Shown: positions 1 through 60,454 of the stretch, one piece after another | How the letters are laid out: every line of letters begins with the position of its first letter | How positions within the stretch are numbered: the stretch's first letter is position 1 | Assembly (NCBI GenBank): GCA_964425325.1 | Contig: CAYRLX010000005.1 | Span: 1 to 60,454, forward strand | Reading direction: 5' to 3' | DNA length: 60,454 nt | Source: an uncultured Muribaculaceae bacterium | GTDB lineage: Bacteria; Bacillota_I; Bacilli_A; RF39; UBA660 | The notes under the pieces: generated by a model | Told to the model about the DNA's origin: nothing | What the model saw: the letters and a program-made list of their open reading frames with translations, nothing else | Databases searched by the model: none | Program-made: the position numbers and the translations under genes

Positions 1-59
1 CACAATTTTATTGAACTGTTTTTTTATTTTTGTCTACTCTAAGGGGTGCATTTCAAAAG

Positions 60-749
60 TTAACTGTTTTTTTTATCTCTTCTTCCATAAACAAGCACTA
101 ATCTTAAAATCTGAATCAAAGCAGAAGCTACACTTGCAACATAAGTTAAAGCAGCAGCTATTAATACTTTCTTACCACTCTCATATTCTTTTTCATCTAA
201 ATACTTATATTTTTTAACTTCGGAAAGAGCTCTTTTACTCGCATCAATTTCAACAGGTAATGTAACAACTTGAAATAAAAGAATAACACATTCAAGTAAT
301 ATTCCAAGTTTTATAATGCCAAATATACCAGTAAAGCAACCAATTACAATAGCTAAATATCCAGCATAAGAAGAAAAATTTACTATTGGAACTAATGAAG
401 CCCTTAATCTTAAAAAATAATAATTTTCCTTATCCTGAATTGCATGACCACACTCATGAGCAGCCACACTAACAGAAGAAATAGATGCTTCATCATAATT
501 ACTTTTAGAAAGTCTTACAACTTTAGAAGAAGGATCGTAATGATCTGATAAATAACCAGAAACTGATACAACCTCAACATTCTTAAGCCCATTATTATCA
601 AGTATCTTTCTAGCTACTTCTCTACCTGTCATACCATTGCTATTCTTAACCAAACTATATTTCTTATAAGTAGAAGTAATATAAGCCTGAGCAAAAGAAG
701 TAATAATAAAAGCTATAAAAGTTAATCCATATACTACTATATCATTCAC
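60..749 (-). CDS. membrane Zn-metallopeptidase, YugP / Zn_peptidase_2 family
   Basis: 229-aa ORF with HExxH motif in AAHECGHAIQ and hydrophobic helices at both ends. GTG start lies 9 nt after AAGGA. Confidence 0.8.
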   Translation of the reverse strand: MNDIVVYGLTFIAFIITSFAQAYITSTYKKYSLVKNSNGMTGREVARKILDNNGLKNVEVVSVSGYLSDHYDPSSKVVRLSKSNYDEASISSVSVAAHECGHAIQDKENYYFLRLRASLVPIVNFSSYAGYLAIVIGCFTGIFGIIKLGILLECVILLFQVVTLPVEIDASKRALSEVKKYKYLDEKEYESGKKVLIAAALTYVASVASALIQILRLVLVYGRRDKKNS

Positions 750-853
750 ATAACCACATCCTTAAAATCATTATATCATAAAAAAATATATAAAATTAAA
801 TAATAATATAACTAACCGACATTATGTGCTAAAATGATTATGGAGGTTATATA

Positions 854-1096
854 ATGAAAAAATGTAATGACTGTAACATAGAAATGATTGATAATTGTAT
901 AGTTGAAGGACAGCATCCCTTTGAAGTAGGCACAAATGGTAGAACGGATATATCAATTCATATTCCAACAAATGAAAAAGGCAATTTTTTAGGAATAGAA
1001 TACGACAAAAAAATAAGACTACCATTAAAAGCAAGAGTATGTCCGAATTGCGGAAAAGTAGAATCATACGTAGATTTAAAGAACAAAAAAATATAA
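854..1096 (+). CDS. small zinc-ribbon protein (two CxxC pairs), function unknown
   Basis: 80-aa ORF with a GGAGG RBS just upstream of the ATG. CNDC near the N-terminus and CPNC near the C-terminus. Confidence 0.55.
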   Translation: MKKCNDCNIEMIDNCIVEGQHPFEVGTNGRTDISIHIPTNEKGNFLGIEYDKKIRLPLKARVCPNCGKVESYVDLKNKKI

Positions 1097-1209
1097 AAAA
1101 AGCTCATTTTTATAGATTTACATAATAATTTAAAAAAATACCATATTCTATATAAACATTCCAAAAAAAGAAATAAAAAAAAGCAGCAAAGCTACTTTCA
1201 TATCCTTAA

Positions 1210-1285
1210 TGGCAGGGGAAGCAGGATTTGAACCCACGACATTCGGTTTTGGAGACCGACGTTCTACCAGCTGAACTATTCCCCT
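1210..1285 (-). tRNA. trnW: tRNA-Trp (anticodon CCA)
   Basis: The reverse complement reads AGGGGAATAGTTCAGCTGGTAGAACGTCGGTCTCCAAAACCGAATGTCGTGGGTTCAAATCCTGCTTCCCCTGCCA. It has a 7-bp acceptor stem AGGGGAA/TTCCCCT, anticodon loop CTCCAAA, a GTTCAAATC T-loop and an encoded CCA; 76 nt. Confidence 0.9.
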
Positions 1286-1361
1286 AAGTCGCTAAAAAAA
1301 TTATAACACATTACCTCAACTAATTCAAGTTTTTTCATATAATGATAATGGTGATTTAACT

Positions 1362-1787
1362 ATGATTATAAATTACACAAATAAAGAAAAAGAATTACTC
1401 GCAAGAATAATGAGAGCTGAAGCCATTGGAGAAGGAGATTTAGGAATGCTTATGGTAGGAAATGTAGTAGTAAATAGAGCCTTAGCAAATTGCTTAACTT
1501 TTAAAAATACAAGAACTATAACAGAAGTATTATATCAAAATCCAGGCGGATTTTCTGGAGTAGATAGCCCTCTATTTTTTAGTAACCCTACAACCATAGA
1601 GCAGAATCTAGCTGAAAGAGTATTAAGAGGAGAATACTATTATCCTGCAACAAATGCCCTTTGGTTTTACGCACCAAAAGGAAACGAAAACTGTAATATT
1701 ACATGGTGGGGACAACAAAATAGCGGAAGGTATAAAAGTCATTGTTTCTATATACCAGAAAAAGGAATATGCAACGAAATAAGATAA
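1362..1787 (+). CDS. cell wall hydrolase, SleB-like (Hydrolase_2) domain only
   Basis: 141 aa. The LLARIMRAEAIGEGDLGMLMVGNVVVNRA signature is typical of SleB/CwlJ-type spore cortex hydrolases. Confidence 0.8.
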   Translation: MIINYTNKEKELLARIMRAEAIGEGDLGMLMVGNVVVNRALANCLTFKNTRTITEVLYQNPGGFSGVDSPLFFSNPTTIEQNLAERVLRGEYYYPATNALWFYAPKGNENCNITWWGQQNSGRYKSHCFYIPEKGICNEIR

Positions 1788-1799
1788 AAGAGACTATTT

Positions 1800-2855
1800 C
1801 TAGTCTCCTATTTTATGAGTTAACTTAAGTGTTAGCTCTTTTTCTTTACCACCTCGTAATATAGTAAGCTTTATAGTATCTCCAATATTATGTTTATATA
1901 GTAAAAATTTCAAATGAGCTGAACTCTTAACCTTAGTTCCATCAAACTTAGTTATAATATCACCTTGCTCTATACCAGCAGCTTCTGCATCAGAACCTTG
2001 TTGAACACCACCAACAACAATACCACCATCAATACCACTAGTAAGCTGAGTATTGGAAGTATCGTATGTAGAAACACCAATTAAAGGTCTTTCAATTACT
2101 TCACCTTTTTCAAGCTTGCTAATCTGTGACATCGCAACTTCAATTGGAATAGCAAACCCCATTCCCTCAACAGAATTTTCAATAAGTTTAACAGAATTAA
2201 CGCCAATTACTTCACCATTTATATTAACAAGTGGGCCACCACTATTACCAGGATTGATAGATGCATCTATTTGAACAGCTTCCATCATATAAGTAACACC
2301 ATTATTAGTAATAGTTATCTCTCTATTTTCGCCAGATATAATACCCTTGGTAACAGTTCCTGCATAATCAGTACTTACTGGTGTTCCAACTGTAAAAACA
2401 GTATCACCCAATTTAGATTTAGTACTTTCACCTATCTCAGCAATAGCTTTAACATCATCCGCATCAATAGAAACAGCTGCAACATCCATATAACTATCAG
2501 TTCCAAGAACTTTAGCGTCAACATCATCTCCATTACTTAGAGTGACCTTAATTTCTGTAGCGCCCTCAACAACATGATTATTAGTCATAATATATCCATA
2601 TTTATCATCTTTTTTATAAACGAAACCAGATCCATATCCAGCAAGTCTTCCATTTCTATAATTTTTTACAACAACTACAGAATCATAAATTTTCTGAATA
2701 GATTCATTAATAGAATCTTCAGAAGTAATAGTAACATTTTTATTTACACTACTAACTGCAGTACTACTTTTTTGTGAAACAAAATAATACATACAAAAAG
2801 CACCAAAAACAAAAGCTAAAATTATAACTACAAAATTAATTGTTTTTTCTCGCAT
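1800..2855 (-). CDS. htrA: HtrA/DegP-family serine protease with C-terminal PDZ domain
   Basis: 351 aa with an N-terminal TM anchor, catalytic GNSGGPL motif and a PDZ-like tail (GIEQGDIITKFDG). Confidence 0.9.
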   Translation of the reverse strand: MREKTINFVVIILAFVFGAFCMYYFVSQKSSTAVSSVNKNVTITSEDSINESIQKIYDSVVVVKNYRNGRLAGYGSGFVYKKDDKYGYIMTNNHVVEGATEIKVTLSNGDDVDAKVLGTDSYMDVAAVSIDADDVKAIAEIGESTKSKLGDTVFTVGTPVSTDYAGTVTKGIISGENREITITNNGVTYMMEAVQIDASINPGNSGGPLVNINGEVIGVNSVKLIENSVEGMGFAIPIEVAMSQISKLEKGEVIERPLIGVSTYDTSNTQLTSGIDGGIVVGGVQQGSDAEAAGIEQGDIITKFDGTKVKSSAHLKFLLYKHNIGDTIKLTILRGGKEKELTLKLTHKIGD

Positions 2856-2865
2856 AATATACCTC

Positions 2866-3798
2866 CTAATCTAATTCTTTTATATCATAAAAATTACTAG
2901 GGAAACCAATCTTATTTAATATAGTATTCAAAGGAACAGTACTAATCTTTTCATCAAGCAAATCAACTTCATTTTTAATTTCATCAATCATCAAAGAAAA
3001 CTCATTATGAGTAAGCATGTACTTTAAAATAATAACTAAACTAAATAAATCGTTTTTTCCATATAAATATTCATCTTCTTCTTTTTGAATATCAAGTAAT
3101 TTATGGTATTCACAGTCGGGAATACTTCTTTGAACCCTATGATCATATAAAATATCTTCATGAGCACAGACATTCCTAAAATTAGATAGTAATGACAAAT
3201 AAATTCTTAAAGTTTCAGTATCCAAACTATAAGCCTTAGCAATCTCTTCCTTATCCTCTATCTTTAAGATATCATAAAATTCACTCATAATACCAAAAGA
3301 TAGTACTTTAACTAAAATCCAAAGTGGAATAAAACCATAATTATTTATATAGTGATAAGTTGCTGTATGCTTACTACCATTTATTCTAATCTGTCTTCTA
3401 ACCTTATTTAAAACGTCACGAACTTGTCTAGCCTGCAAACCATCAGAAGAGAAATTCTTTACATCTAGATAGTCTTTTTCCTTATAACCATACTTCTTAG
3501 ATAGTTGATAACTCATAATAGACTTAATATTGTTTTCCACAATTAAAATATTTTTAAAAAATATATTTCTTATTCTACGGTCAAATACAAAAGTAGCATA
3601 TAATTCCTCAAAAGTAGTTCCTTCTATAAATAAATCCTTTTTACCATTTTGAGTAAACAAATGACGATAACCACTAATAAAAAAATAATTTTCTCTAAAA
3701 AGAATTTGTCTAGCTCTCTCTTCATCATCAACTAAAAGACCTCTTCTTTTAAAAATATCAACTTGTTCATCCAATGTTCTAAATATCTTACCTGTCAC
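2866..3798 (-). CDS. Abi_2 (AbiD/AbiF-like) abortive-infection protein, HEPN type
   Basis: 310 aa. The N-terminus TLDEQVDIFKRRGLLVDDEE and YFFISGY are typical of Abi_2. Rx4H HEPN motif in FRNVCAHED. GTG start follows AGGTGG. Confidence 0.75.
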   Translation of the reverse strand: MTGKIFRTLDEQVDIFKRRGLLVDDEERARQILFRENYFFISGYRHLFTQNGKKDLFIEGTTFEELYATFVFDRRIRNIFFKNILIVENNIKSIMSYQLSKKYGYKEKDYLDVKNFSSDGLQARQVRDVLNKVRRQIRINGSKHTATYHYINNYGFIPLWILVKVLSFGIMSEFYDILKIEDKEEIAKAYSLDTETLRIYLSLLSNFRNVCAHEDILYDHRVQRSIPDCEYHKLLDIQKEEDEYLYGKNDLFSLVIILKYMLTHNEFSLMIDEIKNEVDLLDEKISTVPLNTILNKIGFPSNFYDIKELD

Positions 3799-3845
3799 AT
3801 TACCACCTATCTTACATTATAACACAAAAAAGAAACTTTATTTAA

Positions 3846-4508
3846 TTAAGTTTCAAAATATTTATAAATACCTTCTTTAATAACATTTACAAGTTTATTT
3901 TGGTATACATCACTAGTAAGCAAAGATCTTTCACTAGAGTTAGATAAAAAGCCAACTTCTAATAAAACACCAGGCCTATTAATTCTCCTTTGCAAATACT
4001 TCGTACTGTTTTCTTTAAAATTTCTATTACTACTCAAATGCCTATTAAATTCTTCTTGAAAAATAGAAGCAATTTTTTCATTTTCAGGATTAATAGTATC
4101 AAAGTATGCCTCAGCACCACGAAGAACACCACTATCATCAGCATTTAAATGAATAGACAAATATAAATCACAATTAGACTTGTTAATTATATTAGCTCTT
4201 CTAGATAAATCACTTCTTTTCCTATTCCATGCATCAGGAGTAGATAAATCATAATCACCATATCTAGTAAGATATACTGTAGCTCCTTCTTTTTTAAGCA
4301 CGTCCATAAGCTTAATACTAATTTCTAAATTAACATCAGACTCTTTAACATTCTTATAATAAGCTCCGCAGTCAGCACCACCATGCCCTGGATCAATATA
4401 AATAACCTTAGAAAGTAATTCCTTACCATCATCTTTAGCAAACACTCCGTTTACCAAACATAAAATAATACTTAAAAAGATTAAAACAATATATTTATAT
4501 TTACTCAC
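3846..4508 (-). CDS. cwlD: N-acetylmuramoyl-L-alanine amidase (Amidase_3), CwlD-like
   Basis: 220 aa with an N-terminal signal/anchor, IDPGHGGADCGA and SIHLNA motifs. Size and architecture match the germination-specific CwlD. Confidence 0.75.
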   Translation of the reverse strand: MSKYKYIVLIFLSIILCLVNGVFAKDDGKELLSKVIYIDPGHGGADCGAYYKNVKESDVNLEISIKLMDVLKKEGATVYLTRYGDYDLSTPDAWNRKRSDLSRRANIINKSNCDLYLSIHLNADDSGVLRGAEAYFDTINPENEKIASIFQEEFNRHLSSNRNFKENSTKYLQRRINRPGVLLEVGFLSNSSERSLLTSDVYQNKLVNVIKEGIYKYFET

Positions 4509-4575
4509 AAAACCACCTATATAAATATATGATTATAAATAATAATTAATTAAAAAAAACAAGCTAAAAGCTTGC

Positions 4576-5148
4576 TTAAACTAAATAACCAATGACAACA
4601 AGCTGCTTATCTTGACCTTTGCATGTTATCATCGTAATTGTACTTCTATTTTTATCTCTTTTTATTGAAACCTTACCTGTTTTTAAAACATCATACTTAT
4701 CTGAAATAATATATTTATAATCATTTTTTAAGTAATTTACAAAAACTTCATCACCAATTTCTAACTTATCCAAATCATGAAAATAAGCAATAGAAGAAAA
4801 ACCACTATGAGCAGCTAATATAAAATTACCATTAACCTCATCTGGCATATTAGATTCTTTTATTATCTGAATATTTTTATCCACAGTATTTTTACTAGAA
4901 TTAAGAGGATACAAATTTCTATTAATTCTAATTTTAGGAATCCTCACACTAGCAAACACCTCTTCTTTTTTATTATCTTCAGGGATAGAAATATTAGTAG
5001 AATCAGCATTAGTCTCAGAACTATTATGAGAATTTTTAACAATATTTACATTATCAATTTTATGATAAGAATAAATATTGCTTAAACAATATACATATAT
5101 AAAAATAATAAAGGAAATTAATAAAAATCTAACTAACTTTAATCGCAT
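4576..5148 (-). CDS. sortase family transpeptidase
   Basis: 190 aa with an N-terminal TM anchor, LAAHSG histidine motif and TMITC catalytic cysteine motif (TLxTC-like). Overlaps the upstream substrate gene by 20 nt. Confidence 0.8.
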   Translation of the reverse strand: MRLKLVRFLLISFIIFIYVYCLSNIYSYHKIDNVNIVKNSHNSSETNADSTNISIPEDNKKEEVFASVRIPKIRINRNLYPLNSSKNTVDKNIQIIKESNMPDEVNGNFILAAHSGFSSIAYFHDLDKLEIGDEVFVNYLKNDYKYIISDKYDVLKTGKVSIKRDKNRSTITMITCKGQDKQLVVIGYLV

Positions 5149-6028
5149 AAATAACCATTAAAGTACCAGATATAATCATACATAAAGATCCAAAGATATT
5201 TAAGTTAACTCCAGTATCAGGAACTGATACAATTTCCTCTTCTACCGGCTTTTCCTTATTACTAATTTTAAAAGAAACTTCTTTTTCATTAGATATCCTA
5301 AGAGCAGCTAAAGACTGAGAATTTCTTCTATAGTAAACAACTAATGGCATATTATCATAGTGTTTTCTCGTTAAAGTAATAGTTTCATCAGAAACTTTTT
5401 CATTATTAAGTTTTATTTTTAAAGTGTTTCCTTCACGAGTAATCTCATGATATTTACTCGAAGAAATATCATAATTATCTAAAACATTATTTTCATCAGT
5501 TAAAATAATTTCATCACCCAAATAACCAGAAACCTCAGAAGATGAAAAACTAGGTATAAGAGAATGACTATTAACTAAAGCTTCAATATCTGACTTTTCC
5601 TTACTAACATCAATTACACTACCAGTCTTATTAATACCAGTGGTCCAAGATACTTCGATATCAGGACGAACTACCTTCCAAATAAGTTCTTGAGCGGCAA
5701 TATAATATCTATCAGTCTGATGGCCTGGATATTCATAACCATAATAACCCACTTTTTCGATATAATCACGGACTTCTTCTGATAAACTAACTGAAGACCA
5801 ATCAGTCTCTGTATATGTATTAGTTTTAATCTCAGCACCTGGTTCTATACAATAAGCAATCCTTCCACCTAGATGAAAACTAGTTACATGATTTGAATCT
5901 AAAACACCATTAATAACCTGATTATAATATATTCCATTAAGTCTCACATAAGAAATATTAACCTCATCAGCATAAGCAGGCTTCATAAAAAGAAATAAAA
6001 ACATTACAGCAAAAACTACTTTTTTCAT
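5129..6028 (-). CDS. sortase-anchored surface protein with a putative Cys-Gln thioester domain (TED/TQxA-like)
   Basis: 299 aa. Signal peptide ends ..PAYA|DE. AYCIEPG (Cys60) and GYEYPG...IAAQELIW (Gln113) resemble TED motifs. C-terminal VPDTG is followed by a hydrophobic helix. Confidence 0.55.
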   Translation of the reverse strand: MKKVVFAVMFLFLFMKPAYADEVNISYVRLNGIYYNQVINGVLDSNHVTSFHLGGRIAYCIEPGAEIKTNTYTETDWSSVSLSEEVRDYIEKVGYYGYEYPGHQTDRYYIAAQELIWKVVRPDIEVSWTTGINKTGSVIDVSKEKSDIEALVNSHSLIPSFSSSEVSGYLGDEIILTDENNVLDNYDISSSKYHEITREGNTLKIKLNNEKVSDETITLTRKHYDNMPLVVYYRRNSQSLAALRISNEKEVSFKISNKEKPVEEEIVSVPDTGVNLNIFGSLCMIISGTLMVIYAIKVS

Positions 6029-6116
6029 TTTTTCTCCCTTCTAGCCCCTCTAATATAAACATTCTCCGTTTTTAACTAAAATCCCTCTAAAAATACAAAA
6101 AAAAATTAGAAAATTT

Positions 6117-6767
6117 CTAATTTTTAAACAAATTAAAAGGATATCTTGAAGGCAAAGGAAGAGAAAAAGTCAAATATTCATGCGTAGTAGGATGATAAAA
6201 TGACACTTTATAAGCAAATAAAGCAATATCATCTAAAGAAGCATTATCATTATACTTCTGATCTCCATATAAAGGAAATCCATGATGAGAAAATTGAACT
6301 CTTATCTGATGACTTCTTCCAGTTTTTAAATTAATATCAACCAAGGATAACCCATTTTTAAAACCTTTTTTTACAAAAGAAAGTTCAGCATCCTTACCAT
6401 CTTTAGAAATAAAACTCTTATTTAACTTAGCATTCTTAAGAATTTTATCATTATAAACACCAGAAGAATCTATATTACCACATACCACCGCATAATAGCT
6501 TTTTTTAAATTCATGATTAGCAATCTGACTAGAAAGCCTTTTCGCACCCTTACTAGTTTTAGCAAAAACCATAATTCCAGAAACAGGTCTATCAAGTCTA
6601 TGAACAAGACCTAAATAAACATTTCCAGGTTTATTATATTTTTTCTTTATATAATTTTTAAGCATGCTTAAAAAATCAATATCACCACTTTTGTCAGCTT
6701 GAACAGGAATACCTATAGGTTTAACAACTATAAGAAGATGATTATCTTCATATATTACATCAATCAT
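6117..6767 (-). CDS. RluA-family pseudouridine synthase (no S4 domain)
   Basis: HRLDRPVSG catalytic motif. N-terminus MIDVIYEDNHLLIVVKP is typical. The ATG at 6767 is preferred over the upstream GTG at 6794. Confidence 0.85.
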   Translation of the reverse strand: MIDVIYEDNHLLIVVKPIGIPVQADKSGDIDFLSMLKNYIKKKYNKPGNVYLGLVHRLDRPVSGIMVFAKTSKGAKRLSSQIANHEFKKSYYAVVCGNIDSSGVYNDKILKNAKLNKSFISKDGKDAELSFVKKGFKNGLSLVDINLKTGRSHQIRVQFSHHGFPLYGDQKYNDNASLDDIALFAYKVSFYHPTTHEYLTFSLPLPSRYPFNLFKN

Positions 6768-7632
6768 TACTTTCCCATCTTCCGTATATTCCACAAGGTA
6801 AAACCAAATTATTTTTAGTAATTTTAAGACCTACTTCACCAGAATCAATTTTACCATTAGGATAAAGTGGAAGCATCATTGTCTTAAGCATATTAGCAAG
6901 AACTATATTAGAAATCCCAGTAGTGTAAGAATTTATAAGCAAAAATAAAGGTTTATCACTCATGATTTTAAGACACTCTTCAAGTAAATAAGTCATATTT
7001 TTTTCAAACTTCCAAACTTCCTTATTGGGTCCCCTACCATAGCTAGGCGGATCCATCACAATCGCATCATACTTGTTACCGCGTCTAAACTCCCTTTGAA
7101 CAAATTTCAAACAATCATCTACAATAAATCTTATAGGAGCATCATCTAAACCGCATAAATGCTTATTTTCCTTAGCCCATTCAGTCATACCTTTTGAAGC
7201 ATCAACCTGGACAACACTAGCCCCAGCCTTCGCACAAGCCATACTAGCAGCTCCAGTATAAGCAAATAAGTTAAGAACCTTTACCTCTCTACCCGCATTT
7301 CTAATCTTATTCATCATAAAATCCCAATTAACAGCTTGTTCAGGAAATAAACCAGTATGTTTAAAATTAGTAGGAGTAACTTTAAAAGTAAGCTCCTTAT
7401 AACTAACAGTCCAGTATTCAGGTAATTTAGAATTAAAATCCCAGTATCCTCCGCCTCTATCAGATCTATGATAAAATCCATCCAATTTATTCCAAGACTT
7501 ATCAAAACCAATACTCCACATAGCTTGAGGATCAGGCCTTCTTAAAATAATATTTCCCCATCTCTCAAGCTTCTCACCACATCCGGCATCTAAACATTCA
7601 TAGTCTTTCCATTCATCACTAATTTTAAGCAT
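6760..7632 (-). CDS. class I SAM-dependent (rRNA-type) methyltransferase, RlmI/RlmK-like
   Basis: FAYTGAAS SAM-binding motif and VMDPPSYG motif IV. ATG at 7632 follows GGTGA; the ORF-track start at 7644 is TTG. Confidence 0.75.
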   Translation of the reverse strand: MLKISDEWKDYECLDAGCGEKLERWGNIILRRPDPQAMWSIGFDKSWNKLDGFYHRSDRGGGYWDFNSKLPEYWTVSYKELTFKVTPTNFKHTGLFPEQAVNWDFMMNKIRNAGREVKVLNLFAYTGAASMACAKAGASVVQVDASKGMTEWAKENKHLCGLDDAPIRFIVDDCLKFVQREFRRGNKYDAIVMDPPSYGRGPNKEVWKFEKNMTYLLEECLKIMSDKPLFLLINSYTTGISNIVLANMLKTMMLPLYPNGKIDSGEVGLKITKNNLVLPCGIYGRWESND

Positions 7633-7704
7633 AAAAATCACCAAAGTTATTATAACATAAATTATAAAAACTATGTTATAATTAAAATAAAAGGATGTGT
7701 CGCT

Positions 7705-10290
7705 ATGGTACTGATTCTAATTATTGCTGTAATAATATTAATAGTAGAAAATGATAAAAAAAATAAAGAATTATTTTCACTCAAAAAACAAATAGAAAAT
7801 AAAAACATAAATTTTTGTCCAAAGTGTGGCTATAATTTCAATGAAAAAAAAGAAACTATTAAAAAGCCTATTAAAGCAGTATCCAAACCAACAGAAAATA
7901 TTAATATAATACAAAATAATAAAAAAACTAAAAATAGTGAAATTAATAATAGTTGGATATTAATAACAGGATCCGTTTTAATTATATTAAGTGCTATAGT
8001 ATTTTTAACTGCAACATGGACTATTACCCATAGCTTTATAAAAACTATAATTATAATACTTATGTTTATAGTCTTTGAAGGAGTAAGCAAAATAGCAAAA
8101 GAAAAAAATTTAAAACAGACATCAAAAACTTTTCATTATATCGCCCTAGCCTACATTCCAATAATGCTTATATCTTTATTCTTTTTCGGATACATTGGAG
8201 AAATTCTAAGGGCATTTAAAGTGGCAAGAAGAATATATTTAACCATAAGTGCCTCTGTTATAACTTACATTTATTACTATAACTATAAAAAAGACAAAAA
8301 CAATATAGTTGCCTGGGCAAGTATAATATCATCAATATTAACAGTAATATGTCTTACCTCTATATTAACATCAGATATAAGATACCATATTATAAGTCTA
8401 ATTATATATACTATAATTTTAGGACTATTATATTTAAAAGATATTTTTGTTTTTAATAATAAAATGCATAAAACAGTAATCGAAACACTAACATGTGCCT
8501 TATTTATATTATCAATTAAAAACAATATAGAACTAATTATAGATAATAAAATTAATATTCTAAATACTATGATTCCTATATTATTCATAGAAATTATATA
8601 CATTTATTTTAATAAAATTAAAAACTACAAAACAGATTTTAATACAATATATCCATTACTTATAATAGCAAGCTCTATTAATTTAACCTTTCTATTTGAA
8701 CCATACATAATAAAACAAATAATAATGTTAATAACAATTCTAGCTATAAATTTTATAAGTTTATTAAAAGATGAAAAAATATCAGAAAGTATGATTATAG
8801 AAACCTTAATCACAATGACATTTATGCACATAAGCGCGACATTCACAAAAGAATTATTTATAGTTCCTAACTACTTAATCACAATTACTGAAACAATACT
8901 TCTTTGGATTACATATCTTTACTCAAAAGATAAAGAAAACATGGCTATGGTTTCTACCGTAGGAATTATACTTAGTCTATTAAATTTAATAATCACAAAT
9001 AATATTAATTTAATAATATTCGGCTTTTCAATTTTATTATTATTAATAATATCGCTATTTATAAAAGAAAAAGAAATTAATAATGCATTTAAAAATATAA
9101 GTATCATCACATTCGTTTTATTCTCACTATCATACTATAATAATTCAATATTCTTAATATTACTATATACTATGTTTATCATTATAACTTTTATCCACGG
9201 ATATCAAGAAGAAGATATTATCAAAAAAATAATTTCTTATATCTATTTAAATCCGTTAATCATCTGGATAATGCTATATTTTAATGTGGATATAAAAACT
9301 ACCATGCTATGTGCTCCTCTATCAGCCACTATAATTACAATACTTGAATTTTTACTACCTAAACTAAAAACAAAAGAAAACAGCACATACATAATTATAA
9401 ACTACATAATCTCAATATTAATTTTTTCCACAATAAATCATACTATATTTAATTTTATATATTTAATATTAATTAACATACTATATATATTATATATAAA
9501 TAATAAAAAAGAGATATATTATTATATAATTCCATTGATATCTATAATTCCTTACGTACATTCAAATATATTTATAATAAATAACATAAATTATATGTAT
9601 GGATTATCATCTTTCCTATTATTGATCTCACTATATTTAAGTTATAGTAAGAAAAATGAATTGTTCTATGCACTATTTTATCTATATTCATTTTCACATT
9701 TCACTGCCTTTAATGACATAAAATATTTTAAATTACTCATATTATTATTAGGAACAATTACAATATATTTATCTGCAAATAAAGGAAAAGATTTTTTTAA
9801 AACACTTATATACTTACTATCATTCTATCTAATAAAACTGTTAATTATAGACTTTAAACTCGAGGAAATAGCATTTATAAACTATGGAGTTATCCTACTA
9901 TTTATTTCACTCATAACAAGAGATATTATAAAAAAACATACAGTTAATTACAAAGTGATTATATATATTGGTTATATTCTTACAAATATATCAGCATTTA
10001 TAAATTATTCATCTGAACAAGACGGAATATTATTTGTATTTTTACTAACACTATTTGTTTTAATTAGTTACACATACAAATTTGGCCCTGAATTTATCAC
10101 ATCAATTATATTCATATTAATCAACGTCTTAATACTAACTAGAACATTTTGGATAAATATACCATGGTACTTATACATACTATTAATAGGTAGCGTTTTA
10201 ATAGCTTTTGCAGTTAAGAATGAAGCATCTGAAAATAAAATTAAAAACAAAAAGAAATTAGATGATATTAAAAAGTACTTAGATCTATAA
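7705..10290 (+). CDS. large polytopic membrane protein with N-terminal zinc-ribbon (CPKCGYNF), function unknown
   Basis: 861-aa uninterrupted ORF in AT-rich DNA with more than 20 hydrophobic segments. Followed by a clean terminator. Confidence 0.6.
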   Translation: MVLILIIAVIILIVENDKKNKELFSLKKQIENKNINFCPKCGYNFNEKKETIKKPIKAVSKPTENINIIQNNKKTKNSEINNSWILITGSVLIILSAIVFLTATWTITHSFIKTIIIILMFIVFEGVSKIAKEKNLKQTSKTFHYIALAYIPIMLISLFFFGYIGEILRAFKVARRIYLTISASVITYIYYYNYKKDKNNIVAWASIISSILTVICLTSILTSDIRYHIISLIIYTIILGLLYLKDIFVFNNKMHKTVIETLTCALFILSIKNNIELIIDNKINILNTMIPILFIEIIYIYFNKIKNYKTDFNTIYPLLIIASSINLTFLFEPYIIKQIIMLITILAINFISLLKDEKISESMIIETLITMTFMHISATFTKELFIVPNYLITITETILLWITYLYSKDKENMAMVSTVGIILSLLNLIITNNINLIIFGFSILLLLIISLFIKEKEINNAFKNISIITFVLFSLSYYNNSIFLILLYTMFIIITFIHGYQEEDIIKKIISYIYLNPLIIWIMLYFNVDIKTTMLCAPLSATIITILEFLLPKLKTKENSTYIIINYIISILIFSTINHTIFNFIYLILINILYILYINNKKEIYYYIIPLISIIPYVHSNIFIINNINYMYGLSSFLLLISLYLSYSKKNELFYALFYLYSFSHFTAFNDIKYFKLLILLLGTITIYLSANKGKDFFKTLIYLLSFYLIKLLIIDFKLEEIAFINYGVILLFISLITRDIIKKHTVNYKVIIYIGYILTNISAFINYSSEQDGILFVFLLTLFVLISYTYKFGPEFITSIIFILINVLILTRTFWINIPWYLYILLIGSVLIAFAVKNEASENKIKNKKKLDDIKKYLDL

Positions 10291-10301
10291 GTACTTTTTT
10301 T
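10273..10301 (+). terminator. rho-independent terminator of the 861-aa gene
   Basis: 9-bp stem AAGTACTTA/TAAGTACTT enclosing the stop codon, followed by a T7 run. Confidence 0.7.
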
Positions 10302-10302
10302 A

Positions 10303-10331
10303 TAAAAAAAAGGAAGGAAGACAAATCCTTC
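10303..10331 (-). terminator. rho-independent terminator closing the minus-strand rpsI-cassette transcription unit
   Basis: On the minus strand, GAAGGA-tttgtct-TCCTTC is followed by a T8 run. Confidence 0.6.
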
Positions 10332-10533
10332 AAGATAAAAACTTAAATTGAATCGACACTAGTAAAATCCAGCCCCAGGATTTTATCAGGCCTTCCCTAC
10401 AATAAAATTATATTAATAAAAAATAAAAACTACAACCAATTTTTTTAAAATAATTAATACTTTACACCATTTTTTACATATATTATAAAAATTTAATCAC
10501 AATATAAAACTATTTATAGATATATAGCACACA

Positions 10534-10632
10534 AAAAAGCCCATAAATACAGACTTACCAAAAAAATTTTTATCTATTACTAAATTTTACTAGGCACTTA
10601 TAGCCTACGTGTCACCTACATAATAGGTCTAT
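10534..10632 (-). repeat. decayed third copy of the rpsI-tail/terminator junction plus the 35-nt cassette tail
   Basis: AAAAAGCCCATAAA..TATCTATTACTAAATT aligns with 11274-11335. CTTATAGCCTACGTGTCACCTACATAATAGGTCT aligns with 11368-11403. The terminator hairpin is destroyed in this copy. Confidence 0.6.
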
Positions 10633-10635
10633 ATT

Positions 10636-11166
10636 TTATTTTTTTATCCAATATCTTCTTGTTAAAAACTTTTCACCGCAATCCTCATTTTCTACTTTAT
10701 TCTCTAATATGCCTCCATTAAATTCAATTATTCTATAAGATCCTATATTATCATCATCACACGTAATTAAAATATTATCTTCTTCAATTATATTTTTATA
10801 TTGTTCTAAACCTAATTTTAATAATTGTTTTCCATAACCCATATTCCAATATTTAGGGTTTATAGCATATCCTATATGACCACCATATTTTAGTAAATTT
10901 TCAGTTAGTCTTATTCTTATATGTATTACTCCAATAAACTTATCTTCATCAACAGCAAAAAAGTCATATGATGGAACATAATTAGAAGGTAATTTTGATT
11001 GATCTCTACTATCTTTAAATTTTTGAATAATGTTATATTCATCAGGATTAAAAAACATCATATCATGTTTTTTAATTAATCCCTCTTCAACTTTCTTAGC
11101 TGACAATAAATATGCTTCTTTATATTGATCTAAAAATTTCTCTTCCGCTTCAATTATTTTTAACAT
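10636..11166 (-). CDS. GNAT-family N-acetyltransferase
   Basis: IGYAINPKYWNMGYGKQLLKLGL acetyl-CoA-binding motif. ATG at 11166 lies 8 nt after AGGAAG; the ORF-track start at 11175 is GTG. Confidence 0.75.
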   Translation of the reverse strand: MLKIIEAEEKFLDQYKEAYLLSAKKVEEGLIKKHDMMFFNPDEYNIIQKFKDSRDQSKLPSNYVPSYDFFAVDEDKFIGVIHIRIRLTENLLKYGGHIGYAINPKYWNMGYGKQLLKLGLEQYKNIIEEDNILITCDDDNIGSYRIIEFNGGILENKVENEDCGEKFLTRRYWIKK

Positions 11167-11334
11167 AATAATCACTTCCTACAATTTATTATATCATAAA
11201 ACCCAAATTTATAGCCTACTCATAGCTAACGACGCTAGTTCCGTTTTAAATTTGAATTTTATAACATTAAAAAAGCCCATAAACACGGGCTTTTTGAAAC
11301 ATTGAAATAAGTATTTCCTATCTCTTACTAAATT
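11166..11334 (-). repeat. cassette junction copy 2: pseudo rpsI 3' end, terminator, inverted repeat, extended -10 promoter, RBS
   Basis: About 90% identical by eye to 12159-12324. Contains the AGTAAGAGATAG rpsI tail (non-coding here), hairpin AGCCC..GGGCT at 11273-11290, TAGCCTAC at 11212-11219 and TGATATAAT (reverse complement of 11188-11196). Confidence 0.85.
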
Positions 11335-11367
11335 AGCGTCCCTTTATTTACGCAGGTTTGTGGGCAG

Positions 11368-11403
11368 TTTGTAGCCTACCTATAACCTACATAACAGGTC
11401 TTA
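11368..11403 (-). repeat. 35-nt cassette tail repeat (copy 1)
   Basis: TTTGTAGCCTACCTATAACCTACATAACAGGTCT, similar to 10598-10632. Lies immediately 3' of the ORF in both cases. Confidence 0.7.
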
Positions 11404-11436
11404 TACATTCTTAACAATATCTTAGTAATTTTCTTC

Positions 11437-12159
11437 TTATTTAGTTTTACCTAATTCTTTATCATAAAAATTAAAAGCATCTTCAATAATATTATTACCC
11501 AATTCAATAATTGTATTATTGTTGGGAATTATTTTTATAAATCCATCAATTCCTAATTTATCATATAGATACTTTACTGCTAAAAGACTCAAATGATATC
11601 CACTGTAATCCTCTGTTTCAAAATCACTACCATGACTTAGAGCATTTAAATTAGGAATACTTTTAGTATTAAATTTAACAATACTTAACCATTTTGTGAA
11701 CTCTGAAGTCATTTCTTTATTATTTTCACCAGAAAAGAATTGTGCCATACCCTCATCAAACCAAACTATTCTCTCTTGATGTTTTCTTCCCCAAACTAAT
11801 TCTTGATACATGATATGAAATAATTCATGTGAAGCATTATACTTTCTATGAATAAATAATGGTGTTCCTTCAATAATATTAGGCTGTATAAAAGCATTTA
11901 TCATACCATTATCAAAAGTTCCTTTAGCATATTCTGGTAAAGATTCCTTTTCCCCCCTTAATTCATAAATATAATTTCTAAAATCTTCTATATTATCAAA
12001 ATAATTAATTTGAACTTTTCTAAACTTGTCTACATCAAATATTTTTTTATATAATTCTAATGATTCATTTAATATAGTTTCTAAATCATTTGTAATATAT
12101 TTTAAACTATCGGGTGAATATAATACAAAACTGTCATTTTCAAATTGTTTTTTATGCAC
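11437..12159 (-). CDS. putative gluzincin metallopeptidase-like protein (Peptidase_MA_2-like)
   Basis: HExxH in SHELFHIMY, followed about 20 aa later by WFDEGMAQFF. GTG at 12159 aligns with the ATG of the neighbouring cassette; the ORF-track start at 12168 is also GTG. Confidence 0.5.
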   Translation of the reverse strand: MHKKQFENDSFVLYSPDSLKYITNDLETILNESLELYKKIFDVDKFRKVQINYFDNIEDFRNYIYELRGEKESLPEYAKGTFDNGMINAFIQPNIIEGTPLFIHRKYNASHELFHIMYQELVWGRKHQERIVWFDEGMAQFFSGENNKEMTSEFTKWLSIVKFNTKSIPNLNALSHGSDFETEDYSGYHLSLLAVKYLYDKLGIDGFIKIIPNNNTIIELGNNIIEDAFNFYDKELGKTK

Positions 12160-12324
12160 AATTACCACATCCTATATATCAATTATATCATAAAACCCAA
12201 ATTTGTAGCCTACTCGTAGCTAACGACGCTAGTTTCGCTTTAAATTTTATAGCATAAAAAAAAGCCCATAAACACGGGCTTTTTGAAACATTGAAATAAG
12301 TATTTCCTATCTCTTACTGAATTG
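12159..12324 (-). repeat. cassette junction copy 1 (contains the genuine rpsI 3' end and terminator)
   Basis: Direct repeat of 11166-11334. TAGCCTAC at 12206-12213 and TGATATAAT (reverse complement of 12182-12190). Confidence 0.85.
12255..12282 (-). terminator. rho-independent terminator of rplM-rpsI
   Basis: On the minus strand, AGCCCGTGTTTATGGGCT is followed by a T8 run, 25 nt after the rpsI stop. Confidence 0.75.
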
Positions 12325-12720
12325 TGGAGCTCTACGTGCACCTTTAAGTCCAGGTTTCTTTCTTTCCTTAACTCTAGGATCACGAGTAACAAAACCAGCT
12401 CTTTTTAAAATCTTTCTATAACTATCTTCCTTACTTTCATTATCTTTGTCATATTCAAGTAAAGCTCTAGTTATACCAAGTCTAATAGCACCAGTTTGAC
12501 CAGTAAATCCACCGCCGTTAACTTTAACAGTAATATCAAATGTTTTTTCGTTATTTGTAGCAACTAAAGGTTGCATTAAATCCATAATATTAGTTTCATA
12601 TGGGAAGAATTCTCTTACATCTCTTCCATTAACTGTAATATTACCTTTACCAGGTACCATTACAACTTGTGCGATAGAAGCTTTTCTTCTACCAGTTCCT
12701 TTAAAAATTCTTTCTGCCAT
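12307..12720 (-). CDS. rpsI: 30S ribosomal protein S9
   Basis: GTGRRK motif and a C-terminal ..PQFSKR. Confidence 0.97.
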
Positions 12721-12730
12721 TTAAACCCTC

Positions 12731-13162
12731 CTAATCAACCTTAAGCTCTTTTGGTTTTTGAGCACTATGTGGATGATTTTCTCCATCATATACAAATAAC
12801 TTTTTATACATTTGTCTTCCAAGTCTACCTTTTGGAAGCATACCTTTAACAGCTCTTTCAACCATTTCTACTGGATATTTTTCTACCATTTCCTTAGCAG
12901 TTCTTTCTCTAAGACCACCAGTATATCTACTATGGTTATAATAAATCTTATCGTTAAGCTTATTACCAGTAAGTACTACCTTCTCAGCATTAACAACGAT
13001 AACATAATCACCACCATCAACATGTGGTGTATAAGTAGGTTTATGTTTTCCTCTTAAAACATTAGCTACCTTACTAGCAAGACGTCCTAAAGTTTGACCT
13101 TCAGCATCAACAACATACCAGTCTCTTTGAACATCCTCTTTTCTTTGCATGAATGTTTTCAT
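12731..13162 (-). CDS. rplM: 50S ribosomal protein L13
   Basis: 143 aa with a [17 protein letters not shown]-terminus. Lies upstream of rpsI. Confidence 0.97.
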
Positions 13163-13270
13163 ATAAAATTTCCTTTCTCCTTATCACTCGTAAGTTTTCC
13201 CAGGACTTACTCATGTGGGATAAATAAATGTACCAGTACTAATTATATTAAATTAGCCCTAAAAAGTCAA
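13163..13270 (-). promoter_or_regulatory. rplM promoter plus ~73-nt leader (candidate L13 leader)
   Basis: Minus strand has TTGACT (13265-13270), a 17-nt spacer and TATAAT (13242-13247). The leader carries hairpin GTAAGT-cctgggaaa-ACTTAC just 5' of the RBS. Confidence 0.6.
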
Positions 13271-13321
13271 CAAAAATAATATAAAAATAACTTTTTTTCA
13301 CAAAATATATATGGTGATTAC

Positions 13322-14299
13322 ATGATTATAAGACTAGGTTATGTTGCAATAAGTCTAACACTTGACTTAACAACATCTAAAACAATAACATATACATATT
13401 ATTCTAAACTAAAAAAGAATGATAAAATAATAAAAATAGATAGTATTATCAACGAAAACTTACATAATTTAAAACAAATAATGCTATATAATTTTAAAAA
13501 TAATATTCATTTTTATAGATTAAGTCCTAATATAATCCCACTAGCTACCCATCCAAACACAAATATAAACATAGAAAAATACAAAAAACAATTTGAAATA
13601 ATAGGATATATGAGCAAACTTTATAATATAAGATTAGATACTCATCCAGACCACTTTTGCGTTCTAAATTCAAATAAAAAAGAAGTAATAAAAAATAGTA
13701 TAAAGATACTTAAATATCACTATGACATATTTAAAACAATGAATATAAATGGAAAAGCTATACTACATATAGGAGGAGCTTATGACAATAAAGAAAAATC
13801 AATAGAAAGATTTATTAAAAACTTTAAAAAATTAGATAAAAAAATACAAAATATAATCATCCTAGAAAACGACGATAAAATATATAACATAAAAGATACA
13901 TTATATATTTGTGAAACATTAAAAATACCCATGGTATTAGACTATCATCATTATTTATGTAATAACGAAAAAGAAAATATAGAAGATTATATACCCAGAA
14001 TACTAAATACTTGGAAAAATGAAAAATTAAATCCTAAAATACATTTTTCATCACCAAAAAACAAAAAAGAATTTAGAAGTCATTCAAACTACATAAATTC
14101 TCACGATTTTATAAAATTTATAAACATACTTAAAAAGTATAATACAAATATAGATATTATGCTAGAATGCAAAGCAAAAGATGAAGCCATGTTTAGACTA
14201 ATAAGACAGTTAAAATATAAAACAAATTACCATTTTATAAATGAAACCACATTTGAAATTAATAAAGAACATCCTTCAAATAAAGACCTTCAGGATTAG
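13322..14299 (+). CDS. uvsE: UV damage endonuclease UvsE/UVDE
   Basis: 325 aa with RLGYVAIS N-terminus and HPDHF, HIGG, LENDD and DYHH motifs of the UvdE TIM barrel. Confidence 0.85.
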   Translation: MIIRLGYVAISLTLDLTTSKTITYTYYSKLKKNDKIIKIDSIINENLHNLKQIMLYNFKNNIHFYRLSPNIIPLATHPNTNINIEKYKKQFEIIGYMSKLYNIRLDTHPDHFCVLNSNKKEVIKNSIKILKYHYDIFKTMNINGKAILHIGGAYDNKEKSIERFIKNFKKLDKKIQNIIILENDDKIYNIKDTLYICETLKIPMVLDYHHYLCNNEKENIEDYIPRILNTWKNEKLNPKIHFSSPKNKKEFRSHSNYINSHDFIKFINILKKYNTNIDIMLECKAKDEAMFRLIRQLKYKTNYHFINETTFEINKEHPSNKDLQD

Positions 14300-14999
14300 C
14301 CGTTTTACCAGCTTTCTTCCTATCTTTTGCATAAAGAATATCAATTATATCAGCACTTTTTCTCTTGCCTTCCCCAACTTCGAGTAAAATGCCAACCATA
14401 TTTCTAACCTGATATCTCATAAAACCAGTTCCTAAAAAAACAATATTAATTTTATTAACATTCTTTAAATCTCGAGTCAAATTAGTTTGAACAATAGTTC
14501 TAACATAATCATCCTTTTTATCAGTAGCTTTAGTAAAAGACTTAAAATCATGAGTTCCCTCTAAATATTTTAAAGCTCTTTCCATCTCAGCAACATCAAG
14601 CATTTTATTACATTGATATACATAATCTTTTTCAATAGGATTATATTCACCCATATTTATTTTATAAACATATTCCTTAGCCTTAACATTAAATCTGGCA
14701 TGAAAATCATCGGGAACCACTTCTATATTTTTGACATAAATATCAGAAGGAAGTAAACTATTTAAAGCATTTTTCATTTTATCAGTAGTAATCTTAGTAT
14801 TCATATCAAAATGAGCTTTTTGATTTAAAGCATGAACTCCAGCATCAGTCCTACCTGAAGCATGAATAGAAATACATTTATTACCATTAATTTTTTTTAA
14901 AGCTTTCTCTATCTCACTTTGAATAGTTTTTTCTTTAAGTTGCTTTTGATAACCTTTATATCTAGAACCATCATAAGCAAAAGTCATTAAATATCTCAT
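14259..14999 (-). CDS. truA: tRNA pseudouridine(38-40) synthase TruA
   Basis: GRTDAGVHA catalytic motif and MRYLMTFAYDG N-terminus. ATG at 14999 follows GGAGAAGGTG. Confidence 0.92.
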   Translation of the reverse strand: MRYLMTFAYDGSRYKGYQKQLKEKTIQSEIEKALKKINGNKCISIHASGRTDAGVHALNQKAHFDMNTKITTDKMKNALNSLLPSDIYVKNIEVVPDDFHARFNVKAKEYVYKINMGEYNPIEKDYVYQCNKMLDVAEMERALKYLEGTHDFKSFTKATDKKDDYVRTIVQTNLTRDLKNVNKINIVFLGTGFMRYQVRNMVGILLEVGEGKRKSADIIDILYAKDRKKAGKTANPEGLYLKDVLY

Positions 15000-15036
15000 T
15001 ATTAACACCTTCTCCAATATTTTAACACATTTTATA

Positions 15037-15804
15037 CTATCTTACAAAACGATATATATCCTTAACTAAATCATTAATATCATTTCTATAACCTATATTG
15101 ATACTTTTCTTTTTTAAAAGAATATCAGAAAAGTCTACCAACCTAGGAACAGAAATTCCACATTTTTTAAGTAAAGAACTATTTTTAAAAATACTATATT
15201 TATCGGAAATTTCTAATATTGAACCATCGTTCATTAATATAACATTATCACAAATACTATATATTAAATCACTATCTCTACTCACAATAATAATAGTTTT
15301 CTTATATCTTACCTTAAGCAGTCTAATAATCCTTATCACACTATCACGAGTTTTCCCGTCAAGTCCAAAAAACAAATCATCTAAAATAATTACATCAGGA
15401 TTACAAGCTAACACCAAAGCTAAAGATATTCTTTTCTGTTCACTCAAAGATAATTCATATATAGACTTATTTAAAATATTACTATTAAATCCAACCATTT
15501 TAAGTGAACCGCTTATCTTCTTTACAATATTATTAATACCATTTATTTTTAAATTAAAAATAAACTCTTCTTTAATATTGTCATAGAAAAATTGATCATT
15601 TATATTTTGATAAACCATTCCTACCTTACTATCTAAAAATAAATCACCACTACTCGGAGCAACACCACCACTTATTAATTCAGCTAAAAGACTTTTACCA
15701 CTCAAAGAAGAACCTATTACACCATATATTTTTTTTTCTTCTATTTCTAAAGAAACATTTTTTACTTCATCATAATATGAAATATTATCAAGCATTACTC
15801 CCAT
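15037..15804 (-). CDS. EcfA2-like ABC ATPase with degenerate catalytic motifs
   Basis: Walker A GSSLSGKS and Q-loop VYQN are present. Signature is LSLSEQ, Walker B is VIILDD (no catalytic Glu), and the H-switch is replaced (VSRDSD). Sits in the Ecf-typical position upstream of truA. Confidence 0.75.
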   Translation of the reverse strand: MGVMLDNISYYDEVKNVSLEIEEKKIYGVIGSSLSGKSLLAELISGGVAPSSGDLFLDSKVGMVYQNINDQFFYDNIKEEFIFNLKINGINNIVKKISGSLKMVGFNSNILNKSIYELSLSEQKRISLALVLACNPDVIILDDLFFGLDGKTRDSVIRIIRLLKVRYKKTIIIVSRDSDLIYSICDNVILMNDGSILEISDKYSIFKNSSLLKKCGISVPRLVDFSDILLKKKSINIGYRNDINDLVKDIYRFVR

Positions 15805-16568
15805 AAATCATCTATAAGCCTTTCTACATCAAGATACATTTTTTCAGACAAACCATAAAATTTTAATTTTTCAGAAAGCGATATCATAAAAGGAACCTCA
15901 AGTCCATTAGATAAAAAATCCTCACTGTCAAGCAAATGGATATCCTTTTTTAATAAATTATCACACAAAAACATTACCTCTTGACCAATTAAACATTCAT
16001 TTGTATCATTTGTTATATTGATAACACTGCACTTTTTAAAAACCCTTTTTACTTCTCTAATAACTAGATTTTTCTCTAGATCTAAATATGAAAAACAGTT
16101 GTCAATAATAAGTACTTTAGGCTTTAATAAGCACTGTAAAGTAAACATAACTAAAACTTTTTCCTTAATACTTAAATTAACAATTTTTTTATCCAAAAGA
16201 TTAAAAATACCCATTTTCTTTGAAACACGTTTAATCTTCATTTCTATTTTTTCATCACCAATATTTTTATATTTTAAACCATTCACTAATTCCTCTTTAA
16301 CAGTACTTTTACTGAAATAATTTAAATCAGGAGAAACTAGACCTATAATACCATTTTCTAAAGCAGTTTTTATAGATTTATTAAAAATTAAAATACTACC
16401 ATCGTATTTCAAATTATCAGCAAATATATTAAATAAAGTACTTTTACCACTACCACCTTTACCTACAATAGTAATAAAACTACCATTTTTAATACTAAAA
16501 TTTAAATTATTAAAAACGAATGCCCCTTTATAGTTAAAACTCAAATTCCTAACCTCTACTGCATTCAT
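15795..16568 (-). CDS. EcfA1-like ABC ATPase with degenerate catalytic motifs
   Basis: Walker A GKGGSGKST is intact. The Q-loop Gln is lost (GLVSPD), the signature is LSIKEK, Walker B is LIIDN, and the H-switch is ITNDTNE. Confidence 0.75.
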   Translation of the reverse strand: MNAVEVRNLSFNYKGAFVFNNLNFSIKNGSFITIVGKGGSGKSTLFNIFADNLKYDGSILIFNKSIKTALENGIIGLVSPDLNYFSKSTVKEELVNGLKYKNIGDEKIEMKIKRVSKKMGIFNLLDKKIVNLSIKEKVLVMFTLQCLLKPKVLIIDNCFSYLDLEKNLVIREVKRVFKKCSVINITNDTNECLIGQEVMFLCDNLLKKDIHLLDSEDFLSNGLEVPFMISLSEKLKFYGLSEKMYLDVERLIDDLWE

Positions 16569-16633
16569 ATAACCACCGTTTATTTATTATAATAAAAATA
16601 AAACTCTTTTACAATAGAAAAGCCGTTAAATTA

Positions 16634-17200
16634 TTAACGGACTATATTATATTTAATACAAACATTGTTGTATACTTTTTTTAAATACTTCCTTTTTAAA
16701 GCTTTTTTTAAACCATCAGTATCAATTTTTTTTAAAACGATATCTACAAATTCTACACTACCAGGATGCTTAACTACTATATTATCTCTATCAATATTAT
16801 CCCAATATTTTAAAGGTTCATGCTGATTCCAATTCTTTCCTTTATAAGCCATACCTGCGGCCACCTTATCACAAATAGACTCTACAATATACTTATATGG
16901 GATAAAAACACCTATTCTCTTATCTCTACTTAAATCTTCCCAATACTCAAAATGATGCTTATTCCTTCCCTTATGATGACACCATACTGTACTATAGCCT
17001 AGTTTATCACGAGCTACTTTAATTGGACTCTTGTGACCATCAAAGTATTTACAACTAATCCAAAATTCATCATAAGAATACTTAGATAAATCATGAATAA
17101 GTCCCCTAAAAGGTATCCCAGCCATACACGATAGTTTAAAAACATAAAATCTATGTTTATTTACTAAATGAAAATGTTTTAAAATATTTTTTAACTTCAT
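16634..17200 (-). CDS. conserved hypothetical His-rich protein (possibly DUF5662-like)
   Basis: 188 aa with LIHDLSKYS and WCHHKGRNKHHFEYW motifs. The family assignment is from memory only. Confidence 0.45.
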   Translation of the reverse strand: MKLKNILKHFHLVNKHRFYVFKLSCMAGIPFRGLIHDLSKYSYDEFWISCKYFDGHKSPIKVARDKLGYSTVWCHHKGRNKHHFEYWEDLSRDKRIGVFIPYKYIVESICDKVAAGMAYKGKNWNQHEPLKYWDNIDRDNIVVKHPGSVEFVDIVLKKIDTDGLKKALKRKYLKKVYNNVCIKYNIVR

Positions 17201-17201
17201 A

Positions 17202-18365
17202 CTAACCCTTCTTACTTATCTCTAGCATTAAAGGTATTGTTTCTAAAATCGCTTTAGTATTATCTTCAATAATTCTAGAGTACACATGTTTAAAACCTTC
17301 ATCACTACCGTCTATTTCTAAATCCATAAATTGCGAAAGTGGATGTCCTCTAACAGAACCAAGTTCTATAAGTAAACTAACAGGAAATAAAGTTTTTAAT
17401 TTACAGTCCATAGTAGTATATATATCCATCCCATCTAATTTATAATCACAAACCTCTGCATACTTAGAAGCAACCAAATAATTCTTATTAATGTCTTCCT
17501 CTCCAAAATCTTTTTTCCATGGATTTTCTTCATCAGCTAAAGAAAGATAATAAACAATATTGCCGCAGCTATGATAAATAAAAGAACCAATTAAATTATA
17601 ATTATTCTTAATACTATAGTAAAAATCCATTAAAGCTTTATTTTCAGGTTCAATCTCACCAGGATTTTCAAAATAAGGACAACCAACAGGGCCAGGCAAA
17701 TTTCTTTTAATTGTATTTAAATGCATACTAGCATATATCTCTTCGCCATTCTTAACCCTATCTAAAAATTTACCACATTCAATATTACTATTTAAATCAA
17801 CGCCTCTTCCATTACTAGACCAGTTTATCATGCAACCTCTAGGTAGATTATATTTATTAAATAAACTAGACACACTCTTACCAAGCTCACCTTCTAAATC
17901 AGATGGACTGCTATATCTAAACATCCACTCTTGAAGCTTTATATCTTTATCCCCATATTTATTCGCATAATCTCCTTCGATATAACTATTTCTATAAAAG
18001 GTTAATAGGTAAGTCTCAAGAACATCGTCACTTATATCACGAGGAATTAAAGATCTAATAGCTTTAGTTACGATTATAGTCCCCTCAGGGTTTACAAATG
18101 GAATAAAATCTAAAGTATATAAATCAGTATCAATACTAATCTCTCCTTTAGATAACTTCTCCATAAATCTAATTACAAAAATATTACTAATTAATTCAGA
18201 TGCATGAGTACCACCTGTAATAATAACATGATTCTTACCATTACCATAACTATAATGATCAATAGGATACCCAAAATTAGTAAAACCAATAGGTTCACAT
18301 TTTTTAATATTATCTAAAGAAGATAGTAACTCATTCATCTCCTCAAAATCCAATAATTTCTTCAT
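17202..18365 (-). CDS. M14-family zinc carboxypeptidase-like protein
   Basis: 387 aa with an HxxE zinc motif in GGTHASELIS and a later His in FIYHSCGN. Confidence 0.65.
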   Translation of the reverse strand: MKKLLDFEEMNELLSSLDNIKKCEPIGFTNFGYPIDHYSYGNGKNHVIITGGTHASELISNIFVIRFMEKLSKGEISIDTDLYTLDFIPFVNPEGTIIVTKAIRSLIPRDISDDVLETYLLTFYRNSYIEGDYANKYGDKDIKLQEWMFRYSSPSDLEGELGKSVSSLFNKYNLPRGCMINWSSNGRGVDLNSNIECGKFLDRVKNGEEIYASMHLNTIKRNLPGPVGCPYFENPGEIEPENKALMDFYYSIKNNYNLIGSFIYHSCGNIVYYLSLADEENPWKKDFGEEDINKNYLVASKYAEVCDYKLDGMDIYTTMDCKLKTLFPVSLLIELGSVRGHPLSQFMDLEIDGSDEGFKHVYSRIIEDNTKAILETIPLMLEISKKG

Positions 18366-18386
18366 ATAACCACCTATTAATTATAT

Positions 18387-19139
18387 TTACTTAGTCTTCT
18401 TTTCTTGAATCTTATAAGTCATTTTTAAAAGTAACTTTCTAGGAACAAATCTACTAAAAAATAAAGCACATTTCATCTTAAAAGTAGGAACAATTATTAA
18501 TTTTTCATTAAACATACATTTAATCGCATACCTAGCTACACTCATACTATCTATACTCTTAACTCCAAATTTAACCCTAGCTACTTTATTAAATTCAGTA
18601 TCGACAGGCCCTGGACATAAACAACTAATAGATACATTACTACCCATTTTCTTAAGCTCTTCATACAAAGCAGAAGAAAAACTAACAACATAATTCTTAG
18701 TAGAATAATAAGTGGCCATTAAAGGCCCAGGCATAAATCCCGCACTACTACCTACATTTAAAATATATCCTTGATCCTTTTTAACAAAATCCTTTAAAAA
18801 TAATTTAGTTAAAGTATGTAAAGACTTAATATTTAAATCAATCATATCAAGCTCTTTATCCAAATTGCTTTCAGTAAAATACCCACACATACCAAAACCA
18901 GCATTATTTATTAAAATATCTATATCTTCTTTTTTAACCTCTTTATATAGCTCCATACAGTTATAAGTACTAGATATATCTTTAACAATTATTTTAGCAT
19001 TTTCACCAAGTTCCTTTTGTAATTTTTCTAGTCTACTCTTTCTTCTAGCAACTAATATTACTTCATAACCTTCATCTACTAAAACTCTTGCCATATCCGC
19101 ACCAATACCACTACTCGCACCAGTTATTAAAGCTTTCAT
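18387..19139 (-). CDS. SDR-family oxidoreductase
   Basis: TGASSGIG cofactor motif, NNAG, and a YxxxK catalytic motif (YYSTK). Confidence 0.9.
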   Translation of the reverse strand: MKALITGASSGIGADMARVLVDEGYEVILVARRKSRLEKLQKELGENAKIIVKDISSTYNCMELYKEVKKEDIDILINNAGFGMCGYFTESNLDKELDMIDLNIKSLHTLTKLFLKDFVKKDQGYILNVGSSAGFMPGPLMATYYSTKNYVVSFSSALYEELKKMGSNVSISCLCPGPVDTEFNKVARVKFGVKSIDSMSVARYAIKCMFNEKLIIVPTFKMKCALFFSRFVPRKLLLKMTYKIQEKKTK

Positions 19140-19295
19140 ACTATCACCTTACCCCTAATAATTATATAATACTAAAAATCAAAAGTAAATTAAAATAGAA
19201 AAAATATTTAATATCATATAATTTAATTTAAGACAAATATTATAATATTTAAAAACATATAATATTATATTATTATTATCACCTTTTCTAAAAAT

Positions 19296-19835
19296 GTGAT
19301 TTTTTATATTGAAAAATCTTATAAAAATGTGATAATTGGTAAAGAAAATTATAAATCTTTTATTGAAATTAACTATGTTTCTATGCCAGAGTTTAGCAAT
19401 ATCTTTCAAGATGGATATACAACAGATAAAGTCATCAAAAATATGAGTTTATTAAATAGCAACTTACAATTTATTCCTGGAGAAACATTATTCTTTTTTG
19501 ATGAAATGCAAGAATTTCCAGATACAGCTACTTCATTAAATTTTTTTCATGAAGATGGAAGATTTGATGTAATCTGCTCCGGTTCATTAATGGGAATTAA
19601 CTATAATCAAATTCATTCAAATAGCGTCGGTAATAAAGAAGATTACACAATAAGATTTCTTGATGAAGAATCTCAAAAAGATTTAAGAAATAATCAAAAC
19701 TTTGGAACATATAAAGGAACTTTGTATGAAAATATTGTTACTGATATGCTTGTTAAAGCTGGATTTGATCTATTCTTCTATAGAGATGAACAAAATAAAA
19801 TTGAAATGGATTTCATTTTAAGAAAAGATTCTTAA
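19296..19835 (+). pseudogene. remnant of an AAA_14/DUF4143-family ATPase gene
   Basis: 179-aa ORF keeps the Walker B-like FFFDEMQEFPD and the C-terminal ..LYENIVTDMLVKAGFDLFFYRD. It lacks the Walker A N-terminus and roughly 190 aa of the middle, by comparison with the intact family member at 45602-46810. Confidence 0.6.
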
Positions 19836-20053
19836 AAGACAAAGATAATTAATTAAATATTATTACTTTTACTGACTTTCTGCTTTTTACTTTTGAGAAA
19901 TAATCAATAAGAAAGTCTTTTTTTTATACTTTTTTTTCAAATGAGCTTTTTTCAATAGATGACTCTATGCTTAATAGTAATCTTAAATCTTCTGTTTTCA
20001 CTTCTTTTCTTACCTCTCCTTCATGTAACTACTGTTACACTACAATTATTGCA

Positions 20054-20086
20054 TAAAAAAAAAATTATTAGCAAGTAGCTAATAAT
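20054..20086 (-). terminator. rho-independent terminator downstream of the 391-aa secreted protein gene
   Basis: On the minus strand, ATTATTAGC-tactt-GCTAATAAT is followed by a T10 run. Confidence 0.65.
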
Positions 20087-20243
20087 CACTATTCCAACAC
20101 CCCACTCAATAGCTTTTACAAAAAAGTACCCCATTCAATCGTAAAAAAACTCTATCATTGATTATTTATAAAATTTATTGTCAACCAACACCATTTACAG
20201 AACAACCATGGTCTACATTTTTTATAATCAAATCATGAAGAAA

Positions 20244-21419
20244 CTATGAATTCGTACAAGTATTATCGGTAACAATTTTATAAGGATTTGAACTTGTACC
20301 GTCACCTTTTAATTTAACACATGAAATTAAATAAAAGGAAGGGTAAACATTACTTTCACCAGAAACCCCAAAAGGACCAGCATAACCTTCCGAACCTACA
20401 CCCCATGTACTTCCTACATACTGAGCTTGAGCTATTGTCATTGTCATATGATTAGTTGATTTAACCAACCAGTTCGTCGTTTTACAAGTTGAATAGTTTC
20501 CAGCCTGATAAGTATTTGAATATACTGTTCCACACAATGACGTATTTGTATTTGCTTTCACAAAATCTATCACACTAATTAGACCAATTTTACCTTGCCA
20601 CGAATATTGTTTTGCTTGATTAATATCCTCAGTTATTGTTTGTCCTGATGTGTAAGTAACTATTCCAGCATCAAATAAATGAGTAGCAATCAACGAATTA
20701 TAAGATAATCCATCTACCCAACCGATTATGTTTTGATAAGTACTTGAATTTCCTTTAGAACTTGTAGTAAGATACTTTCCTCCATTTAAATATACATTTA
20801 TATATGAATCATATTTTGGCAAATCATATGTTGTAGAACTTGAAAGATTTTTTAGTATCTTAGCCGAACCGTCACCAGAAGCATCTTTTAAAAGTATTCC
20901 AGATGAATTTCTCATTGTATCTGCACCACCCCATACACTACATCCATCAGACGCAAAAGACCAAAAACAATAATCAGTTGTAGTGCTAGAAGTTCTTGTT
21001 CCATTTTCTGATGACTTATATGTTACACCGCTTATAGCTGTAGAATAACCAGGATCCCATACAATATTTCCTATCGAATCATTTTTTATCACTTTTAATG
21101 TTCCGTCTGTTTCAATAGCAATCATTCTATATGTATCATTACCAAGTGTTAAATAGTTACATGGATCAGCTCCACGATAAATAAATCTACCTGCTTCATA
21201 TGGGTCTTGTACTAATTCCCCATTACCACAAGTGCCAGCAGTACTCTTTAATTGCTCTACTGTATAAGTCGTAGTTGGATGAACATTACCCTTTGCATTT
21301 AACCTAATAGTAGTTGAAAAAGCTGCATAACCTACGCTAAAAAACAAAAGCATAGAAAATGTTCCAAAAATTATCAAACTTTTCTGACGTTTTAATTTAC
21401 CTCTCTTAGTCAATCTCAT
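20244..21419 (-). CDS. secreted/cell-surface protein, paralog of 43976-45469, with VGYAAFS signal motif
   Basis: ATG at 21419 follows GGGTGG. Basic N-terminus, TM helix, then VGYAAFS. Shared blocks with the paralog: YRGA(D/N)P.NY, Y(S/T)W.G.I.L, TCKTTN.L.KS. Confidence 0.7.
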   Translation of the reverse strand: MRLTKRGKLKRQKSLIIFGTFSMLLFFSVGYAAFSTTIRLNAKGNVHPTTTYTVEQLKSTAGTCGNGELVQDPYEAGRFIYRGADPCNYLTLGNDTYRMIAIETDGTLKVIKNDSIGNIVWDPGYSTAISGVTYKSSENGTRTSSTTTDYCFWSFASDGCSVWGGADTMRNSSGILLKDASGDGSAKILKNLSSSTTYDLPKYDSYINVYLNGGKYLTTSSKGNSSTYQNIIGWVDGLSYNSLIATHLFDAGIVTYTSGQTITEDINQAKQYSWQGKIGLISVIDFVKANTNTSLCGTVYSNTYQAGNYSTCKTTNWLVKSTNHMTMTIAQAQYVGSTWGVGSEGYAGPFGVSGESNVYPSFYLISCVKLKGDGTSSNPYKIVTDNTCTNS

Positions 21420-21501
21420 ATATACCACCCTATCTTAATACAATTATAACCAAAAATAAAAAAAGAATCAATGTTTTGATTCTTAATTTTATATAATAAT
21501 T

Positions 21502-22884
21502 TTATCTTCTCTTATGTTCGTCTGATCCCGAAGCAATTAATGAATCTTGTCTAGTCTTTTTATTACTTAATAATTCCATTATAAAATCCTTTTTTGATTC
21601 ATCAAGTTCACCTTTAGAAATTAATTCTATTTGTAAATCTATCCACCTACCTAAATCTATATTTTTTGCCCTTTCATCATCCAAATCTACAAAACCTTTA
21701 TCTTTAAATATACTTTTTGCGGTTACAAAAAAATCTAACCATTTACTTTCAGATACACGTCTAAAATAATAATCATTCATTACATCATGAACATATTTTC
21801 CATTACTGAAATCAACTTCACCCATATCTAAACCAGAAACATTAGAAAGGGGATAATGGTTTAATTCTTTTCCATTAACAGTAAGTCTACTAGTTTTATT
21901 AGAAATAAGTAACTTTATATCTTCTCTTTTCCTATCACTAAGCTTATAAGAAGAAATATCCAAAATTTGTCTATCTAGCCATTCACCTAATCTTATTTCT
22001 TTAGCCCTTTCATCATCTAAATCAACATATCCCTTATCCTCTAATATACAAAGTGCAATATAAACATAATAATCAAAATTATCATCAGCCTTTTTAGGCA
22101 TCAAAGTATAATCTAATGAAAGTTCAGATAAAAGAAATTTTTCAACTTTTTGTATATCAAATTCTTCCTCAACTGATTTAAATTCAAATCCAATCTTTTC
22201 AAGTATATAAATTAAATGTTCATAATTTTTCTCAAATATTTTTTCTCTTTTTGCAGGATCTTCTAAATCAATTCTTAAATCATGCACTTCCTTATTAACA
22301 GAATCCTTTATTCTTTTAGCTGCAGTTCCATCTAAATGAAGATCATCAGTATCTTTTTTAGAAAAAAGTCCAAATAAAGAAATAACATTATTTTCAACAC
22401 TTTTTAAATATAATCTAGTCTGGTAATCTTTATATTTTTTATAACCTGCTAAATCCTTATAATTAGAATTATAATGAACAACTTTTTCTTTGTCACTTTC
22501 ATCTACACCATACAAACAGTATTCAAAAACTTTTCTTAAATGATGATCTATAGTCATTTTCTTCAAATCAGAATCTATAAAATAATTATATGCATCAGAT
22601 GAATTAAAAATAATCTTGTTTACAAAAGGAACTCTTTTACTAAAAGAATAACCATAATGTTCCATACATATTTTAATTTTAGCTTCAATTTCAGACAATA
22701 TTTCACTCGCATCTTCTTCACCAAAAGCCATATATTCTTTATAAGATTCTATCAAACTATAAATAAGATAATACATAATCTTTTTAAAATCAGATGACTT
22801 TTTATTTGGTAAATGATAATATACTTCCTCTACATCAACACTGTCAATTAACTCAAAATAAGCCTTCTTTACTTCTTCAATCAT
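21502..22884 (-). CDS. hypothetical cytoplasmic protein with two helicase-associated (HA)-like repeats
   Basis: 460 aa from the ATG at 22884 (after AGGTGA). Internal duplication: DKGYVDLDDERAKEIRLGEWLDRQ.. and DKGFVDLDDERAKNIDLGRWIDLQ.. Confidence 0.6.
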   Translation of the reverse strand: MIEEVKKAYFELIDSVDVEEVYYHLPNKKSSDFKKIMYYLIYSLIESYKEYMAFGEEDASEILSEIEAKIKICMEHYGYSFSKRVPFVNKIIFNSSDAYNYFIDSDLKKMTIDHHLRKVFEYCLYGVDESDKEKVVHYNSNYKDLAGYKKYKDYQTRLYLKSVENNVISLFGLFSKKDTDDLHLDGTAAKRIKDSVNKEVHDLRIDLEDPAKREKIFEKNYEHLIYILEKIGFEFKSVEEEFDIQKVEKFLLSELSLDYTLMPKKADDNFDYYVYIALCILEDKGYVDLDDERAKEIRLGEWLDRQILDISSYKLSDRKREDIKLLISNKTSRLTVNGKELNHYPLSNVSGLDMGEVDFSNGKYVHDVMNDYYFRRVSESKWLDFFVTAKSIFKDKGFVDLDDERAKNIDLGRWIDLQIELISKGELDESKKDFIMELLSNKKTRQDSLIASGSDEHKRR

Positions 22885-22970
22885 TAATATCACCTAAATA
22901 CATTATATCAAAAAATATTAATTTATAAAAATAAAATAGGTAATATATTCCAAAAATAACTGTAAAATGT

Positions 22971-22994
22971 AAAAAAAGACGTTTACTTAACGTC
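22971..22994 (-). terminator. rho-independent terminator of the alpha operon (after rplQ)
   Basis: On the minus strand, GACGTT-aagta-AACGTC is followed by a T7 run. The rplQ stop codon lies in the loop. Confidence 0.75.
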
Positions 22995-23339
22995 TCCTTC
23001 AACTAATTCTAATTTAACTATTAAAGCATCATCGCCTCTACGTTCATCTAGTTTAAGTATTCTAGTATATCCGCCTTCTCTTTTAGCATATCTAACAGCT
23101 AAATCACTAAATACTTTTTCCACAGTTTTCTTATCATTGTGTAAGAAAGCTAAAGCTCTTCTTCTAGCTCCGACTGATCCGTCTTTACCATAAGTAATCA
23201 TCTTATCGACAAACTTACGTACTTCTTTAGCTCTAGTTTCAGTAGTTTTAACGCTTTCATTATTAATGACATCTCTAGTTAGATTGGCAAGCATTGCTCT
23301 TCTATGTTTATTGTCACGTCCTAATTTTCTATAAGCCAT
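22983..23339 (-). CDS. rplQ: 50S ribosomal protein L17
   Basis: [18 protein letters not shown]-terminus; synteny after rpoA. Confidence 0.97.
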
Positions 23340-23354
23340 TTTTCATCCTCCTAA

Positions 23355-24302
23355 CTAATCTTCGTCACGGAATTTAAGTCCCATATCCTTAATTTTATCC
23401 ATAACTTCTTTTAAAGATTTCTTACCTAAATTACGAATTTTCATCATTTCCATCTCAGATTTTTGAGTTAAATCACCTAAAGTATTAATATTAGCTCTCT
23501 TTAAGCAATTATAAGCTCTAACTGAGAAATCTAAATCATCTATTGAAGTTTCTAACTTCTTAAGTTTACTATCTTCTTGTTTAGCATTCATAATACCAGT
23601 CATATCAGAAATATCAGATAAATTAGTAACTATGTTCAAGTGTTCAATTAATATTTTAGCACCAAGTGCCATAGCCTCTTCAGGTCTAATAGAGCCATTA
23701 GTTTTAACTTCCATAGTTAACTTATCGTATGAAGCATCTTGTCCAACACGAGTTTTCTCAACATTTGGAACAACTAACTCAACAGGTGAATAATTAGCAT
23801 CAATTGGAATAAAACCTAAAGTAGTATCTTCAATATACTTCTTATTTTCAGAAGATAAAGCAGAACCCCTACCGTTAGCAATAATAAATTCCATATCTAA
23901 TTTTCCACCTTTAGCAAGTGTTGCTATTACATGATCTGGATTAATTATCTCAACATCAGAATCAACTTTAATATCAGAAGCCTTAACCTCACCTTCAGAT
24001 TTAACTGATAAATGAGCAGTTTTAACTTCATCAGAATGATTTCTTAAAACGACACCTTTAAGATTAAGAATAATTTGTGTTACATCCTCTATAACACCTT
24101 CTATTGTAGTAAATTCATGCATTACTCCATCAATTTTAACAGCCACAATAGCACATCCTGGCATAGAAGAAAGCATTACTCTTCTAAGTGCATTAGATAA
24201 AGTAAGTCCAAATCCTCTTTCCAAAGGTTCTAATTCAAATTTTCCATAATTATTATTTTCAACATATTCTGTTATTTTATAATCTGGTTTTTCAAAGTTC
24301 AT
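23355..24302 (-). CDS. rpoA: DNA-directed RNA polymerase subunit alpha
   Basis: 315 aa; GFGLTLSNALRRVMLSS; C-terminal domain SVRAYNCLKRANI. Confidence 0.97.
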   Translation of the reverse strand: MNFEKPDYKITEYVENNNYGKFELEPLERGFGLTLSNALRRVMLSSMPGCAIVAVKIDGVMHEFTTIEGVIEDVTQIILNLKGVVLRNHSDEVKTAHLSVKSEGEVKASDIKVDSDVEIINPDHVIATLAKGGKLDMEFIIANGRGSALSSENKKYIEDTTLGFIPIDANYSPVELVVPNVEKTRVGQDASYDKLTMEVKTNGSIRPEEAMALGAKILIEHLNIVTNLSDISDMTGIMNAKQEDSKLKKLETSIDDLDFSVRAYNCLKRANINTLGDLTQKSEMEMMKIRNLGKKSLKEVMDKIKDMGLKFRDED

Positions 24303-24316
24303 AAAGGGCTCCTTTC

Positions 24317-24700
24317 TTATCCACGAGGTCTTTTAGGTGGACGACATCCATTATGTGGCATAGGTGTCACATCAGAAATTGAAACGATTTCTAATCCTGC
24401 AGTTTGAAGTGAACGAATTGCAGTCTCACGTCCTGAACCTAGACCTTTAGCAAATACCTCAACTTTTTTCATTCCCATTTCAGCAGCAGCTTTTCCTGCA
24501 GCTTCAGCAGCCATACCAGCAGCAAATGGAGTAGATTTTTTACTACCTTTAAATCCAAGTGTACCAGCAGAGGCCCAACTAATCGCATTACCGTCTTTAT
24601 CAGTAAGAGTTACGATAGTATTATTAAAGGTTGAATGAACAAAAGCTTTACCCTCTGGGACATTCTTTTTAACTTTACGTTTTCTTGCTTTATAAGCCAT
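24317..24700 (-). CDS. rpsK: 30S ribosomal protein S11
   Basis: [15 protein letters not shown] and [13 protein letters not shown]. Confidence 0.97.
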
Positions 24701-24714
24701 AATATCCTCCTTTA

Positions 24715-25080
24715 TTATTTTTTCTTATTAGCGATAGTTTTAGGTTTACCCTTACGAGTTCTAGCATTTCTACGAGTACTTTGACCATGTACAGGTAACC
24801 CTCTTTTATGACGAACACCTTGATAAGAATTAATTTCCATCTTAGTTTTAATATTCATGTTAACTTCACGACGTAAGTCACCTTCAGTTAAATATTTATT
24901 AACCTCATCACGAATTTTAGCAAGTTCATCATTATTTAAATCTCCAGCTTTAGTATTCTTATTTACACCAGCATCAGATAAAATTTGATTAGATAAATTT
25001 CTTCCAATACCATATATATAAGTTAAAGCAATTTCGATTCTCTTATTATTAGGTATATCTACACCCTTAATACGTGCCAT
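24715..25080 (-). CDS. rpsM: 30S ribosomal protein S13
   Basis: [26 protein letters not shown]. Confidence 0.97.
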
Positions 25081-25091
25081 ATCTTTGCCTC

Positions 25092-25205
25092 CTAACCTTG
25101 TCTTTGTTTGTGTTTTGGATTAACACAAATAACCATTGTCTTTCCATTACGTTTGATAATTTTACATTTATCACACATTTTTTTTACTGATGGTCTTACT
25201 TTCAT
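25092..25205 (-). CDS. rpmJ: 50S ribosomal protein L36
   Basis: Not in the ORF track. Manual translation gives [37 protein letters not shown] (37 aa, Zn-ribbon type), between infA and rpsM. Confidence 0.95.
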
Positions 25206-25216
25206 ATATATTCCTC

Positions 25217-25438
25217 CTACCTAGTCACTCTATAGGTTATACGCCCACATGTTAAATCATAAGGTGATAACTCGAGTTTTACTTTGTCACCTAGTAAAAT
25301 ACGAATGTGATGCATACGCATTTTACCAGAAATGTGGGCCTTAACAATTTGATTATTCTCAAGTTTTACCTGAAATTCACCTCCAGGTAAAATTTCCTCA
25401 ACAACTCCTTCAAGTTCAATGACAGATTCCTTTGCCAT
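25217..25438 (-). CDS. infA: translation initiation factor IF-1
   Basis: 73 aa; [13 protein letters not shown]..; S1-like fold sequence. Confidence 0.97.
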
Positions 25439-25442
25439 CCTA

Positions 25443-26189
25443 TCACCTCCTAGTTAATATTTCATACCCATCTTTAGTAACAAGTACCGTATGTTCAAAG
25501 TGCGCTGAAGGCTTACCATCGGCAGTTATTATAGTCCAGCCATCCTCTAAAATATAAACTTTTCTAGTCCCTAAATTAAGCATAGGCTCAACCGCAATAA
25601 CCATACCTTCTTTTAAAACTGGTCCAGTACCCCTCGCACCATAATTAGGTACATCAGGTTCTTCATGAACATCAGTTCCAACACCATGACCAACAAGCTC
25701 TCTAACAACACCAAGTCCATGTTCTTTTGCATACTTACTAACCGCATACCCAATATCACCAACATGGCAACCATCGTGTATAGCTTCTAAGCCTTTAAAT
25801 AAACTCTTCTCAGTGTGTTCGAGTAAATACTTCTTTTTATCTGAAATCTCCCCAACCGCATAAGTCCAAGCAGAATCTCCATGATAACCTTTCCAGCAAG
25901 CACCAATATCAAGAGTAATAATATCACCCTCTTTTAAAGTCCTACCACTTGGAATACCATGAACAACTTCATTATTAATAGACGCACATACAGTTCCAGG
26001 AAAACCATCATAACCTTTAAATGATGGGGTCGCACCCCTACTTAAAATATAATCCTCAGCTAATTTATCAAGCTCTAAAGTAGTAATACCTGGTTTAATA
26101 TAAGGCTTTAAATAATTATGAGTACTGCCCGTTATCTCGCCAGCTATTCGAAGAAGTTCAACCTCTTCTTCACTTTTTATACTTATCAT
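25443..26189 (-). CDS. map: type I methionine aminopeptidase
   Basis: 248 aa; [18 protein letters not shown], and HGVG..HE motifs. Confidence 0.95.
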
Positions 26190-26821
26190 AAATTCTCCTT
26201 TATTATCTTATCGATTAAGCCAAATACATCATCTAAACTTAAAGTTCCGTCTACATGATATACCTTAGAACTATCTTTATAATAATCTAAAATAGGTGCG
26301 GTTTCATTAACATACACATCAAACCTATGGTCATAAGTTTCTAAATTATCATCGCTTCTTTTAGTAAGATCATGACCACAGCTATCACATTTACCTAATT
26401 CCTTAGGCATGCTTTCTTCAAAATTAACATTATATACTTTACCGCAGTTCATACAAACTCTTCTTCCAGTGATTCTCTTCTCACCAATTTCTTTTGGAAT
26501 ATCAACCACGATAATGATATTTTTTAAATTACTTTTTTTACATAAACTTTCATATATTTCTACTTGAGATAAATTTCTTGGAAAACCATCCAAAACAAAT
26601 CCCTTTTGACAGTCTTCTTTAGAAAGCCTATCATATAAAAGTTTTGCGACTATTTCATTATTTACAAAAGCGCCAGCCTCAAGCTCCTTTTTAATTTCTT
26701 CATCTTCAACATTACGTAGAAGATCACCAATAGAAACATGAGGATAACCATACTTTTCGTAAATCATATTAGATAAAGCTCCTTTACCAGCCGCTGGGGG
26801 AGCGATAAAAGTAATATTCAC
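26186..26821 (-). CDS. adk: adenylate kinase (Zn-lid type) with atypical P-loop
   Basis: VLDGFPRN, GRRVCMNCGKVYN..CDSCGH lid, RSDDN. The P-loop reads APPAAGKGA instead of GxPGxGKGT. Confidence 0.9.
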   Translation of the reverse strand: MNITFIAPPAAGKGALSNMIYEKYGYPHVSIGDLLRNVEDEEIKKELEAGAFVNNEIVAKLLYDRLSKEDCQKGFVLDGFPRNLSQVEIYESLCKKSNLKNIIIVVDIPKEIGEKRITGRRVCMNCGKVYNVNFEESMPKELGKCDSCGHDLTKRSDDNLETYDHRFDVYVNETAPILDYYKDSSKVYHVDGTLSLDDVFGLIDKIIKENL

Positions 26822-26823
26822 TC

Positions 26824-28065
26824 TTAACCCCTCCTCTTATAACTCTGGCTGATTAAATTGCTTTCGATTTGTTTATATGTATCTAAAATAACTCCAATAA
26901 CAATTATTAGACCAGTACCACCAATTGACACTGTAGTTGGCAATTTAGTTGTCATACTAAGTATATAAGGTAGTCCAGCTATAAAAGCTAAAGCTACTGA
27001 TCCAACAGTTGTCAGTCTAATTAACACTCCACTAATATACTTTACAGTTTCGCTTCCAGGACGAATGCCAGGAATGAATCCACCAGACTTCTGTAAATCT
27101 TCACTCATCTCTTTTGGCTTAATAACTATAAAGGTATAAAAGTAAGAAAATGCCACGATAAATACTATGAATAGTATAAATCCGCAAACAGATGATAAAC
27201 TAAGCCACTTATTTACAAAATCCATCATCTTATCGTTTTTAGAAAATTGAGCAATAAGTGCTGGAACAGAAATAAGTGCAGATGCAAATATAACTGGTAC
27301 AACTCCAGCAGAGTTCAATTTAAAAGGTATATAACTTCTCTTACTAGCGTAAACATTATTAGTTTTATTCGCATATTGTATAGGAATTCTGCGAGCAGCA
27401 AGCTCGACAAATAATACCCCAAGAACAACAATTAAATAAACAATAACAAATAATGCAAATAACCCTACACCTACCCAAGTACTTGCAGCCTTATCTATAA
27501 AAGTAGAATAAGCTGTTTGGAACATATGAGGTGTCGTAGCTAATATACCTGCCATAATTATCATTGATGTTCCATTACCAAGACCTTTCTTAGTAATCTC
27601 ATCACCAATCCATAAAAGTAGACAAGTACCTGCAGTAAGAACAAGCGCAGCTTCTAAATAATCAGAAACTCCCCCATTTCCAATAAATGCAAATGAGAAC
27701 ATATAACCTTGAACAAAAGCTAAAACAATACCAAGAATTCTTGTAATTTGGTTAAGCTTATTTCTTCCTGTTTGACCTTGCTTAGCTAAATCAGAGAAAT
27801 ATGGAATAATATCCATCTGAAGTAGCTGCATGACAATAGAAGCAGTAATATAAGGAGTAACACCTAATGCAAAAATAGAAAAGTTCTGCATAGCGCCACC
27901 ACTCATTATATTAAGTAGCTCTAAAAATCCCATATTTAAATTAGAGTTAACCCCAGGAACAACTATAGAAGTTCCAAGTTTAAATACAAATAAACAGAAA
28001 AAAGTAAATAACATTTTTTTTCTAAGTTCTTTATTAGAAGAACTAAATAAATTTTTAAGTTTCAT
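26824..28065 (-). CDS. secY: preprotein translocase subunit SecY
   Basis: 413 aa, 10-TM profile, synteny between rplO and adk. Confidence 0.95.
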   Translation of the reverse strand: MKLKNLFSSSNKELRKKMLFTFFCLFVFKLGTSIVVPGVNSNLNMGFLELLNIMSGGAMQNFSIFALGVTPYITASIVMQLLQMDIIPYFSDLAKQGQTGRNKLNQITRILGIVLAFVQGYMFSFAFIGNGGVSDYLEAALVLTAGTCLLLWIGDEITKKGLGNGTSMIIMAGILATTPHMFQTAYSTFIDKAASTWVGVGLFALFVIVYLIVVLGVLFVELAARRIPIQYANKTNNVYASKRSYIPFKLNSAGVVPVIFASALISVPALIAQFSKNDKMMDFVNKWLSLSSVCGFILFIVFIVAFSYFYTFIVIKPKEMSEDLQKSGGFIPGIRPGSETVKYISGVLIRLTTVGSVALAFIAGLPYILSMTTKLPTTVSIGGTGLIIVIGVILDTYKQIESNLISQSYKRRG

Positions 28066-28068
28066 AGG

Positions 28069-28512
28069 CTAAATCACCTCTGCTTTTCCACCTAAATCTT
28101 CTATTTGTTTTTTGGCAGAAAGAGAAAATTTGTTAGCCTTAACATTTAATTTCTTTTCTAAAGTACCATTACCTAGTACCTTTATCCCATCAATAGCTTT
28201 CTTAACAAGACCCATATCCTTTAAAATCTCAGGATTTACTTCAGCACCATTTTCAAATCTATTAAGATCATCTAAATTAATAACAGCATACACTTTTTTA
28301 AATCTAGCATTACTAAAACCTCTCTTAGGAAGTCTTCTAAATAATGGAGTTTGACCACCTTCGAAGCCTACTCTTAAATGAGCTCCACTTCTAGATTTTT
28401 GTCCATTTTCACCTCTACCAGCAGTTTTACCAATACCACTTCCAGGTCCTCTACCAACTCTCTTGCGAGCTTTAGTAGCACCTTCTGCAGGTTTAACAGT
28501 ATGTAACTTCAT
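28069..28512 (-). CDS. rplO: 50S ribosomal protein L15
   Basis: [18 protein letters not shown]. Confidence 0.97.
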
Positions 28513-29015
28513 TATAACTCCTCTACTTTCTTACCACGTAGCTTAGCAATTTGCTCAGCAGTTTTTTGTTGTTTTAATGCATCAAGTGTAGCATATGCCA
28601 TATTATTTTTAGTACTTGAACCTAAAGATTTAGATAAGATATCTTTAACACCAGCAAGTTCTAACACTGTTCTAACAGGTCCACCAGCTTTAACACCAGT
28701 ACCTTTTACAGCAGGTCTAAGTAAAACCTTACTAGCTCCTCTTGTTCCAATAGCTTCATGTGGGATAGTATTACCGTCAACAATAGCAACTCTAGTAACA
28801 TTTTTAGTGGCAGCAGCAACAGCCTTTTTAATAGCAGTTGGTACCTCGGCAGCCTTACCAGAACCGATACCAACTTTACCTTTACGGTCTCCTACAACAG
28901 CAGTTGCAGCAAAACGTAATTGACGACCACCTTTAGTTACCTTAGTTACACGGCCAATACTGATAACTTCTTCGTCATATAATTTTGGACGGGCTTCTCT
29001 TCTTTGTCTTTCCAC
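28512..29015 (-). CDS. rpsE: 30S ribosomal protein S5
   Basis: [23 protein letters not shown]. Its stop overlaps the rplO start (TAATG). Confidence 0.97.
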
Positions 29016-29028
29016 TTTTTTCCCTCCT

Positions 29029-29391
29029 CTAGAAATTTAATCCATTTTCACGTGCAGCTTCAGCTAAAGCTTTAACACGTCCATGATATAAGTATCCACC
29101 TCTATCGAATACTACATCACTAATTTTTGCTTTTTTTGCTCTTTCAGCAATTAATTTTCCGACTTTACGAGCTGCTTCAATATTTCCACCATTTTCTAGT
29201 TTTAATTCTTTATCAATTGAAGAAGCACTAACTAAAGTCACACCTTTAGCATCATCGATTATTTGTGCGAAAATATTAGAATTTGATCTAAATACATTAA
29301 GTCTAGGAGTTTCATTACTACCAGTTACTTTATTTCTAACTCTAGCATGTCTAGCCTTACGCACTTCATTACGATTTACCTTTTTAATCAT
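29029..29391 (-). CDS. rplR: 50S ribosomal protein L18
   Basis: [21 protein letters not shown]. Confidence 0.97.
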
Positions 29392-29408
29392 ATTCTTCTT
29401 CCTTTCTA

Positions 29409-29939
29409 TTAAGCAGCTTTCTTACCAACTTTACGAATAATATGTTCGTCTTGGTAACGAATACCTTTTCCTTTATAAGGTTCAGGTTTTCTTATTTTTC
29501 TAACATTAGCAGCAAACTCACCAACTAATTGCTTGTCTATACCCCTAATAAAAAGTTCAGTATTACTAGGAGCCTCTAAAGTTAAACCTTCAGGAACATC
29601 AAGCATAATTGGATGAGAATACCCTGCAGTTACTTTTAATTTTTTACCTTGAACATCAAAACGATATCCAACACCAACAGTTTCTAATTTTTTCTCAAAA
29701 CCTTTAGTTACACCAATAATCATATTACTAATATTGGCATTAGCTGTACCGTGGAAATTTTTAAAAGCATCACTTTTTCTAGTAACAGTAAGCTCTTCAC
29801 CTTCCACATTAACAGTAATATTTTTATTAATTTCAGTAGAAAGTTCACCTTTAGGACCCTTAACTGTAACAATATTACCGTTAGTTTCAACCGTAACACC
29901 AGCAGGTATATTTAAAATTCTGTTTCCTATACGACTCAT
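29409..29939 (-). CDS. rplF: 50S ribosomal protein L6
   Basis: [17 protein letters not shown]. Confidence 0.97.
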
Positions 29940-29954
29940 AAATATCTTTCCTTT

Positions 29955-30350
29955 CTACCAAATATAAGCTAAAACTTCTCCACCTAATTTTTTATTCTTA
30001 GCGTCTCTTCCAGTCATAACACCTTCAGAAGTAGAGACAATAGCTATACCTAAACCATTAAGAACGCTAGGTATATCTACCCATTTAGCATAAACGCGAA
30101 GACCTGGTTTAGAAATTCTTTTAAGTCCAGTAATAACACGTTCTTTTTTATTATATTTTAAATTTAAAACTAATTTGTTTTGTTTTTCAGCATCTACTAC
30201 TTTAAAGTCAGAAATATATCCTTCTTCCTTTAAAATTCTAGCGATTTCTTCTTTCATTTTTGAAGTTGGCATTTCAACTTCTACATATCTTAATTGATTT
30301 GCATTACGGATTCTCGTAAGCATATCAGCAATTGGATCTGATACTACCAT
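29955..30350 (-). CDS. rpsH: 30S ribosomal protein S8
   Basis: [14 protein letters not shown]. Confidence 0.97.
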
Positions 30351-30366
30351 CTTTAATCCTCCCTTC

Positions 30367-30552
30367 TTACCAGCTTGATTTTGTAAATCCAGGTATTTGT
30401 CCTTTATAAGCTAAATTCCTAAAACAAATACGGCAAATTCCATACTTTTTAAGTACTGAATGTGGTCTACCGCATATTTGACAACGTGTATATTTACGCA
30501 CTTTAAATTTAGGCTCTCTATTAGCTTTAACAATCATACTTTTTCTTGCCAT
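30367..30552 (-). CDS. rpsN: 30S ribosomal protein S14 type Z (zinc-binding)
   Basis: 61 aa; [14 protein letters not shown]. Confidence 0.97.
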
Positions 30553-30565
30553 AATATCCTCCTAA

Positions 30566-31105
30566 TTATTTTTTAAACGGCATACCGAAACCTTTAAGTA
30601 AGTCTAAAGCTTCCTCGTTAGTTTTTGCAGTTGTAACAAAAACTATATCCATTCCACGTACTTTAACAACTTTATCATAATCTATTTCAGAGAAAATAAG
30701 TTGTTCAGTAAGACCTAAAGTATAGTTACCTCTACCATCAAATGACTTAGGACTTATACCTCTAAAATCTCTTACACGTGGTAGTGTAATACTAATTAAC
30801 TTATCTAAGAAGTTATACATATTATCTCCTCTTAAAGTTACTTTACAGCCAATAGCTTGACCTTCTCTAACTTTAAAACCAGCAATAGCCTTCTTAGCTC
30901 TAGTAATTATTGGTTTTTGACCAGTAATAGTTTTTAAATCTTCACATGCAGCATCGATTAATTTACTATTACTAGTAGCATCACCAACACCCATGTTAAC
31001 GACAATTTTATCTAATTTAGGCACTGCCATAATACTCTTATAATTATATTTTTCAGTTAAACTTGGTACGATTTTTTCTTTATACTCTTTTTCTAGGCGG
31101 TTCAT
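30566..31105 (-). CDS. rplE: 50S ribosomal protein L5
   Basis: [16 protein letters not shown]; 179 aa. Confidence 0.97.
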
Positions 31106-31126
31106 AAATGCCCTCCTTTCAAGTTA

Positions 31127-31432
31127 CTAATCAATTTTTTTACCAGATTTCTTAGAAATTCTGATTTTTTTACCATCTTTAAACTCATAGCCTACTCTAG
31201 TTCCTTTTTTTGCTTTATCATCATAAAGCATAACATTAGAAACATGTAAAGGAGCTTCAATTTCAGCTATTCTTCCATCTTCTCCACCGCTTGGTTTAAT
31301 ATGTTTTTTAACAATATTAACGCCTTCGACGATGACCTTAGAAGAATTTTTTAAAGTCTTAATTACTTTTCCTTCTTTGCCCTTATCTTTTCCAGCTATA
31401 ACGACAACTTTATCTCCTTGTTTAATTTTCAT
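31127..31432 (-). CDS. rplX: 50S ribosomal protein L24
   Basis: MKIKQGDKVVVIAGKDKGKEG. ATG at 31432 follows GAGGG; the ORF-track start at 31444 is less likely. Confidence 0.95.
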   Translation of the reverse strand: MKIKQGDKVVVIAGKDKGKEGKVIKTLKNSSKVIVEGVNIVKKHIKPSGGEDGRIAEIEAPLHVSNVMLYDDKAKKGTRVGYEFKDGKKIRISKKSGKKID

Positions 31433-31447
31433 ATTATCCCTCACGAT

Positions 31448-31816
31448 CTATAATACTTCTTTAGCAAGTGATACAATCTTCATAAAATCTTTTTCACGAA
31501 GTTCACGAGCTACTGGTCCAAATACACGAGTTCCAACTGGACTCTTATCATCTTTAATGATAACGCATGCATTTTCATCAAACTTGATATATGATCCATC
31601 TTCTCTTCTTAGACCAAATTTAGTTCTAACAACTACTGCCTTAACAACTTGACCTGCACTAACAGTTCCATTAGGCATAGCTTTTTTTACAGTTCCAACA
31701 ACTATATCTCCAATATTGCCAGTTTTAACCTTGCTGCCACCAAGTACCCTAATAACTAGTAGTTCACGAGCACCAGAATTGTCAGCTACTTTTAAACGGC
31801 TTTCCTGTTGAATCAT
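31448..31816 (-). CDS. rplN: 50S ribosomal protein L14
   Basis: [16 protein letters not shown]. Confidence 0.97.
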
Positions 31817-31839
31817 ATATAATTCCTCCTTCTAGCTAG

Positions 31840-32097
31840 TTATAAAATAACTGCTTCTTCTACTACTTTTACTAAACGATAATGTTTAGTCTTAGATAGT
31901 GGTCTAGTTTCAGCAATTCTAACAATATCGCCTACTTTAGCCACATTTGCCTCATCATGTGCGGCAAACTTTTTAGAGTACTTTACTCTTTTACCATATT
32001 TTTTATCCATTCTGTGAGTTTCAACTAAAACTGTAATAGTTTTATCATTTTTAGCACTTACAACTTTTCCAACTAATTCTTGTTTAATATTTTCCAT
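31840..32097 (-). CDS. rpsQ: 30S ribosomal protein S17
   Basis: 85 aa; [17 protein letters not shown]. Confidence 0.97.
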
Positions 32098-32107
32098 AAT
32101 ATTCCTC

Positions 32108-32302
32108 CTAGCCCTCTAATTCACGTTCACGAAGAATAGTTTTCATTCTCGCAACGGCCTTTCTAAGTTCTTTAATCCTACTAGGTTGTTCTAAAGATCC
32201 AGTAGCTTGGCTAAAACGTAAATTAAATAGCTCTGCCTTACATTCAGAAATTTTATTTTTAAGTTCTTCATCACTAAGTTCTCTAAGTTCATTAATTTTC
32301 AT
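32108..32302 (-). CDS. rpmC: 50S ribosomal protein L29
   Basis: [21 protein letters not shown] at 32302 overlaps the rplP 3' end. Confidence 0.95.
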
Positions 32303-32720
32303 TAGCCACACCCTCTTTCTTTACAAATTTACATTTAATTGGAAGTTTGTGCATAGCAAGACGTAAAGCCTCACGTGCTACTTCTTCACTCACACCAGAA
32401 ATTTCAAACATGATTTTTCCTTGTTTAACAACTGCAACCCATTTTTCAGGTGCACCTTTACCTTTACCTTGACGCATACCAATACCTTTAGCAGTTAAAG
32501 ATAGATGTGGGAAAATGTTTATCCAAACCTTTCCTCCACGTTTCATATAACGAGTCATAGCAACTCTGGCAGCCTCAATTTGTTGTTGACTAATCCAAGC
32601 ACCTTCTAATGCTTGAAGACCATAGTCACCGAATGATAAAGTGGTATTTCCTTTTGACTTTCCTTCATATTTAAGACGATGAGGTCTACGATATTTAGTT
32701 CTTTTTGGAATAACGGCCAT
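32292..32720 (-). CDS. rplP: 50S ribosomal protein L16
   Basis: [18 protein letters not shown] at 32720 follows AAGGAGGG. The 35-codon N-terminal extension in the ORF track is not credible. Confidence 0.95.
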
Positions 32721-33375
32721 TTTTCTTACCCTCCTTATCATCTTTAGAGGCAAGGATTTCTCCCTTATAAATCCATACTTTAACACCAATCTTACCGTAA
32801 ATAGTATCAGCTTCTTTGTGAGCATAATCTAAATCAGCTCTTAAAGTATGACGTGGAACCTTACCTTCAGTATAATGTTCACTTCTTGCAATTTCAGCTC
32901 CATTTAAACGTCCTGAAACTTCAGTTTTAATACCCTTAGCTCCTGATTTTATAGCATTTCTAATTGCTTTCTTTTGAGCAATTTTATAAGAAACACGGCT
33001 TTCAATTTGATGAGCTATATTCTCTGCTACAAGTGCAGCTACAATATTAGGGTTTTTAATTTCTTTAATAGAAATATGAATATCTTCATTAACTAGTTTT
33101 GAAAGTTCTTTTCTTAATTTTTCTATTTCATCACCGCCATGACCTATTACAACACCAGGCTTAGCAGTATTGATAATAACTTCGGTCTTATCACTATTTC
33201 TCTCGATTTCAATTGCAGAAACAGCAGCTCCAGATAATTTCTTTTCTAAGAACTTACGAATTTTATGATCGTTACCTAGGAATTTAGCAAAATCATTATT
33301 GCCAGCATACCATTTAGATTCCCAAGTTTTATTAATTCCAATTCTAAGTCCGACTGGACTAACCTTTTGACCCAT
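32695..33375 (-). CDS. rpsC: 30S ribosomal protein S3
   Basis: [13 protein letters not shown]; KH domain. The 3' end overlaps the rplP start by 26 nt. Confidence 0.97.
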
Positions 33376-33395
33376 GTTTATTACCCTCCTTTACT

Positions 33396-33728
33396 TTATT
33401 TTTCACCTACAACCACTGTAATGTGGCTTGATCTTTTTAAAATTGGCTTAGGCATACCTTTTGCCCCAGCGCGTCCTCTCTTAAGAGTACGTCCTTCATT
33501 TATATAAGCTTCTTTAACATATAAGTTTTCACGTTTTAACTCTAAATTATTTTCACAATTAGCTGTAGCTGACGTTAAAACCTTACGAATTAATCTAGAA
33601 GCTTCTTTATTTATGTTTGCTAAAATAGTATCAGCTTCTGCCACATCTTTACCACGAATTAAATCGATAACAAGACGAGCTTTTCTAGGTGCTATTCTTA
33701 CACCCTTTGCAACCGCTTTAGCTTCCAT
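33396..33728 (-). CDS. rplV: 50S ribosomal protein L22
   Basis: 110 aa; [18 protein letters not shown]. Confidence 0.97.
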
Positions 33729-33747
33729 TTATATCATCCTTTCCGGT

Positions 33748-34020
33748 TTATTTTTTCTTTTTATCGTCACCGTGTCCACCAAACTTACGAGTTAAAGCAA
33801 ACTCTCCTAATTTATGTCCAACCATATCTTCTGTTACATAAACAGGAATAAAATCTTTACCATTATGAACAGCAAATGTGTGTCCTATAAATTCAGGATA
33901 AATTGTAGAACGGCGTGACCAAGTTTTAATAACTTCTTTTTTACCAGATTCACTCATAGCTTGAACCTTTTTCATTAAACTATCATCAACGAATGGTCCT
34001 TTTTTTAAACTTCTAGCCAT
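33748..34020 (-). CDS. rpsS: 30S ribosomal protein S19
   Basis: [12 protein letters not shown]. Confidence 0.97.
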
Positions 34021-34036
34021 TTATAATCATCCTTTC

Positions 34037-34864
34037 TTATTTACTTCGGCGAACAATCAACTTGTTTGAAGCCTTTTTCTTATTACGTGTCTTGTATCCA
34101 AGAGCAGGTTTACCCCAAGGAGTAACAGGCCCTTTACGTCCGACAGGCGCTCTACCTTCACCACCACCATGTGGGTGATCGTTAGGGTTCATAACACTAC
34201 CACGTACAGTAGGTCTTATTCCTAAATGTCTCTTTCTTCCGGCTTTACCTAAATTAACAAGTTCAAAGTCTGCATTTCCAACTTCACCAATAGTAGCTCG
34301 GCAAACACTTAAAACTTTTCTAACTTCACCACTAGTTAAACGAAGTAAAGTATAATTTCCTTCTCTACCAAGGATTTGAACACTTGACCCAGCACTTCTA
34401 GCCATTTGACCACCTTTACCAGGCATAAGTTCAACATTATGAACTAGTGTTCCTTCTGGAATGTCAGCAAGAGCTAAATTATTACCAACTTTTATGTCAG
34501 CTCCTTTTCCACTCATAATCTTCATTCCAACTTTTAAACCATTTGGAGCAATAATATATCTTTTTTCTCCATCGGCATAATTTATTAAAGCAATGTTAGC
34601 ACTTCTATTTGGATCGTATTCAATGGAAGCAACTGTTCCAACGATACCATCTTTATTTCTTTTAAAATCTATGATTCTGTATTTTCTCTTAGCTCCACCA
34701 CCGTGATGTCTTACAGTGATTTTACCTTGATTATTACGACCACCAGATTTTTTAATTGTAACAACTAATGATTTTTCTGGTTTACTTTTAGTAATATCTT
34801 CATTAACTAAAGTAGTCATACCACGTCTTCCATTAGTAGTTGGTCTATATGATCTAATTGCCAT
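34037..34864 (-). CDS. rplB: 50S ribosomal protein L2
   Basis: 275 aa; [15 protein letters not shown]. Confidence 0.97.
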
Positions 34865-34884
34865 TTTTTGTTCCTCCCTTAAGA

Positions 34885-35166
34885 TTAATTAAGTTCGATT
34901 GAACTTCCTTCTTTTAATTTAACAATTGCTTTTTTAACTTTATTTGCTCTACCTACATATCTTCCAACTCTTTTTTTCTTTGGATATGTATTTAAAGTAT
35001 TTACTTTTTCAACTTCTACATTGAATAATTTCTCAATAGCTTCTTTAATTTCAATTTTAGAAGCTCTTGGATCAACACTAAACACAAAAGTGTTGTGTTC
35101 TCTAGAAAGTTCTAAAGACTTTTCAGTTACTATTGGAGCTTTTATAATGTCTCTATATCTATCCAT
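34885..35166 (-). CDS. rplW: 50S ribosomal protein L23
   Basis: 93 aa; synteny between rplD and rplB. Confidence 0.95.
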
Positions 35167-35789
35167 TAAGAAAGCACCTCCTCTATAGCTTTAACTGCGT
35201 CTGTTTCAATAACTAAATAATCAGCAGCTATAACATCTAAAGTATTGATTTCATCATAAGTAAGTAAATCAACCTTAGGAATGTTTCTTGAAGCTAAAAT
35301 TAAATTATCAGAAAGTTCCTTAACAACTATTAAAATATTTTTAGATACTTTTAAATCATTAAGAACTTTAATCATATCTTTTGTTTTATTAGATTTAAGA
35401 GCTAAGCTATCAACTACAACTATAGCATCATCTAAAGCTTTATAAGCTAAAGCAGATTTTAAAGCTAAAACTCTTTCCTTTTTATTCATTTTCTTTCCGT
35501 AAGTTCTTGGATGTGGTCCGAATACGATTCCACCATGATACCAATGAGGTGCTCTTGTGCTTCCTTGTCTAGCATGACCAGTACCTTTTTGTCTCCATGG
35601 TTTTCTTCCACCACCACTTACTTCTGAGCGTGTTTTTGTATTAGCAGTTCCTTGTCTTTGAGAGCTTTGTGCTAAAGTAATTGCATCATAAAGTACTGCA
35701 TCGTTTGGTTTTACTCCCCAAACATTTTCATTAAGGTTAATATCATTAACTTTTTTACCACTAAGATCAACTATATTTTGTTTTTTCAT
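35166..35789 (-). CDS. rplD: 50S ribosomal protein L4
   Basis: 207 aa; GGGRKPWRQKGTGHARQGS. Confidence 0.97.
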   Translation of the reverse strand: MKKQNIVDLSGKKVNDINLNENVWGVKPNDAVLYDAITLAQSSQRQGTANTKTRSEVSGGGRKPWRQKGTGHARQGSTRAPHWYHGGIVFGPHPRTYGKKMNKKERVLALKSALAYKALDDAIVVVDSLALKSNKTKDMIKVLNDLKVSKNILIVVKELSDNLILASRNIPKVDLLTYDEINTLDVIAADYLVIETDAVKAIEEVLS

Positions 35790-35799
35790 AATTTACCTC

Positions 35800-36540
35800 C
35801 TAGTTTTCTTGAGTTTCTTGAACTTCAGTTTGAGTTTCTTCTGAAACCTCGGCATCTGATGAATTTTCAGAAACCTTAGCCCATTTTACAAGTTCAGCTC
35901 TTTTATTAACCTTTCCCATATTCTTAACAGCACTCTTTATGATAACAAGTCCTTTTTTAGGTCCAGGAATATTTCCCTTAACTAAAATTGCATTGTTTTC
36001 TACATCTACAGCTACTATTTCCAAATTTTGAATAGTAACAGTTAAAACTCCCATGTGACTAGGTAATCCTCTACCTTTAAATACACGCATTGGTCTCATT
36101 GTACCAAGTGATCCTGGCCCTCTATGATAATGTGAACCATGACCCATAGGTCCTCTTTGTTGATTATATTTCTTAATTGAACCTTGGAACCCTTTACCTT
36201 TAGAAGTTCCAGTTACATCAACGACTTCACCTACTTCAAAAATATCTGCAGATATTTCTTGACCTAAAGTATAGTCGCTAACATTTACACCTCTGATTTC
36301 TTTAAAGAAGCGCTTAGGTGTAGTTTTCGCTTTACTGGTTATACCAGCAGAAGCCTTCGTCGCAAGTTTTTCTCTTTTAGTATCAAAAGCAAGTTGGATA
36401 GCTTCATATCCGTCATTCTCTTTTGTCTTGATTTGAGTTACTACATTAGGAGTAACTTCGACAACAGTAACTGGAGTAAGCTTACCATCTTGATCAAATA
36501 CTTGAGTCATACCTATTTTACGACCTAAGATTCCTTTCAT
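35800..36540 (-). CDS. rplC: 50S ribosomal protein L3 (with acidic C-terminal extension)
   Basis: [15 protein letters not shown] from the ATG at 36540. The tail ..[23 protein letters not shown] lies beyond the usual L3 end. Confidence 0.95.
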
Positions 36541-36551
36541 ATTTTCTCCTC

Positions 36552-36863
36552 CTATAATTTTTTGATTTTGCATTCAACACCGCTTGGAATATCTAAATGC
36601 TGAAAAGCATCTATAGTCTCCTTACTTGGGTTGATAACATCAATTAGTCTTTTGTGTGTTCTTTTTTCGAATTGTTCACGAGAATCTTTGTATTTGTGAA
36701 CAGCTCTTAAAATTGTAATCTTTTCGATTTCAGTTGGAAGTGGAACAGGACCACTAACTTCGCCACCAGTTCTTTTAACAGTAGCAACGATTTTAGCACA
36801 TGCTGCATCCAAATTCTTGTGTTCGAAAGATTTTAATTTAATTCGATATTTAGCACTTGACAT
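36552..36863 (-). CDS. rpsJ: 30S ribosomal protein S10
   Basis: [19 protein letters not shown] from the ATG at 36863, after GAGAGGAGGG. The ORF-track start at 37007 reads through the leader. Confidence 0.95.
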
Positions 36864-37027
36864 TAATGTACCCTCCTCTCGCCTATATCTAAGTATAGAC
36901 TTGCTCCGTGCAAAAACCCGAATAACCATTTTAAATATTTTACAACTTAACCTGGCGTATCGGCAACCTCGCACATCTTCGCATGCCACACATTCAAAAT
37001 TATACACAATAATTATATGAAAATCAA
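36864..37027 (-). promoter_or_regulatory. S10 operon promoter plus ~129-nt GC-rich structured leader
   Basis: Minus strand has TTGATT (37022-37027), a 17-nt spacer and TG-extended TATAAT (36999-37004). The leader GTGTGGCATGCGAAGATGTGCGAGGTTGCCGATACGCCAGG.. is far more GC-rich than its surroundings and is stop-free in one frame. Confidence 0.65.
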
Positions 37028-37113
37028 GCTTTTTTTATGGTTTTTTGTTTAAAATGTAAAAAAATAATTGCATAAAACAATTATTTAATTTATAAAATGA
37101 CTAATACACCCCA

Positions 37114-38040
37114 TTAATACTTCTTCACATTTTCTTCTAAAACATCATATTTTTCTAAAACATAATCCAATCCTTTTTTCGAAAAAGTATATTGATACCT
37201 AGTTCCTTTATTTTTAAGCCTATCATAATTATTTTCATAATCAGTTTTGAGTTTAGTCATATCAAGTACTAAATTACCCTTTGAATCAGGCTTATCATAA
37301 TCGCTAAATTTGTAAACATAATTTATTCCAAGTGGATCAGTCGTAACATATTCACTAACAGCAGAATTAAAATAAAGTTTATTTAAAACCAAAATATACT
37401 TTCCATTCTTTTTCTTTATACTATTAACTTTACTTAAAACAGGTTTAGTAGAATAAAAGTTATGAGATGGATGATTAGAATTATAGACAAACTTATTATT
37501 AGCCTCATCATAATTATATAAAACGCCATCATTATTTTCACAAAGAATATTTTCTAAAGTAACTTCTCTATCAAAAACTTTTTTTACATATTCTATTACA
37601 GCATCACCTTGTACTTCTTTGCATCCAATCACTCCAGAACATACATCGTTAATAGCTACTCTAACAAGCTCATTAAACCCGAATAAATCTAATGAATCAA
37701 GATGATAATTATCTATAAAAGAATTAAGTTCTAAAGATACATTTTCTAAATTCTCTTTAGATTCAATTTCTACACTCCTACTACCACTTTTTATAGAAGT
37801 AACTATTAAACTATAAACTAATAATATAAAAATAATAGAAATACAAACATATAAAGCCATCCTATACTTTTTTATTTTTTTCTCATTATTGTTTTTATCC
37901 TTATTCATATTAGCAAAAGGATCATTAATAGTATTATTTTCTACAGTTACATTTTCATTATTAACATGCATAATCTTATTACTGTTAAAATCAAAATTAT
38001 TCATTATTTCAGCTCCTATTCTTACATTATTATAACACAT
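37114..38040 (-). CDS. hypothetical single-pass membrane protein with extracytoplasmic domain
   Basis: 308 aa: N-terminal low-complexity region, TM helix ALYVCISIIFILLVYSLIVTSI, then a roughly 230-aa soluble domain. No recognisable motif. Confidence 0.55.
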   Translation of the reverse strand: MCYNNVRIGAEIMNNFDFNSNKIMHVNNENVTVENNTINDPFANMNKDKNNNEKKIKKYRMALYVCISIIFILLVYSLIVTSIKSGSRSVEIESKENLENVSLELNSFIDNYHLDSLDLFGFNELVRVAINDVCSGVIGCKEVQGDAVIEYVKKVFDREVTLENILCENNDGVLYNYDEANNKFVYNSNHPSHNFYSTKPVLSKVNSIKKKNGKYILVLNKLYFNSAVSEYVTTDPLGINYVYKFSDYDKPDSKGNLVLDMTKLKTDYENNYDRLKNKGTRYQYTFSKKGLDYVLEKYDVLEENVKKY

Positions 38041-38056
38041 TTCACAGAAATTTATA

Positions 38057-38085
38057 TTGCTTATAACAAATTAGAATGATATAAT
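38057..38085 (+). promoter_or_regulatory. sigma-A type promoter of gpsA
   Basis: TTGCTT, 17-nt spacer, TATAAT, 15 nt upstream of the gpsA ATG. Confidence 0.6.
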
Positions 38086-38100
38086 TTTACTGGTGATAAA

Positions 38101-39069
38101 ATGAAAGTAACAATATTAGGCTCTGGAGCATATGGAATCGCACTTGGAACAGTATTAAATAAAAATAAACATGATGTAACACTTTGGACTCCGTTTGAAG
38201 AAGAAGCAAAATCACTTTCAGAAACAAATGAAAGTCCAGTATTAAAAGGAGCACATCTGCCAGAAGAATTAAAATATACGACAAACTTAGAAATAGTAAA
38301 AGGATCAGATCTCATAATAATAGCTATTCCTACAGCTTTTCTAAATGAAACATCTAAAAAATTAAAAAAATATTATAATAATGAGCCTATATGTATAGCT
38401 ACTAAAGGAATAGAACAAAATAGTTGTAGATTTGTCTATGACATAATAAAAGAGAACTTAAAAACAGATAAAATATCAATTCTATCAGGTCCTTCTTTTG
38501 CCATAGATATAGTAAATGGTGGAACAGTTGGACTCGCACTAGCTTCCCAAGATAAAGAAACAATAGAAATAACTACAAAAGCATTATCAAATAACCACTT
38601 TAAATTAAGAAAAACTCATGATATCATTGGAGTAGAAATATGTGGAGCAATAAAAAACGTAATAGCAATCGCATCTGGAATGATTGCTGGAATGAATCAG
38701 ACAGAATCGACAAAAGCCATGTTTTTAACAGAATCACTTCATGACATTAAATCTTTAATCAAAGGATTAGGTAGTGATGGAGATACAGTTTTAACATATG
38801 CTGGATTTGGAGACTTGCTTCTAACCGCAACATCAGAAAAAAGTAGAAATTATTGCTTAGGTTATATGATAGGAAGTAACACACCAAAAGAAGAAATAGA
38901 TAATTACATAAAAAATACAACTGTAGAAGGATTGTACACTCTTAAATCAATAAAGGACCTAGTCAAAGATAAGGATGTTGACATGCCAATTATTAATCTC
39001 ATAGAAGAAATAATCTATGAAAATAAAAAGCCTAAAGAACTAATAAATTTTTTAGTAAAAAAACCATAA
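38101..39069 (+). CDS. gpsA: NAD(P)H-dependent glycerol-3-phosphate dehydrogenase
   Basis: 322 aa; MKVTILGSGAYG Rossmann motif; GAIKNVIAIASG. Confidence 0.92.
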   Translation: MKVTILGSGAYGIALGTVLNKNKHDVTLWTPFEEEAKSLSETNESPVLKGAHLPEELKYTTNLEIVKGSDLIIIAIPTAFLNETSKKLKKYYNNEPICIATKGIEQNSCRFVYDIIKENLKTDKISILSGPSFAIDIVNGGTVGLALASQDKETIEITTKALSNNHFKLRKTHDIIGVEICGAIKNVIAIASGMIAGMNQTESTKAMFLTESLHDIKSLIKGLGSDGDTVLTYAGFGDLLLTATSEKSRNYCLGYMIGSNTPKEEIDNYIKNTTVEGLYTLKSIKDLVKDKDVDMPIINLIEEIIYENKKPKELINFLVKKP

Positions 39070-39095
39070 ACCACATTATAAAATGTGGTTTTATT
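39068..39095 (+). terminator. hairpin terminator between convergent gpsA and the DUF4116 gene
   Basis: 9-bp stem AAACCACAT/ATGTGGTTT with a 6-nt loop. The T tract is short, so it may act in both directions. Confidence 0.55.
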
Positions 39096-39154
39096 AAATT
39101 ATTTTTTTTTAAATAATTACCTTTAATCATTATTATTAATTAAGATTTATTTTC

Positions 39155-40372
39155 CTATCTCTGTTTTTTCTTTTGTAATATTTTTATTACACTTTTTCGA
39201 TAACTTGAATTATTTGATATCTTATTTAATTCATTTCTTGCAAAAACTGCTAGTAGATATACACCTACTCTAATAATAACTTTTATTGCAGTTTTTTTAT
39301 TATCTAATACTTCATAATCATAATTTAACTCATCAGTTGAAACTAATTTTGATGACATATCATTTTTTTTCGAAGACTCTGCAATAATCTGCTCATAATT
39401 TGATATATCTGTTGGAACATACCTTAATGCCCCACTATTATTCTTTACTGCTTCTATAGCTATTTGTTCATAATTTGGTATATCTGTTGGAACATACCTT
39501 AATGCTTCTCCATCGTTTTTTACGGCTTCCATTGCTACTTGTTCATAATTTGATATATCTGAATATACATATTCTAATAAAGATCCAGACTTTTTTACGG
39601 CTACCATTGCTATTAAAACATAGTTTGGTGCATCTTTTGGAACAAATTCTAAAGAACCTGAATAATTATTAATTGCCTCTATGGCTATTCGATCATAGTT
39701 TGGTACACTTGTTGGAACAAATATTATTGCAAAACCATTTATACTTACAGCTTCCATAGCTATTTGTTCATAGCTTGGCAAATATGTTGGAATATATTCT
39801 AATGCAAAACTATCATTTTTTATCGCTTCCATAGCTATTTGCTCATAATTTGGTATATCTGCTGGAACATACCTTAATGCCTTCACATCATTTTTTACAG
39901 CTTCTATAGCTACTTGTTCATAATTTGGTATATCTGTTGGAACATATTCTAATGCACTCACAGAATATGGAACAGCTTCTTTAACTATTTGTTCATAGTT
40001 TTGTATATCTACCGGAACATACCTTAATGCCTTACCGTTATTTTTTATAGCCTCTATAGCAATTTGCTCAAAAATTTGCTCATCAGAAGAAATATATTCT
40101 AAAATAGAAGGATTATTTTTAATTTCATTCATAATAGTAATTAAATTAATTTTTTTTAAATCATCTTTAGGATTTCTTTTATCTATAATACTTCTTCTCT
40201 TTTTATCTTTAAACCATCCAAAAAGACCAGGAGATTTTAATAAATATAAAACACTTAATTCTTCTTCTGTCAAATCTTCATTGCTGTTTGTTTTTCGTTC
40301 TATTTCATTTAAATAATTAATATCAAAAACTTCTCTTTGATATTTTTTTTCTGATTTATCACATCTTGTCAT
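39155..40372 (-). CDS. DUF4116-like repeat protein with C-terminal TM helix
   Basis: 405 aa with about 10 tandem 25-aa units, consensus ALRYVPTDIPNYEQIAIEAVKNNGx. Confidence 0.7.
   Translation of the reverse strand: MTRCDKSEKKYQREVFDINYLNEIERKTNSNEDLTEEELSVLYLLKSPGLFGWFKDKKRRSIIDKRNPKDDLKKINLITIMNEIKNNPSILEYISSDEQIFEQIAIEAIKNNGKALRYVPVDIQNYEQIVKEAVPYSVSALEYVPTDIPNYEQVAIEAVKNDVKALRYVPADIPNYEQIAMEAIKNDSFALEYIPTYLPSYEQIAMEAVSINGFAIIFVPTSVPNYDRIAIEAINNYSGSLEFVPKDAPNYVLIAMVAVKKSGSLLEYVYSDISNYEQVAMEAVKNDGEALRYVPTDIPNYEQIAIEAVKNNSGALRYVPTDISNYEQIIAESSKKNDMSSKLVSTDELNYDYEVLDNKKTAIKVIIRVGVYLLAVFARNELNKISNNSSYRKSVIKILQKKKQR
39365..40105 (-). repeat. in-frame tandem repeat, about 10 copies of 75 bp
   Basis: DNA-level periodicity is visible, e.g. 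recurring GCTATTTGTTCATAATTTGGTATATCTGTTGGAACATACCTTAATGC. Confidence 0.85.
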
Positions 40373-40495
40373 AACAAATTTCCTCCTTCTTTATAGAAAA
40401 CTATGGTAACAAATAAATCAACTACAGTCAAACAAATATTATAATTACCAAATTATTGTATATTACTTTTAAAAAATATTTATATAAAAAAAAGC

Positions 40496-40708
40496 TTATG
40501 CAGCTTTTTTATCAAATCCATATTTTTTATTGAATTTTTCAACACGTCCTGCCTTCTTAACTGTACCTTGTTTACCAGTAAAGAATGGATGACACTTATT
40601 ACAAACCTCGATTTCAAGCTCAGGTTTATTAGATCTTACAGTAAAAGTATTACCACAAGCACATGTAACTTTAGTATCCATAAATTCAGGATGAATATCT
40701 TTTTTCAT
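40496..40708 (-). CDS. rpmE: 50S ribosomal protein L31 (type A, zinc-binding)
   Basis: MKKDIHPEF from the ATG at 40708, after GGAAGGAGAG. CxC..CxxC in [15 protein letters not shown]. Confidence 0.95.
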
Positions 40709-40790
40709 ATCTATCTCTCCTTCCGCCATGACTAAAATAAGTCATAGAAATTCACAAGTAAATATATTCTAGCAAACTTCTTTTTAAAAA

Positions 40791-41387
40791 TCAACCCTCA
40801 AATAAATATTTATCAATTATTTCAGTTATCAAAGAAGTATCACTAACAAAAATAACATCATACTTATCGCATATTTCTTTATATCTTTTGTTTAAATAAA
40901 TTATTAAATTCTTCTCATCCATACTATCATTTCTATACCTATAACCTATAAACATAATATCTTCTTTGCAATATTTTCTAATTAAATTAAGCAGTTTTTC
41001 AAAATCTTTAGCTAAATCATCTATGTAATCATACACATCAACAAAAGAAGAGTCATCTATTTTTTCATATACATCATCTATATTTATCTTTAATGTAACT
41101 AAATCAGCTTTTATCAAAGCATTTTTTATCGTACTTCCTTTAGACTTTTCGTTATAAATTATTCTATTATATATATCAGTAATTCTATCATTAGAACCAC
41201 TATAATCATATACTGCTTTTTCCAAAACATTTTTCTCTTTTAAATAGTCCTTAACATAAAAAGAATAATTATCATTTTCTCCACGTGAATCTCCTAAAGC
41301 TAAATAAAAAACCTTTTTATCCATATTAGCTAAATATATAATAAATACAAATAAAACAGTAAATAATCCAAATAATATTTTTTTCAT
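40791..41387 (-). CDS. putative SGNH/GDSL-like hydrolase, membrane-anchored
   Basis: 198 aa with an N-terminal signal/anchor and a GDS block in YLALGDSRGE. Confidence 0.45.
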   Translation of the reverse strand: MKKILFGLFTVLFVFIIYLANMDKKVFYLALGDSRGENDNYSFYVKDYLKEKNVLEKAVYDYSGSNDRITDIYNRIIYNEKSKGSTIKNALIKADLVTLKINIDDVYEKIDDSSFVDVYDYIDDLAKDFEKLLNLIRKYCKEDIMFIGYRYRNDSMDEKNLIIYLNKRYKEICDKYDVIFVSDTSLITEIIDKYLFEG

Positions 41388-41446
41388 AAAAACACCTCAA
41401 AAAAAGTAGATATAAATCTACTATATTTTATTTAAAAAAATAAATA

Positions 41447-42697
41447 TTATTCATCTTCTAGCCATATTTCAGCTCCCACATTAGAAAGCTTTTGAATAAG
41501 ATCACCATAACCTCTAAGTAAATGTTTAATATCAGTTATAGTAGTCTCTCCATCAGCTGACAAAGCAGCTAAAATTAAAGCAGCTCCAGCTCTTAAATCA
41601 CTAGTTCTAACAAGCTTTCCTTCCAATCTAGTAGGACCATTAACATAAATAGTATCACCTTTTCTAATTATATCAGCTCCCATACTATTTAAATAAATAG
41701 TATTTTGAAATCTATTTTCATATATTGTCTCACGAACAGTACTTTCACCATTTGCCATTACTAAAAGAGTAGTAATTGGTTGTTGAAGATCAGTCGCAAA
41801 CCCAGGATATACTTTAGTTTCAATATTTACAGGCTTTAAATTATCTACCTTATTAGTTATAACCTTATTGCCATCTATCTTATAATCCGCACCCATTTCA
41901 TCTAAAACAGAAAAGAAACTAGTTAAATGAGAAGGCTCTACATCACAAATCTCTAAATTTTTACCATTCATAACACCAGCTAAAATATAAGTGCCAGCTT
42001 CAATCCTATCAGGAATAACTTCTATACTACCTAAAGTTAACTTATCTACTCCTTCAATTATTAAGTGGTTCGTATCCTTGCCAACTATTTTAGCCCCCAT
42101 ACTAATAAGTAAATCAATTAGATTACCAATTTCTGGCTCACGTGCTGCATTTTCTATTATAGTCTTACCTTCTGCCATAACCGCTGCTAGCAAAATATTA
42201 ACAGTAGCTCCAACACTAGGAAAAGGTAATTTAATATGAGCGCCAATTAATTTTTCAGCCTCTATAATAAACAAATCATCCACACATTCTATTTTAGCTC
42301 CCATTTTTTCAAAAGCTTTTAAATGATAATCAAAAGTTCTAGCTCCTATCTCACATCCACCAGGAAGACTAATACTCACCTTTTTATATCTTCCAAGAAG
42401 AGCTCCCATAAAATAATATGAAGCTCTAAGCTTAGTAGAATACTCAGAAGTTATTTCTTTGTTTACTAAACCAGTACTATCAATATATAAAGAGTCATTT
42501 TTAAATTCATATTTCACATTCAAATAAGAAAGAATACTTTCTAAATTAGATACATCAGATATATGAGGTATTTTCTTAATAACAACCTTATCAGAAAGTA
42601 AAGATGCAGGTATTAAAGAAACAACACTGTTTTTAGACCCACTTATGTATATTTGACCAGATAGTGTTTTACCACCAACAACCTTAATTTTATCCAT
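41447..42697 (-). CDS. murA: UDP-N-acetylglucosamine 1-carboxyvinyltransferase
   Basis: 416 aa; active-site LPGGCEIGARTFDYH; ISGSKNS. Confidence 0.95.
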   Translation of the reverse strand: MDKIKVVGGKTLSGQIYISGSKNSVVSLIPASLLSDKVVIKKIPHISDVSNLESILSYLNVKYEFKNDSLYIDSTGLVNKEITSEYSTKLRASYYFMGALLGRYKKVSISLPGGCEIGARTFDYHLKAFEKMGAKIECVDDLFIIEAEKLIGAHIKLPFPSVGATVNILLAAVMAEGKTIIENAAREPEIGNLIDLLISMGAKIVGKDTNHLIIEGVDKLTLGSIEVIPDRIEAGTYILAGVMNGKNLEICDVEPSHLTSFFSVLDEMGADYKIDGNKVITNKVDNLKPVNIETKVYPGFATDLQQPITTLLVMANGESTVRETIYENRFQNTIYLNSMGADIIRKGDTIYVNGPTRLEGKLVRTSDLRAGAALILAALSADGETTITDIKHLLRGYGDLIQKLSNVGAEIWLEDE

Positions 42698-42791
42698 AAA
42701 ATCACTTCCAATATAAACTATTCAATTTATTATACCACGCAACTAGTCAAATAACTTAATTTTAAAAAATTTTTTACATAATTTTTACAAA

Positions 42792-43316
42792 TTATACAAT
42801 AAAACTAACACCTACTAATACTAAAATTATCCCCCCTATTAAAGTAGATAATTTTCCGACTAATTTTTCAATTTTATTACCTATTAATAAGCCAATTAAA
42901 GTAAATAAAAAACTAAAAAAAGAAAAAATAAAAGAGGACAGTATATAATTATAATTCATATTTGTAAAGGTAATGCCAACAGAAAAACTATCAACACTAA
43001 CCGCAAAAGCAAATAAGAAATATTCAGAAAAATTCATAAGATGAATATCATTATTTTTCTCAAAAGAAGATAAAACCATCTGTATACCAATAAAAGATAA
43101 AATAAGGCATACTATTAAATCAGGATTAACATCGATAAGTTCAAAAATTAAATTACCAAAACATTTTCCTAAAAGAGGCATTATAAAATGAAATATACCA
43201 ACAATAAAAGAAAGAATTAATTTATCTTTCTTCCTCATACCTAAAGTACCATACAAAATAGATAGAGAAAAAGCATCCATACTTAAACTAATAGCAGTAA
43301 TAATTAATAAAATCAT
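42792..43316 (-). CDS. MntP/YtaF-family membrane protein
   Basis: 174 aa with duplicated SMDAFS / SVDSFSVG motifs. Sits next to spoIIR. Confidence 0.7.
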   Translation of the reverse strand: MILLIITAISLSMDAFSLSILYGTLGMRKKDKLILSFIVGIFHFIMPLLGKCFGNLIFELIDVNPDLIVCLILSFIGIQMVLSSFEKNNDIHLMNFSEYFLFAFAVSVDSFSVGITFTNMNYNYILSSFIFSFFSFLFTLIGLLIGNKIEKLVGKLSTLIGGIILVLVGVSFIV

Positions 43317-43356
43317 AAAAAAGCCTCCTATAAAATAATATGGAAGACTTATATAT

Positions 43357-43896
43357 TTAAGACAAATATTTTTTAAGAATTTCTTCTACTAAAGACTTAT
43401 ACTCTACCTTATCATTTTCTTCACCTTCTATCAAACATAAAGGAGGAAATAAAACACACCACCAATTATCACCCTCACCTTTTCCCAAAGTAATAAGTAA
43501 AGATTCATAATACCCCTCTTCGTATTTCACACCCTTATATTCTTTTTCTGGAAAATAATTATAACCATAATTAATCTTATAACCTAAATTATAACTACTA
43601 TCACTTAATACCTTTTTTACATCATTATCCACTAAATCCAAATTATTTTTTATAATCTCACTAGCTTCTTTACTACTTCTAGCATCTTTTAATAAATCAT
43701 ACATAGTAATCTCTAATTTATCTCTAACACTTTTCTTAATACTCTGATCAAACTCAGAATTACTATTAGGAATAATTCTAATTCTAAGAGCATCATTAGG
43801 AATAGTTAAACCCTTAACAACACTTTTAGAAACAAACATATAAAATACAAAAATTACCATTAATAAAATAATACTCTTTTTCATATTATCACCCAC
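43357..43896 (-). CDS. spoIIR: stage II sporulation protein R
   Basis: LRIRIIPNSNS and WWCVLFPPLC motifs; signal anchor. Confidence 0.85.
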   Translation of the reverse strand: MGDNMKKSIILLMVIFVFYMFVSKSVVKGLTIPNDALRIRIIPNSNSEFDQSIKKSVRDKLEITMYDLLKDARSSKEASEIIKNNLDLVDNDVKKVLSDSSYNLGYKINYGYNYFPEKEYKGVKYEEGYYESLLITLGKGEGDNWWCVLFPPLCLIEGEENDKVEYKSLVEEILKKYLS

Positions 43897-43930
43897 TAAT
43901 TAATAATGGGATTTATTTATCTTTTTATAC

Positions 43931-43952
43931 AAAAAAAAGCCAATTGGCTTTT
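43931..43952 (-). terminator. rho-independent terminator after the 497-aa secreted protein gene
   Basis: Palindrome AAGCCAATTGGCTT followed on the minus strand by a T8 run. Confidence 0.7.
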
Positions 43953-43975
43953 ACATAAATTCATTCTAATATCTT

Positions 43976-45469
43976 TTATCCTACAATTCTGTACATATCT
44001 TCTGACGATTGTCCACCATTTCCACTAAGTTTGATATTAGATTTTAGATGGAGAACTGGGCGAACTGAGCCGTTCTGGTGTCTCGCATTGGAGTAGTAGA
44101 CACGGCCACTATTCGCAAGGAACTCGAAGTTCGCACCAGCGGAATTCGGCGAAAGCAACCAATACCAATAACCTGATTTATAAAGATAATTTGTGGTTTT
44201 ACATGTATCATTTTGATAATTATCATATAAATATTTAGCATTCGAACAATCAGCGTTACCATGAGCTCTTATATACTCTGATTTTGTCGCTAAAGCTATA
44301 TCTCCTGTCCATGTATATGCTTTTTCCATATCTTCAAGCTCAGATATTGTTAAAGAATCATTATATACTCCAGCATGTCCTACATTCCATTTCATTCCTG
44401 TTTGAACATATTGTAAATCGGATAAACTATTTTTATATATACTATTTAAATATGTATTAAGTTCTGCATCTTCGGTTACTTGATCACTTGCATAATAATT
44501 TCCAGTTCCAGTATTTGCAAAACTACTCATAGCTGCCCACGCATTACACCCAGACTGCTGTGCATAACTGTTTGAACAATATCCGCTTGTTCGTCTTCCT
44601 GTTGCACCTGATGCATCAAATCTTCCTAGTAAACTATTTGATGTATTAACTCCACTATATCCAGTTAAATCTATTCTTTCATCTTTAATTATTTTTAAAT
44701 TACCAGATGAATTTATACTCATTATTCTCCATACTTCATTATTAAATTCTATATAATTATCTGGATTTGCTCCTCTATAGTAATACTCTCCTGCATTACT
44801 ATCATAATAAAGGCCATCTCCTGAAGAAACTAAAGGGAATGTATTTTCATCAAATGTAACTCCATCTATAAATTCCATTCCACCATTTCCATCATCTTGT
44901 TCTACATTTATTCCAACACTAATTGTTTGTGTTTCTCCTGTGTATGGTCCTGTAATATCAATATTATTTTGAAATTTAGCTACTACTTTCATAGTTGTTT
45001 CTTGATTAGATGTAAGAGTGGAAGATTCTGGCATGTGAATAATAAACTGTACGTTTCCTTTCGTTATAGTCGTATCTGCTGTTAATGAGTCTTCTCCTAC
45101 TGTGATACTTTTTATATCTGCTGTTATACTACTTTTATTCTTAATTGTTAATGTATATTCTATTTGATCACCTGGTTGTTTAAAATTAGCTGTTAATGAT
45201 GCATTTGGTACATAACTTGTCTCACATGCAGTACCTGAATAACTCATTGTTCCAGTTGGTGTTGTTCCTTCTGCAATACCAGCTGATGCAATATATGTAT
45301 TCTTTTTAGAATTATCAAATCCTACACACCATGAATTTGTTATATTTGCCGTTCCATTTATTGTAAGAAGTGATGAAAATGCTGCATACCCTACTCCCAT
45401 AATTACTAGTATTGCACATAATCCAATTATTATATAATTTCTTTTATCAGTTCTTATTTTTAGATTCAT
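43976..45469 (-). CDS. secreted/cell-surface protein with VGYAAFS signal motif and lectin-like C-terminal tip
   Basis: 497 aa. Basic N-terminus, TM helix, then VGYAAFS. Extra beta-rich N-terminal domain. The C-terminus YWYWLLSP...GSVRPVLHL resembles the W(S/L)S..VR(C/P)V tips of DUF1566/CLec-like domains. Confidence 0.7.
   Translation of the reverse strand: MNLKIRTDKRNYIIIGLCAILVIMGVGYAAFSSLLTINGTANITNSWCVGFDNSKKNTYIASAGIAEGTTPTGTMSYSGTACETSYVPNASLTANFKQPGDQIEYTLTIKNKSSITADIKSITVGEDSLTADTTITKGNVQFIIHMPESSTLTSNQETTMKVVAKFQNNIDITGPYTGETQTISVGINVEQDDGNGGMEFIDGVTFDENTFPLVSSGDGLYYDSNAGEYYYRGANPDNYIEFNNEVWRIMSINSSGNLKIIKDERIDLTGYSGVNTSNSLLGRFDASGATGRRTSGYCSNSYAQQSGCNAWAAMSSFANTGTGNYYASDQVTEDAELNTYLNSIYKNSLSDLQYVQTGMKWNVGHAGVYNDSLTISELEDMEKAYTWTGDIALATKSEYIRAHGNADCSNAKYLYDNYQNDTCKTTNYLYKSGYWYWLLSPNSAGANFEFLANSGRVYYSNARHQNGSVRPVLHLKSNIKLSGNGGQSSEDMYRIVG
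44048..44158 (-). other. compositionally anomalous 111-bp patch inside the CDS (candidate variable region)
   Basis: Hand count gives 60 of 111 G+C, against clearly AT-rich flanks. Coding-strand A is 21 of 111. 14 of 37 codons end in C (AAC TTC TTC GGC GTC TAC TAC TCC CAC AAC GGC..). Confidence 0.85.
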
Positions 45470-45601
45470 TTTAATACTTCCATTCCATTATAAATATATT
45501 ATATCGCAAAAAAAAGGTAATTTTTTTGAAAGATATATGTTTTACTAATTACCTTTACCTTATTTTTTCATTAACTAATATTATTTTCCGGAAAAAGTAT
45601 T

Positions 45602-46810
45602 TTAATCCTCCAATAACCATTCTATTATATTTTTATGAATAATTCCATTTCTAGACTGATCTAACTTATCCATTGATATAACATATTTAGGATAGTTATC
45701 ATCAATACTATTATATGCATTAAATTCTCTTTCAATAGTTCTTTCATCAGATAAAATATAACAAACTTGATAATATTCTTTTTTACCATCTTTTAATGCA
45801 ATAAAATCTATTTCACCATTATCTAAAGAACCAATTTTTACATCATAACCTCTATATATTAATTCATTATAAACTATGTTTTCAATATATGCACCTATTT
45901 GTTCTTTTTTAGATATATTCATTATTCTACCCAAGCCTAAATCTGTTAAATAGTACTTATATTTCCCATTTAAAATTCTCTTGCCTCTTACATCATATCT
46001 ATCAACTTTATTTATTAATAAAGCTTTACTCATATATTCCAGATAATTATACAAAGTATTTTTTGTTACACCTCTATTTTCTGATTCAAAATACCTCACT
46101 AAGCTTTCTGCTGAAAAAGTTTGAGCAGGTGTTGATAATATATATTCTACTATTCTATTAAACAAATCTATGTCTTTAACTTTAAATCTTTCCACAATAT
46201 CTTTAACTACAATAGAATTATAAACATCAGTTAAATATGTTCTTATTTGTTCTTCACTATCAAATATAAACCTTTGTGGCATTCCACCCCACCACATATA
46301 GTCTTCAAAATCTTGCTCTAGTTCATACTTACTTTTACTATTACATTCTTTTAAAACACATACTTCTTTAAATGAGAATGGTAATATTTTAAAGCTTACA
46401 TACCTACCAGCTATATGAGTAGCAAGTTCACCAGATAATAAATCACTATTAGATCCAGTTATAAAAATTGATATATTATTTTTATAATCTGATTTAAATG
46501 AATTAACTGCCAATTCCCATCTTTCAATATTTTGAATTTCATCAAAAAATAAGTAGTATTTTTTATTATCTATCATTTTATCTTTAATATAATTATATAA
46601 ATCATCATCATTTTTGATAAAAGAATATTCCTTTGACTCAAAATTAATATAAATAATATGTTTATCATCAATTCCATTTTTTTTAATTTCATCAATTATT
46701 TGAAGCAAAATAACTGATTTACCACAACGCCTAATACCTGTAATAACTTTTATAAGGTCAACATCATAAAAGGGTCTAATTTTAGATAAATAAATATCTC
46801 TAATAATCAT
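45602..46810 (-). CDS. AAA_14/DUF4143-family ATPase
   Basis: ATG at 46810 follows GAGAGGTGA. Walker A GIRRCGKS, Walker B LFFDEIQ, and a C-terminal restriction-endonuclease-like DUF4143 region. Confidence 0.8.
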   Translation of the reverse strand: MIIRDIYLSKIRPFYDVDLIKVITGIRRCGKSVILLQIIDEIKKNGIDDKHIIYINFESKEYSFIKNDDDLYNYIKDKMIDNKKYYLFFDEIQNIERWELAVNSFKSDYKNNISIFITGSNSDLLSGELATHIAGRYVSFKILPFSFKEVCVLKECNSKSKYELEQDFEDYMWWGGMPQRFIFDSEEQIRTYLTDVYNSIVVKDIVERFKVKDIDLFNRIVEYILSTPAQTFSAESLVRYFESENRGVTKNTLYNYLEYMSKALLINKVDRYDVRGKRILNGKYKYYLTDLGLGRIMNISKKEQIGAYIENIVYNELIYRGYDVKIGSLDNGEIDFIALKDGKKEYYQVCYILSDERTIEREFNAYNSIDDNYPKYVISMDKLDQSRNGIIHKNIIEWLLED

Positions 46811-47073
46811 CAAATCACCTCTCGATTCAATTATATAACGTTTTAATTTCTTTGTCAATTTTGTATTCTTTGAAATACAAAATTGAATAAATATTTTTTT
46901 TTGTATTCTAAAATTTAATTTACCATTTATATTATTATATGTTTATTTCTACAAAATAAACTTACAAAAAAAATAATATAAAAAAATTTTTAATTAATAT
47001 ATTTAAATGAATCCTATCAAAGAATAATAAAAGAATGATTTTCATCATCCTTCTATATAAATTCAATTATATT

Positions 47074-47448
47074 TTACCCTTCTTCTACTCTAAGTATTAA
47101 TCTATCCTCATCGCCTTCGATTACTTTAAGTTCACCATTTTCATAAATTGAAAAAGAACTAGGAATCTCTTCAATTGTTACCATCTCACCATTTATAAAT
47201 AAATTATACTGAAGTTTTTTATCATTAGAACAAGAAGAATCCGTACAATCGACTATATTAATTGATAAAAGTTTAATACTAGTGTGATCACTATTAGTAA
47301 TCCTAACCACTTGATTTTTTTCAATACTAAAGTCTTCACTTAAATTAACAGACTTGTTTCTATTAAAGTATTTAACAGAAACATAAATAGCAAAAATAAT
47401 TGAAAACAAAATAACAAAACAAATCATACCCTTTTTTTTCATAAACAC
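47074..47448 (-). CDS. small membrane-anchored hypothetical protein
   Basis: 124 aa with an N-terminal TM helix. No motif recognised. Confidence 0.5.
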   Translation of the reverse strand: MFMKKKGMICFVILFSIIFAIYVSVKYFNRNKSVNLSEDFSIEKNQVVRITNSDHTSIKLLSINIVDCTDSSCSNDKKLQYNLFINGEMVTIEEIPSSFSIYENGELKVIEGDEDRLILRVEEG

Positions 47449-47453
47449 ACTCC

Positions 47454-47903
47454 TTACTTATGATAACTTTCATTATTATTAATTTTATAAGCTCTATATA
47501 TTTGTTCCAATAAAATTACTCTAAACATCTGATGAGGAAAAGTCATTTTAGAAAACGAAAGCAAATAATTACTCCTTTTTTTAACCAAACTAGATAGGCC
47601 ATAAGAACCACCAATTACAAAAGTCAGTTTAGAATAATTATTAAAAACACTATCTATTTTTTTAGCAAACTCAATAGAAGAAATACTTTCACCAGAAATA
47701 TCCAAAGCAATAACATATTCGTCAGGTTTAATCTTAGATAAAATTTTCTCACCTTCAACTTTTAAAGCCTTCTCAGCATTAGCTTCATCAGCAACCTGTA
47801 CAATATCAATCTTGGTATATTTTGAAAGCCTTTTCAAATATTCAGAAATAGCCAGAGATAAAAACTTCTCCTTAATTTTACCAACGCATACTATCTTTAT
47901 CAT
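47454..47903 (-). CDS. rlmH: 23S rRNA (pseudouridine1915-N3)-methyltransferase RlmH
   Basis: 149 aa SPOUT protein; MIKIVCVGKIKEKF; FVIGGSYGL. Confidence 0.9.
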   Translation of the reverse strand: MIKIVCVGKIKEKFLSLAISEYLKRLSKYTKIDIVQVADEANAEKALKVEGEKILSKIKPDEYVIALDISGESISSIEFAKKIDSVFNNYSKLTFVIGGSYGLSSLVKKRSNYLLSFSKMTFPHQMFRVILLEQIYRAYKINNNESYHK

Positions 47904-48652
47904 ACCTCTATAAGCTCAGTCCTCTCTTTTTGTTTAGCAATTTCAATGTCAGGTATATTTTTACCAGCTAAAGCATCAAGTAAAGAATTTAAAGCAAGCT
48001 CAGGTGTATTGTTTTCTTCACTAAGGTGGATTAATACAATTTTTTTAGTATCATCAGTAACAAATTTAGATAAATAATAAGAACTATCCTTATTAGATAA
48101 ATGCCCTTTATCACTAAGAATTCTTTGCTGGAGATGATAAGGATACTTTCCTTCCCTAAGCATTCTAACATCGTGATTACTTTCAAAAATATACAAATTT
48201 TTACCCTTTAATTTACTAAAATTTCTAACATTAATATAACCAGTATCAGTTATATGAACTATACTTCTTCCTCCACTTGTAAATACATATCCATGAGACT
48301 CAAGCACATCATGAGAAGTTTTAATAGGAAGTACATCTAAATCCTCTATTACAATTTCCCTATTGATATAGAAATAGTCAAATAAATCCATATCTAACTC
48401 ATAATGCATTTTCTCAGTTAAATATACTTTAGGATGATGCTTTTTCAAAAACACCCGGAGTCCTGCCACATGGTCCACATGAGTATGCGTTAAAAATATA
48501 AAATCTATATCATCAGGATCAACTCCAATGGACCGAAGAGACCTTTCTATGTAAGAGCAGCTAGGACCTGCATCAACTAAAAATTTAAGTCTAGAAGTTT
48601 CAATATATGTGCAATTACCTTTACTGCCACTTGCTAAAACACATGCTCTCAT
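47900..48652 (-). CDS. MBL-fold metallo-hydrolase (YycJ/WalJ-like)
   Basis: HTHVDH motif; 250 aa; conserved position upstream of rlmH. Confidence 0.85.
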   Translation of the reverse strand: MRACVLASGSKGNCTYIETSRLKFLVDAGPSCSYIERSLRSIGVDPDDIDFIFLTHTHVDHVAGLRVFLKKHHPKVYLTEKMHYELDMDLFDYFYINREIVIEDLDVLPIKTSHDVLESHGYVFTSGGRSIVHITDTGYINVRNFSKLKGKNLYIFESNHDVRMLREGKYPYHLQQRILSDKGHLSNKDSSYYLSKFVTDDTKKIVLIHLSEENNTPELALNSLLDALAGKNIPDIEIAKQKERTELIEV

Positions 48653-50106
48653 TACCTATAACCACCAGGATAAAGTATAGCTGGATTAATGTGGTTATAT
48701 TTTTGACCTTTCCAAATTTCATAATGAACATGAGGTCCAGTACATGAACCAGTACATCCTACATAACCTATTACGTCCCCTCTTGCAACTACCTGCCCAA
48801 CCTTAGCTGCAATCTTAGACATATGTCCATATACAGACATATAACCATTATTATGATCTATCACGACAAAATTACCATAACTATAATGATATTCAGCAAT
48901 GATAACTCGTCCATTGTTAGTCGCATATATCCTAGAACCATAACCTGTTCCTGCTATATCAAGACCAGTATGAAGCTCACGAGAACCCCACATAGAACGA
49001 TAACCATAATTACTACTTAAAGTCCATCCACTATCAGTAGGCCATCCCCAGTTAGTTAAACTTCCAACATCTGGAATATATTTGTTACCCTTAACAATTA
49101 CCTTATTTATTGGATCTTTCAAAACAGACTTATTCTGTAAATCAACATACACTATTGTATTGTTTACTTTCTTAACTTTCTGAGAAACCCTATCAAGTCC
49201 ATTTACTCCCTCTCTTTCGACTTTCTCATCACCTATAACTAAATTATCATCATATTTTTCATCAGTCTTAAACTGACTTTCAATATCCTTAACAACATAA
49301 GATTCTTCAACAATACTAATTTGAGGATTAGTCTCAGAAATTTTAAGTTTTTGTCCAGGATATAAAAGATTATTTTTACCAGTTAAATCAGAATTAGAAA
49401 GAAGAACTTCCTCAGGACTAATTTTATTATTAAAAGCAACGTTTTCAATAGTGTCTCCAGCCTTCACCTCATAAATAGATTCTTTACTATTTTCACCATA
49501 TAGTAAAAACTGAGCCAAATCACTAGAATTTGTATATATTTTTTCAGTTACAGGTATTAAAGCCTCTTTAAAAGTGATATCCTCATCGACATACACATTT
49601 TGAATATTCTCACCAGTAGATTCAATTTTTACTTGCTTATCAGTAATATAAGCTTTATATTTATCCTCACCAACAAAAGTATCAATTAAAGTATTAACCG
49701 CATTTTTAAATGTTTTTTTATTTAAAACATTTATCTTTTGAATATGTATTTTATCATTTGAATCTTTCTTTTTAATACTAAAAACATATCCCTTTAAAGT
49801 AAAATCAGACTTTTTACTAATTTTTTTATAAATAGATGAAATGGAATCAATTGAAGAGTCATAAGTATTTATTCTTTTAATATGAATACCTCTAGGTGCA
49901 TATATTTTATTGACACCAAATTTCTTTTTATAATAATCTCCATTTTTATCTATATATTCTTCTAGTTTTTCCTTAGATTTAATCGTTCCAAGTAATTCAT
50001 CATCTAAATAAACCCTATAATAATTATTAGGTAAAGAAGTACTTTTAAATCCAAAAGAGAATATTAAACAAAATAATAGTAATATTTTAAACCCCTTTTT
50101 CATCAC
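48652..50106 (-). CDS. M23-family peptidoglycan endopeptidase with LysM and G5-like domains
   Basis: HTGLDIAG and GPHVHYEI M23 motifs; LysM YEVKAGDTIENVA..PGQKLKI; signal peptide. Confidence 0.88.
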   Translation of the reverse strand: MMKKGFKILLLFCLIFSFGFKSTSLPNNYYRVYLDDELLGTIKSKEKLEEYIDKNGDYYKKKFGVNKIYAPRGIHIKRINTYDSSIDSISSIYKKISKKSDFTLKGYVFSIKKKDSNDKIHIQKINVLNKKTFKNAVNTLIDTFVGEDKYKAYITDKQVKIESTGENIQNVYVDEDITFKEALIPVTEKIYTNSSDLAQFLLYGENSKESIYEVKAGDTIENVAFNNKISPEEVLLSNSDLTGKNNLLYPGQKLKISETNPQISIVEESYVVKDIESQFKTDEKYDDNLVIGDEKVEREGVNGLDRVSQKVKKVNNTIVYVDLQNKSVLKDPINKVIVKGNKYIPDVGSLTNWGWPTDSGWTLSSNYGYRSMWGSRELHTGLDIAGTGYGSRIYATNNGRVIIAEYHYSYGNFVVIDHNNGYMSVYGHMSKIAAKVGQVVARGDVIGYVGCTGSCTGPHVHYEIWKGQKYNHINPAILYPGGYR

Positions 50107-51449
50107 ATCACCTGCGAACTTTCTTCCATATTAAAAATTGAACTTGTATTTCTTTTAAATATTAAATTAACTGTTGCCGTAGGACCATTACGATGTTTAG
50201 CAATTATAAATTCAAGTTTACTAGTATCCTCGTCTATGGCTGACTCTTTATTATAATAATCATCTCTATAAAGAAAAGCAACAATATCCGCATCCTGCTC
50301 TATAGATCCAGACTCCCTTAAATCAGAAAGAAGTGGTCTTTTATCTTCACGTCCTTCAACACTACGAGAAAGTTGAGCAAGAGCAATAACAGGAACCTTA
50401 AGCTCCATAGCCATAGTCTTAAGAGATCTTGATATTTCAGAAACCTCTTGCTGTCTTTGACCAGCATACTTAGCTGATCCACTAATAAGCTGCAAATAAT
50501 CGATAATCACACAATCTAGCCCATCAGGAGAATTAGAAAGCCTTCTGCACTTAGCTCTCATTTCACTAACGGTAATACCTGGAGTATCATCAATAAAAAT
50601 CTTAGTATCAGCAAGTCTACTAATAGCTTCATTAACTCTCTTCCAATCTTGATGTTGTAAATTACCAGTTCTAAGCCTATTACCTTCTATTTGTCCAACA
50701 GAAGAGAGCATCCTAGAAATAAGTTGCTCAGCACCCATTTCCATATTAAATAAAGCAACACTCTTTTTATGAGTCAAAGCCATATTAACAGCCATACATA
50801 ATGCAAAAACTGTTTTACCCATTGCTGGACGAGCTGCTAAAATAATAAGTTCATTTTCATGAAAACCGGAAGTTAACTTATCTATATCAGAGTATCCACT
50901 TGGAACACCCGTAATCTCACCCTTCATAGAAGATAACTTTTCTAAATCAGATTGAGCCTTAAATAAAACATCCTGTATAGTCTTAAACTCAGAACCTCTT
51001 CTATTTCTAATTACATCAAATATCTTCTTCTCAGCATCATCCAATATTTCACCAATATCATCAGTAGAAGAAAAACCAGCATTAGCAATTTCAGTACCAG
51101 CTTCTATTAAATTTCTTCTTAAAAACTTCTCCTCTACTATTTTTACATACTCATCAGCATTAGCAGCCGTCGGAACAGAATTTATTATTTGAGTTAAATA
51201 CTCTACCCCGCCTACTTGGTTTAAAAGTTTCTTTCTCTCAAGTTCAGCTGTAACAGTAGTAATATCTATTGGAGATTTATTATCAGATAAATTTTTAATA
51301 ACCTCAAATATCTTCTTGTGAGAATCTAGATAAAACATATCTTTATTAATAGTTTCAATAATTCTTTGAAGAGCTTTTTCACTCAAAAACATTGAACCTA
51401 AAATTGATTGCTCAGCATCTATCTTTTGTGGCATAGATCTTTCATTCAC
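50103..51449 (-). CDS. dnaB: replicative DNA helicase
   Basis: 448 aa; Walker A ARPAMGKT; QLSR..; synteny after rplI. Confidence 0.95.
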   Translation of the reverse strand: MNERSMPQKIDAEQSILGSMFLSEKALQRIIETINKDMFYLDSHKKIFEVIKNLSDNKSPIDITTVTAELERKKLLNQVGGVEYLTQIINSVPTAANADEYVKIVEEKFLRRNLIEAGTEIANAGFSSTDDIGEILDDAEKKIFDVIRNRRGSEFKTIQDVLFKAQSDLEKLSSMKGEITGVPSGYSDIDKLTSGFHENELIILAARPAMGKTVFALCMAVNMALTHKKSVALFNMEMGAEQLISRMLSSVGQIEGNRLRTGNLQHQDWKRVNEAISRLADTKIFIDDTPGITVSEMRAKCRRLSNSPDGLDCVIIDYLQLISGSAKYAGQRQQEVSEISRSLKTMAMELKVPVIALAQLSRSVEGREDKRPLLSDLRESGSIEQDADIVAFLYRDDYYNKESAIDEDTSKLEFIIAKHRNGPTATVNLIFKRNTSSIFNMEESSQVM

Positions 51450-51460
51450 TTTTAAATCAC

Positions 51461-51898
51461 CTACTTTTGAAGTTCTACTTTTAAAGTTGCTTCAACCTTT
51501 TTATGTAACATAATACTAACATTAGTTACACCTAAATTATTTATAGGAACATCTATTTTAATTTTTTTCTTATCAATATCAATTCCATTTTTTAAAAGTT
51601 CTGATGAGATTTGTTTAGTACTAATTTGTCCAAACACTTTCCCATCTTTACCAGTTTTTACCTTAAATTTAAGAGTCATCTTAGATAATTTTTTCTTAAT
51701 ATCTTCACACTCTTTTATAATTAAATTTTCTTTTTCTTGAGCAGCATCAGTTTGCTTTTTTAAAACTTTACTGCTACCTTTAGTTTCTAAAACTGCTTTT
51801 TTATTATTAATAAGATACATACCGTATCCATCTTTTACATTTATTATATCATCTTTTTTTCCTTGTTTTTTAACATCTTCAAGTAATATTACACGCAA
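51461..51898 (-). CDS. rplI: 50S ribosomal protein L9
   Basis: MRVILLEDVKKQGKK. Confidence 0.95.
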   Translation of the reverse strand: MRVILLEDVKKQGKKDDIINVKDGYGMYLINNKKAVLETKGSSKVLKKQTDAAQEKENLIIKECEDIKKKLSKMTLKFKVKTGKDGKVFGQISTKQISSELLKNGIDIDKKKIKIDVPINNLGVTNVSIMLHKKVEATLKVELQK

Positions 51899-51900
51899 GT

Positions 51901-52869
51901 TTATCCCTCCCTTAAATATTTTTTTAAATGAGAAATAACATCTTCCACACTTTCAGATTCAACCTTAGCTGCAGCTGCTGAAAAGTGGCCTCCTCCTCCA
52001 AATTCTCTCATAATTTTACTGACGTCCACTTCACCATTACTTCTAGCACTAATCAAAACTAAAGAAGGACAGGCCATTCCAATAGCAAAAGCCATTTTAA
52101 CACCCTCAAATTTAAGAATTTTATTAGCAATCATAGCTAAATCAATAGATGTAGAAAATCTGTCATCTACCTCACATAAATAAATATCTTTATCTAGTTT
52201 AACACATTTTTCAATATAACTATATAAATTTAATATGTCTTCCATAGAATTTTTTAAAAAATATTGCCATTTAATACTTTCTGCTCCTCCTTTAATTAAA
52301 AAAGAAGCAATTTCAAAAGTTCTAGGAGTAACCTTTAAAGTAAATGAGTTAGTATCAACATATAATCCTGCAAACATAACAGTATAATAATATTTTTCTA
52401 AAGAAATATCCAAATATTGCAAATACTCACATACTATTTCAATAGTACTAGACATACTATCATTCAAATAAGATAAAGAACTCTTAATTAAATTCAGACC
52501 CTTAGAATGATGATCGATAACTACTTTATCTTTGATTTTAAGTAAATCTTCACTTTCTACCAAATTCTTCTCTTCAGTATCAAAAATAATTAGTAAATCA
52601 TTATCTCCATCTATAGTCTTTTCATATTTAAAAGGAACAATTATATTATTTTCTTCTAAATAATTAATAGCTTTTATTAAAGACTTATTAATTAATTTTT
52701 TAGGAGCAACTATATAACACTCCTTTCCTAATTTTTTAATAATCTCTGAAAACGCTATTGCGCTGCCCATACCATCTAAATCAGGAATGCTATGAGTCAT
52801 TAAAATAATTCTCTCATGACTATTTATTTCATCAGTTAATTTTTTGAAAAACTCTTTCACAAAAACCAC
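51901..52869 (-). CDS. DHH/DHHA1 phosphoesterase (stand-alone GdpP-like catalytic module)
   Basis: HSIPDLDGMGS, IDHHS and GGGGHFSAAA motifs. 322 aa with no TM/PAS/GGDEF N-terminal part. Confidence 0.8.
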   Translation of the reverse strand: MVFVKEFFKKLTDEINSHERIILMTHSIPDLDGMGSAIAFSEIIKKLGKECYIVAPKKLINKSLIKAINYLEENNIIVPFKYEKTIDGDNDLLIIFDTEEKNLVESEDLLKIKDKVVIDHHSKGLNLIKSSLSYLNDSMSSTIEIVCEYLQYLDISLEKYYYTVMFAGLYVDTNSFTLKVTPRTFEIASFLIKGGAESIKWQYFLKNSMEDILNLYSYIEKCVKLDKDIYLCEVDDRFSTSIDLAMIANKILKFEGVKMAFAIGMACPSLVLISARSNGEVDVSKIMREFGGGGHFSAAAAKVESESVEDVISHLKKYLREG

Positions 52870-52939
52870 CTTCTATACCATTATACTATATTTTAGAGAT
52901 AAAGTCCTATTTAAAAAGAAAAAAAGTAGAACCTCTACT

Positions 52940-53587
52940 TTAATTTAATTTTAATTTTAAATTACTACATTTAATAATATATATAATACTTATAATAAAA
53001 CTTAATATACCACCAATTGATAACATCATAGATGCTACAGCAACAACATCTTTAACATCTCTAACATAAGAAGAATTTACAGAACCTACCAAAGCATCAT
53101 TGTCAAAGCTTGATGACTCATAAAATAATGAATATATATCTTTCCCATTAACATCTTTAGCTTTTACCCAAAGAAAATAATTGTCGCTAAACTTTGGAAT
53201 AGAATATATACTACCACTACCACTTATTTTATTAAAATTATTAAAACTTGGAACACTAGATAAAATATTATTTTTTTCTAAACTATAATCATTTAAACAT
53301 TTTTCTTCTGAATTTTTTTCTATACAACTAGCTAAATTATCATAAGCGTTATTATTCTTATTTTCAAAAGAATCAATCTCGGCAGAACTAGCATCTATAA
53401 ATTCATAATAAATTTCAGAGTTATAACTTCTAAGCTCATCACTTATTTTAATTTTTATATTATTATCATCGTAATATAATACATTAATATCATCAGATAA
53501 CTCGATAGTTTCAGAATTAAAAGCTAAAACTTTACCACAAGTAAAAAATAAAATTGAAATTAAAAAAAAGCTAAATATTTTCTTCAT
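52940..53587 (-). CDS. hypothetical exported protein with C-terminal TM anchor
   Basis: 215 aa with a signal peptide and a C-terminal hydrophobic helix followed by KCSNLKLKLN. Confidence 0.5.
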   Translation of the reverse strand: MKKIFSFFLISILFFTCGKVLAFNSETIELSDDINVLYYDDNNIKIKISDELRSYNSEIYYEFIDASSAEIDSFENKNNNAYDNLASCIEKNSEEKCLNDYSLEKNNILSSVPSFNNFNKISGSGSIYSIPKFSDNYFLWVKAKDVNGKDIYSLFYESSSFDNDALVGSVNSSYVRDVKDVVAVASMMLSIGGILSFIISIIYIIKCSNLKLKLN

Positions 53588-53767
53588 AATCCCTACTCCT
53601 ACTCTAAAAATATATTAGCACATTTAAAAAATACAAAAAATAGATTCAAAAGAATAATAAAAAATTTTACACTTTATGTGTAAAATATAAAATATTAATT
53701 ATTTAGTAATAATATTACCTAAACAAATTATAAAACAATAATACAATTCACATATAATCTAAATAAG

Positions 53768-54679
53768 TTATTTTTTATCCCGCAATTTACTCGCAAATAA
53801 TTTTATCTTATTAAGTCTATGATAAAGTCCTGATTTAGTAATTTTATTACCTGTTTCTATACTCATTATCTCACTGAGTTCTAAAATAGTCGCATCAGGA
53901 TACTTTATTCTGAAAGATGCAGCTTCTGCTTCTTTTTCGCCAAGTAATTCTAAACCACATTCATTTTTTATAAATTCAATATCCTTAATCAAATTATTCG
54001 CAGTTTCTATTGCTCTATCTATATTAGCTTGTTCGCAATTATTAAGTCTATTTGTCATATTTTTATGATCTCTATAAATTCTTATATCCTCAAAATATAA
54101 TACTGCTTTAACCGCACCAATTAATCTAAGAAAATCCCCTATTTTCTCAGCTTCTTTAATATATACCATATATTTATTATCTCTGTGTAAAACCTTACTA
54201 TTTAAATTAAATTTATTAAGAAGTTTTTGAACAAATAAAGAATATTCCTTATTCCTTAAATTAAATTCTAAATGATATCTTGATTTCTTAGGATCATTCA
54301 CACTACCACAAACTAAAAATAATCCTCTTAAGTAAGCTCTTATTAAATCCTCATCATCATATATAAAATCATCAGGTATATTTGAATTAATACCTAAAGA
54401 CTTTAAAATATAAGAAACATTTCTTTTAACTTCAATAGAATATAATACTTTTTTGTTATAATTATATCCCTTTCTAATAGAAATGGCAGGACTTATATTA
54501 TATAAATCTTTAAATAAAGAATATACCCTTCTAGCTACACTATTATTCTCTGTAATTATTTTTATTACTCCATTAAAATCATAAAAAGCCCCAACTATAG
54601 AAGAAAGCTCAGAAACTTTATCAGCTTCCATAAATTCAAGTTTACTGACTTCATCCTTAACAACAAAAGTAAATGACAT
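53768..54679 (-). CDS. whiA: DNA-binding sporulation/cell-division regulator WhiA
   Basis: MSFTFVVKDE..; LAGLIDADG-like core; C-terminal HTH. Follows yvcK. Confidence 0.9.
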   Translation of the reverse strand: MSFTFVVKDEVSKLEFMEADKVSELSSIVGAFYDFNGVIKIITENNSVARRVYSLFKDLYNISPAISIRKGYNYNKKVLYSIEVKRNVSYILKSLGINSNIPDDFIYDDEDLIRAYLRGLFLVCGSVNDPKKSRYHLEFNLRNKEYSLFVQKLLNKFNLNSKVLHRDNKYMVYIKEAEKIGDFLRLIGAVKAVLYFEDIRIYRDHKNMTNRLNNCEQANIDRAIETANNLIKDIEFIKNECGLELLGEKEAEAASFRIKYPDATILELSEIMSIETGNKITKSGLYHRLNKIKLFASKLRDKK

Positions 54680-54683
54680 ATTA

Positions 54684-55628
54684 TCACCCAAAATCTAATA
54701 AATATGAAATAATATCAATTGCCACTTTTAAAGTATTATGACGAATTGAACCATTCTCTATTAAAATATAATCATTATCAATGATACGTACATTTTTAAT
54801 ATTTCCCCTATCCAAACCAACTAAATCTTTTTGCTCAGTAGTTTCATATTTTTTTACAATATTATAATCCACATTACCATTATTGACTATAACAGCATCT
54901 ATTTTTCTATTACCTAAATAACTGTTTATCAAATTTATATGATCAGAAACAGAAAAATTATCCGTCTCCCCAGGCTGAGTCATAATATTACAAACATAGA
55001 TTATTTTAGCACAAGATTTATCTATTGCATCTATAACATCTGGACAAATCAAATTAGGAAGAATACTAGTAAATAAACTACCCATACTTAAAATAATCGC
55101 ATCAGCTTCATTAATAGATTTAATTACATCTTTGTTTACTTTAGGATCAGAAGTATAAAATACATCTTTTATTTTTCCATCATACTCTGTAATATTATGC
55201 TCGCCATATATAGTACTACCATCATCCATCGTTCCAGCTAACGTAACATTATCTTCAGTAAGAGGTATAACTTTACCTTTTAAATTAAGCAAACTATTAA
55301 GCATTTCAATAGCAGAAGACATATTACCAGTGATTTCATTTGCCCCAGTAAGAAGTAAATTTCCAAGAGCATGACCATCTAAATCACTAGAAGTATTAAA
55401 TCTATAGTTAAAAAGCTTATCTATTTTTTCTTCATCAGAAGATAAACTAACCAAAACCTTTCTTATATCTCCAACAGCAGGAGTATTGAACTCCTCCCTA
55501 AGCCTTCCAGTACTACTACCATCATCACAAACAGATACAATAGCCGATATTTCAAAAGGAAGTTTTTTTAACCCACGAAGAAGAGTACTAAGTCCAGTTC
55601 CACCACCTAATACAGCAAGTTTAGTCAT
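54684..55628 (-). CDS. yvcK: YvcK/CofD-family gluconeogenesis/morphogenesis factor
   Basis: MTKLAVLGGGTGLSTLLRGLK from the ATG at 55628. Confidence 0.9.
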   Translation of the reverse strand: MTKLAVLGGGTGLSTLLRGLKKLPFEISAIVSVCDDGSSTGRLREEFNTPAVGDIRKVLVSLSSDEEKIDKLFNYRFNTSSDLDGHALGNLLLTGANEITGNMSSAIEMLNSLLNLKGKVIPLTEDNVTLAGTMDDGSTIYGEHNITEYDGKIKDVFYTSDPKVNKDVIKSINEADAIILSMGSLFTSILPNLICPDVIDAIDKSCAKIIYVCNIMTQPGETDNFSVSDHINLINSYLGNRKIDAVIVNNGNVDYNIVKKYETTEQKDLVGLDRGNIKNVRIIDNDYILIENGSIRHNTLKVAIDIISYLLDFG

Positions 55629-56409
55629 ATTTTTCCTCCTTATAAATATTACTTTTTTTAAAACAATATATAAATATAATAATTCCAATAATAATCATAA
55701 ATATAGAAACAAGTTGAGCTATTTTAATATTAAAAAACATCAAACTATCAGTTCTTAGTGACTCTACAAAAAATCTTTCAATCCCATACCAAACAAAATA
55801 AAAACCAGTTAAATACCCAACTTTAATATTTCTTTTATCTTTAAACAAATACATTATAATAAAACCAAGTAAACACCATAAAGATTCATATAAAAAAGTA
55901 GGAATATAATAATTTCCATCAATATTCATTCCCTTTATTATAAACTCAGGTAAATATAAACTTTTTAAATAAGATAAAGTAGTAATAGGACCATGAGCCT
56001 CACCATTAAAAAAATTACCCCATCTACCAATAGCTTGACCGATTATTAAACCAATAACAATAAAATCTAAAATTAATAGTAAATTATAATTCTTTTTTTT
56101 ACAAAAATATAAAACAGTAATAAATCCAGCTATTATTCCACCATGAATTGCAAGTCCACCTTCCCAAACTTTAAAGATACTTAAAGGAGAAGTTAAATAA
56201 TAATCCAAATTAAACAAACAATAATAAATCCTAGCGCCAATTATTCCAAATAAAATAGCATAAAACATCATATTACCTATTTCTTCCCCATCAAATCCAT
56301 GATTTTTACTTTCATGAACAATCAAATTATATCCAAGTAAAACCGCAATCATTAGACATATAGAATACATATGAATTGAAATAAAACCAAGATTAATTAC
56401 TGAATTCAT
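55621..56409 (-). CDS. lgt: prolipoprotein diacylglyceryl transferase
   Basis: 262 aa; GGLAIHGG; GRWGNFFNGE. Confidence 0.92.
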   Translation of the reverse strand: MNSVINLGFISIHMYSICLMIAVLLGYNLIVHESKNHGFDGEEIGNMMFYAILFGIIGARIYYCLFNLDYYLTSPLSIFKVWEGGLAIHGGIIAGFITVLYFCKKKNYNLLLILDFIVIGLIIGQAIGRWGNFFNGEAHGPITTLSYLKSLYLPEFIIKGMNIDGNYYIPTFLYESLWCLLGFIIMYLFKDKRNIKVGYLTGFYFVWYGIERFFVESLRTDSLMFFNIKIAQLVSIFMIIIGIIIFIYCFKKSNIYKEEKYD

Positions 56410-56801
56410 TTACTATCCTTCTTTCTATTAACTCTTTTCATAATAACATCATCAAATATTACATTTAATATTGAAATTAAAATAGACGCAAGTACAGCAA
56501 ACCAAATACCATATATTTTAAAATGACCACCAAGTAACAAACTAACAAGTTTTAAAATACCTAAATTAATAAAAGGATAAAAAAGACCTAAAGTAATTCC
56601 AGTTATAGGAATAGTAAGCCAGACCAAAAAAGGTTTAACAGTCTTATTTAAAATATAAATTAAAAGTGCCGCTATAAAACACCACATGCCATAATACGAA
56701 TCATCCAAATATATAGTATTTTTAAATAAATAAGAAACTATCATTAAAATAATTGTATAACCTACTATTTGAAAAAAAATATTTTTAATTTTATTAATCA
56801 T
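56406..56801 (-). CDS. YvlD-like membrane protein (phage holin family IV, PF04020-like)
   Basis: 131 aa, 4 TM; KPFLVWLTIPITGITLGLF block typical of the family. Confidence 0.65.
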   Translation of the reverse strand: MINKIKNIFFQIVGYTIILMIVSYLFKNTIYLDDSYYGMWCFIAALLIYILNKTVKPFLVWLTIPITGITLGLFYPFINLGILKLVSLLLGGHFKIYGIWFAVLASILISILNVIFDDVIMKRVNRKKDSK

Positions 56802-56833
56802 AATCTCACCTATTAAAAATTATAACACATATT

Positions 56834-56859
56834 GAAAAAAATAGACTATATAATCTATT
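56834..56859 (-). terminator. possible terminator at the uvrB stop
   Basis: On the minus strand, AATAGA-ttatatag-TCTATT is followed by T5-7. The stem is weak. Confidence 0.4.
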
Positions 56860-58801
56860 CACTTTTCATTTCAAATAAAATATCTCTTAGTTCCATTGCT
56901 CTTTCAAAATCTAAATTCTTAGCTGCATCTTTCATTTCCTTTTCAATATTTATCATCATAAGTTCCTTATCCTTCTTAGAATACTTTTTCTTTTTCTCTT
57001 TAACTTCGATATTATTAGAAATAACATCCCTAATTTCTTTAACAATAGTCTTAGGAACTATTCCATTCTTTTTATTATACTCCTCTTGAATACTACGTCT
57101 TCTCTCAGTTTCCTTAATAGCTATATCCATTGCCCTACTTATCTCATCTGCATACATTATTACCTTACCAGAGGCATTTCTAGCTGCCCTACCGATTGTT
57201 TGAATAAGACTTCTCTCACTTCTAAGAAAACCTTGTTTATCTGCATCCATAATTGCAATCAAACTTACTTCAGGTATATCAATTCCTTCCCTAAGCAAAT
57301 TAATACCAACTACTACATCATATACACCACTTCTTAAATCATGTATTATTTGAAGTCTTTCTAAAGTTTTGATTTCATTATGAAGATAAGCAACCTTTAT
57401 ATCTAAATTTTTTAAATATACCGTGAGTTCTTCAGCCATTCTAATAGTTAAAGTAGTTATTAAAGTTCGCTCATTCTTCTCTATTTGTTTATTTATTTGA
57501 TCTACTAAATCATCTATTTGATTTTTAGTAGACTTTACTTCAATTAAAGGATCCAAAAGACCTGTAGGTCTTATAATTTGTTCAATAACTCTATTATGAC
57601 TCTTTTCGAGTTCATAATCACCAGGAGTTGCAGATACATATATCACATTTTTAATTTTACCTTCAAATTCTTCAAATTTTAAAGGCCTATTATCAAGCGC
57701 ACTAGGAAGTCTAAAACCATAATCAACAAGCGCTTGTTTTCTCATTCTATCACCATTGTACATCGCTTTAACCTGCGGTAAAGTAACATGAGACTCATCT
57801 ATTAAAAGTAAAAAATCATCACCGAAAAAATCAATCAAAGTAGTAGGCATTTCCCCAGCTTTCCTAAGAGCAAGTTGCCTAGAATAATTTTCAACACCTC
57901 TGCAAAAACCAGTTTCTTCAAGCATTTCCAAATCATACCTAGTTCTTTCACTAAGCCTTTGATATTCAAGTAATTTATTTTCACTTTTAAATTTAGCAAG
58001 CTGCTCATCTAATTCCTTTTTTATATTTTCAATAGCTATTTTCATTTTTTTCTCGCTAGTTACAAAGTGACTAGCAGGAAATAAAGTATAACTTTTTTTA
58101 TCAGTAATTAAAGAGCCTGTAACCAAGTCAAATTCAGAAATTCTATCAATTTCATCGCCAAAAAATTCAACTCTTATTCCATGAGAATGCTGATTAATTG
58201 GAACTATTTCAAGTATATCTCCCCTAACTCTAAAAGTACCTCTTTTTAAATCAATATTATTTCTTTCATAAAGCATATCTATTAATTTTTCTATAATTTT
58301 ATCTCTATCAACTTCTTCTCCTCTATTTAAAAAAAGTACCTTATCCCTATAATCTTCTATTTCTCCAATACCATATATACAAGAAACAGATGCAACTACT
58401 ATTACATCTTTATAAGCAAGTAAACTAGAAGTAGCATAATGTCTAAGTTCATCAATTTCATCATTAATTGAGGCATCTTTTTCTATATAAGTATCTGTTT
58501 TAGCTACATAAGCTTCAGGCTGATAATAATCATAATAACTAACAAAATAACACACATGATTATTTGGAAAAAGTTCCTTGAACTCCGCATAAAGTTGCCC
58601 AGCTAAAGTCTTATTATGAGCTAAAATTAAAGTAGGTTTCCCGACTTCTTTTATAACATTTGCCATTGTAAAAGTTTTACCAGAACCAGTAACGCCTTGT
58701 AAAACTTGCTGATGTTCCCCATTTTTTATTCCATCGACTAATTTTTTTATTGCTTCAGGTTGATCTCCAGTTGGTTTATATTTAGATACAAGTTCAAACA
58801 T
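56855..58801 (-). CDS. uvrB: excinuclease ABC subunit B
   Basis: 648 aa; GVTGSGKT Walker A; C-terminal UVR domain. Confidence 0.97.
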
Positions 58802-58865
58802 ATTTACCTCCTTAAGCTAATAACTAACAACAATTTTAACATCATAACAATAATAAAACAAGGTT

Positions 58866-59684
58866 TTAAACACCTTGTTTATTACTTTTATTATCTACAA
58901 TTAAAAATATTCCAACACCTAATATCATAAATATAAATAAAAATTTTCCTTTTTTTGTTCTCTTAACATTTAAATCAAGCTCCTTAGTAAGTTTTTTTTC
59001 AGTATCAACTTTACTAGTGAAAACTTGATAAAAACTTTTCTTCTTATCTACTTGATAAGGAATAAAAGAATTTCCTTTTTGAACTGCTAATACAGATAAA
59101 TAAGGATTACTTTCTAAATCAAAATACTTATAAGTTATCTTCATATCCCCTTCTTTTAAATTTTCTTCATCAGGATCATTTGAATAATAAATACCTTTAG
59201 TAATAAGATCTCCTACTTTTTCCTGCTTACTATAATATTTATCTGTTGGAATTAAAGATAACCCTTTATCATCTAATTCAAAAGCCCCTATTTTAATATC
59301 AGAAACTTTTTCCTCAGAGACAATAGTTTTTAAATAATCTCCGCCAGCATTTTCTAAAGCTTTTTCTCTTTCTTTCCATTTATATTCATATTCATTATTT
59401 TCTTCATCAAAAACCTTAACATAATCTTCTACTTTTCTACTTGCCTTAATAGAGCTAAAATTTTCAAGCTCAATAAAACCAACTAAATTATTATAGTCAA
59501 TTTTACCACTGACCAAAACTAACTTACCTTCATTTTCGGGAATAACTTTTCCATCAGTAACATAAACAACTTCTTTGAGAATCTCTTTATTCATATCTTT
59601 CTCTTTATTAATATTTATAAAAGCAAATACCGTAAAATAAATTACAATAATAACAAGTATTATCTTTCCCTTACTTATTTTCAT
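58866..59684 (-). CDS. hypothetical two-anchor membrane protein (possibly TMEM43/DUF1625-like)
   Basis: ATG at 59684 follows GGTAAGGTGG. TM helices at both ends flank a soluble domain (..GKLVLVSGKI..). Family recall is uncertain. Confidence 0.45.
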   Translation of the reverse strand: MKISKGKIILVIIVIYFTVFAFININKEKDMNKEILKEVVYVTDGKVIPENEGKLVLVSGKIDYNNLVGFIELENFSSIKASRKVEDYVKVFDEENNEYEYKWKEREKALENAGGDYLKTIVSEEKVSDIKIGAFELDDKGLSLIPTDKYYSKQEKVGDLITKGIYYSNDPDEENLKEGDMKITYKYFDLESNPYLSVLAVQKGNSFIPYQVDKKKSFYQVFTSKVDTEKKLTKELDLNVKRTKKGKFLFIFMILGVGIFLIVDNKSNKQGV

Positions 59685-59810
59685 AATACACCACCTTACC
59701 ATATATATTACCATATAATGTCTTATTTATAAATAAAAACTATTTCAAACAATAAAAAAAGCTACATAATAAACGTAGCTTTTTCTCATAAATTTCTAAA
59801 AGTAAGGTTT

Positions 59811-60454
59811 TTATTTTTCATTATTTTTCTTAAGGTTTTCATATAATAAAAATGCAGCTAAACTTCCGATAATAGGAGCTAAAATAAATAACCAAATTTG
59901 TAAAAATGCCTCTCCACCTTGAATAAAGGCAGGAGCAATACTTCTAGCAGGATTAACAGAAGTTCCAGTAAATGAAATACCAATTAAATGAACTAATACT
60001 AAAGTCAAACCTATTATTATTCCAGAAAAATTAGCATATTCTTTCTTTGAAGTTACAAATAATATTACTAATATAAATACAAAGCTTAAAATACTTTCAA
60101 CAGCTAAAGCTATAAAAGGTGTAACTTCAGTACCATTAGGTAAAACTCCACCAAAACTATTAGCACCCAAATTAGAAAAATCTCCTAAACAAAGTCCTAA
60201 TAATAATGAACCAGCAAAAGCTCCAAGTACTTGGCTTACAATATAATAAATTGCCTCATCCTTACTCATCCTATTATCAAGCATCATAGCAAGAGTAACA
60301 GCTGGATTTAAATGACAACCAGAAATCTGACCTATAGAATAAGCCATCACAACAATAACAAGTCCAAATGCCAAAGATGTAGCTATAATACCAGAAACTG
60401 TATTACATCCAAGTACTACCGCAACTCCACATGCAAAGAAAGTTAGCGCAAAAG
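59811..60454 (-). CDS. MIP-family channel (aquaporin/glycerol facilitator), 5'-truncated by the window edge
   Basis: Two NPA boxes (HLNPAVT, SVNPARS). The frame stays open to the window end; the ORF-track M at 60374 is an internal TTG. Confidence 0.88.
   Translation of the reverse strand, partial: FALTFFACGVAVVLGCNTVSGIIATSLAFGLVIVVMAYSIGQISGCHLNPAVTLAMMLDNRMSKDEAIYYIVSQVLGAFAGSLLLGLCLGDFSNLGANSFGGVLPNGTEVTPFIALAVESILSFVFILVILFVTSKKEYANFSGIIIGLTLVLVHLIGISFTGTSVNPARSIAPAFIQGGEAFLQIWLFILAPIIGSLAAFLLYENLKKNNEK

Follow-up and report, generated by a model that had tools for sequence, protein, structure and literature searches.

Single-gene cassettes stacked behind rpsI in an uncultured gut Bacilli genome: probable tandem accretion of integrase-less mini-elements at a gene 3' end

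The 3' end of rpsI is a documented target of tyrosine-integrase IMEs, and accretion of CIMEs has likewise been documented (PMC5704250). In the available text of that review, CIMEs and tandem accretion at ICE and IME att sites in Firmicutes are traced to Pavlovic 2004 and Bellanger 2011. An earlier note on the DNA considered here, a window of 60,454 nucleotides (the whole stretch analysed), found two small expression cassettes downstream of rpsI and did not recognise their architecture as a described one; with the target known and both CIMEs and their stacking established, that view is not retained. The region is probably best understood as a tandem accretion of two integrase-less (CIME-like) mini-elements, site-specific for the rpsI 3' end. 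The suggestion of serial site-specific accretion at rpsI, already made in the earlier note, is supported; the DNA framing the cassettes shares its layout and a box motif with integrase-bearing elements.

All features lie on the minus strand, on which the coordinates previously given for junctions and repeats hold. The target gene, rpsI (ribosomal protein S9, 137 aa; Pfam Ribosomal_S9, 3e-47), occupies 12307-12720, with rplM directly upstream (12731-13162). Its final 17 nt, TAG stop included, constitute core copy 1 (AATTCAGTAAGAGATAG, 12307-12323), the proposed attL core, and it is precisely here that cassette homology to copies in other species starts. Core copy 2 (AATTTAGTAAGAGATAG, 11318-11334) is a non-coding copy of the rpsI end with T at position 5, and together with the tail before it and the junction after it would formally make up an attP-like inter-cassette junction (tail 1, core copy 2 and J2). 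Core copy 3 with its terminator spans 10533-10586, the core AATTTAGTAATAGATAA being found at 10586-10570 with a TAA stop and the terminator at about 10556-10533. This third copy is 85% identical to the J1 terminator over 34 nt and 94% identical to the rpsI-tail copy of J2 over 16 nt, and its TTTTTGG..AAG linker resembles that of the functional rpsI ends in loci L008 and L023. A copy is indeed present where a decayed third copy had been placed (10534-10590), but the decay of a duplicate is not upheld, as its TAA stop is that seen in L003, L008 and L023; the region looks like a displaced former rpsI 3' end with its own terminator, the proposed attR on the B' side. At the functional rpsI end TAG is followed by cassette DNA, and at the most distal copy TAA is followed by a different terminator. 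The 17-nt core occurs three times in all, with element DNA on one side and a displaced rpsI end on the other, and three direct copies of an rpsI end are, on the evidence of sequence, a hallmark of integration into the 3' end of a gene. Directly after the variable DNA and outside the cassettes follows the right border of the variable region (10291-10532), which is 89-99% identical in 10 of 10 RpsI-identical loci, contains a promoter-like site and carries a conserved RNA-like element (about 10400-10300) that has its own terminator. The 5' end of the tail gave a suggestive alignment with this border but no BLAST match.

Junction J1 (12159-12306), the proposed P' arm of cassette 1, follows core copy 1 and consists, in order, of a 24-nt linker, a terminator (12284-12259), a spacer, the tandem boxes GTTAGCTACGA GTAGGCTACAA (12224-12205), an extended -10 (TGATATAAT, 12190-12182), a Shine-Dalgarno sequence and a GTG start codon (12159). 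Junction J2 (11166-11317), the proposed P' arm before cassette 2, has its terminator at 11293-11269, boxes GTTAGCTATGA GTAGGCTATAA at 11230-11211, the extended -10 TGATATAAT at 11196-11188, a Shine-Dalgarno sequence and an ATG at 11166. The reported recurrence of the stretch 12159-12324 at 11166-11334 is borne out, with a gapped identity of 87% over the full length, rising to 90% for the part that runs from the rpsI tail to the -10, and includes two ungapped 66-nt blocks of 98% and 94% identity. The alignment of the two 5' UTRs up to the start codon did not hold up, J1 and J2 being only 68% alike after the -10, in generic Shine-Dalgarno and leader sequence; the promoter and leader of an unrelated gene (750-783) are 82% similar. 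J2 and the rpsI-GNAT junction of L213 share about 92% identity in the stretch from the boxes to the ATG, and the layout of J1 is that of the rpsI-proximal side of the integrase-bearing elements L306/L283 and L085. Because the -35 position and the second junction box overlap, promoter function could account for some of the conservation of that box. Rfam searches with tails and junctions returned nothing except sub-threshold SpF51 matches (23 bits against a gathering score of 50), in the segment of J1 and J2 that corresponds to the rpsI 3' UTR/terminator.

A tail follows each ORF. Tail 1 (11335-11430), the proposed P arm of cassette 1, has homologues after five other cargos in relatives and comprises a hairpin-like GACCTGTTATGTAGGT, the boxes GTAGGTTATAG GTAGGCTACAA (11390-11371) and a 33-nt spacer ending in GGGACGCT. 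Tail 2 (10587-10635), with boxes GTAGGTGACAC GTAGGCTATAA at 10619-10600, appears to be a shortened P arm; the 5' part and 3' spacer of full tails are missing from it, and a full tail follows the same GNAT gene in L213. The two tails are 85% identical over 33 nt (11369-11401 against 10598-10630), and the 16-mer GACCTRTTATGTAGGT is found only in them (2 matches against 0.07 expected). A tail common to both ORFs had been described as about 35 nt long; the sharing stands and the length does not, being about 100-115 nt for cassette 1 and its relatives. The 5' limit of the tail is identical for five cargos, which argues for one ancestral loss and subsequent cargo exchange. Tail identity amounts to 74.5% within species (rpsI 98.6%) and 72% between species (rpsI 79%), and judging from these values the tails do not follow host relatedness. 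An origin of the tail by decay of an entire junction copy was considered and rejected, with z = 0.4-2.4 against shuffles (local alignment) and just a 12-20-nt box in common.

The 8-mer TAGCCTAC said to bracket each ORF was found where expected, GTAGGCTAYAA matching exactly at four places, and the supposed inverted repeat makes better sense as a tandem pair of 11-bp boxes, GTTAGCTAyGA GTAGGCTAyAA. This pair (GTWRGYTAYNNGTWRGYTAY) has 4 matches in the window against 0.07 expected, only at the two junctions and the two tails. All tandem 11-mers share one orientation, and arm-type sites lie on both arms of the core: junction boxes are situated 83-102 nt after it, those of tail 1 36-55 nt and those of tail 2 13-32 nt before it. 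In some cassettes (L023, L202) the junction boxes are degenerate or single.

The description of single-gene cassettes of about 1 kb is accurate, with one ORF each and units of 0.8-1.0 kb, and so is the statement that the two junctions drive unrelated ORFs, an HExxH protein and a GNAT protein with unrelated folds. ORF1 (11437-12159) encodes a 240-aa HExxH (HELFH) protein with weak matches to M9, MA-clan and flagellinolysin peptidases, and may be distantly similar to M9 collagenase or flagellinolysin peptidase domains. Its family has 474 homologues, and in other species homologues occupy the first, second or third position behind rpsI. ORF2 (10636-11166), a 176-aa GNAT acetyltransferase (Pfam Acetyltransf_3/1, 6e-9) with 1209 homologues, is 95.5% identical at the nucleotide level to the copy at position 1 behind rpsI in L213, a species with 67% rpsI identity.

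The outcome that the earlier note named as refuting its reading, the same two genes in all relatives and repeats found nowhere else, was not obtained. Cassette content varies among relatives: in RpsI-identical loci, the DNA that separates rpsI from the following conserved landmark differs greatly, with at least nine different contents where RpsI is 100% identical. Empty sites exist as well, two clean ones in RpsI-identical contigs (L010 and L187). The repeats are found elsewhere too, and the cargos enclosed by them number at least six, in six or more species-level lineages. Framed cargos include ORF1, GNAT_B (at position 1 or 2 behind rpsI across species), GNAT_A (L202), a Fic protein (L216) and a 102-aa membrane protein (L002), and the same frame surrounds a 280-aa ORF with a toxin-antitoxin-like module in L023; for every framed cargo the tail abuts a displaced rpsI end. 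Cassette 1 is 86% identical to L202 over 926 nt, starting exactly at AGTAAGAGATAG, and cassette 2 is 92.6% identical to L213 over 707 nt, while the same organism pairs share only 67-68% of rpsI and 72-74% of rplM nucleotides and 64-66% of the RpsI protein. The cassettes, so much closer across species than rpsI itself, thus move horizontally.

In several samples the two-gene array recurs as a stable arrangement, and the rpsI-proximal repeat differs in length between loci. Haplotypes L001, L003, L008 and L009 have no duplicated core or tail, and hence not all variation at the hotspot stems from cassette integration. In L005 the repeat flanking the insert comprises about 85 nt from the 3' end of a small RNA; in L006 about 30 nt of tail flanks the toxin-antitoxin-like module. 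The TnpB genes near the site in L007 and L011 are unlinked to cassettes. An exact-protein search with the methyltransferase yielded no additional haplotypes. Pattern searches gave 0 matches for the tail in a metagenome contig collection and 0 for the junction in a genome contig collection (the lineage is present in another contig collection), and BLAST with tail 1 plus J2 found no match among PLSDB plasmids or INPHARED phages. Logan contigs of 1 kb, considered as candidate cassette circles, begin and end in the shared repeat and are therefore assembly unitig breaks rather than circles.

No recombinase was found among 10 candidate ORFs of the window, in agreement with the earlier note, and each cassette, with its one ORF, is devoid of integration/excision and conjugation genes. 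Recombinases were also absent from the Pfam listings of rpsI-neighbouring genes in the fetched loci of this lineage. In other species, large gaps between rpsI and the methyltransferase gave no integrase by ORF N-terminal sequences, which pointed to ordinary metabolic or accessory genes and one TnpB. Among the loci compared, no intermediate combining an integrase with exact cassette arms was found.

The box family is present beside integrases elsewhere. In viral contigs (IMG/VR) it sits just after the int stop codon in a family of tyrosine integrases (PF00589): 25 of 51 integrase loci with downstream sequence carry tandem repeats with a 10-12-bp period no more than about 350 nt after the int stop, for the most part no further than about 80 nt, and 15 of these 25 fit the box pattern (for example GTTAGCTACGT, GTTAGTTACCT and GTAGGCTACGT). 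Five members of the family adjoin rpsI, where the stop is followed by a terminator and then, after about 55 nt, by three boxes. In L242, L264 and L252, boxes occur on both sides of a target-gene 3'-end mimic and terminator, and these loci probably hold an intact attP. Comparable in plan, at full size, is L085, a 9.3-kb element at rpsI in a Clostridia MAG, with 35-bp direct repeats and a 391-aa integrase at its right end in rpsI orientation. As in the window, the core of L085 and of the IMG/VR family (L228, L230, L242, L306) begins 12-13 nt before the rpsI end (12 nt in L085) and is followed by the element's own terminator, tandem 11-bp boxes being present on both arms. Integrase-bearing elements have the box sequences GTTAGCTAC and GTAGGCTAC, identical to those of the window, whose boxes run opposite to L306-type elements relative to rpsI and in the same direction as L085. 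Unlike the cassettes, these elements carry an integrase gene, and their hosts have higher GC. Integrase members whose boxes are GTAGGCTAC insert at other targets, and those adjacent to rpsI have GTTAGTTAC boxes; none of the elements found unites the rpsI target with GTAGGCTAC boxes in this lineage. Scanning IMG/VR with a tail-end/core pattern gave 2 chance matches inside coding regions, and a loose box...core pattern gave 80 matches, none with the core or tandem boxes.

Under the accretion proposed here, each cassette would be one gene between the two arms of an attachment site for a lambda-type, arm-binding tyrosine integrase. The left (P') end would comprise the 12-17-nt rpsI-end core with its stop, a terminator restoring that of rpsI and the two tandem boxes, the last bases of which could act as a weak -35 for the extended -10 promoter driving the cargo; the right (P) end would be the tail, with two further boxes oriented alike and a short spacer abutting the next core. 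Recombination of a circular form with the rpsI core would leave rpsI joined to P' on the left and P joined to the former rpsI end on the right, and a second integration at the regenerated rpsI end would push the first cassette distally. The GNAT cassette would then be the older, distal one with its tail partly deleted, and the ORF1 cassette the newer, proximal one, an order we infer, while the rpsI-end/terminator copy at 10533-10586 would predate either insertion. Position and motif identity suggest that the boxes bind integrase, and an integrase encoded elsewhere may have supplied, or may still supply, the activity. RecA-dependent recombination between the repeats probably reshapes the array as well. 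It is conceivable, though we doubt it, that the roughly 1-kb units form a self-propagating platform, i.e. a complete arm-type attP around one promoter-bearing gene with cargo exchange, an integrase acting in trans and serial capture at rpsI. Equally tentative is the corollary that such units spread between species of this uncultured, reduced-genome gut Bacilli lineage instead of being decay products.

Could homologous recombination alone, by RecA-mediated unequal or Campbell-type single crossover between repeats and with no recombinase ever involved, have built the array? We regard this as improbable. The identity of J1 and J2 over about 60 nt would suffice for RecA, a 16-nt patch common to J1 and J3 in L006 (TTTTTTGTGTGCTATA) resembles gene conversion, and the right limit of the repeat varies, lying at the terminator in L202, some 45 nt beyond it in L023, and at the -10 box in the window; inserts at the hotspot in L005 and L006 are flanked by long imperfect repeats of other sequences, and integrases are lacking from the window and from beside rpsI in the fetched loci. 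However, such exchange leaves the origin of the first joint between a tail and an rpsI end unexplained, and it accounts neither for an integrase-linked tandem box motif flanking the core on either side nor for left limits that fall 12-17 nt before the rpsI end in all copies, across lineages with different serine codons. Between species the frames are just 65-85% identical, a level at which RecA transfer would be inefficient. An old local tandem duplication of an rpsI-end/promoter/gene unit, with later divergence or replacement of one gene copy, was the alternative offered in the earlier note and is hardly credible. Direct repeats 989-994 nt apart and the stability of the two-gene array in several samples speak for it, but the folds of the two ORFs are unrelated, each cassette has a relative in another species closer than the core genes are, cassette order differs by species (ORF1 at position 1, 2 or 3; GNAT_B at 1 or 2), and empty and alternative sites occur in the same species. 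On these comparisons, the content polymorphism and the contrast between cassette and core-gene identity already contradict it.

Just as little credence is given to an integron-like or hairpin-dependent system with attC-like, IS200/IS605-type or Xer/dif-like sites. Unrelated ORFs of about 1 kb do lie between conserved repeats with GACGCTA...TAGCGTC dyads around the terminator, and the dyad shows a matching change to ATGCTA/TAGCAT in L002; this pair is nevertheless absent in L023 and deleted and dispensable in L183, and was rejected as transposon-like terminal inverted repeats, while RNAalifold found no covariation-supported structure in tails and junctions beyond the terminator. Integron gene cassettes would be expected to show GTTRRRY/RYYYAAC core sites in register; GTTAGCT departs from GTTRRRY, no in-register inverse core is present, each cassette has its own promoter with TGATATAAT, and no IntI gene is found. 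Integrons are reported to be absent from this phylum. The tail TTATGTA resembles the start of a XerD arm, and the right half TTATGTAGG of a Xer/dif-like module (pdif, IMEX; 28-bp, 11-6-11) is conserved, but the putative XerC-side arm is not, its 11 nt differing between tails. As for an IS200/IS605-derived non-autonomous element (PATE), to which the TnpB genes near L007 and L011 might hint, there is no GC-rich hairpin at the promoter-side left end and no TnpA gene. An IMESag-rpsI-type IME was also discarded, the cassettes holding one non-mobility ORF each and no integrase, relaxase or oriT.

Having att-like arms and no integrase gene, the stacked cassettes appear as a miniature version of a known way in which bacteria stack foreign genes. 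Little is understood of how genes flow among streamlined, uncultured gut Bacilli, and this locus shows single accessory genes, ready to express, being exchanged between species at one chromosomal address, among them a small metallopeptidase-like protein, acetyltransferases, a Fic protein and toxin-antitoxin-like modules. If the arms are functional, the cassettes would be close to the smallest integrative element possible (an attP of about 235 bp plus one gene), would blur the boundary between decayed islands and integron-style cassettes, and would offer a compact attP/attB pair with a 17-bp rpsI target on which to test arm-dependent integrases. If they are only relics, integrase scars would have become portable homology that keeps the hotspot variable. 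A self-propagating platform, if true, would amount to a functional analogue of the integron built on a lambda-type tyrosine integrase.

With IMESag-rpsI and other rpsI IMEs and ICEs of Firmicutes the cassettes share the rpsI 3' target and att repeats (PMC5090054, PMC5357655, PMC5704250); the IMEs, however, are about 9 kb long with integrase, relaxase and oriT, replication and toxin-antitoxin genes, none of which the window cassettes encode. Integron cassettes and CALINs likewise form variable arrays of unrelated ORFs of about 1 kb between conserved recombination-site repeats, with the newest cassette inserted proximally and arrays known without an adjacent integrase. The present cassettes differ in lacking attC structure and core motif as well as IntI and an attI/Pc platform, and in carrying their own promoter and terminator, a site at a gene 3' end and lambda-type arm sites. 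The tycheposons of Prochlorococcus (bioRxiv 10.1101/2020.12.28.424599) are, according to the available text of the preprint, tyrosine-recombinase elements that insert at the end of a gene, there a tRNA, with partial target copies, tandem stacking in which newer elements push older ones inward, and degenerate remnants; they differ in target and host, carry integrases and measure several kb, and no description of single-gene units with complete arms was found in that text. CIMEs are among the nearest matches: in the available text of PMC5704250 they have attL and attR derived from a gene 3' end and no integrase or transfer genes, and stack in tandem by successive site-specific integrations regenerating the target end. 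The CIMEs described there are decayed ICEs or IMEs of several kb, whereas the units here are 0.8-1.0 kb with a single promoter-bearing gene. In contrast to CIMEs, both arms of the cassettes look complete, and one kind of arms encloses six or more different cargos across no fewer than six species, which gives the cassettes the look of a propagating family rather than of one-off decay products.

The rpsI gene of the window (12720-12307, minus strand) ends in AATTCAGTAAGAGATAG, and on the same strand this end and a linker are followed by a strong terminator (12284-12259), a spacer and a box sequence (GTTAGCTACGAGTAGGCTACAAA). An extended -10 at 12190-12182 (TGATATAAT) comes next, and a Shine-Dalgarno sequence then leads to the GTG start of ORF1, which encodes 240 aa. 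The whole stretch, termed junction J1 (12324-12159), recurs on the minus strand as J2 (11334-11166), 5' of a 176-aa GNAT gene (ORF2). J1 and J2 share two ungapped 66-nt blocks at 98% and 94% identity, and their gapped identity of 87% bears out the recurring rpsI-end/terminator/promoter junction described in the earlier note; this identity reaches 90% between the rpsI tail and the -10 but is just 68% past it, and a 6-nt indel and several SNPs lie immediately past the terminator. The alignment of the 5' UTRs up to the start codon, which that note had also claimed, is generic leader likeness, since an unrelated gene at 750-783 has a promoter and leader 82% similar to those of the junction. A third rpsI end (AATTTAGTAATAGATAA, 10586-10570, minus strand), with a related terminator, is indeed present 3' of ORF2, and a shared tail follows both ORFs as had been reported, its full length being about 100-115 nt and not about 35 nt.

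The supposed inverted repeat of the junctions consists instead of two tandem 11-mers, the single box being GTAGGCTACAA. Four copies of the box pair GTWRGYTAYNNGTWRGYTAY are present in the window, against 0.07 expected by chance; they coincide exactly with the two junctions and both tails, and each copy has the orientation of rpsI. The stacked-repeat observation is confirmed, as the junction and tail repeats are the sole long non-coding repeats of the 60-kb window. The 5' ends of the tails fall at approximately 11420-11436 in the window and, in two comparison loci, at 3483-3510 (L023) and 7661-7690 (L006). The first ~25 nt of full tails (ATATGTAAAAAATTACTAAGGTA) look like the sequence with which the conserved right border begins (ATATGTAAAAAATGGTGTAAAGTA, window 10455-10480), a match that had no BLAST support. 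Elsewhere in the window, at least nine tandem 75-nt units, 64-76% identical, were observed at 39312-40169 within a 405-aa ORF (39155-40372), which thus encodes a repetitive protein.

ORF1 is an HExxH protein distantly similar to the catalytic domains of M9 collagenase and flagellinolysin, with a family of 474 members, and ORF2 has more than 1,200 homologues. Distant ORF1 homologues (59% identity) were also seen in an apparent defence island (L205-L208) with genes spaced as single units, encoding GmrSD, an ABC/STAND-like ATPase, ASCH, Bro-N, a reverse-transcriptase fragment and a protein kinase.

MAGs matching the window are labelled 'uncultured Bacilli bacterium' and derive from sources including ruminant, rabbit and human gut; one relative has a 1.34-Mb chromosome (OZ007025.1). 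Bins of this species stand behind ERZ28655603, ERZ28019072 and GCA_017512065.1, and metagenomes with the strain of the window include ERZ28019072, ERZ28655055 and SRR12529046. On comparing contigs obtained by exact-protein look-up of RpsI (L187 by look-up of RplM), it was found that RpsI-identical contigs are collinear on both sides but wholly different between rpsI and the right border (window 10291-10500), where the variable region ends. The region is empty in L010 and L187, and it carries a small-RNA-like module only (L001, L007), this module with an HTH gene and a BLIP-like gene (L005), a 170-aa (L009), 287-aa (L003) or 322-aa gene (L008), a 102-aa gene with a toxin-antitoxin-like module and the 287-aa gene (L002, L004), ORF1 with a toxin-antitoxin-like module (L006 and others), or ORF1 with the GNAT gene as in the window (six contigs). 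Uniform content amongst relatives, which the earlier note would have taken to speak against mobile cassettes, is thus not what is seen.

Several further features of this hotspot were recorded. Type I toxin-antitoxin-like modules (L006 ~7330-7680, L002 ~7150-7420, L023 ~3150-3480) each pair a small hydrophobic ORF, encoded on the opposite strand (e.g. MNKKDFLILSLVIIIFLLLFLLFIVLI, MTKREQSLFFIILLLFIILFILMYNMLFK), with a convergent small-RNA-like unit that faces it and has its own TGATATAGT promoter and terminator, and L001 and L007 apparently hold the RNA part by itself. The 1-kb insert of L005, a reversed HTH_3 gene and a BLIP-like gene not found in L001, lies between imperfect direct repeats of ~85 nt that consist of the small-RNA 3' end/terminator (6625-6705 and 7625-7710); this could be another insertion site within the hotspot, either att-like or driven by homology. 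IS605-type TnpB (OrfB) genes lie in or near the region in L011 (10913-11896) and L007 (10786-11952), with no TnpA seen alongside them. Directly past the variable region, a conserved RNA-like element (window 10300-10400, minus strand; also L187 1195-1305, L023 4296-4412, L016 and L020) stands 5' of a SAM-methyltransferase gene or of a reversed DUF2157 gene; its parts are a promoter-like site, an invariant GGGGCTGG...TTAGTG(T/C)C(A/G)ATTC and a terminator of its own. The element gave no match in Rfam and may act as a leader or as a small RNA. The neighbouring 861-aa multi-pass membrane protein (DUF2157; window 7705-10290, plus strand) is hypervariable, as it is present or absent among strains with identical RpsI and, where present (L002, L009, L010), shows just 68-75% protein identity.

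A single frame surrounds different cargos in several species: it opens with the rpsI end or a copy of it, a terminator, one or more boxes and an extended -10, continues with one gene and its tail, and closes with a displaced rpsI end and a further terminator. Its cargo is a 102-aa membrane protein in L002 and a 280-aa ORF with a toxin-antitoxin-like module in L023, where the serine codon is TCA in the resident rpsI and AGT in the displaced copy. Position 1 holds a different GNAT in L202, with ORF1 at position 2, and the GNAT of the window in L213; L216 has Fic at position 1, the GNAT of the window at position 2 and a junction with three boxes. Across six lineages, alignment of tail and core (the 17-nt rpsI end) gives the invariant blocks TGTAG, GTAGnCTA and GTAA, with a constant tail|AATTT(A)GTAAG junction. 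L188 represents a reduced form with four or five rpsI-terminator copies between unrelated genes. In this locus of another species, the near-identical copies (ACAAAGTCAGTTTATACTGGCTTTTT, 2389-4777 and 7852) separate a 219-aa ORF, Ham1, an ORF1 homologue and a nucleoside phosphorylase; an extended -10 promoter follows most of them and a decayed TCA-type rpsI end precedes the second. In L011-L057, the rpsI 3' ends differ in which serine codon stands among their final five codons (AGT/AGC vs TCA) and in the stop codon (TAA vs TAG), the variants being mixed across the clade independently of RpsI similarity, and displaced copies may differ from the resident end (L023, L202). Such a mixture would fit a history in which incoming elements repeatedly replaced the rpsI end.

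Cassette 1, from 12318 (at AGTAAGAGATAG) to ~11393 within the tail, aligns over 926 nt with the cassette at position 2 of L202 at 86% identity (ORF1 by itself, 89%), and cassette 2 (11334-10631) aligns over 707 nt with the one at position 1 of L213 at 92.6% (GNAT ORF by itself, 95.5%); for the same organism pairs, nucleotide identity is 67-68% for rpsI and 72-74% for rplM, and protein identity is 64-66% for RpsI. Judged by these identities, the cassettes transfer horizontally between species. The tails, with 74.5% identity within and 72% between species, depart from the host tree. The arms of distal cassettes are degraded, tail 2 of the window being shortened and the tail past ORF1 of L202 hardly recognisable, which is consistent with newer insertions entering beside rpsI.

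When IMG/VR was scanned for tandem GTAGGCTAC boxes, two proviruses were found with three to five 11-mers of this type starting 14-60 nt past the stop of a tyrosine integrase. A profile built from these two integrases retrieved 80 loci, 51 with downstream sequence; almost half of the latter (25/51) carry tandem repeats of 10-12-bp period within ~350 nt of the integrase stop, mostly within ~80 nt, and 15 of these 25 fit the box pattern of the window (e.g. GTTAGCTACGT, GTTAGTTACCT, GTAGGCTACGT). Five loci of the family have rpsI ~600 nt beyond the integrase gene and, in the direction of rpsI, present a stop codon, ~30 nt, a terminator, ~55 nt and three boxes, the same plan as in J1 and J2. Three others (L242, L264, L252) show four boxes, ~130 nt, a terminator with a 45-nt mimic of the 3' end of another target gene, and two boxes; they are apparently intact attP sites, on the plan of tail 1, core and J2 of the window (11166-11436). 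A 9.3-kb element at rpsI in a Clostridia MAG (L085, 10381-19790) provides an independent case, with direct repeats of 35 bp whose start lies 12 nt short of the rpsI end, its own terminator, tandem 11-mers on each arm and, at its right end, a 391-aa integrase in rpsI orientation. Among the other Firmicutes loci compared, islets between rpsI-end repeats were also observed, of 1.9 kb with a SUKH immunity-type gene in Savagea (L076, 1383-3351) and of 3.2 kb with MerR and a short-chain dehydrogenase (L140, 6287-9555), neither containing a recombinase.

From these parallels we conclude that the junction probably represents the P' arm, and the tail the P arm, of att sites used by a tyrosine integrase of the arm-binding type. 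The array would have grown as cassettes integrated one after another at the rpsI core, first that with the GNAT gene and later that with ORF1, and the copy at 10533-10586 would be a former rpsI end. The data directly show the architecture of the sequence, its polymorphism, the horizontal transfer and the parallels to elements that carry an integrase, from which we infer integrase binding to the arms, where the integrase comes from and whether the cassettes still move today; no matching integrase was found in the window or near rpsI in any lineage locus examined. Homologous recombination could by itself remove cassettes or change their order with no integrase involved, and on the evidence of the repeats it clearly seems to act on them as well: J1 and J2 have 60 identical nt in common, L006 shows a conversion-like patch, and repeat length differs from locus to locus. 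Recombination alone, however, leaves both the constant core boundary and the box motif unexplained.

Integrative mobilizable elements with tyrosine integrases are known to target the 3' end of rpsI (PMC5704250, PMC5090054), and CIMEs, att-flanked integrative elements lacking an integrase, build up by accretion at regenerated att sites (PMC5704250). The constant 5' limit of the tail among cargos suggests one integrase-less ancestor whose cargo may have been exchanged since. The closest described category for the array of the window is a CIME with tandem accretion, at an already-known target gene; unlike CIMEs, however, the cassettes are of ~1 kb with a single gene, they have two arms that seem complete, with a promoter incorporated in the P' arm, and the arms are common to at least six cargos in at least six species.

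What the first reader, a model, noticed from the sequence alone, without database searches (positions are those of the whole stretch)
44048..44158. GC-rich, adenine-poor, NNC-codon patch at the C-terminal tip of a secreted protein: candidate DGR variable region
The composition switches abruptly inside the 497-aa secreted protein gene. By hand count, 60 of 111 nt are G+C, while the flanks of the same gene are clearly AT-rich. Coding-strand A drops to 21 of 111. 14 of 37 codons end in C (AAC TTC GAG TTC .. GGC CGT GTC TAC TAC TCC .. CAC CAG AAC GGC), alongside TCG, CCG, GCG and CGC codons that look rare elsewhere in this window by eye. The patch encodes LLSPNSAGANFEFLANSGRVYYSNARHQNGSVRPVLH. That is the stretch between the W-x-S and VR-x-V landmarks that forms the ligand-binding tip in DUF1566/C-type-lectin-like DGR targets. 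DGR template repeats are rich in AAC codons, and adenine-specific mutagenesis turns them into NNC codons in the variable region near the 3' end of the target gene. The paralog at 20244-21419 has ordinary composition in the equivalent region. No reverse transcriptase, Avd or template repeat is visible in this window, so this would be a remote or orphan target. The alternative is a recombination mosaic from a higher-GC donor.
Basis: partly seen in the sequence, partly recalled or inferred. Interest (0 to 1): 0.8.

Follow-up and report, generated by a model that had tools for sequence, protein, structure and literature searches.

The report
DGR variable region, cassette not in window
The GC-rich patch is the variable region of a surface-protein gene that a diversity-generating retroelement rewrote; it is a clear but ordinary example of a known system, and the reverse transcriptase and template lie outside this contig or have been lost.

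Summary
Window 44051-44160 (-) is the most GC-rich stretch of the 28.5%-GC contig. It is adenine-poor and full of C-ending codons that are rare elsewhere in the window. The DGR reading is supported. Across 13 orthologue clusters, amino-acid variation is confined to aa 442-467. At the DNA level, five independent VRs vary at 29 of 33 positions that are adenines in a template repeat, against 8 of 77 other positions (p=3e-15). I deduced that template repeat and then found it independently in a related metagenome contig (L012), followed by a MutS-like/bAvd fusion gene and a reverse transcriptase gene cut off by the contig end. The window VR differs from it at 14 of 33 adenines and 6 of 77 other bases. 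A paralogue locus (L004) and a more distant complete cassette (L013: 20 of 34 A sites, 0 of 75 non-A) show the same signature. The VR sits on a beta-hairpin of an enlarged C-type-lectin-like domain. The GC-richness belongs to the TR and VR only (the cassette genes are 19% GC), so this is not an HGT mosaic. The window has no TR, Avd or RT. The VR is identical in five 99%-identical variants, and five inspected RT relatives are broken. Current activity is therefore unknown. This is a new member of a known kind.

The parts
43976..45469 (-). DGR target gene, 497 aa. It has an N-terminal hydrophobic helix (signal or anchor), a beta-sandwich middle domain, and a C-terminal enlarged C-type-lectin-like (DUF6273-like) domain.
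   Evidence: ORF. Weak Pfam DUF6273 hit at aa 409-477, E 2e-4, below the gathering score. More than 1000 homologues. AF2 model pLDDT 84.
44051..44160 (-). Variable region (VR), 110 nt. It encodes aa 437-473, with hypervariable residues at 442-467.
   Evidence: Homology to the L012 TR runs exactly over this span: 20 mismatches, 14 at the 33 TR adenines and 6 at the 77 other bases, p=5e-5. Columns that vary among 5 VRs: 29/33 at TR-A against 8/77 elsewhere, p=3e-15. Entropy is 1.76 bits here against 0.33 bits in the rest of the protein.
44051..44071 (-). Nearly invariant GC-rich 3' block of the VR (GGCTCAGTTCGCCCAGTTCTC). It is a candidate IMH-like element. It differs from the L012 and L004 TRs by one T/C (VR CCAGTTCTC, TR CCAGCTCTC).
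   Evidence: The T/C difference is seen in all six VR sequences compared, against both full TRs. The L019 contig starts with the same TR end, AGCTCTC. The function is inferred, not tested.
43979..44851 (-). C-terminal domain (aa 207-497) that carries the VR on a surface beta-hairpin (strands at aa 448-453 and 456-461).
   Evidence: AF2 domain model pLDDT 91, pTM 0.91. Foldseek top PDB hit is 9qa6, the T. ramosa IgA peptidase, E 1e-6; its N-terminal domain is described as an enlarged CTLD (PMC12237041). Top BFVD hits are DUF6273 phage proteins.
43935..43952 (-). Intrinsic-terminator-like hairpin plus T-run just after the stop codon. Only about 80 nt separate the target gene from spoIIR, so there is no room for a TR downstream.
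   Evidence: terminator scan; Spore_II_R at 43357-43896.

Best explanation
The patch is the variable region of a diversity-generating-retroelement (DGR) target gene. A template repeat (TR) of about 110 nt, about 51% GC and rich in AAC/AAT codons, is transcribed and then reverse-transcribed by a DGR reverse transcriptase that misincorporates opposite template adenines. The resulting cDNA replaces the VR at the 3' end of the target gene. Scaffold residues (LLSP, S, A, F, A, G, V, A, GSVRPVL) are encoded in the TR mostly by adenine-free, largely G/C-ending codons, so they are copied faithfully. The Asn codons become NNC/NNT codons. Together these explain the abrupt GC-rich, A-poor, C-ending composition in a 28%-GC genome. 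The VR forms a beta-hairpin with flanking loops on an enlarged C-type-lectin-like domain of a protein with an N-terminal signal or anchor helix; I infer this is a ligand-binding surface. The cassette that serves this VR type has the order TR, then MutS-like/bAvd, then RT (Architecture D of Wu et al. 2018). It is not on this 60-kb contig, so the gene is a remote (trans) target or an orphan left after the cassette was lost. What is shown: the VR, the adenine-specific pattern, the TR/Avd/RT in relatives, and the fold. What is inferred: that the same cassette exists or existed in this genome, the IMH role of the 3' block, and the binding function. I put roughly even odds on the element still being active in this genome.
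For: (1) Composition. (2) Protein alignment of 13 orthologue clusters (80-100% identical to the window protein): mean pairwise identity among them is 0.40 in aa 442-467 and 0.86 elsewhere, and 15 of 26 VR columns have at least 5 residue types against 4 of 471 outside. (3) DNA: the invariant blocks of the VR are conserved even at synonymous sites. Variable columns fall at codon positions 1/2/3 as 16/15/6, whereas the 150 nt upstream gives 5/4/17. (4) I deduced the TR by setting every variable column to A. A peptide search with its translation then found P0135, an ORF over a real TR in contig L012 that matches the deduction except at a few positions and is followed by a MutS_I+bAvd protein and an RVT_1 fragment. 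(5) Window VR against the L012 TR: 14 of 33 A sites and 6 of 77 non-A sites differ (p=5e-5). Three of the six non-A differences are shared by all VRs, so they are private to the L012 TR or reflect an IMH/IMH* difference. Two more are explained by the ACT codon seen in the L004 TR. (6) Same-contig TR-VR pairs: L004 has 17 of 20 mismatches at A (p=3e-8), and L013, with an intact 353-aa RT, has 20 of 34 A and 0 of 75 non-A (p=4e-13). (7) RT relatives carry IGNMTSQ and YMDD. (8) CTLD-like fold: and PMC10743442. (9) Avd and RT genes are 19% GC while the TR is 51% GC, and TR non-A positions are 73% GC.
Against: There is no TR, Avd or RT in the window (blastn and tblastn), and the rest of this genome could not be searched. 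The deduced TR core was absent from the genome, metagenome and viral collections, although the genome collection also lacked any VR of this type, so that scan has no positive control. The matching TR comes from another sample, not from this genome. The VR is identical in five 99%-identical protein variants that differ at 7 positions elsewhere, and other lineages also keep one VR across samples. The window VR has one private non-A change (AGA, third position). Five RT genes related to the L012 RT were inspected, and all are frameshifted or truncated.
Confidence: 0.9

Rival explanations
1. Fossil VR. The patch was written by a DGR, but the cassette has been lost or inactivated in this genome, so the sequence is now a frozen allele evolving normally.
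For: No cassette on the contig. The VR is identical in five near-identical variants from different assemblies despite 7 substitutions elsewhere. Five inspected relatives of the L012 RT are defective: P0175, P0172 and P0186 are frameshifted, P0197 ends in YMDGATV, and P0183 stops 32 aa after YMDD. In L004 the TR survives but an Rpn-like gene replaces Avd-RT. A paralogue (P0023) has a VR already decayed towards AT and is identical on the four contigs fetched, from four samples.
Against: The window VR's non-A positions still match the TR at 71-76 of 77 sites, with no AT drift, although this genome has GC3 of 0.16. The last rewrite was therefore recent relative to synonymous divergence in the flanks. 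MAG bins routinely lose the short contigs on which TR-RT loci assemble (L012 and L019 are about 2 kb), so absence from the contig says little.
Confidence: 0.45
2. Recombination mosaic: the patch was imported by horizontal transfer or gene conversion from a higher-GC donor.
For: An abrupt compositional switch inside the gene.
Against: The same GC-rich invariant blocks recur in the VRs of all five window-type genes compared at the DNA level, with only adenine-templated positions differing, and the hypervariable stretch recurs across about 58 family members at the protein level. The source of the composition is the TR, which sits among 19%-GC cassette genes in the same low-GC clade. No foreign match turned up in the genome, metagenome or viral pattern scans.
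Confidence: 0.02
3. Ordinary diversifying selection, or paralogue gene conversion on a binding loop, without a retroelement.
For: The gene belongs to a large paralogous family, and its C-terminal domains are shuffled between loci: L009 carries a VR-bearing paralogue where the window has a VR-less one.
Against: Selection would not keep synonymous sites of the scaffold codons invariant while randomising only codon positions 1 and 2, and it would not confine change to positions that are A in an untranslated repeat next to an RT.
Confidence: 0.03

Closest known systems
DGRs with an MSL (MutS-like) accessory gene plus avd, Architecture D of Wu et al. [quoted passage not shown]
   Same: The cassette in relatives has a TR, then a MutS_I-like plus bAvd accessory, then an RT. 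Mutagenesis is adenine-specific. The VR lies at the 3' end of the target. None of the cassettes or remnants seen in relatives sits among recognisable phage structural genes; those in L004 and L016 lie next to housekeeping genes.
   Different: Here MSL and Avd are fused into one 240-246-aa protein in L012 and L019, and are separate in L013 and L022. The target is not adjacent to the cassette in this window.
Treponema denticola DGR with multiple remote targets (TvpA family), cited in PMC5758913
   Same: One TR type serves several dispersed paralogous targets with C-type-lectin-fold VRs. The remote-target situation is the same.
   Different: Per PMC5758913, Treponema represents the HRDC-containing architecture rather than the MSL one. 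From my own knowledge, not tested here, its target domain is FGE-sulfatase-type rather than DUF6273-like. Here the genomic distance is unknown, apart from there being no cassette on the 60-kb contig.
DUF6273-domain DGR targets of gut phages, e.g. tentaclins (PMC10743442)
   Same: A DUF6273-like C-type-lectin-like domain whose VR forms a beta-hairpin flanked by loops. My model shows strands at aa 448-453 and 456-461, and the top BFVD matches are DUF6273 proteins.
   Different: Those are phage receptor-binding proteins, some with the VR near the 5' end. This is a chromosomal gene among housekeeping and sporulation genes, with an N-terminal signal or anchor helix and a C-terminal VR.
N-terminal domain of Thomasclavelia ramosa IgA peptidase (PDB 9qa6; PMC12237041)
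   Same: It is the only significant solved-structure match to the VR-bearing domain (Foldseek E 1e-6, probability 1.0). Its NTD is described as an enlarged, roughly 290-residue CTLD related to the Legionella Lcl C-terminal domain.
   Different: There is no detectable sequence similarity, and that protein is not reported as a DGR target in that paper. I infer from domain size and description that the match covers the NTD; the tool gave no aligned residue ranges.

Membership tests
Diversity-generating retroelement (target/VR) | A VR-TR pair of about 100-150 nt whose differences fall almost only at TR adenines | tested here: met
   Window VR against the L012 TR (from a related contig): 14 of 33 A sites and 6 of 77 non-A sites differ, p=5e-5, and 5 of the 6 non-A differences are attributable to TR polymorphism or an IMH difference. 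Among 5 VRs, 29/33 against 8/77 variable columns. A TR from the same genome was not available.
Diversity-generating retroelement (target/VR) | A DGR-clade reverse transcriptase (RVT_1 with IGxxxSQ and YxDD) encoded next to the TR | tested here: met
   Met in relatives only. L012 has an RVT_1 fragment directly after TR-Avd. L013 has an intact 353-aa RVT_1. Relatives carry IGNMTSQ and YMDD. Not met inside the window: tblastn found nothing. The rest of this genome could not be searched.
Diversity-generating retroelement (target/VR) | An accessory variability determinant (Avd) or another known accessory gene in the cassette | tested here: met
   In relatives: bAvd at 38.3 bits (gathering score 40), E 2e-9, and MutS_I at 31.1 bits (gathering score 20.6), in the L012 240-aa protein. 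bAvd is also recorded in L013, L019 and L022. None is in the window.
Diversity-generating retroelement (target/VR) | VR at the 3' end of the target gene, displayed on a C-type-lectin fold | tested here: met
   The VR ends 75 nt before the stop codon. The domain model (pLDDT 91) matches 9qa6, whose NTD is described as an enlarged CTLD (E 1e-6). The weaker hits are largely CTLDs (Lcl C-terminal domain, NKR-P1, LOX-1).
Diversity-generating retroelement (target/VR) | IMH at the VR 3' end distinct from IMH* in the TR, with or without a downstream hairpin | tested here: inconclusive
   There is a consistent single T/C difference (VR CCAGTTCTC, TR CCAGCTCTC) in a GC-rich block. The minimum-free-energy fold of the 140 nt running from inside the VR's 3' end shows no GC-rich hairpin just downstream of the VR. 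Function was not tested.
Diversity-generating retroelement (target/VR) | Ongoing hypervariation of the VR within a population | not testable with these tools
   No reads were available. At the level of assembly consensus, the VR is identical in five 99%-identical variants, which neither shows nor excludes activity.
Pfam DUF6273 | Sequence match at or above the Pfam gathering score | tested here: not met
   21.6 bits against a cut-off of 23.5 (E 2e-4, aa 409-477). Many homologues carry the precomputed PF19789 hit, and the structural matches are DUF6273 proteins. It is therefore DUF6273-like rather than a scored member.

The most novel reading that the evidence does not exclude
An uncultured, spore-forming, low-GC Bacilli clade (several of the sample names match a ruminant-gut metagenome study, which is my inference) may run a chromosomal MSL-Avd-RT DGR. 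On this reading the DGR rewrites, in trans and over long distances, a dispersed multi-paralogue family of secreted proteins whose enlarged lectin-like domain resembles the IgA-peptidase N-terminal domain. The RT is repeatedly lost (different lesions in different lineages, often next to Rpn/PDDEXK_2 genes), leaving frozen or decaying VRs. That would be a natural cycle of diversifying and then freezing, and the window gene would be one snapshot of it.
Probability: 0.35. Interest if true: 0.5.

Novelty: new member of a known kind. Interest (0 to 1): 0.35.

Why it matters
The result shows that a purely compositional cue can pinpoint a DGR target even when the retroelement is not on the contig. The cue is a GC-rich, A-poor, C-ending-codon island at the 3' end of a secreted-protein gene in an AT-rich genome. 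RT-anchored surveys state that they miss this class (Roux et al. 2021, PMC8144416). The result also adds a chromosomal target family with a DUF6273-like enlarged CTLD. It documents TRs, fused MSL-Avd accessories and several independently broken RTs in one clade, which bears on how long DGR-written alleles persist after the writer is lost. None of this changes the known DGR mechanism.

Tried and rejected
1. TR inside the window: blastn with word size 7, using the patch and then the deduced and real TRs, found only the VR itself.

2. Exact scans for the deduced TR core found nothing in genome contigs, metagenome contigs or viral contigs. An N-masked pattern that matches both VR and TR found nothing in genome contigs or viral contigs, and only two further VRs (L009, L010) in the metagenome collection. 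The genome collection evidently lacks this clade, so its negative result carries no weight.

4. RT next to paralogues: the loci of P0008, P0006, P0026, P0023 and P0017 show no RT within 10 kb on either side. The 45-aa GIIM ORF upstream of the L004 target is a degenerate group II intron, not a DGR RT.

5. NCBIfam gave nothing meaningful for the target, and no SipW-type or pilin model matched. I considered a TasA- or pilin-like N-terminus but it remains unsupported.

6. A profile search of PDB sequences found no hit.

7. Rfam found no family on the TR loci.

8. One comparison of the window VR with the L004 TR was out of register and is disregarded.

9. The HGT-mosaic and plain-selection readings are rejected for the reasons given under the rival explanations.

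Full report
**Observation.** The window is a 60,454-bp, 28.5%-GC bacterial contig with ribosomal-protein operons, murA and sporulation genes. Relatives are labelled 'Bacilli bacterium' MAGs.

The gene at 43976-45469 (-) encodes a 497-aa protein. Near its 3' end the composition jumps to 54-56% GC. This is the highest value of any 111-nt window in the contig (mean 0.285, sd 0.065). The other three peaks lie at a tRNA-Trp and within ORFs of the ribosomal-protein gene cluster.

In the 36 codons TTG...CTC:
- 14 end in C, against 5% of codons in the other window genes.
- GC3 is 22/36 against 0.16 (p=7e-10).
- Coding-strand A is 0.19, against 0.41 in the rest of the gene.
- TCG, CCG, GCG, CGC, GGC, GTC, TCC and CTC are each 1-7% of their synonymous family elsewhere.

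**Hypervariability.** A protein search returned more than 1000 relatives. In 13 orthologue clusters 80-100% identical to the window protein, variation is concentrated between the invariant YWYWLLSP and GSVRPVL:
- Mean column entropy is 1.76 bits for aa 442-467 and 0.33 bits elsewhere.
- Mean pairwise identity among the 13 is 0.40 in that stretch and 0.86 elsewhere.
- 15 of 26 columns there have at least five residue types, against 4 of 471 elsewhere.

The same pattern holds across about 58 more distant family members. A roughly 390-aa subfamily shares only the N-terminal module and has no VR.

**Nucleotide signature.** I fetched DNA for orthologues and paralogues. The VR consists of GC-rich blocks that are invariant even at synonymous sites, interrupted by variable dinucleotides. 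Variable columns fall at codon positions 1/2/3 as 16/15/6. The 150 nt just upstream shows the ordinary 5/4/17. This is what repeated overwriting from a shared template with randomised adenines predicts.

**Finding the template.** Setting every variable column to A gave a deduced TR. Its core was absent from the genome, metagenome and viral collections. The genome collection also lacked any VR of this type, so that negative result carries no weight. Two independent routes then found real TRs.

- **Route 1, paralogue locus L004.** A blastn search with the deduced TR against all fetched loci hit L004 11689-11802, about 170 nt downstream of that paralogue's stop codon. It reads LLSPNFTNVNNVFNANSGNVNNNNANNQNGSVRPAL. 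It differs from its own VR at 20 of 108 positions, 17 of them TR adenines (p=3e-8).
- **Route 2, contig L012.** A peptide search with the translated TR returned P0135, an ORF lying over a TR in contig L012. This TR is nearly identical to my deduction. It is followed by a 240-aa protein with MutS_I and bAvd domains, and then by an RVT_1 ORF cut off by the contig end.

The window VR (44051-44160) aligns to the L012 TR without gaps over 110 nt, with 14 mismatches at 33 adenines and 6 at 77 other bases (p=5e-5). Of the six non-A differences:
- Three are shared by all VRs. They are either private variants of the L012 TR or the VR/TR distinction CCAGTTCTC versus CCAGCTCTC.
- Two are explained by the ACT codon present in the L004 TR.
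- One (AGA, third position) is private to the window.

Across five independent VRs, 29 of 33 TR-adenine columns vary, against 8 of 77 others (p=3e-15).

A more distant relative (L013-L015) has a complete cassette: target, TR, a 126-aa MutS-like protein, bAvd, and a 353-aa RT. Its TR-VR mismatches are 20 of 34 at A and 0 of 75 at non-A. RT relatives carry IGNMTSQ and YMDD. The gene order with MSL plus avd corresponds to Architecture D of Wu et al. 2018 (PMC5758913).

**Why GC-rich.** In L012 the Avd and RT genes are 19% GC while the TR is 51% GC, and the TR's non-A positions are 73% GC. The anomaly therefore belongs to the template itself, not to a foreign donor. Scaffold residues are encoded mostly by adenine-free codons (TTG CTT TCG CCG, TCC, GCG, TTC, GGC, GTC, CGC, CTC), which shields them from adenine mutagenesis. 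Randomising the AAC/AAT codons lowers A from 33 to 20 of 110. The extra preference for G/C over T at third positions is unexplained; it may serve cDNA-target pairing (inference).

**Fold.** AlphaFold2 with an 82-sequence alignment gave pLDDT 84 for the whole protein and pLDDT 91 (pTM 0.91) for aa 207-497 alone. The VR forms a beta-hairpin (aa 448-453 and 456-461) with flanking loops.

The only significant PDB match is 9qa6, the Thomasclavelia ramosa IgA peptidase (E 1e-6). Its N-terminal domain is described as an enlarged C-type-lectin-like domain related to the Legionella Lcl C-terminal domain (PMC12237041). The weaker hits are largely CTLDs. The best BFVD matches are phage DUF6273 proteins, a domain already reported as a C-lectin-like DGR target (PMC10743442). 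Pfam DUF6273 itself scores just below its threshold.

**Where is the cassette, and is it active?** The window has no TR, Avd or RT. A terminator follows the stop codon, and spoIIR starts 80 nt downstream. I could not reach the rest of the genome.

Evidence that bears on activity:
- The VR is identical in five 99%-identical variants that differ at seven positions elsewhere. Other lineages likewise keep a single VR across samples.
- Five RT genes related to the L012 RT were inspected, and all are defective, each with a different lesion.
- In L004 an Rpn-like gene replaces Avd-RT.
- The paralogue P0023 has a VR that has drifted towards AT.
- Against this, the window VR still matches the template at nearly all non-A sites, with no AT drift, so it was rewritten recently relative to flank divergence.
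- TR-RT loci assemble on contigs of about 2 kb, which binning discards.

I therefore hold the DGR origin at about 0.9 and current activity at roughly even odds.

**Comparison and verdict.** This is a remote or orphan DGR target of a known mechanistic class. Remote targets are documented, for example in Treponema (PMC5758913). Roux et al. (PMC8144416) note that RT-anchored metagenome surveys miss them. The system is a new member of a known kind.

Noticed in passing
L016 10001-11118; L019 1043-2025; L020 10001-11120; L022 3208-4089; P0197: Five reverse-transcriptase genes related to the L012 RT were inspected, and all are defective, each with a different lesion. Three have frameshifts before or after YMDD, one ends in 'YMDGATV', and one stops 32 aa after YMDD. 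None of the 120 best RT hits exceeds 293 aa.
   Followed up: partly
L016 8882-12100; L004 11941-12501; L001 8928-9770; L005 1402-2256: Rpn-family / PDDEXK_2 genes flank the DGR remnants or targets. In L004 a truncated Rpn-like gene sits where Avd-RT should follow the TR. In L016 such genes bracket the broken RT.
   Followed up: partly
window 20244-22893; L009 2219-4739; L016 8312-12100: The locus just downstream of rplQ differs between the window, L009 and L016. The window has a VR-less 394-aa paralogue plus a 463-aa ORF. The near-identical relative L009 (p463 96% identical) has a 351-aa paralogue whose C-terminal 283 aa are 87% identical to the window's target, with an intact VR. L016 has the broken RT at this site.
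   Followed up: partly
window 45602-46858 (-); L013 2859-4136; L009 4854-6065: An AAA_14/DUF4143 ATPase lies beside or near the target gene in three different genomic contexts. It may be a coincidence or an associated gene.
   Followed up: no
L012 586-1308; L019 316-1056; compare L013 6282-7003 and L022 2482-3233: The MutS-like (MSL) and bAvd accessory proteins are fused into one 240-246-aa protein in the cassettes closest to the window type. They are separate genes in the more distant cassettes.
   Followed up: partly
L004 9130-9773: A degenerate group II intron lies between rpoC and the DGR target. It has a 45-aa GIIM-domain ORF and an Rfam Intron_gpII hit at 9698-9773 (30.3 bits, below the gathering score, E 7e-4).
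   Followed up: partly
L012 261-470; L004 11803-12000; L019 1-210: About 200 nt downstream of the TR (TAAAACACTATGGG...ATATGGACATACCGAAAAGATTGGA...) is visibly similar by eye between cassettes, even in L004 where Avd-RT is gone. It could be the spacer RNA used for priming cDNA synthesis.
   Followed up: no
window 45350-45469 (-) and the full-length model; L001 12966-13349; L003 1326-1733; L005 11620-12027: The target's N-terminus is a long hydrophobic helix followed by a beta-sandwich, with a weak Foldseek match to the Sulfolobus AAP pilus subunit (8q30, E 3e-3). Prepilin-type N_methyl genes lie next to paralogues in several loci. No pilin or SipW model matched.
   Followed up: no
L005-L008 VR (e.g. 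L005 11334-11439): Paralogue P0023 carries a VR whose scaffold codons have drifted to AT-rich synonyms (GGC to GGT, GTC to GTT, CGC to AGG). It is identical on the four contigs fetched, from four samples (L005-L008). This is an example of a decaying orphan VR.
   Followed up: yes
window 1210-1285, 36879-36987, 40717-40747 (all -): A tRNA-Trp, an S10-Clostridia ribosomal leader and an L31-Firmicutes leader. These are ordinary features; the tRNA accounts for one of the other GC peaks.
   Followed up: yes
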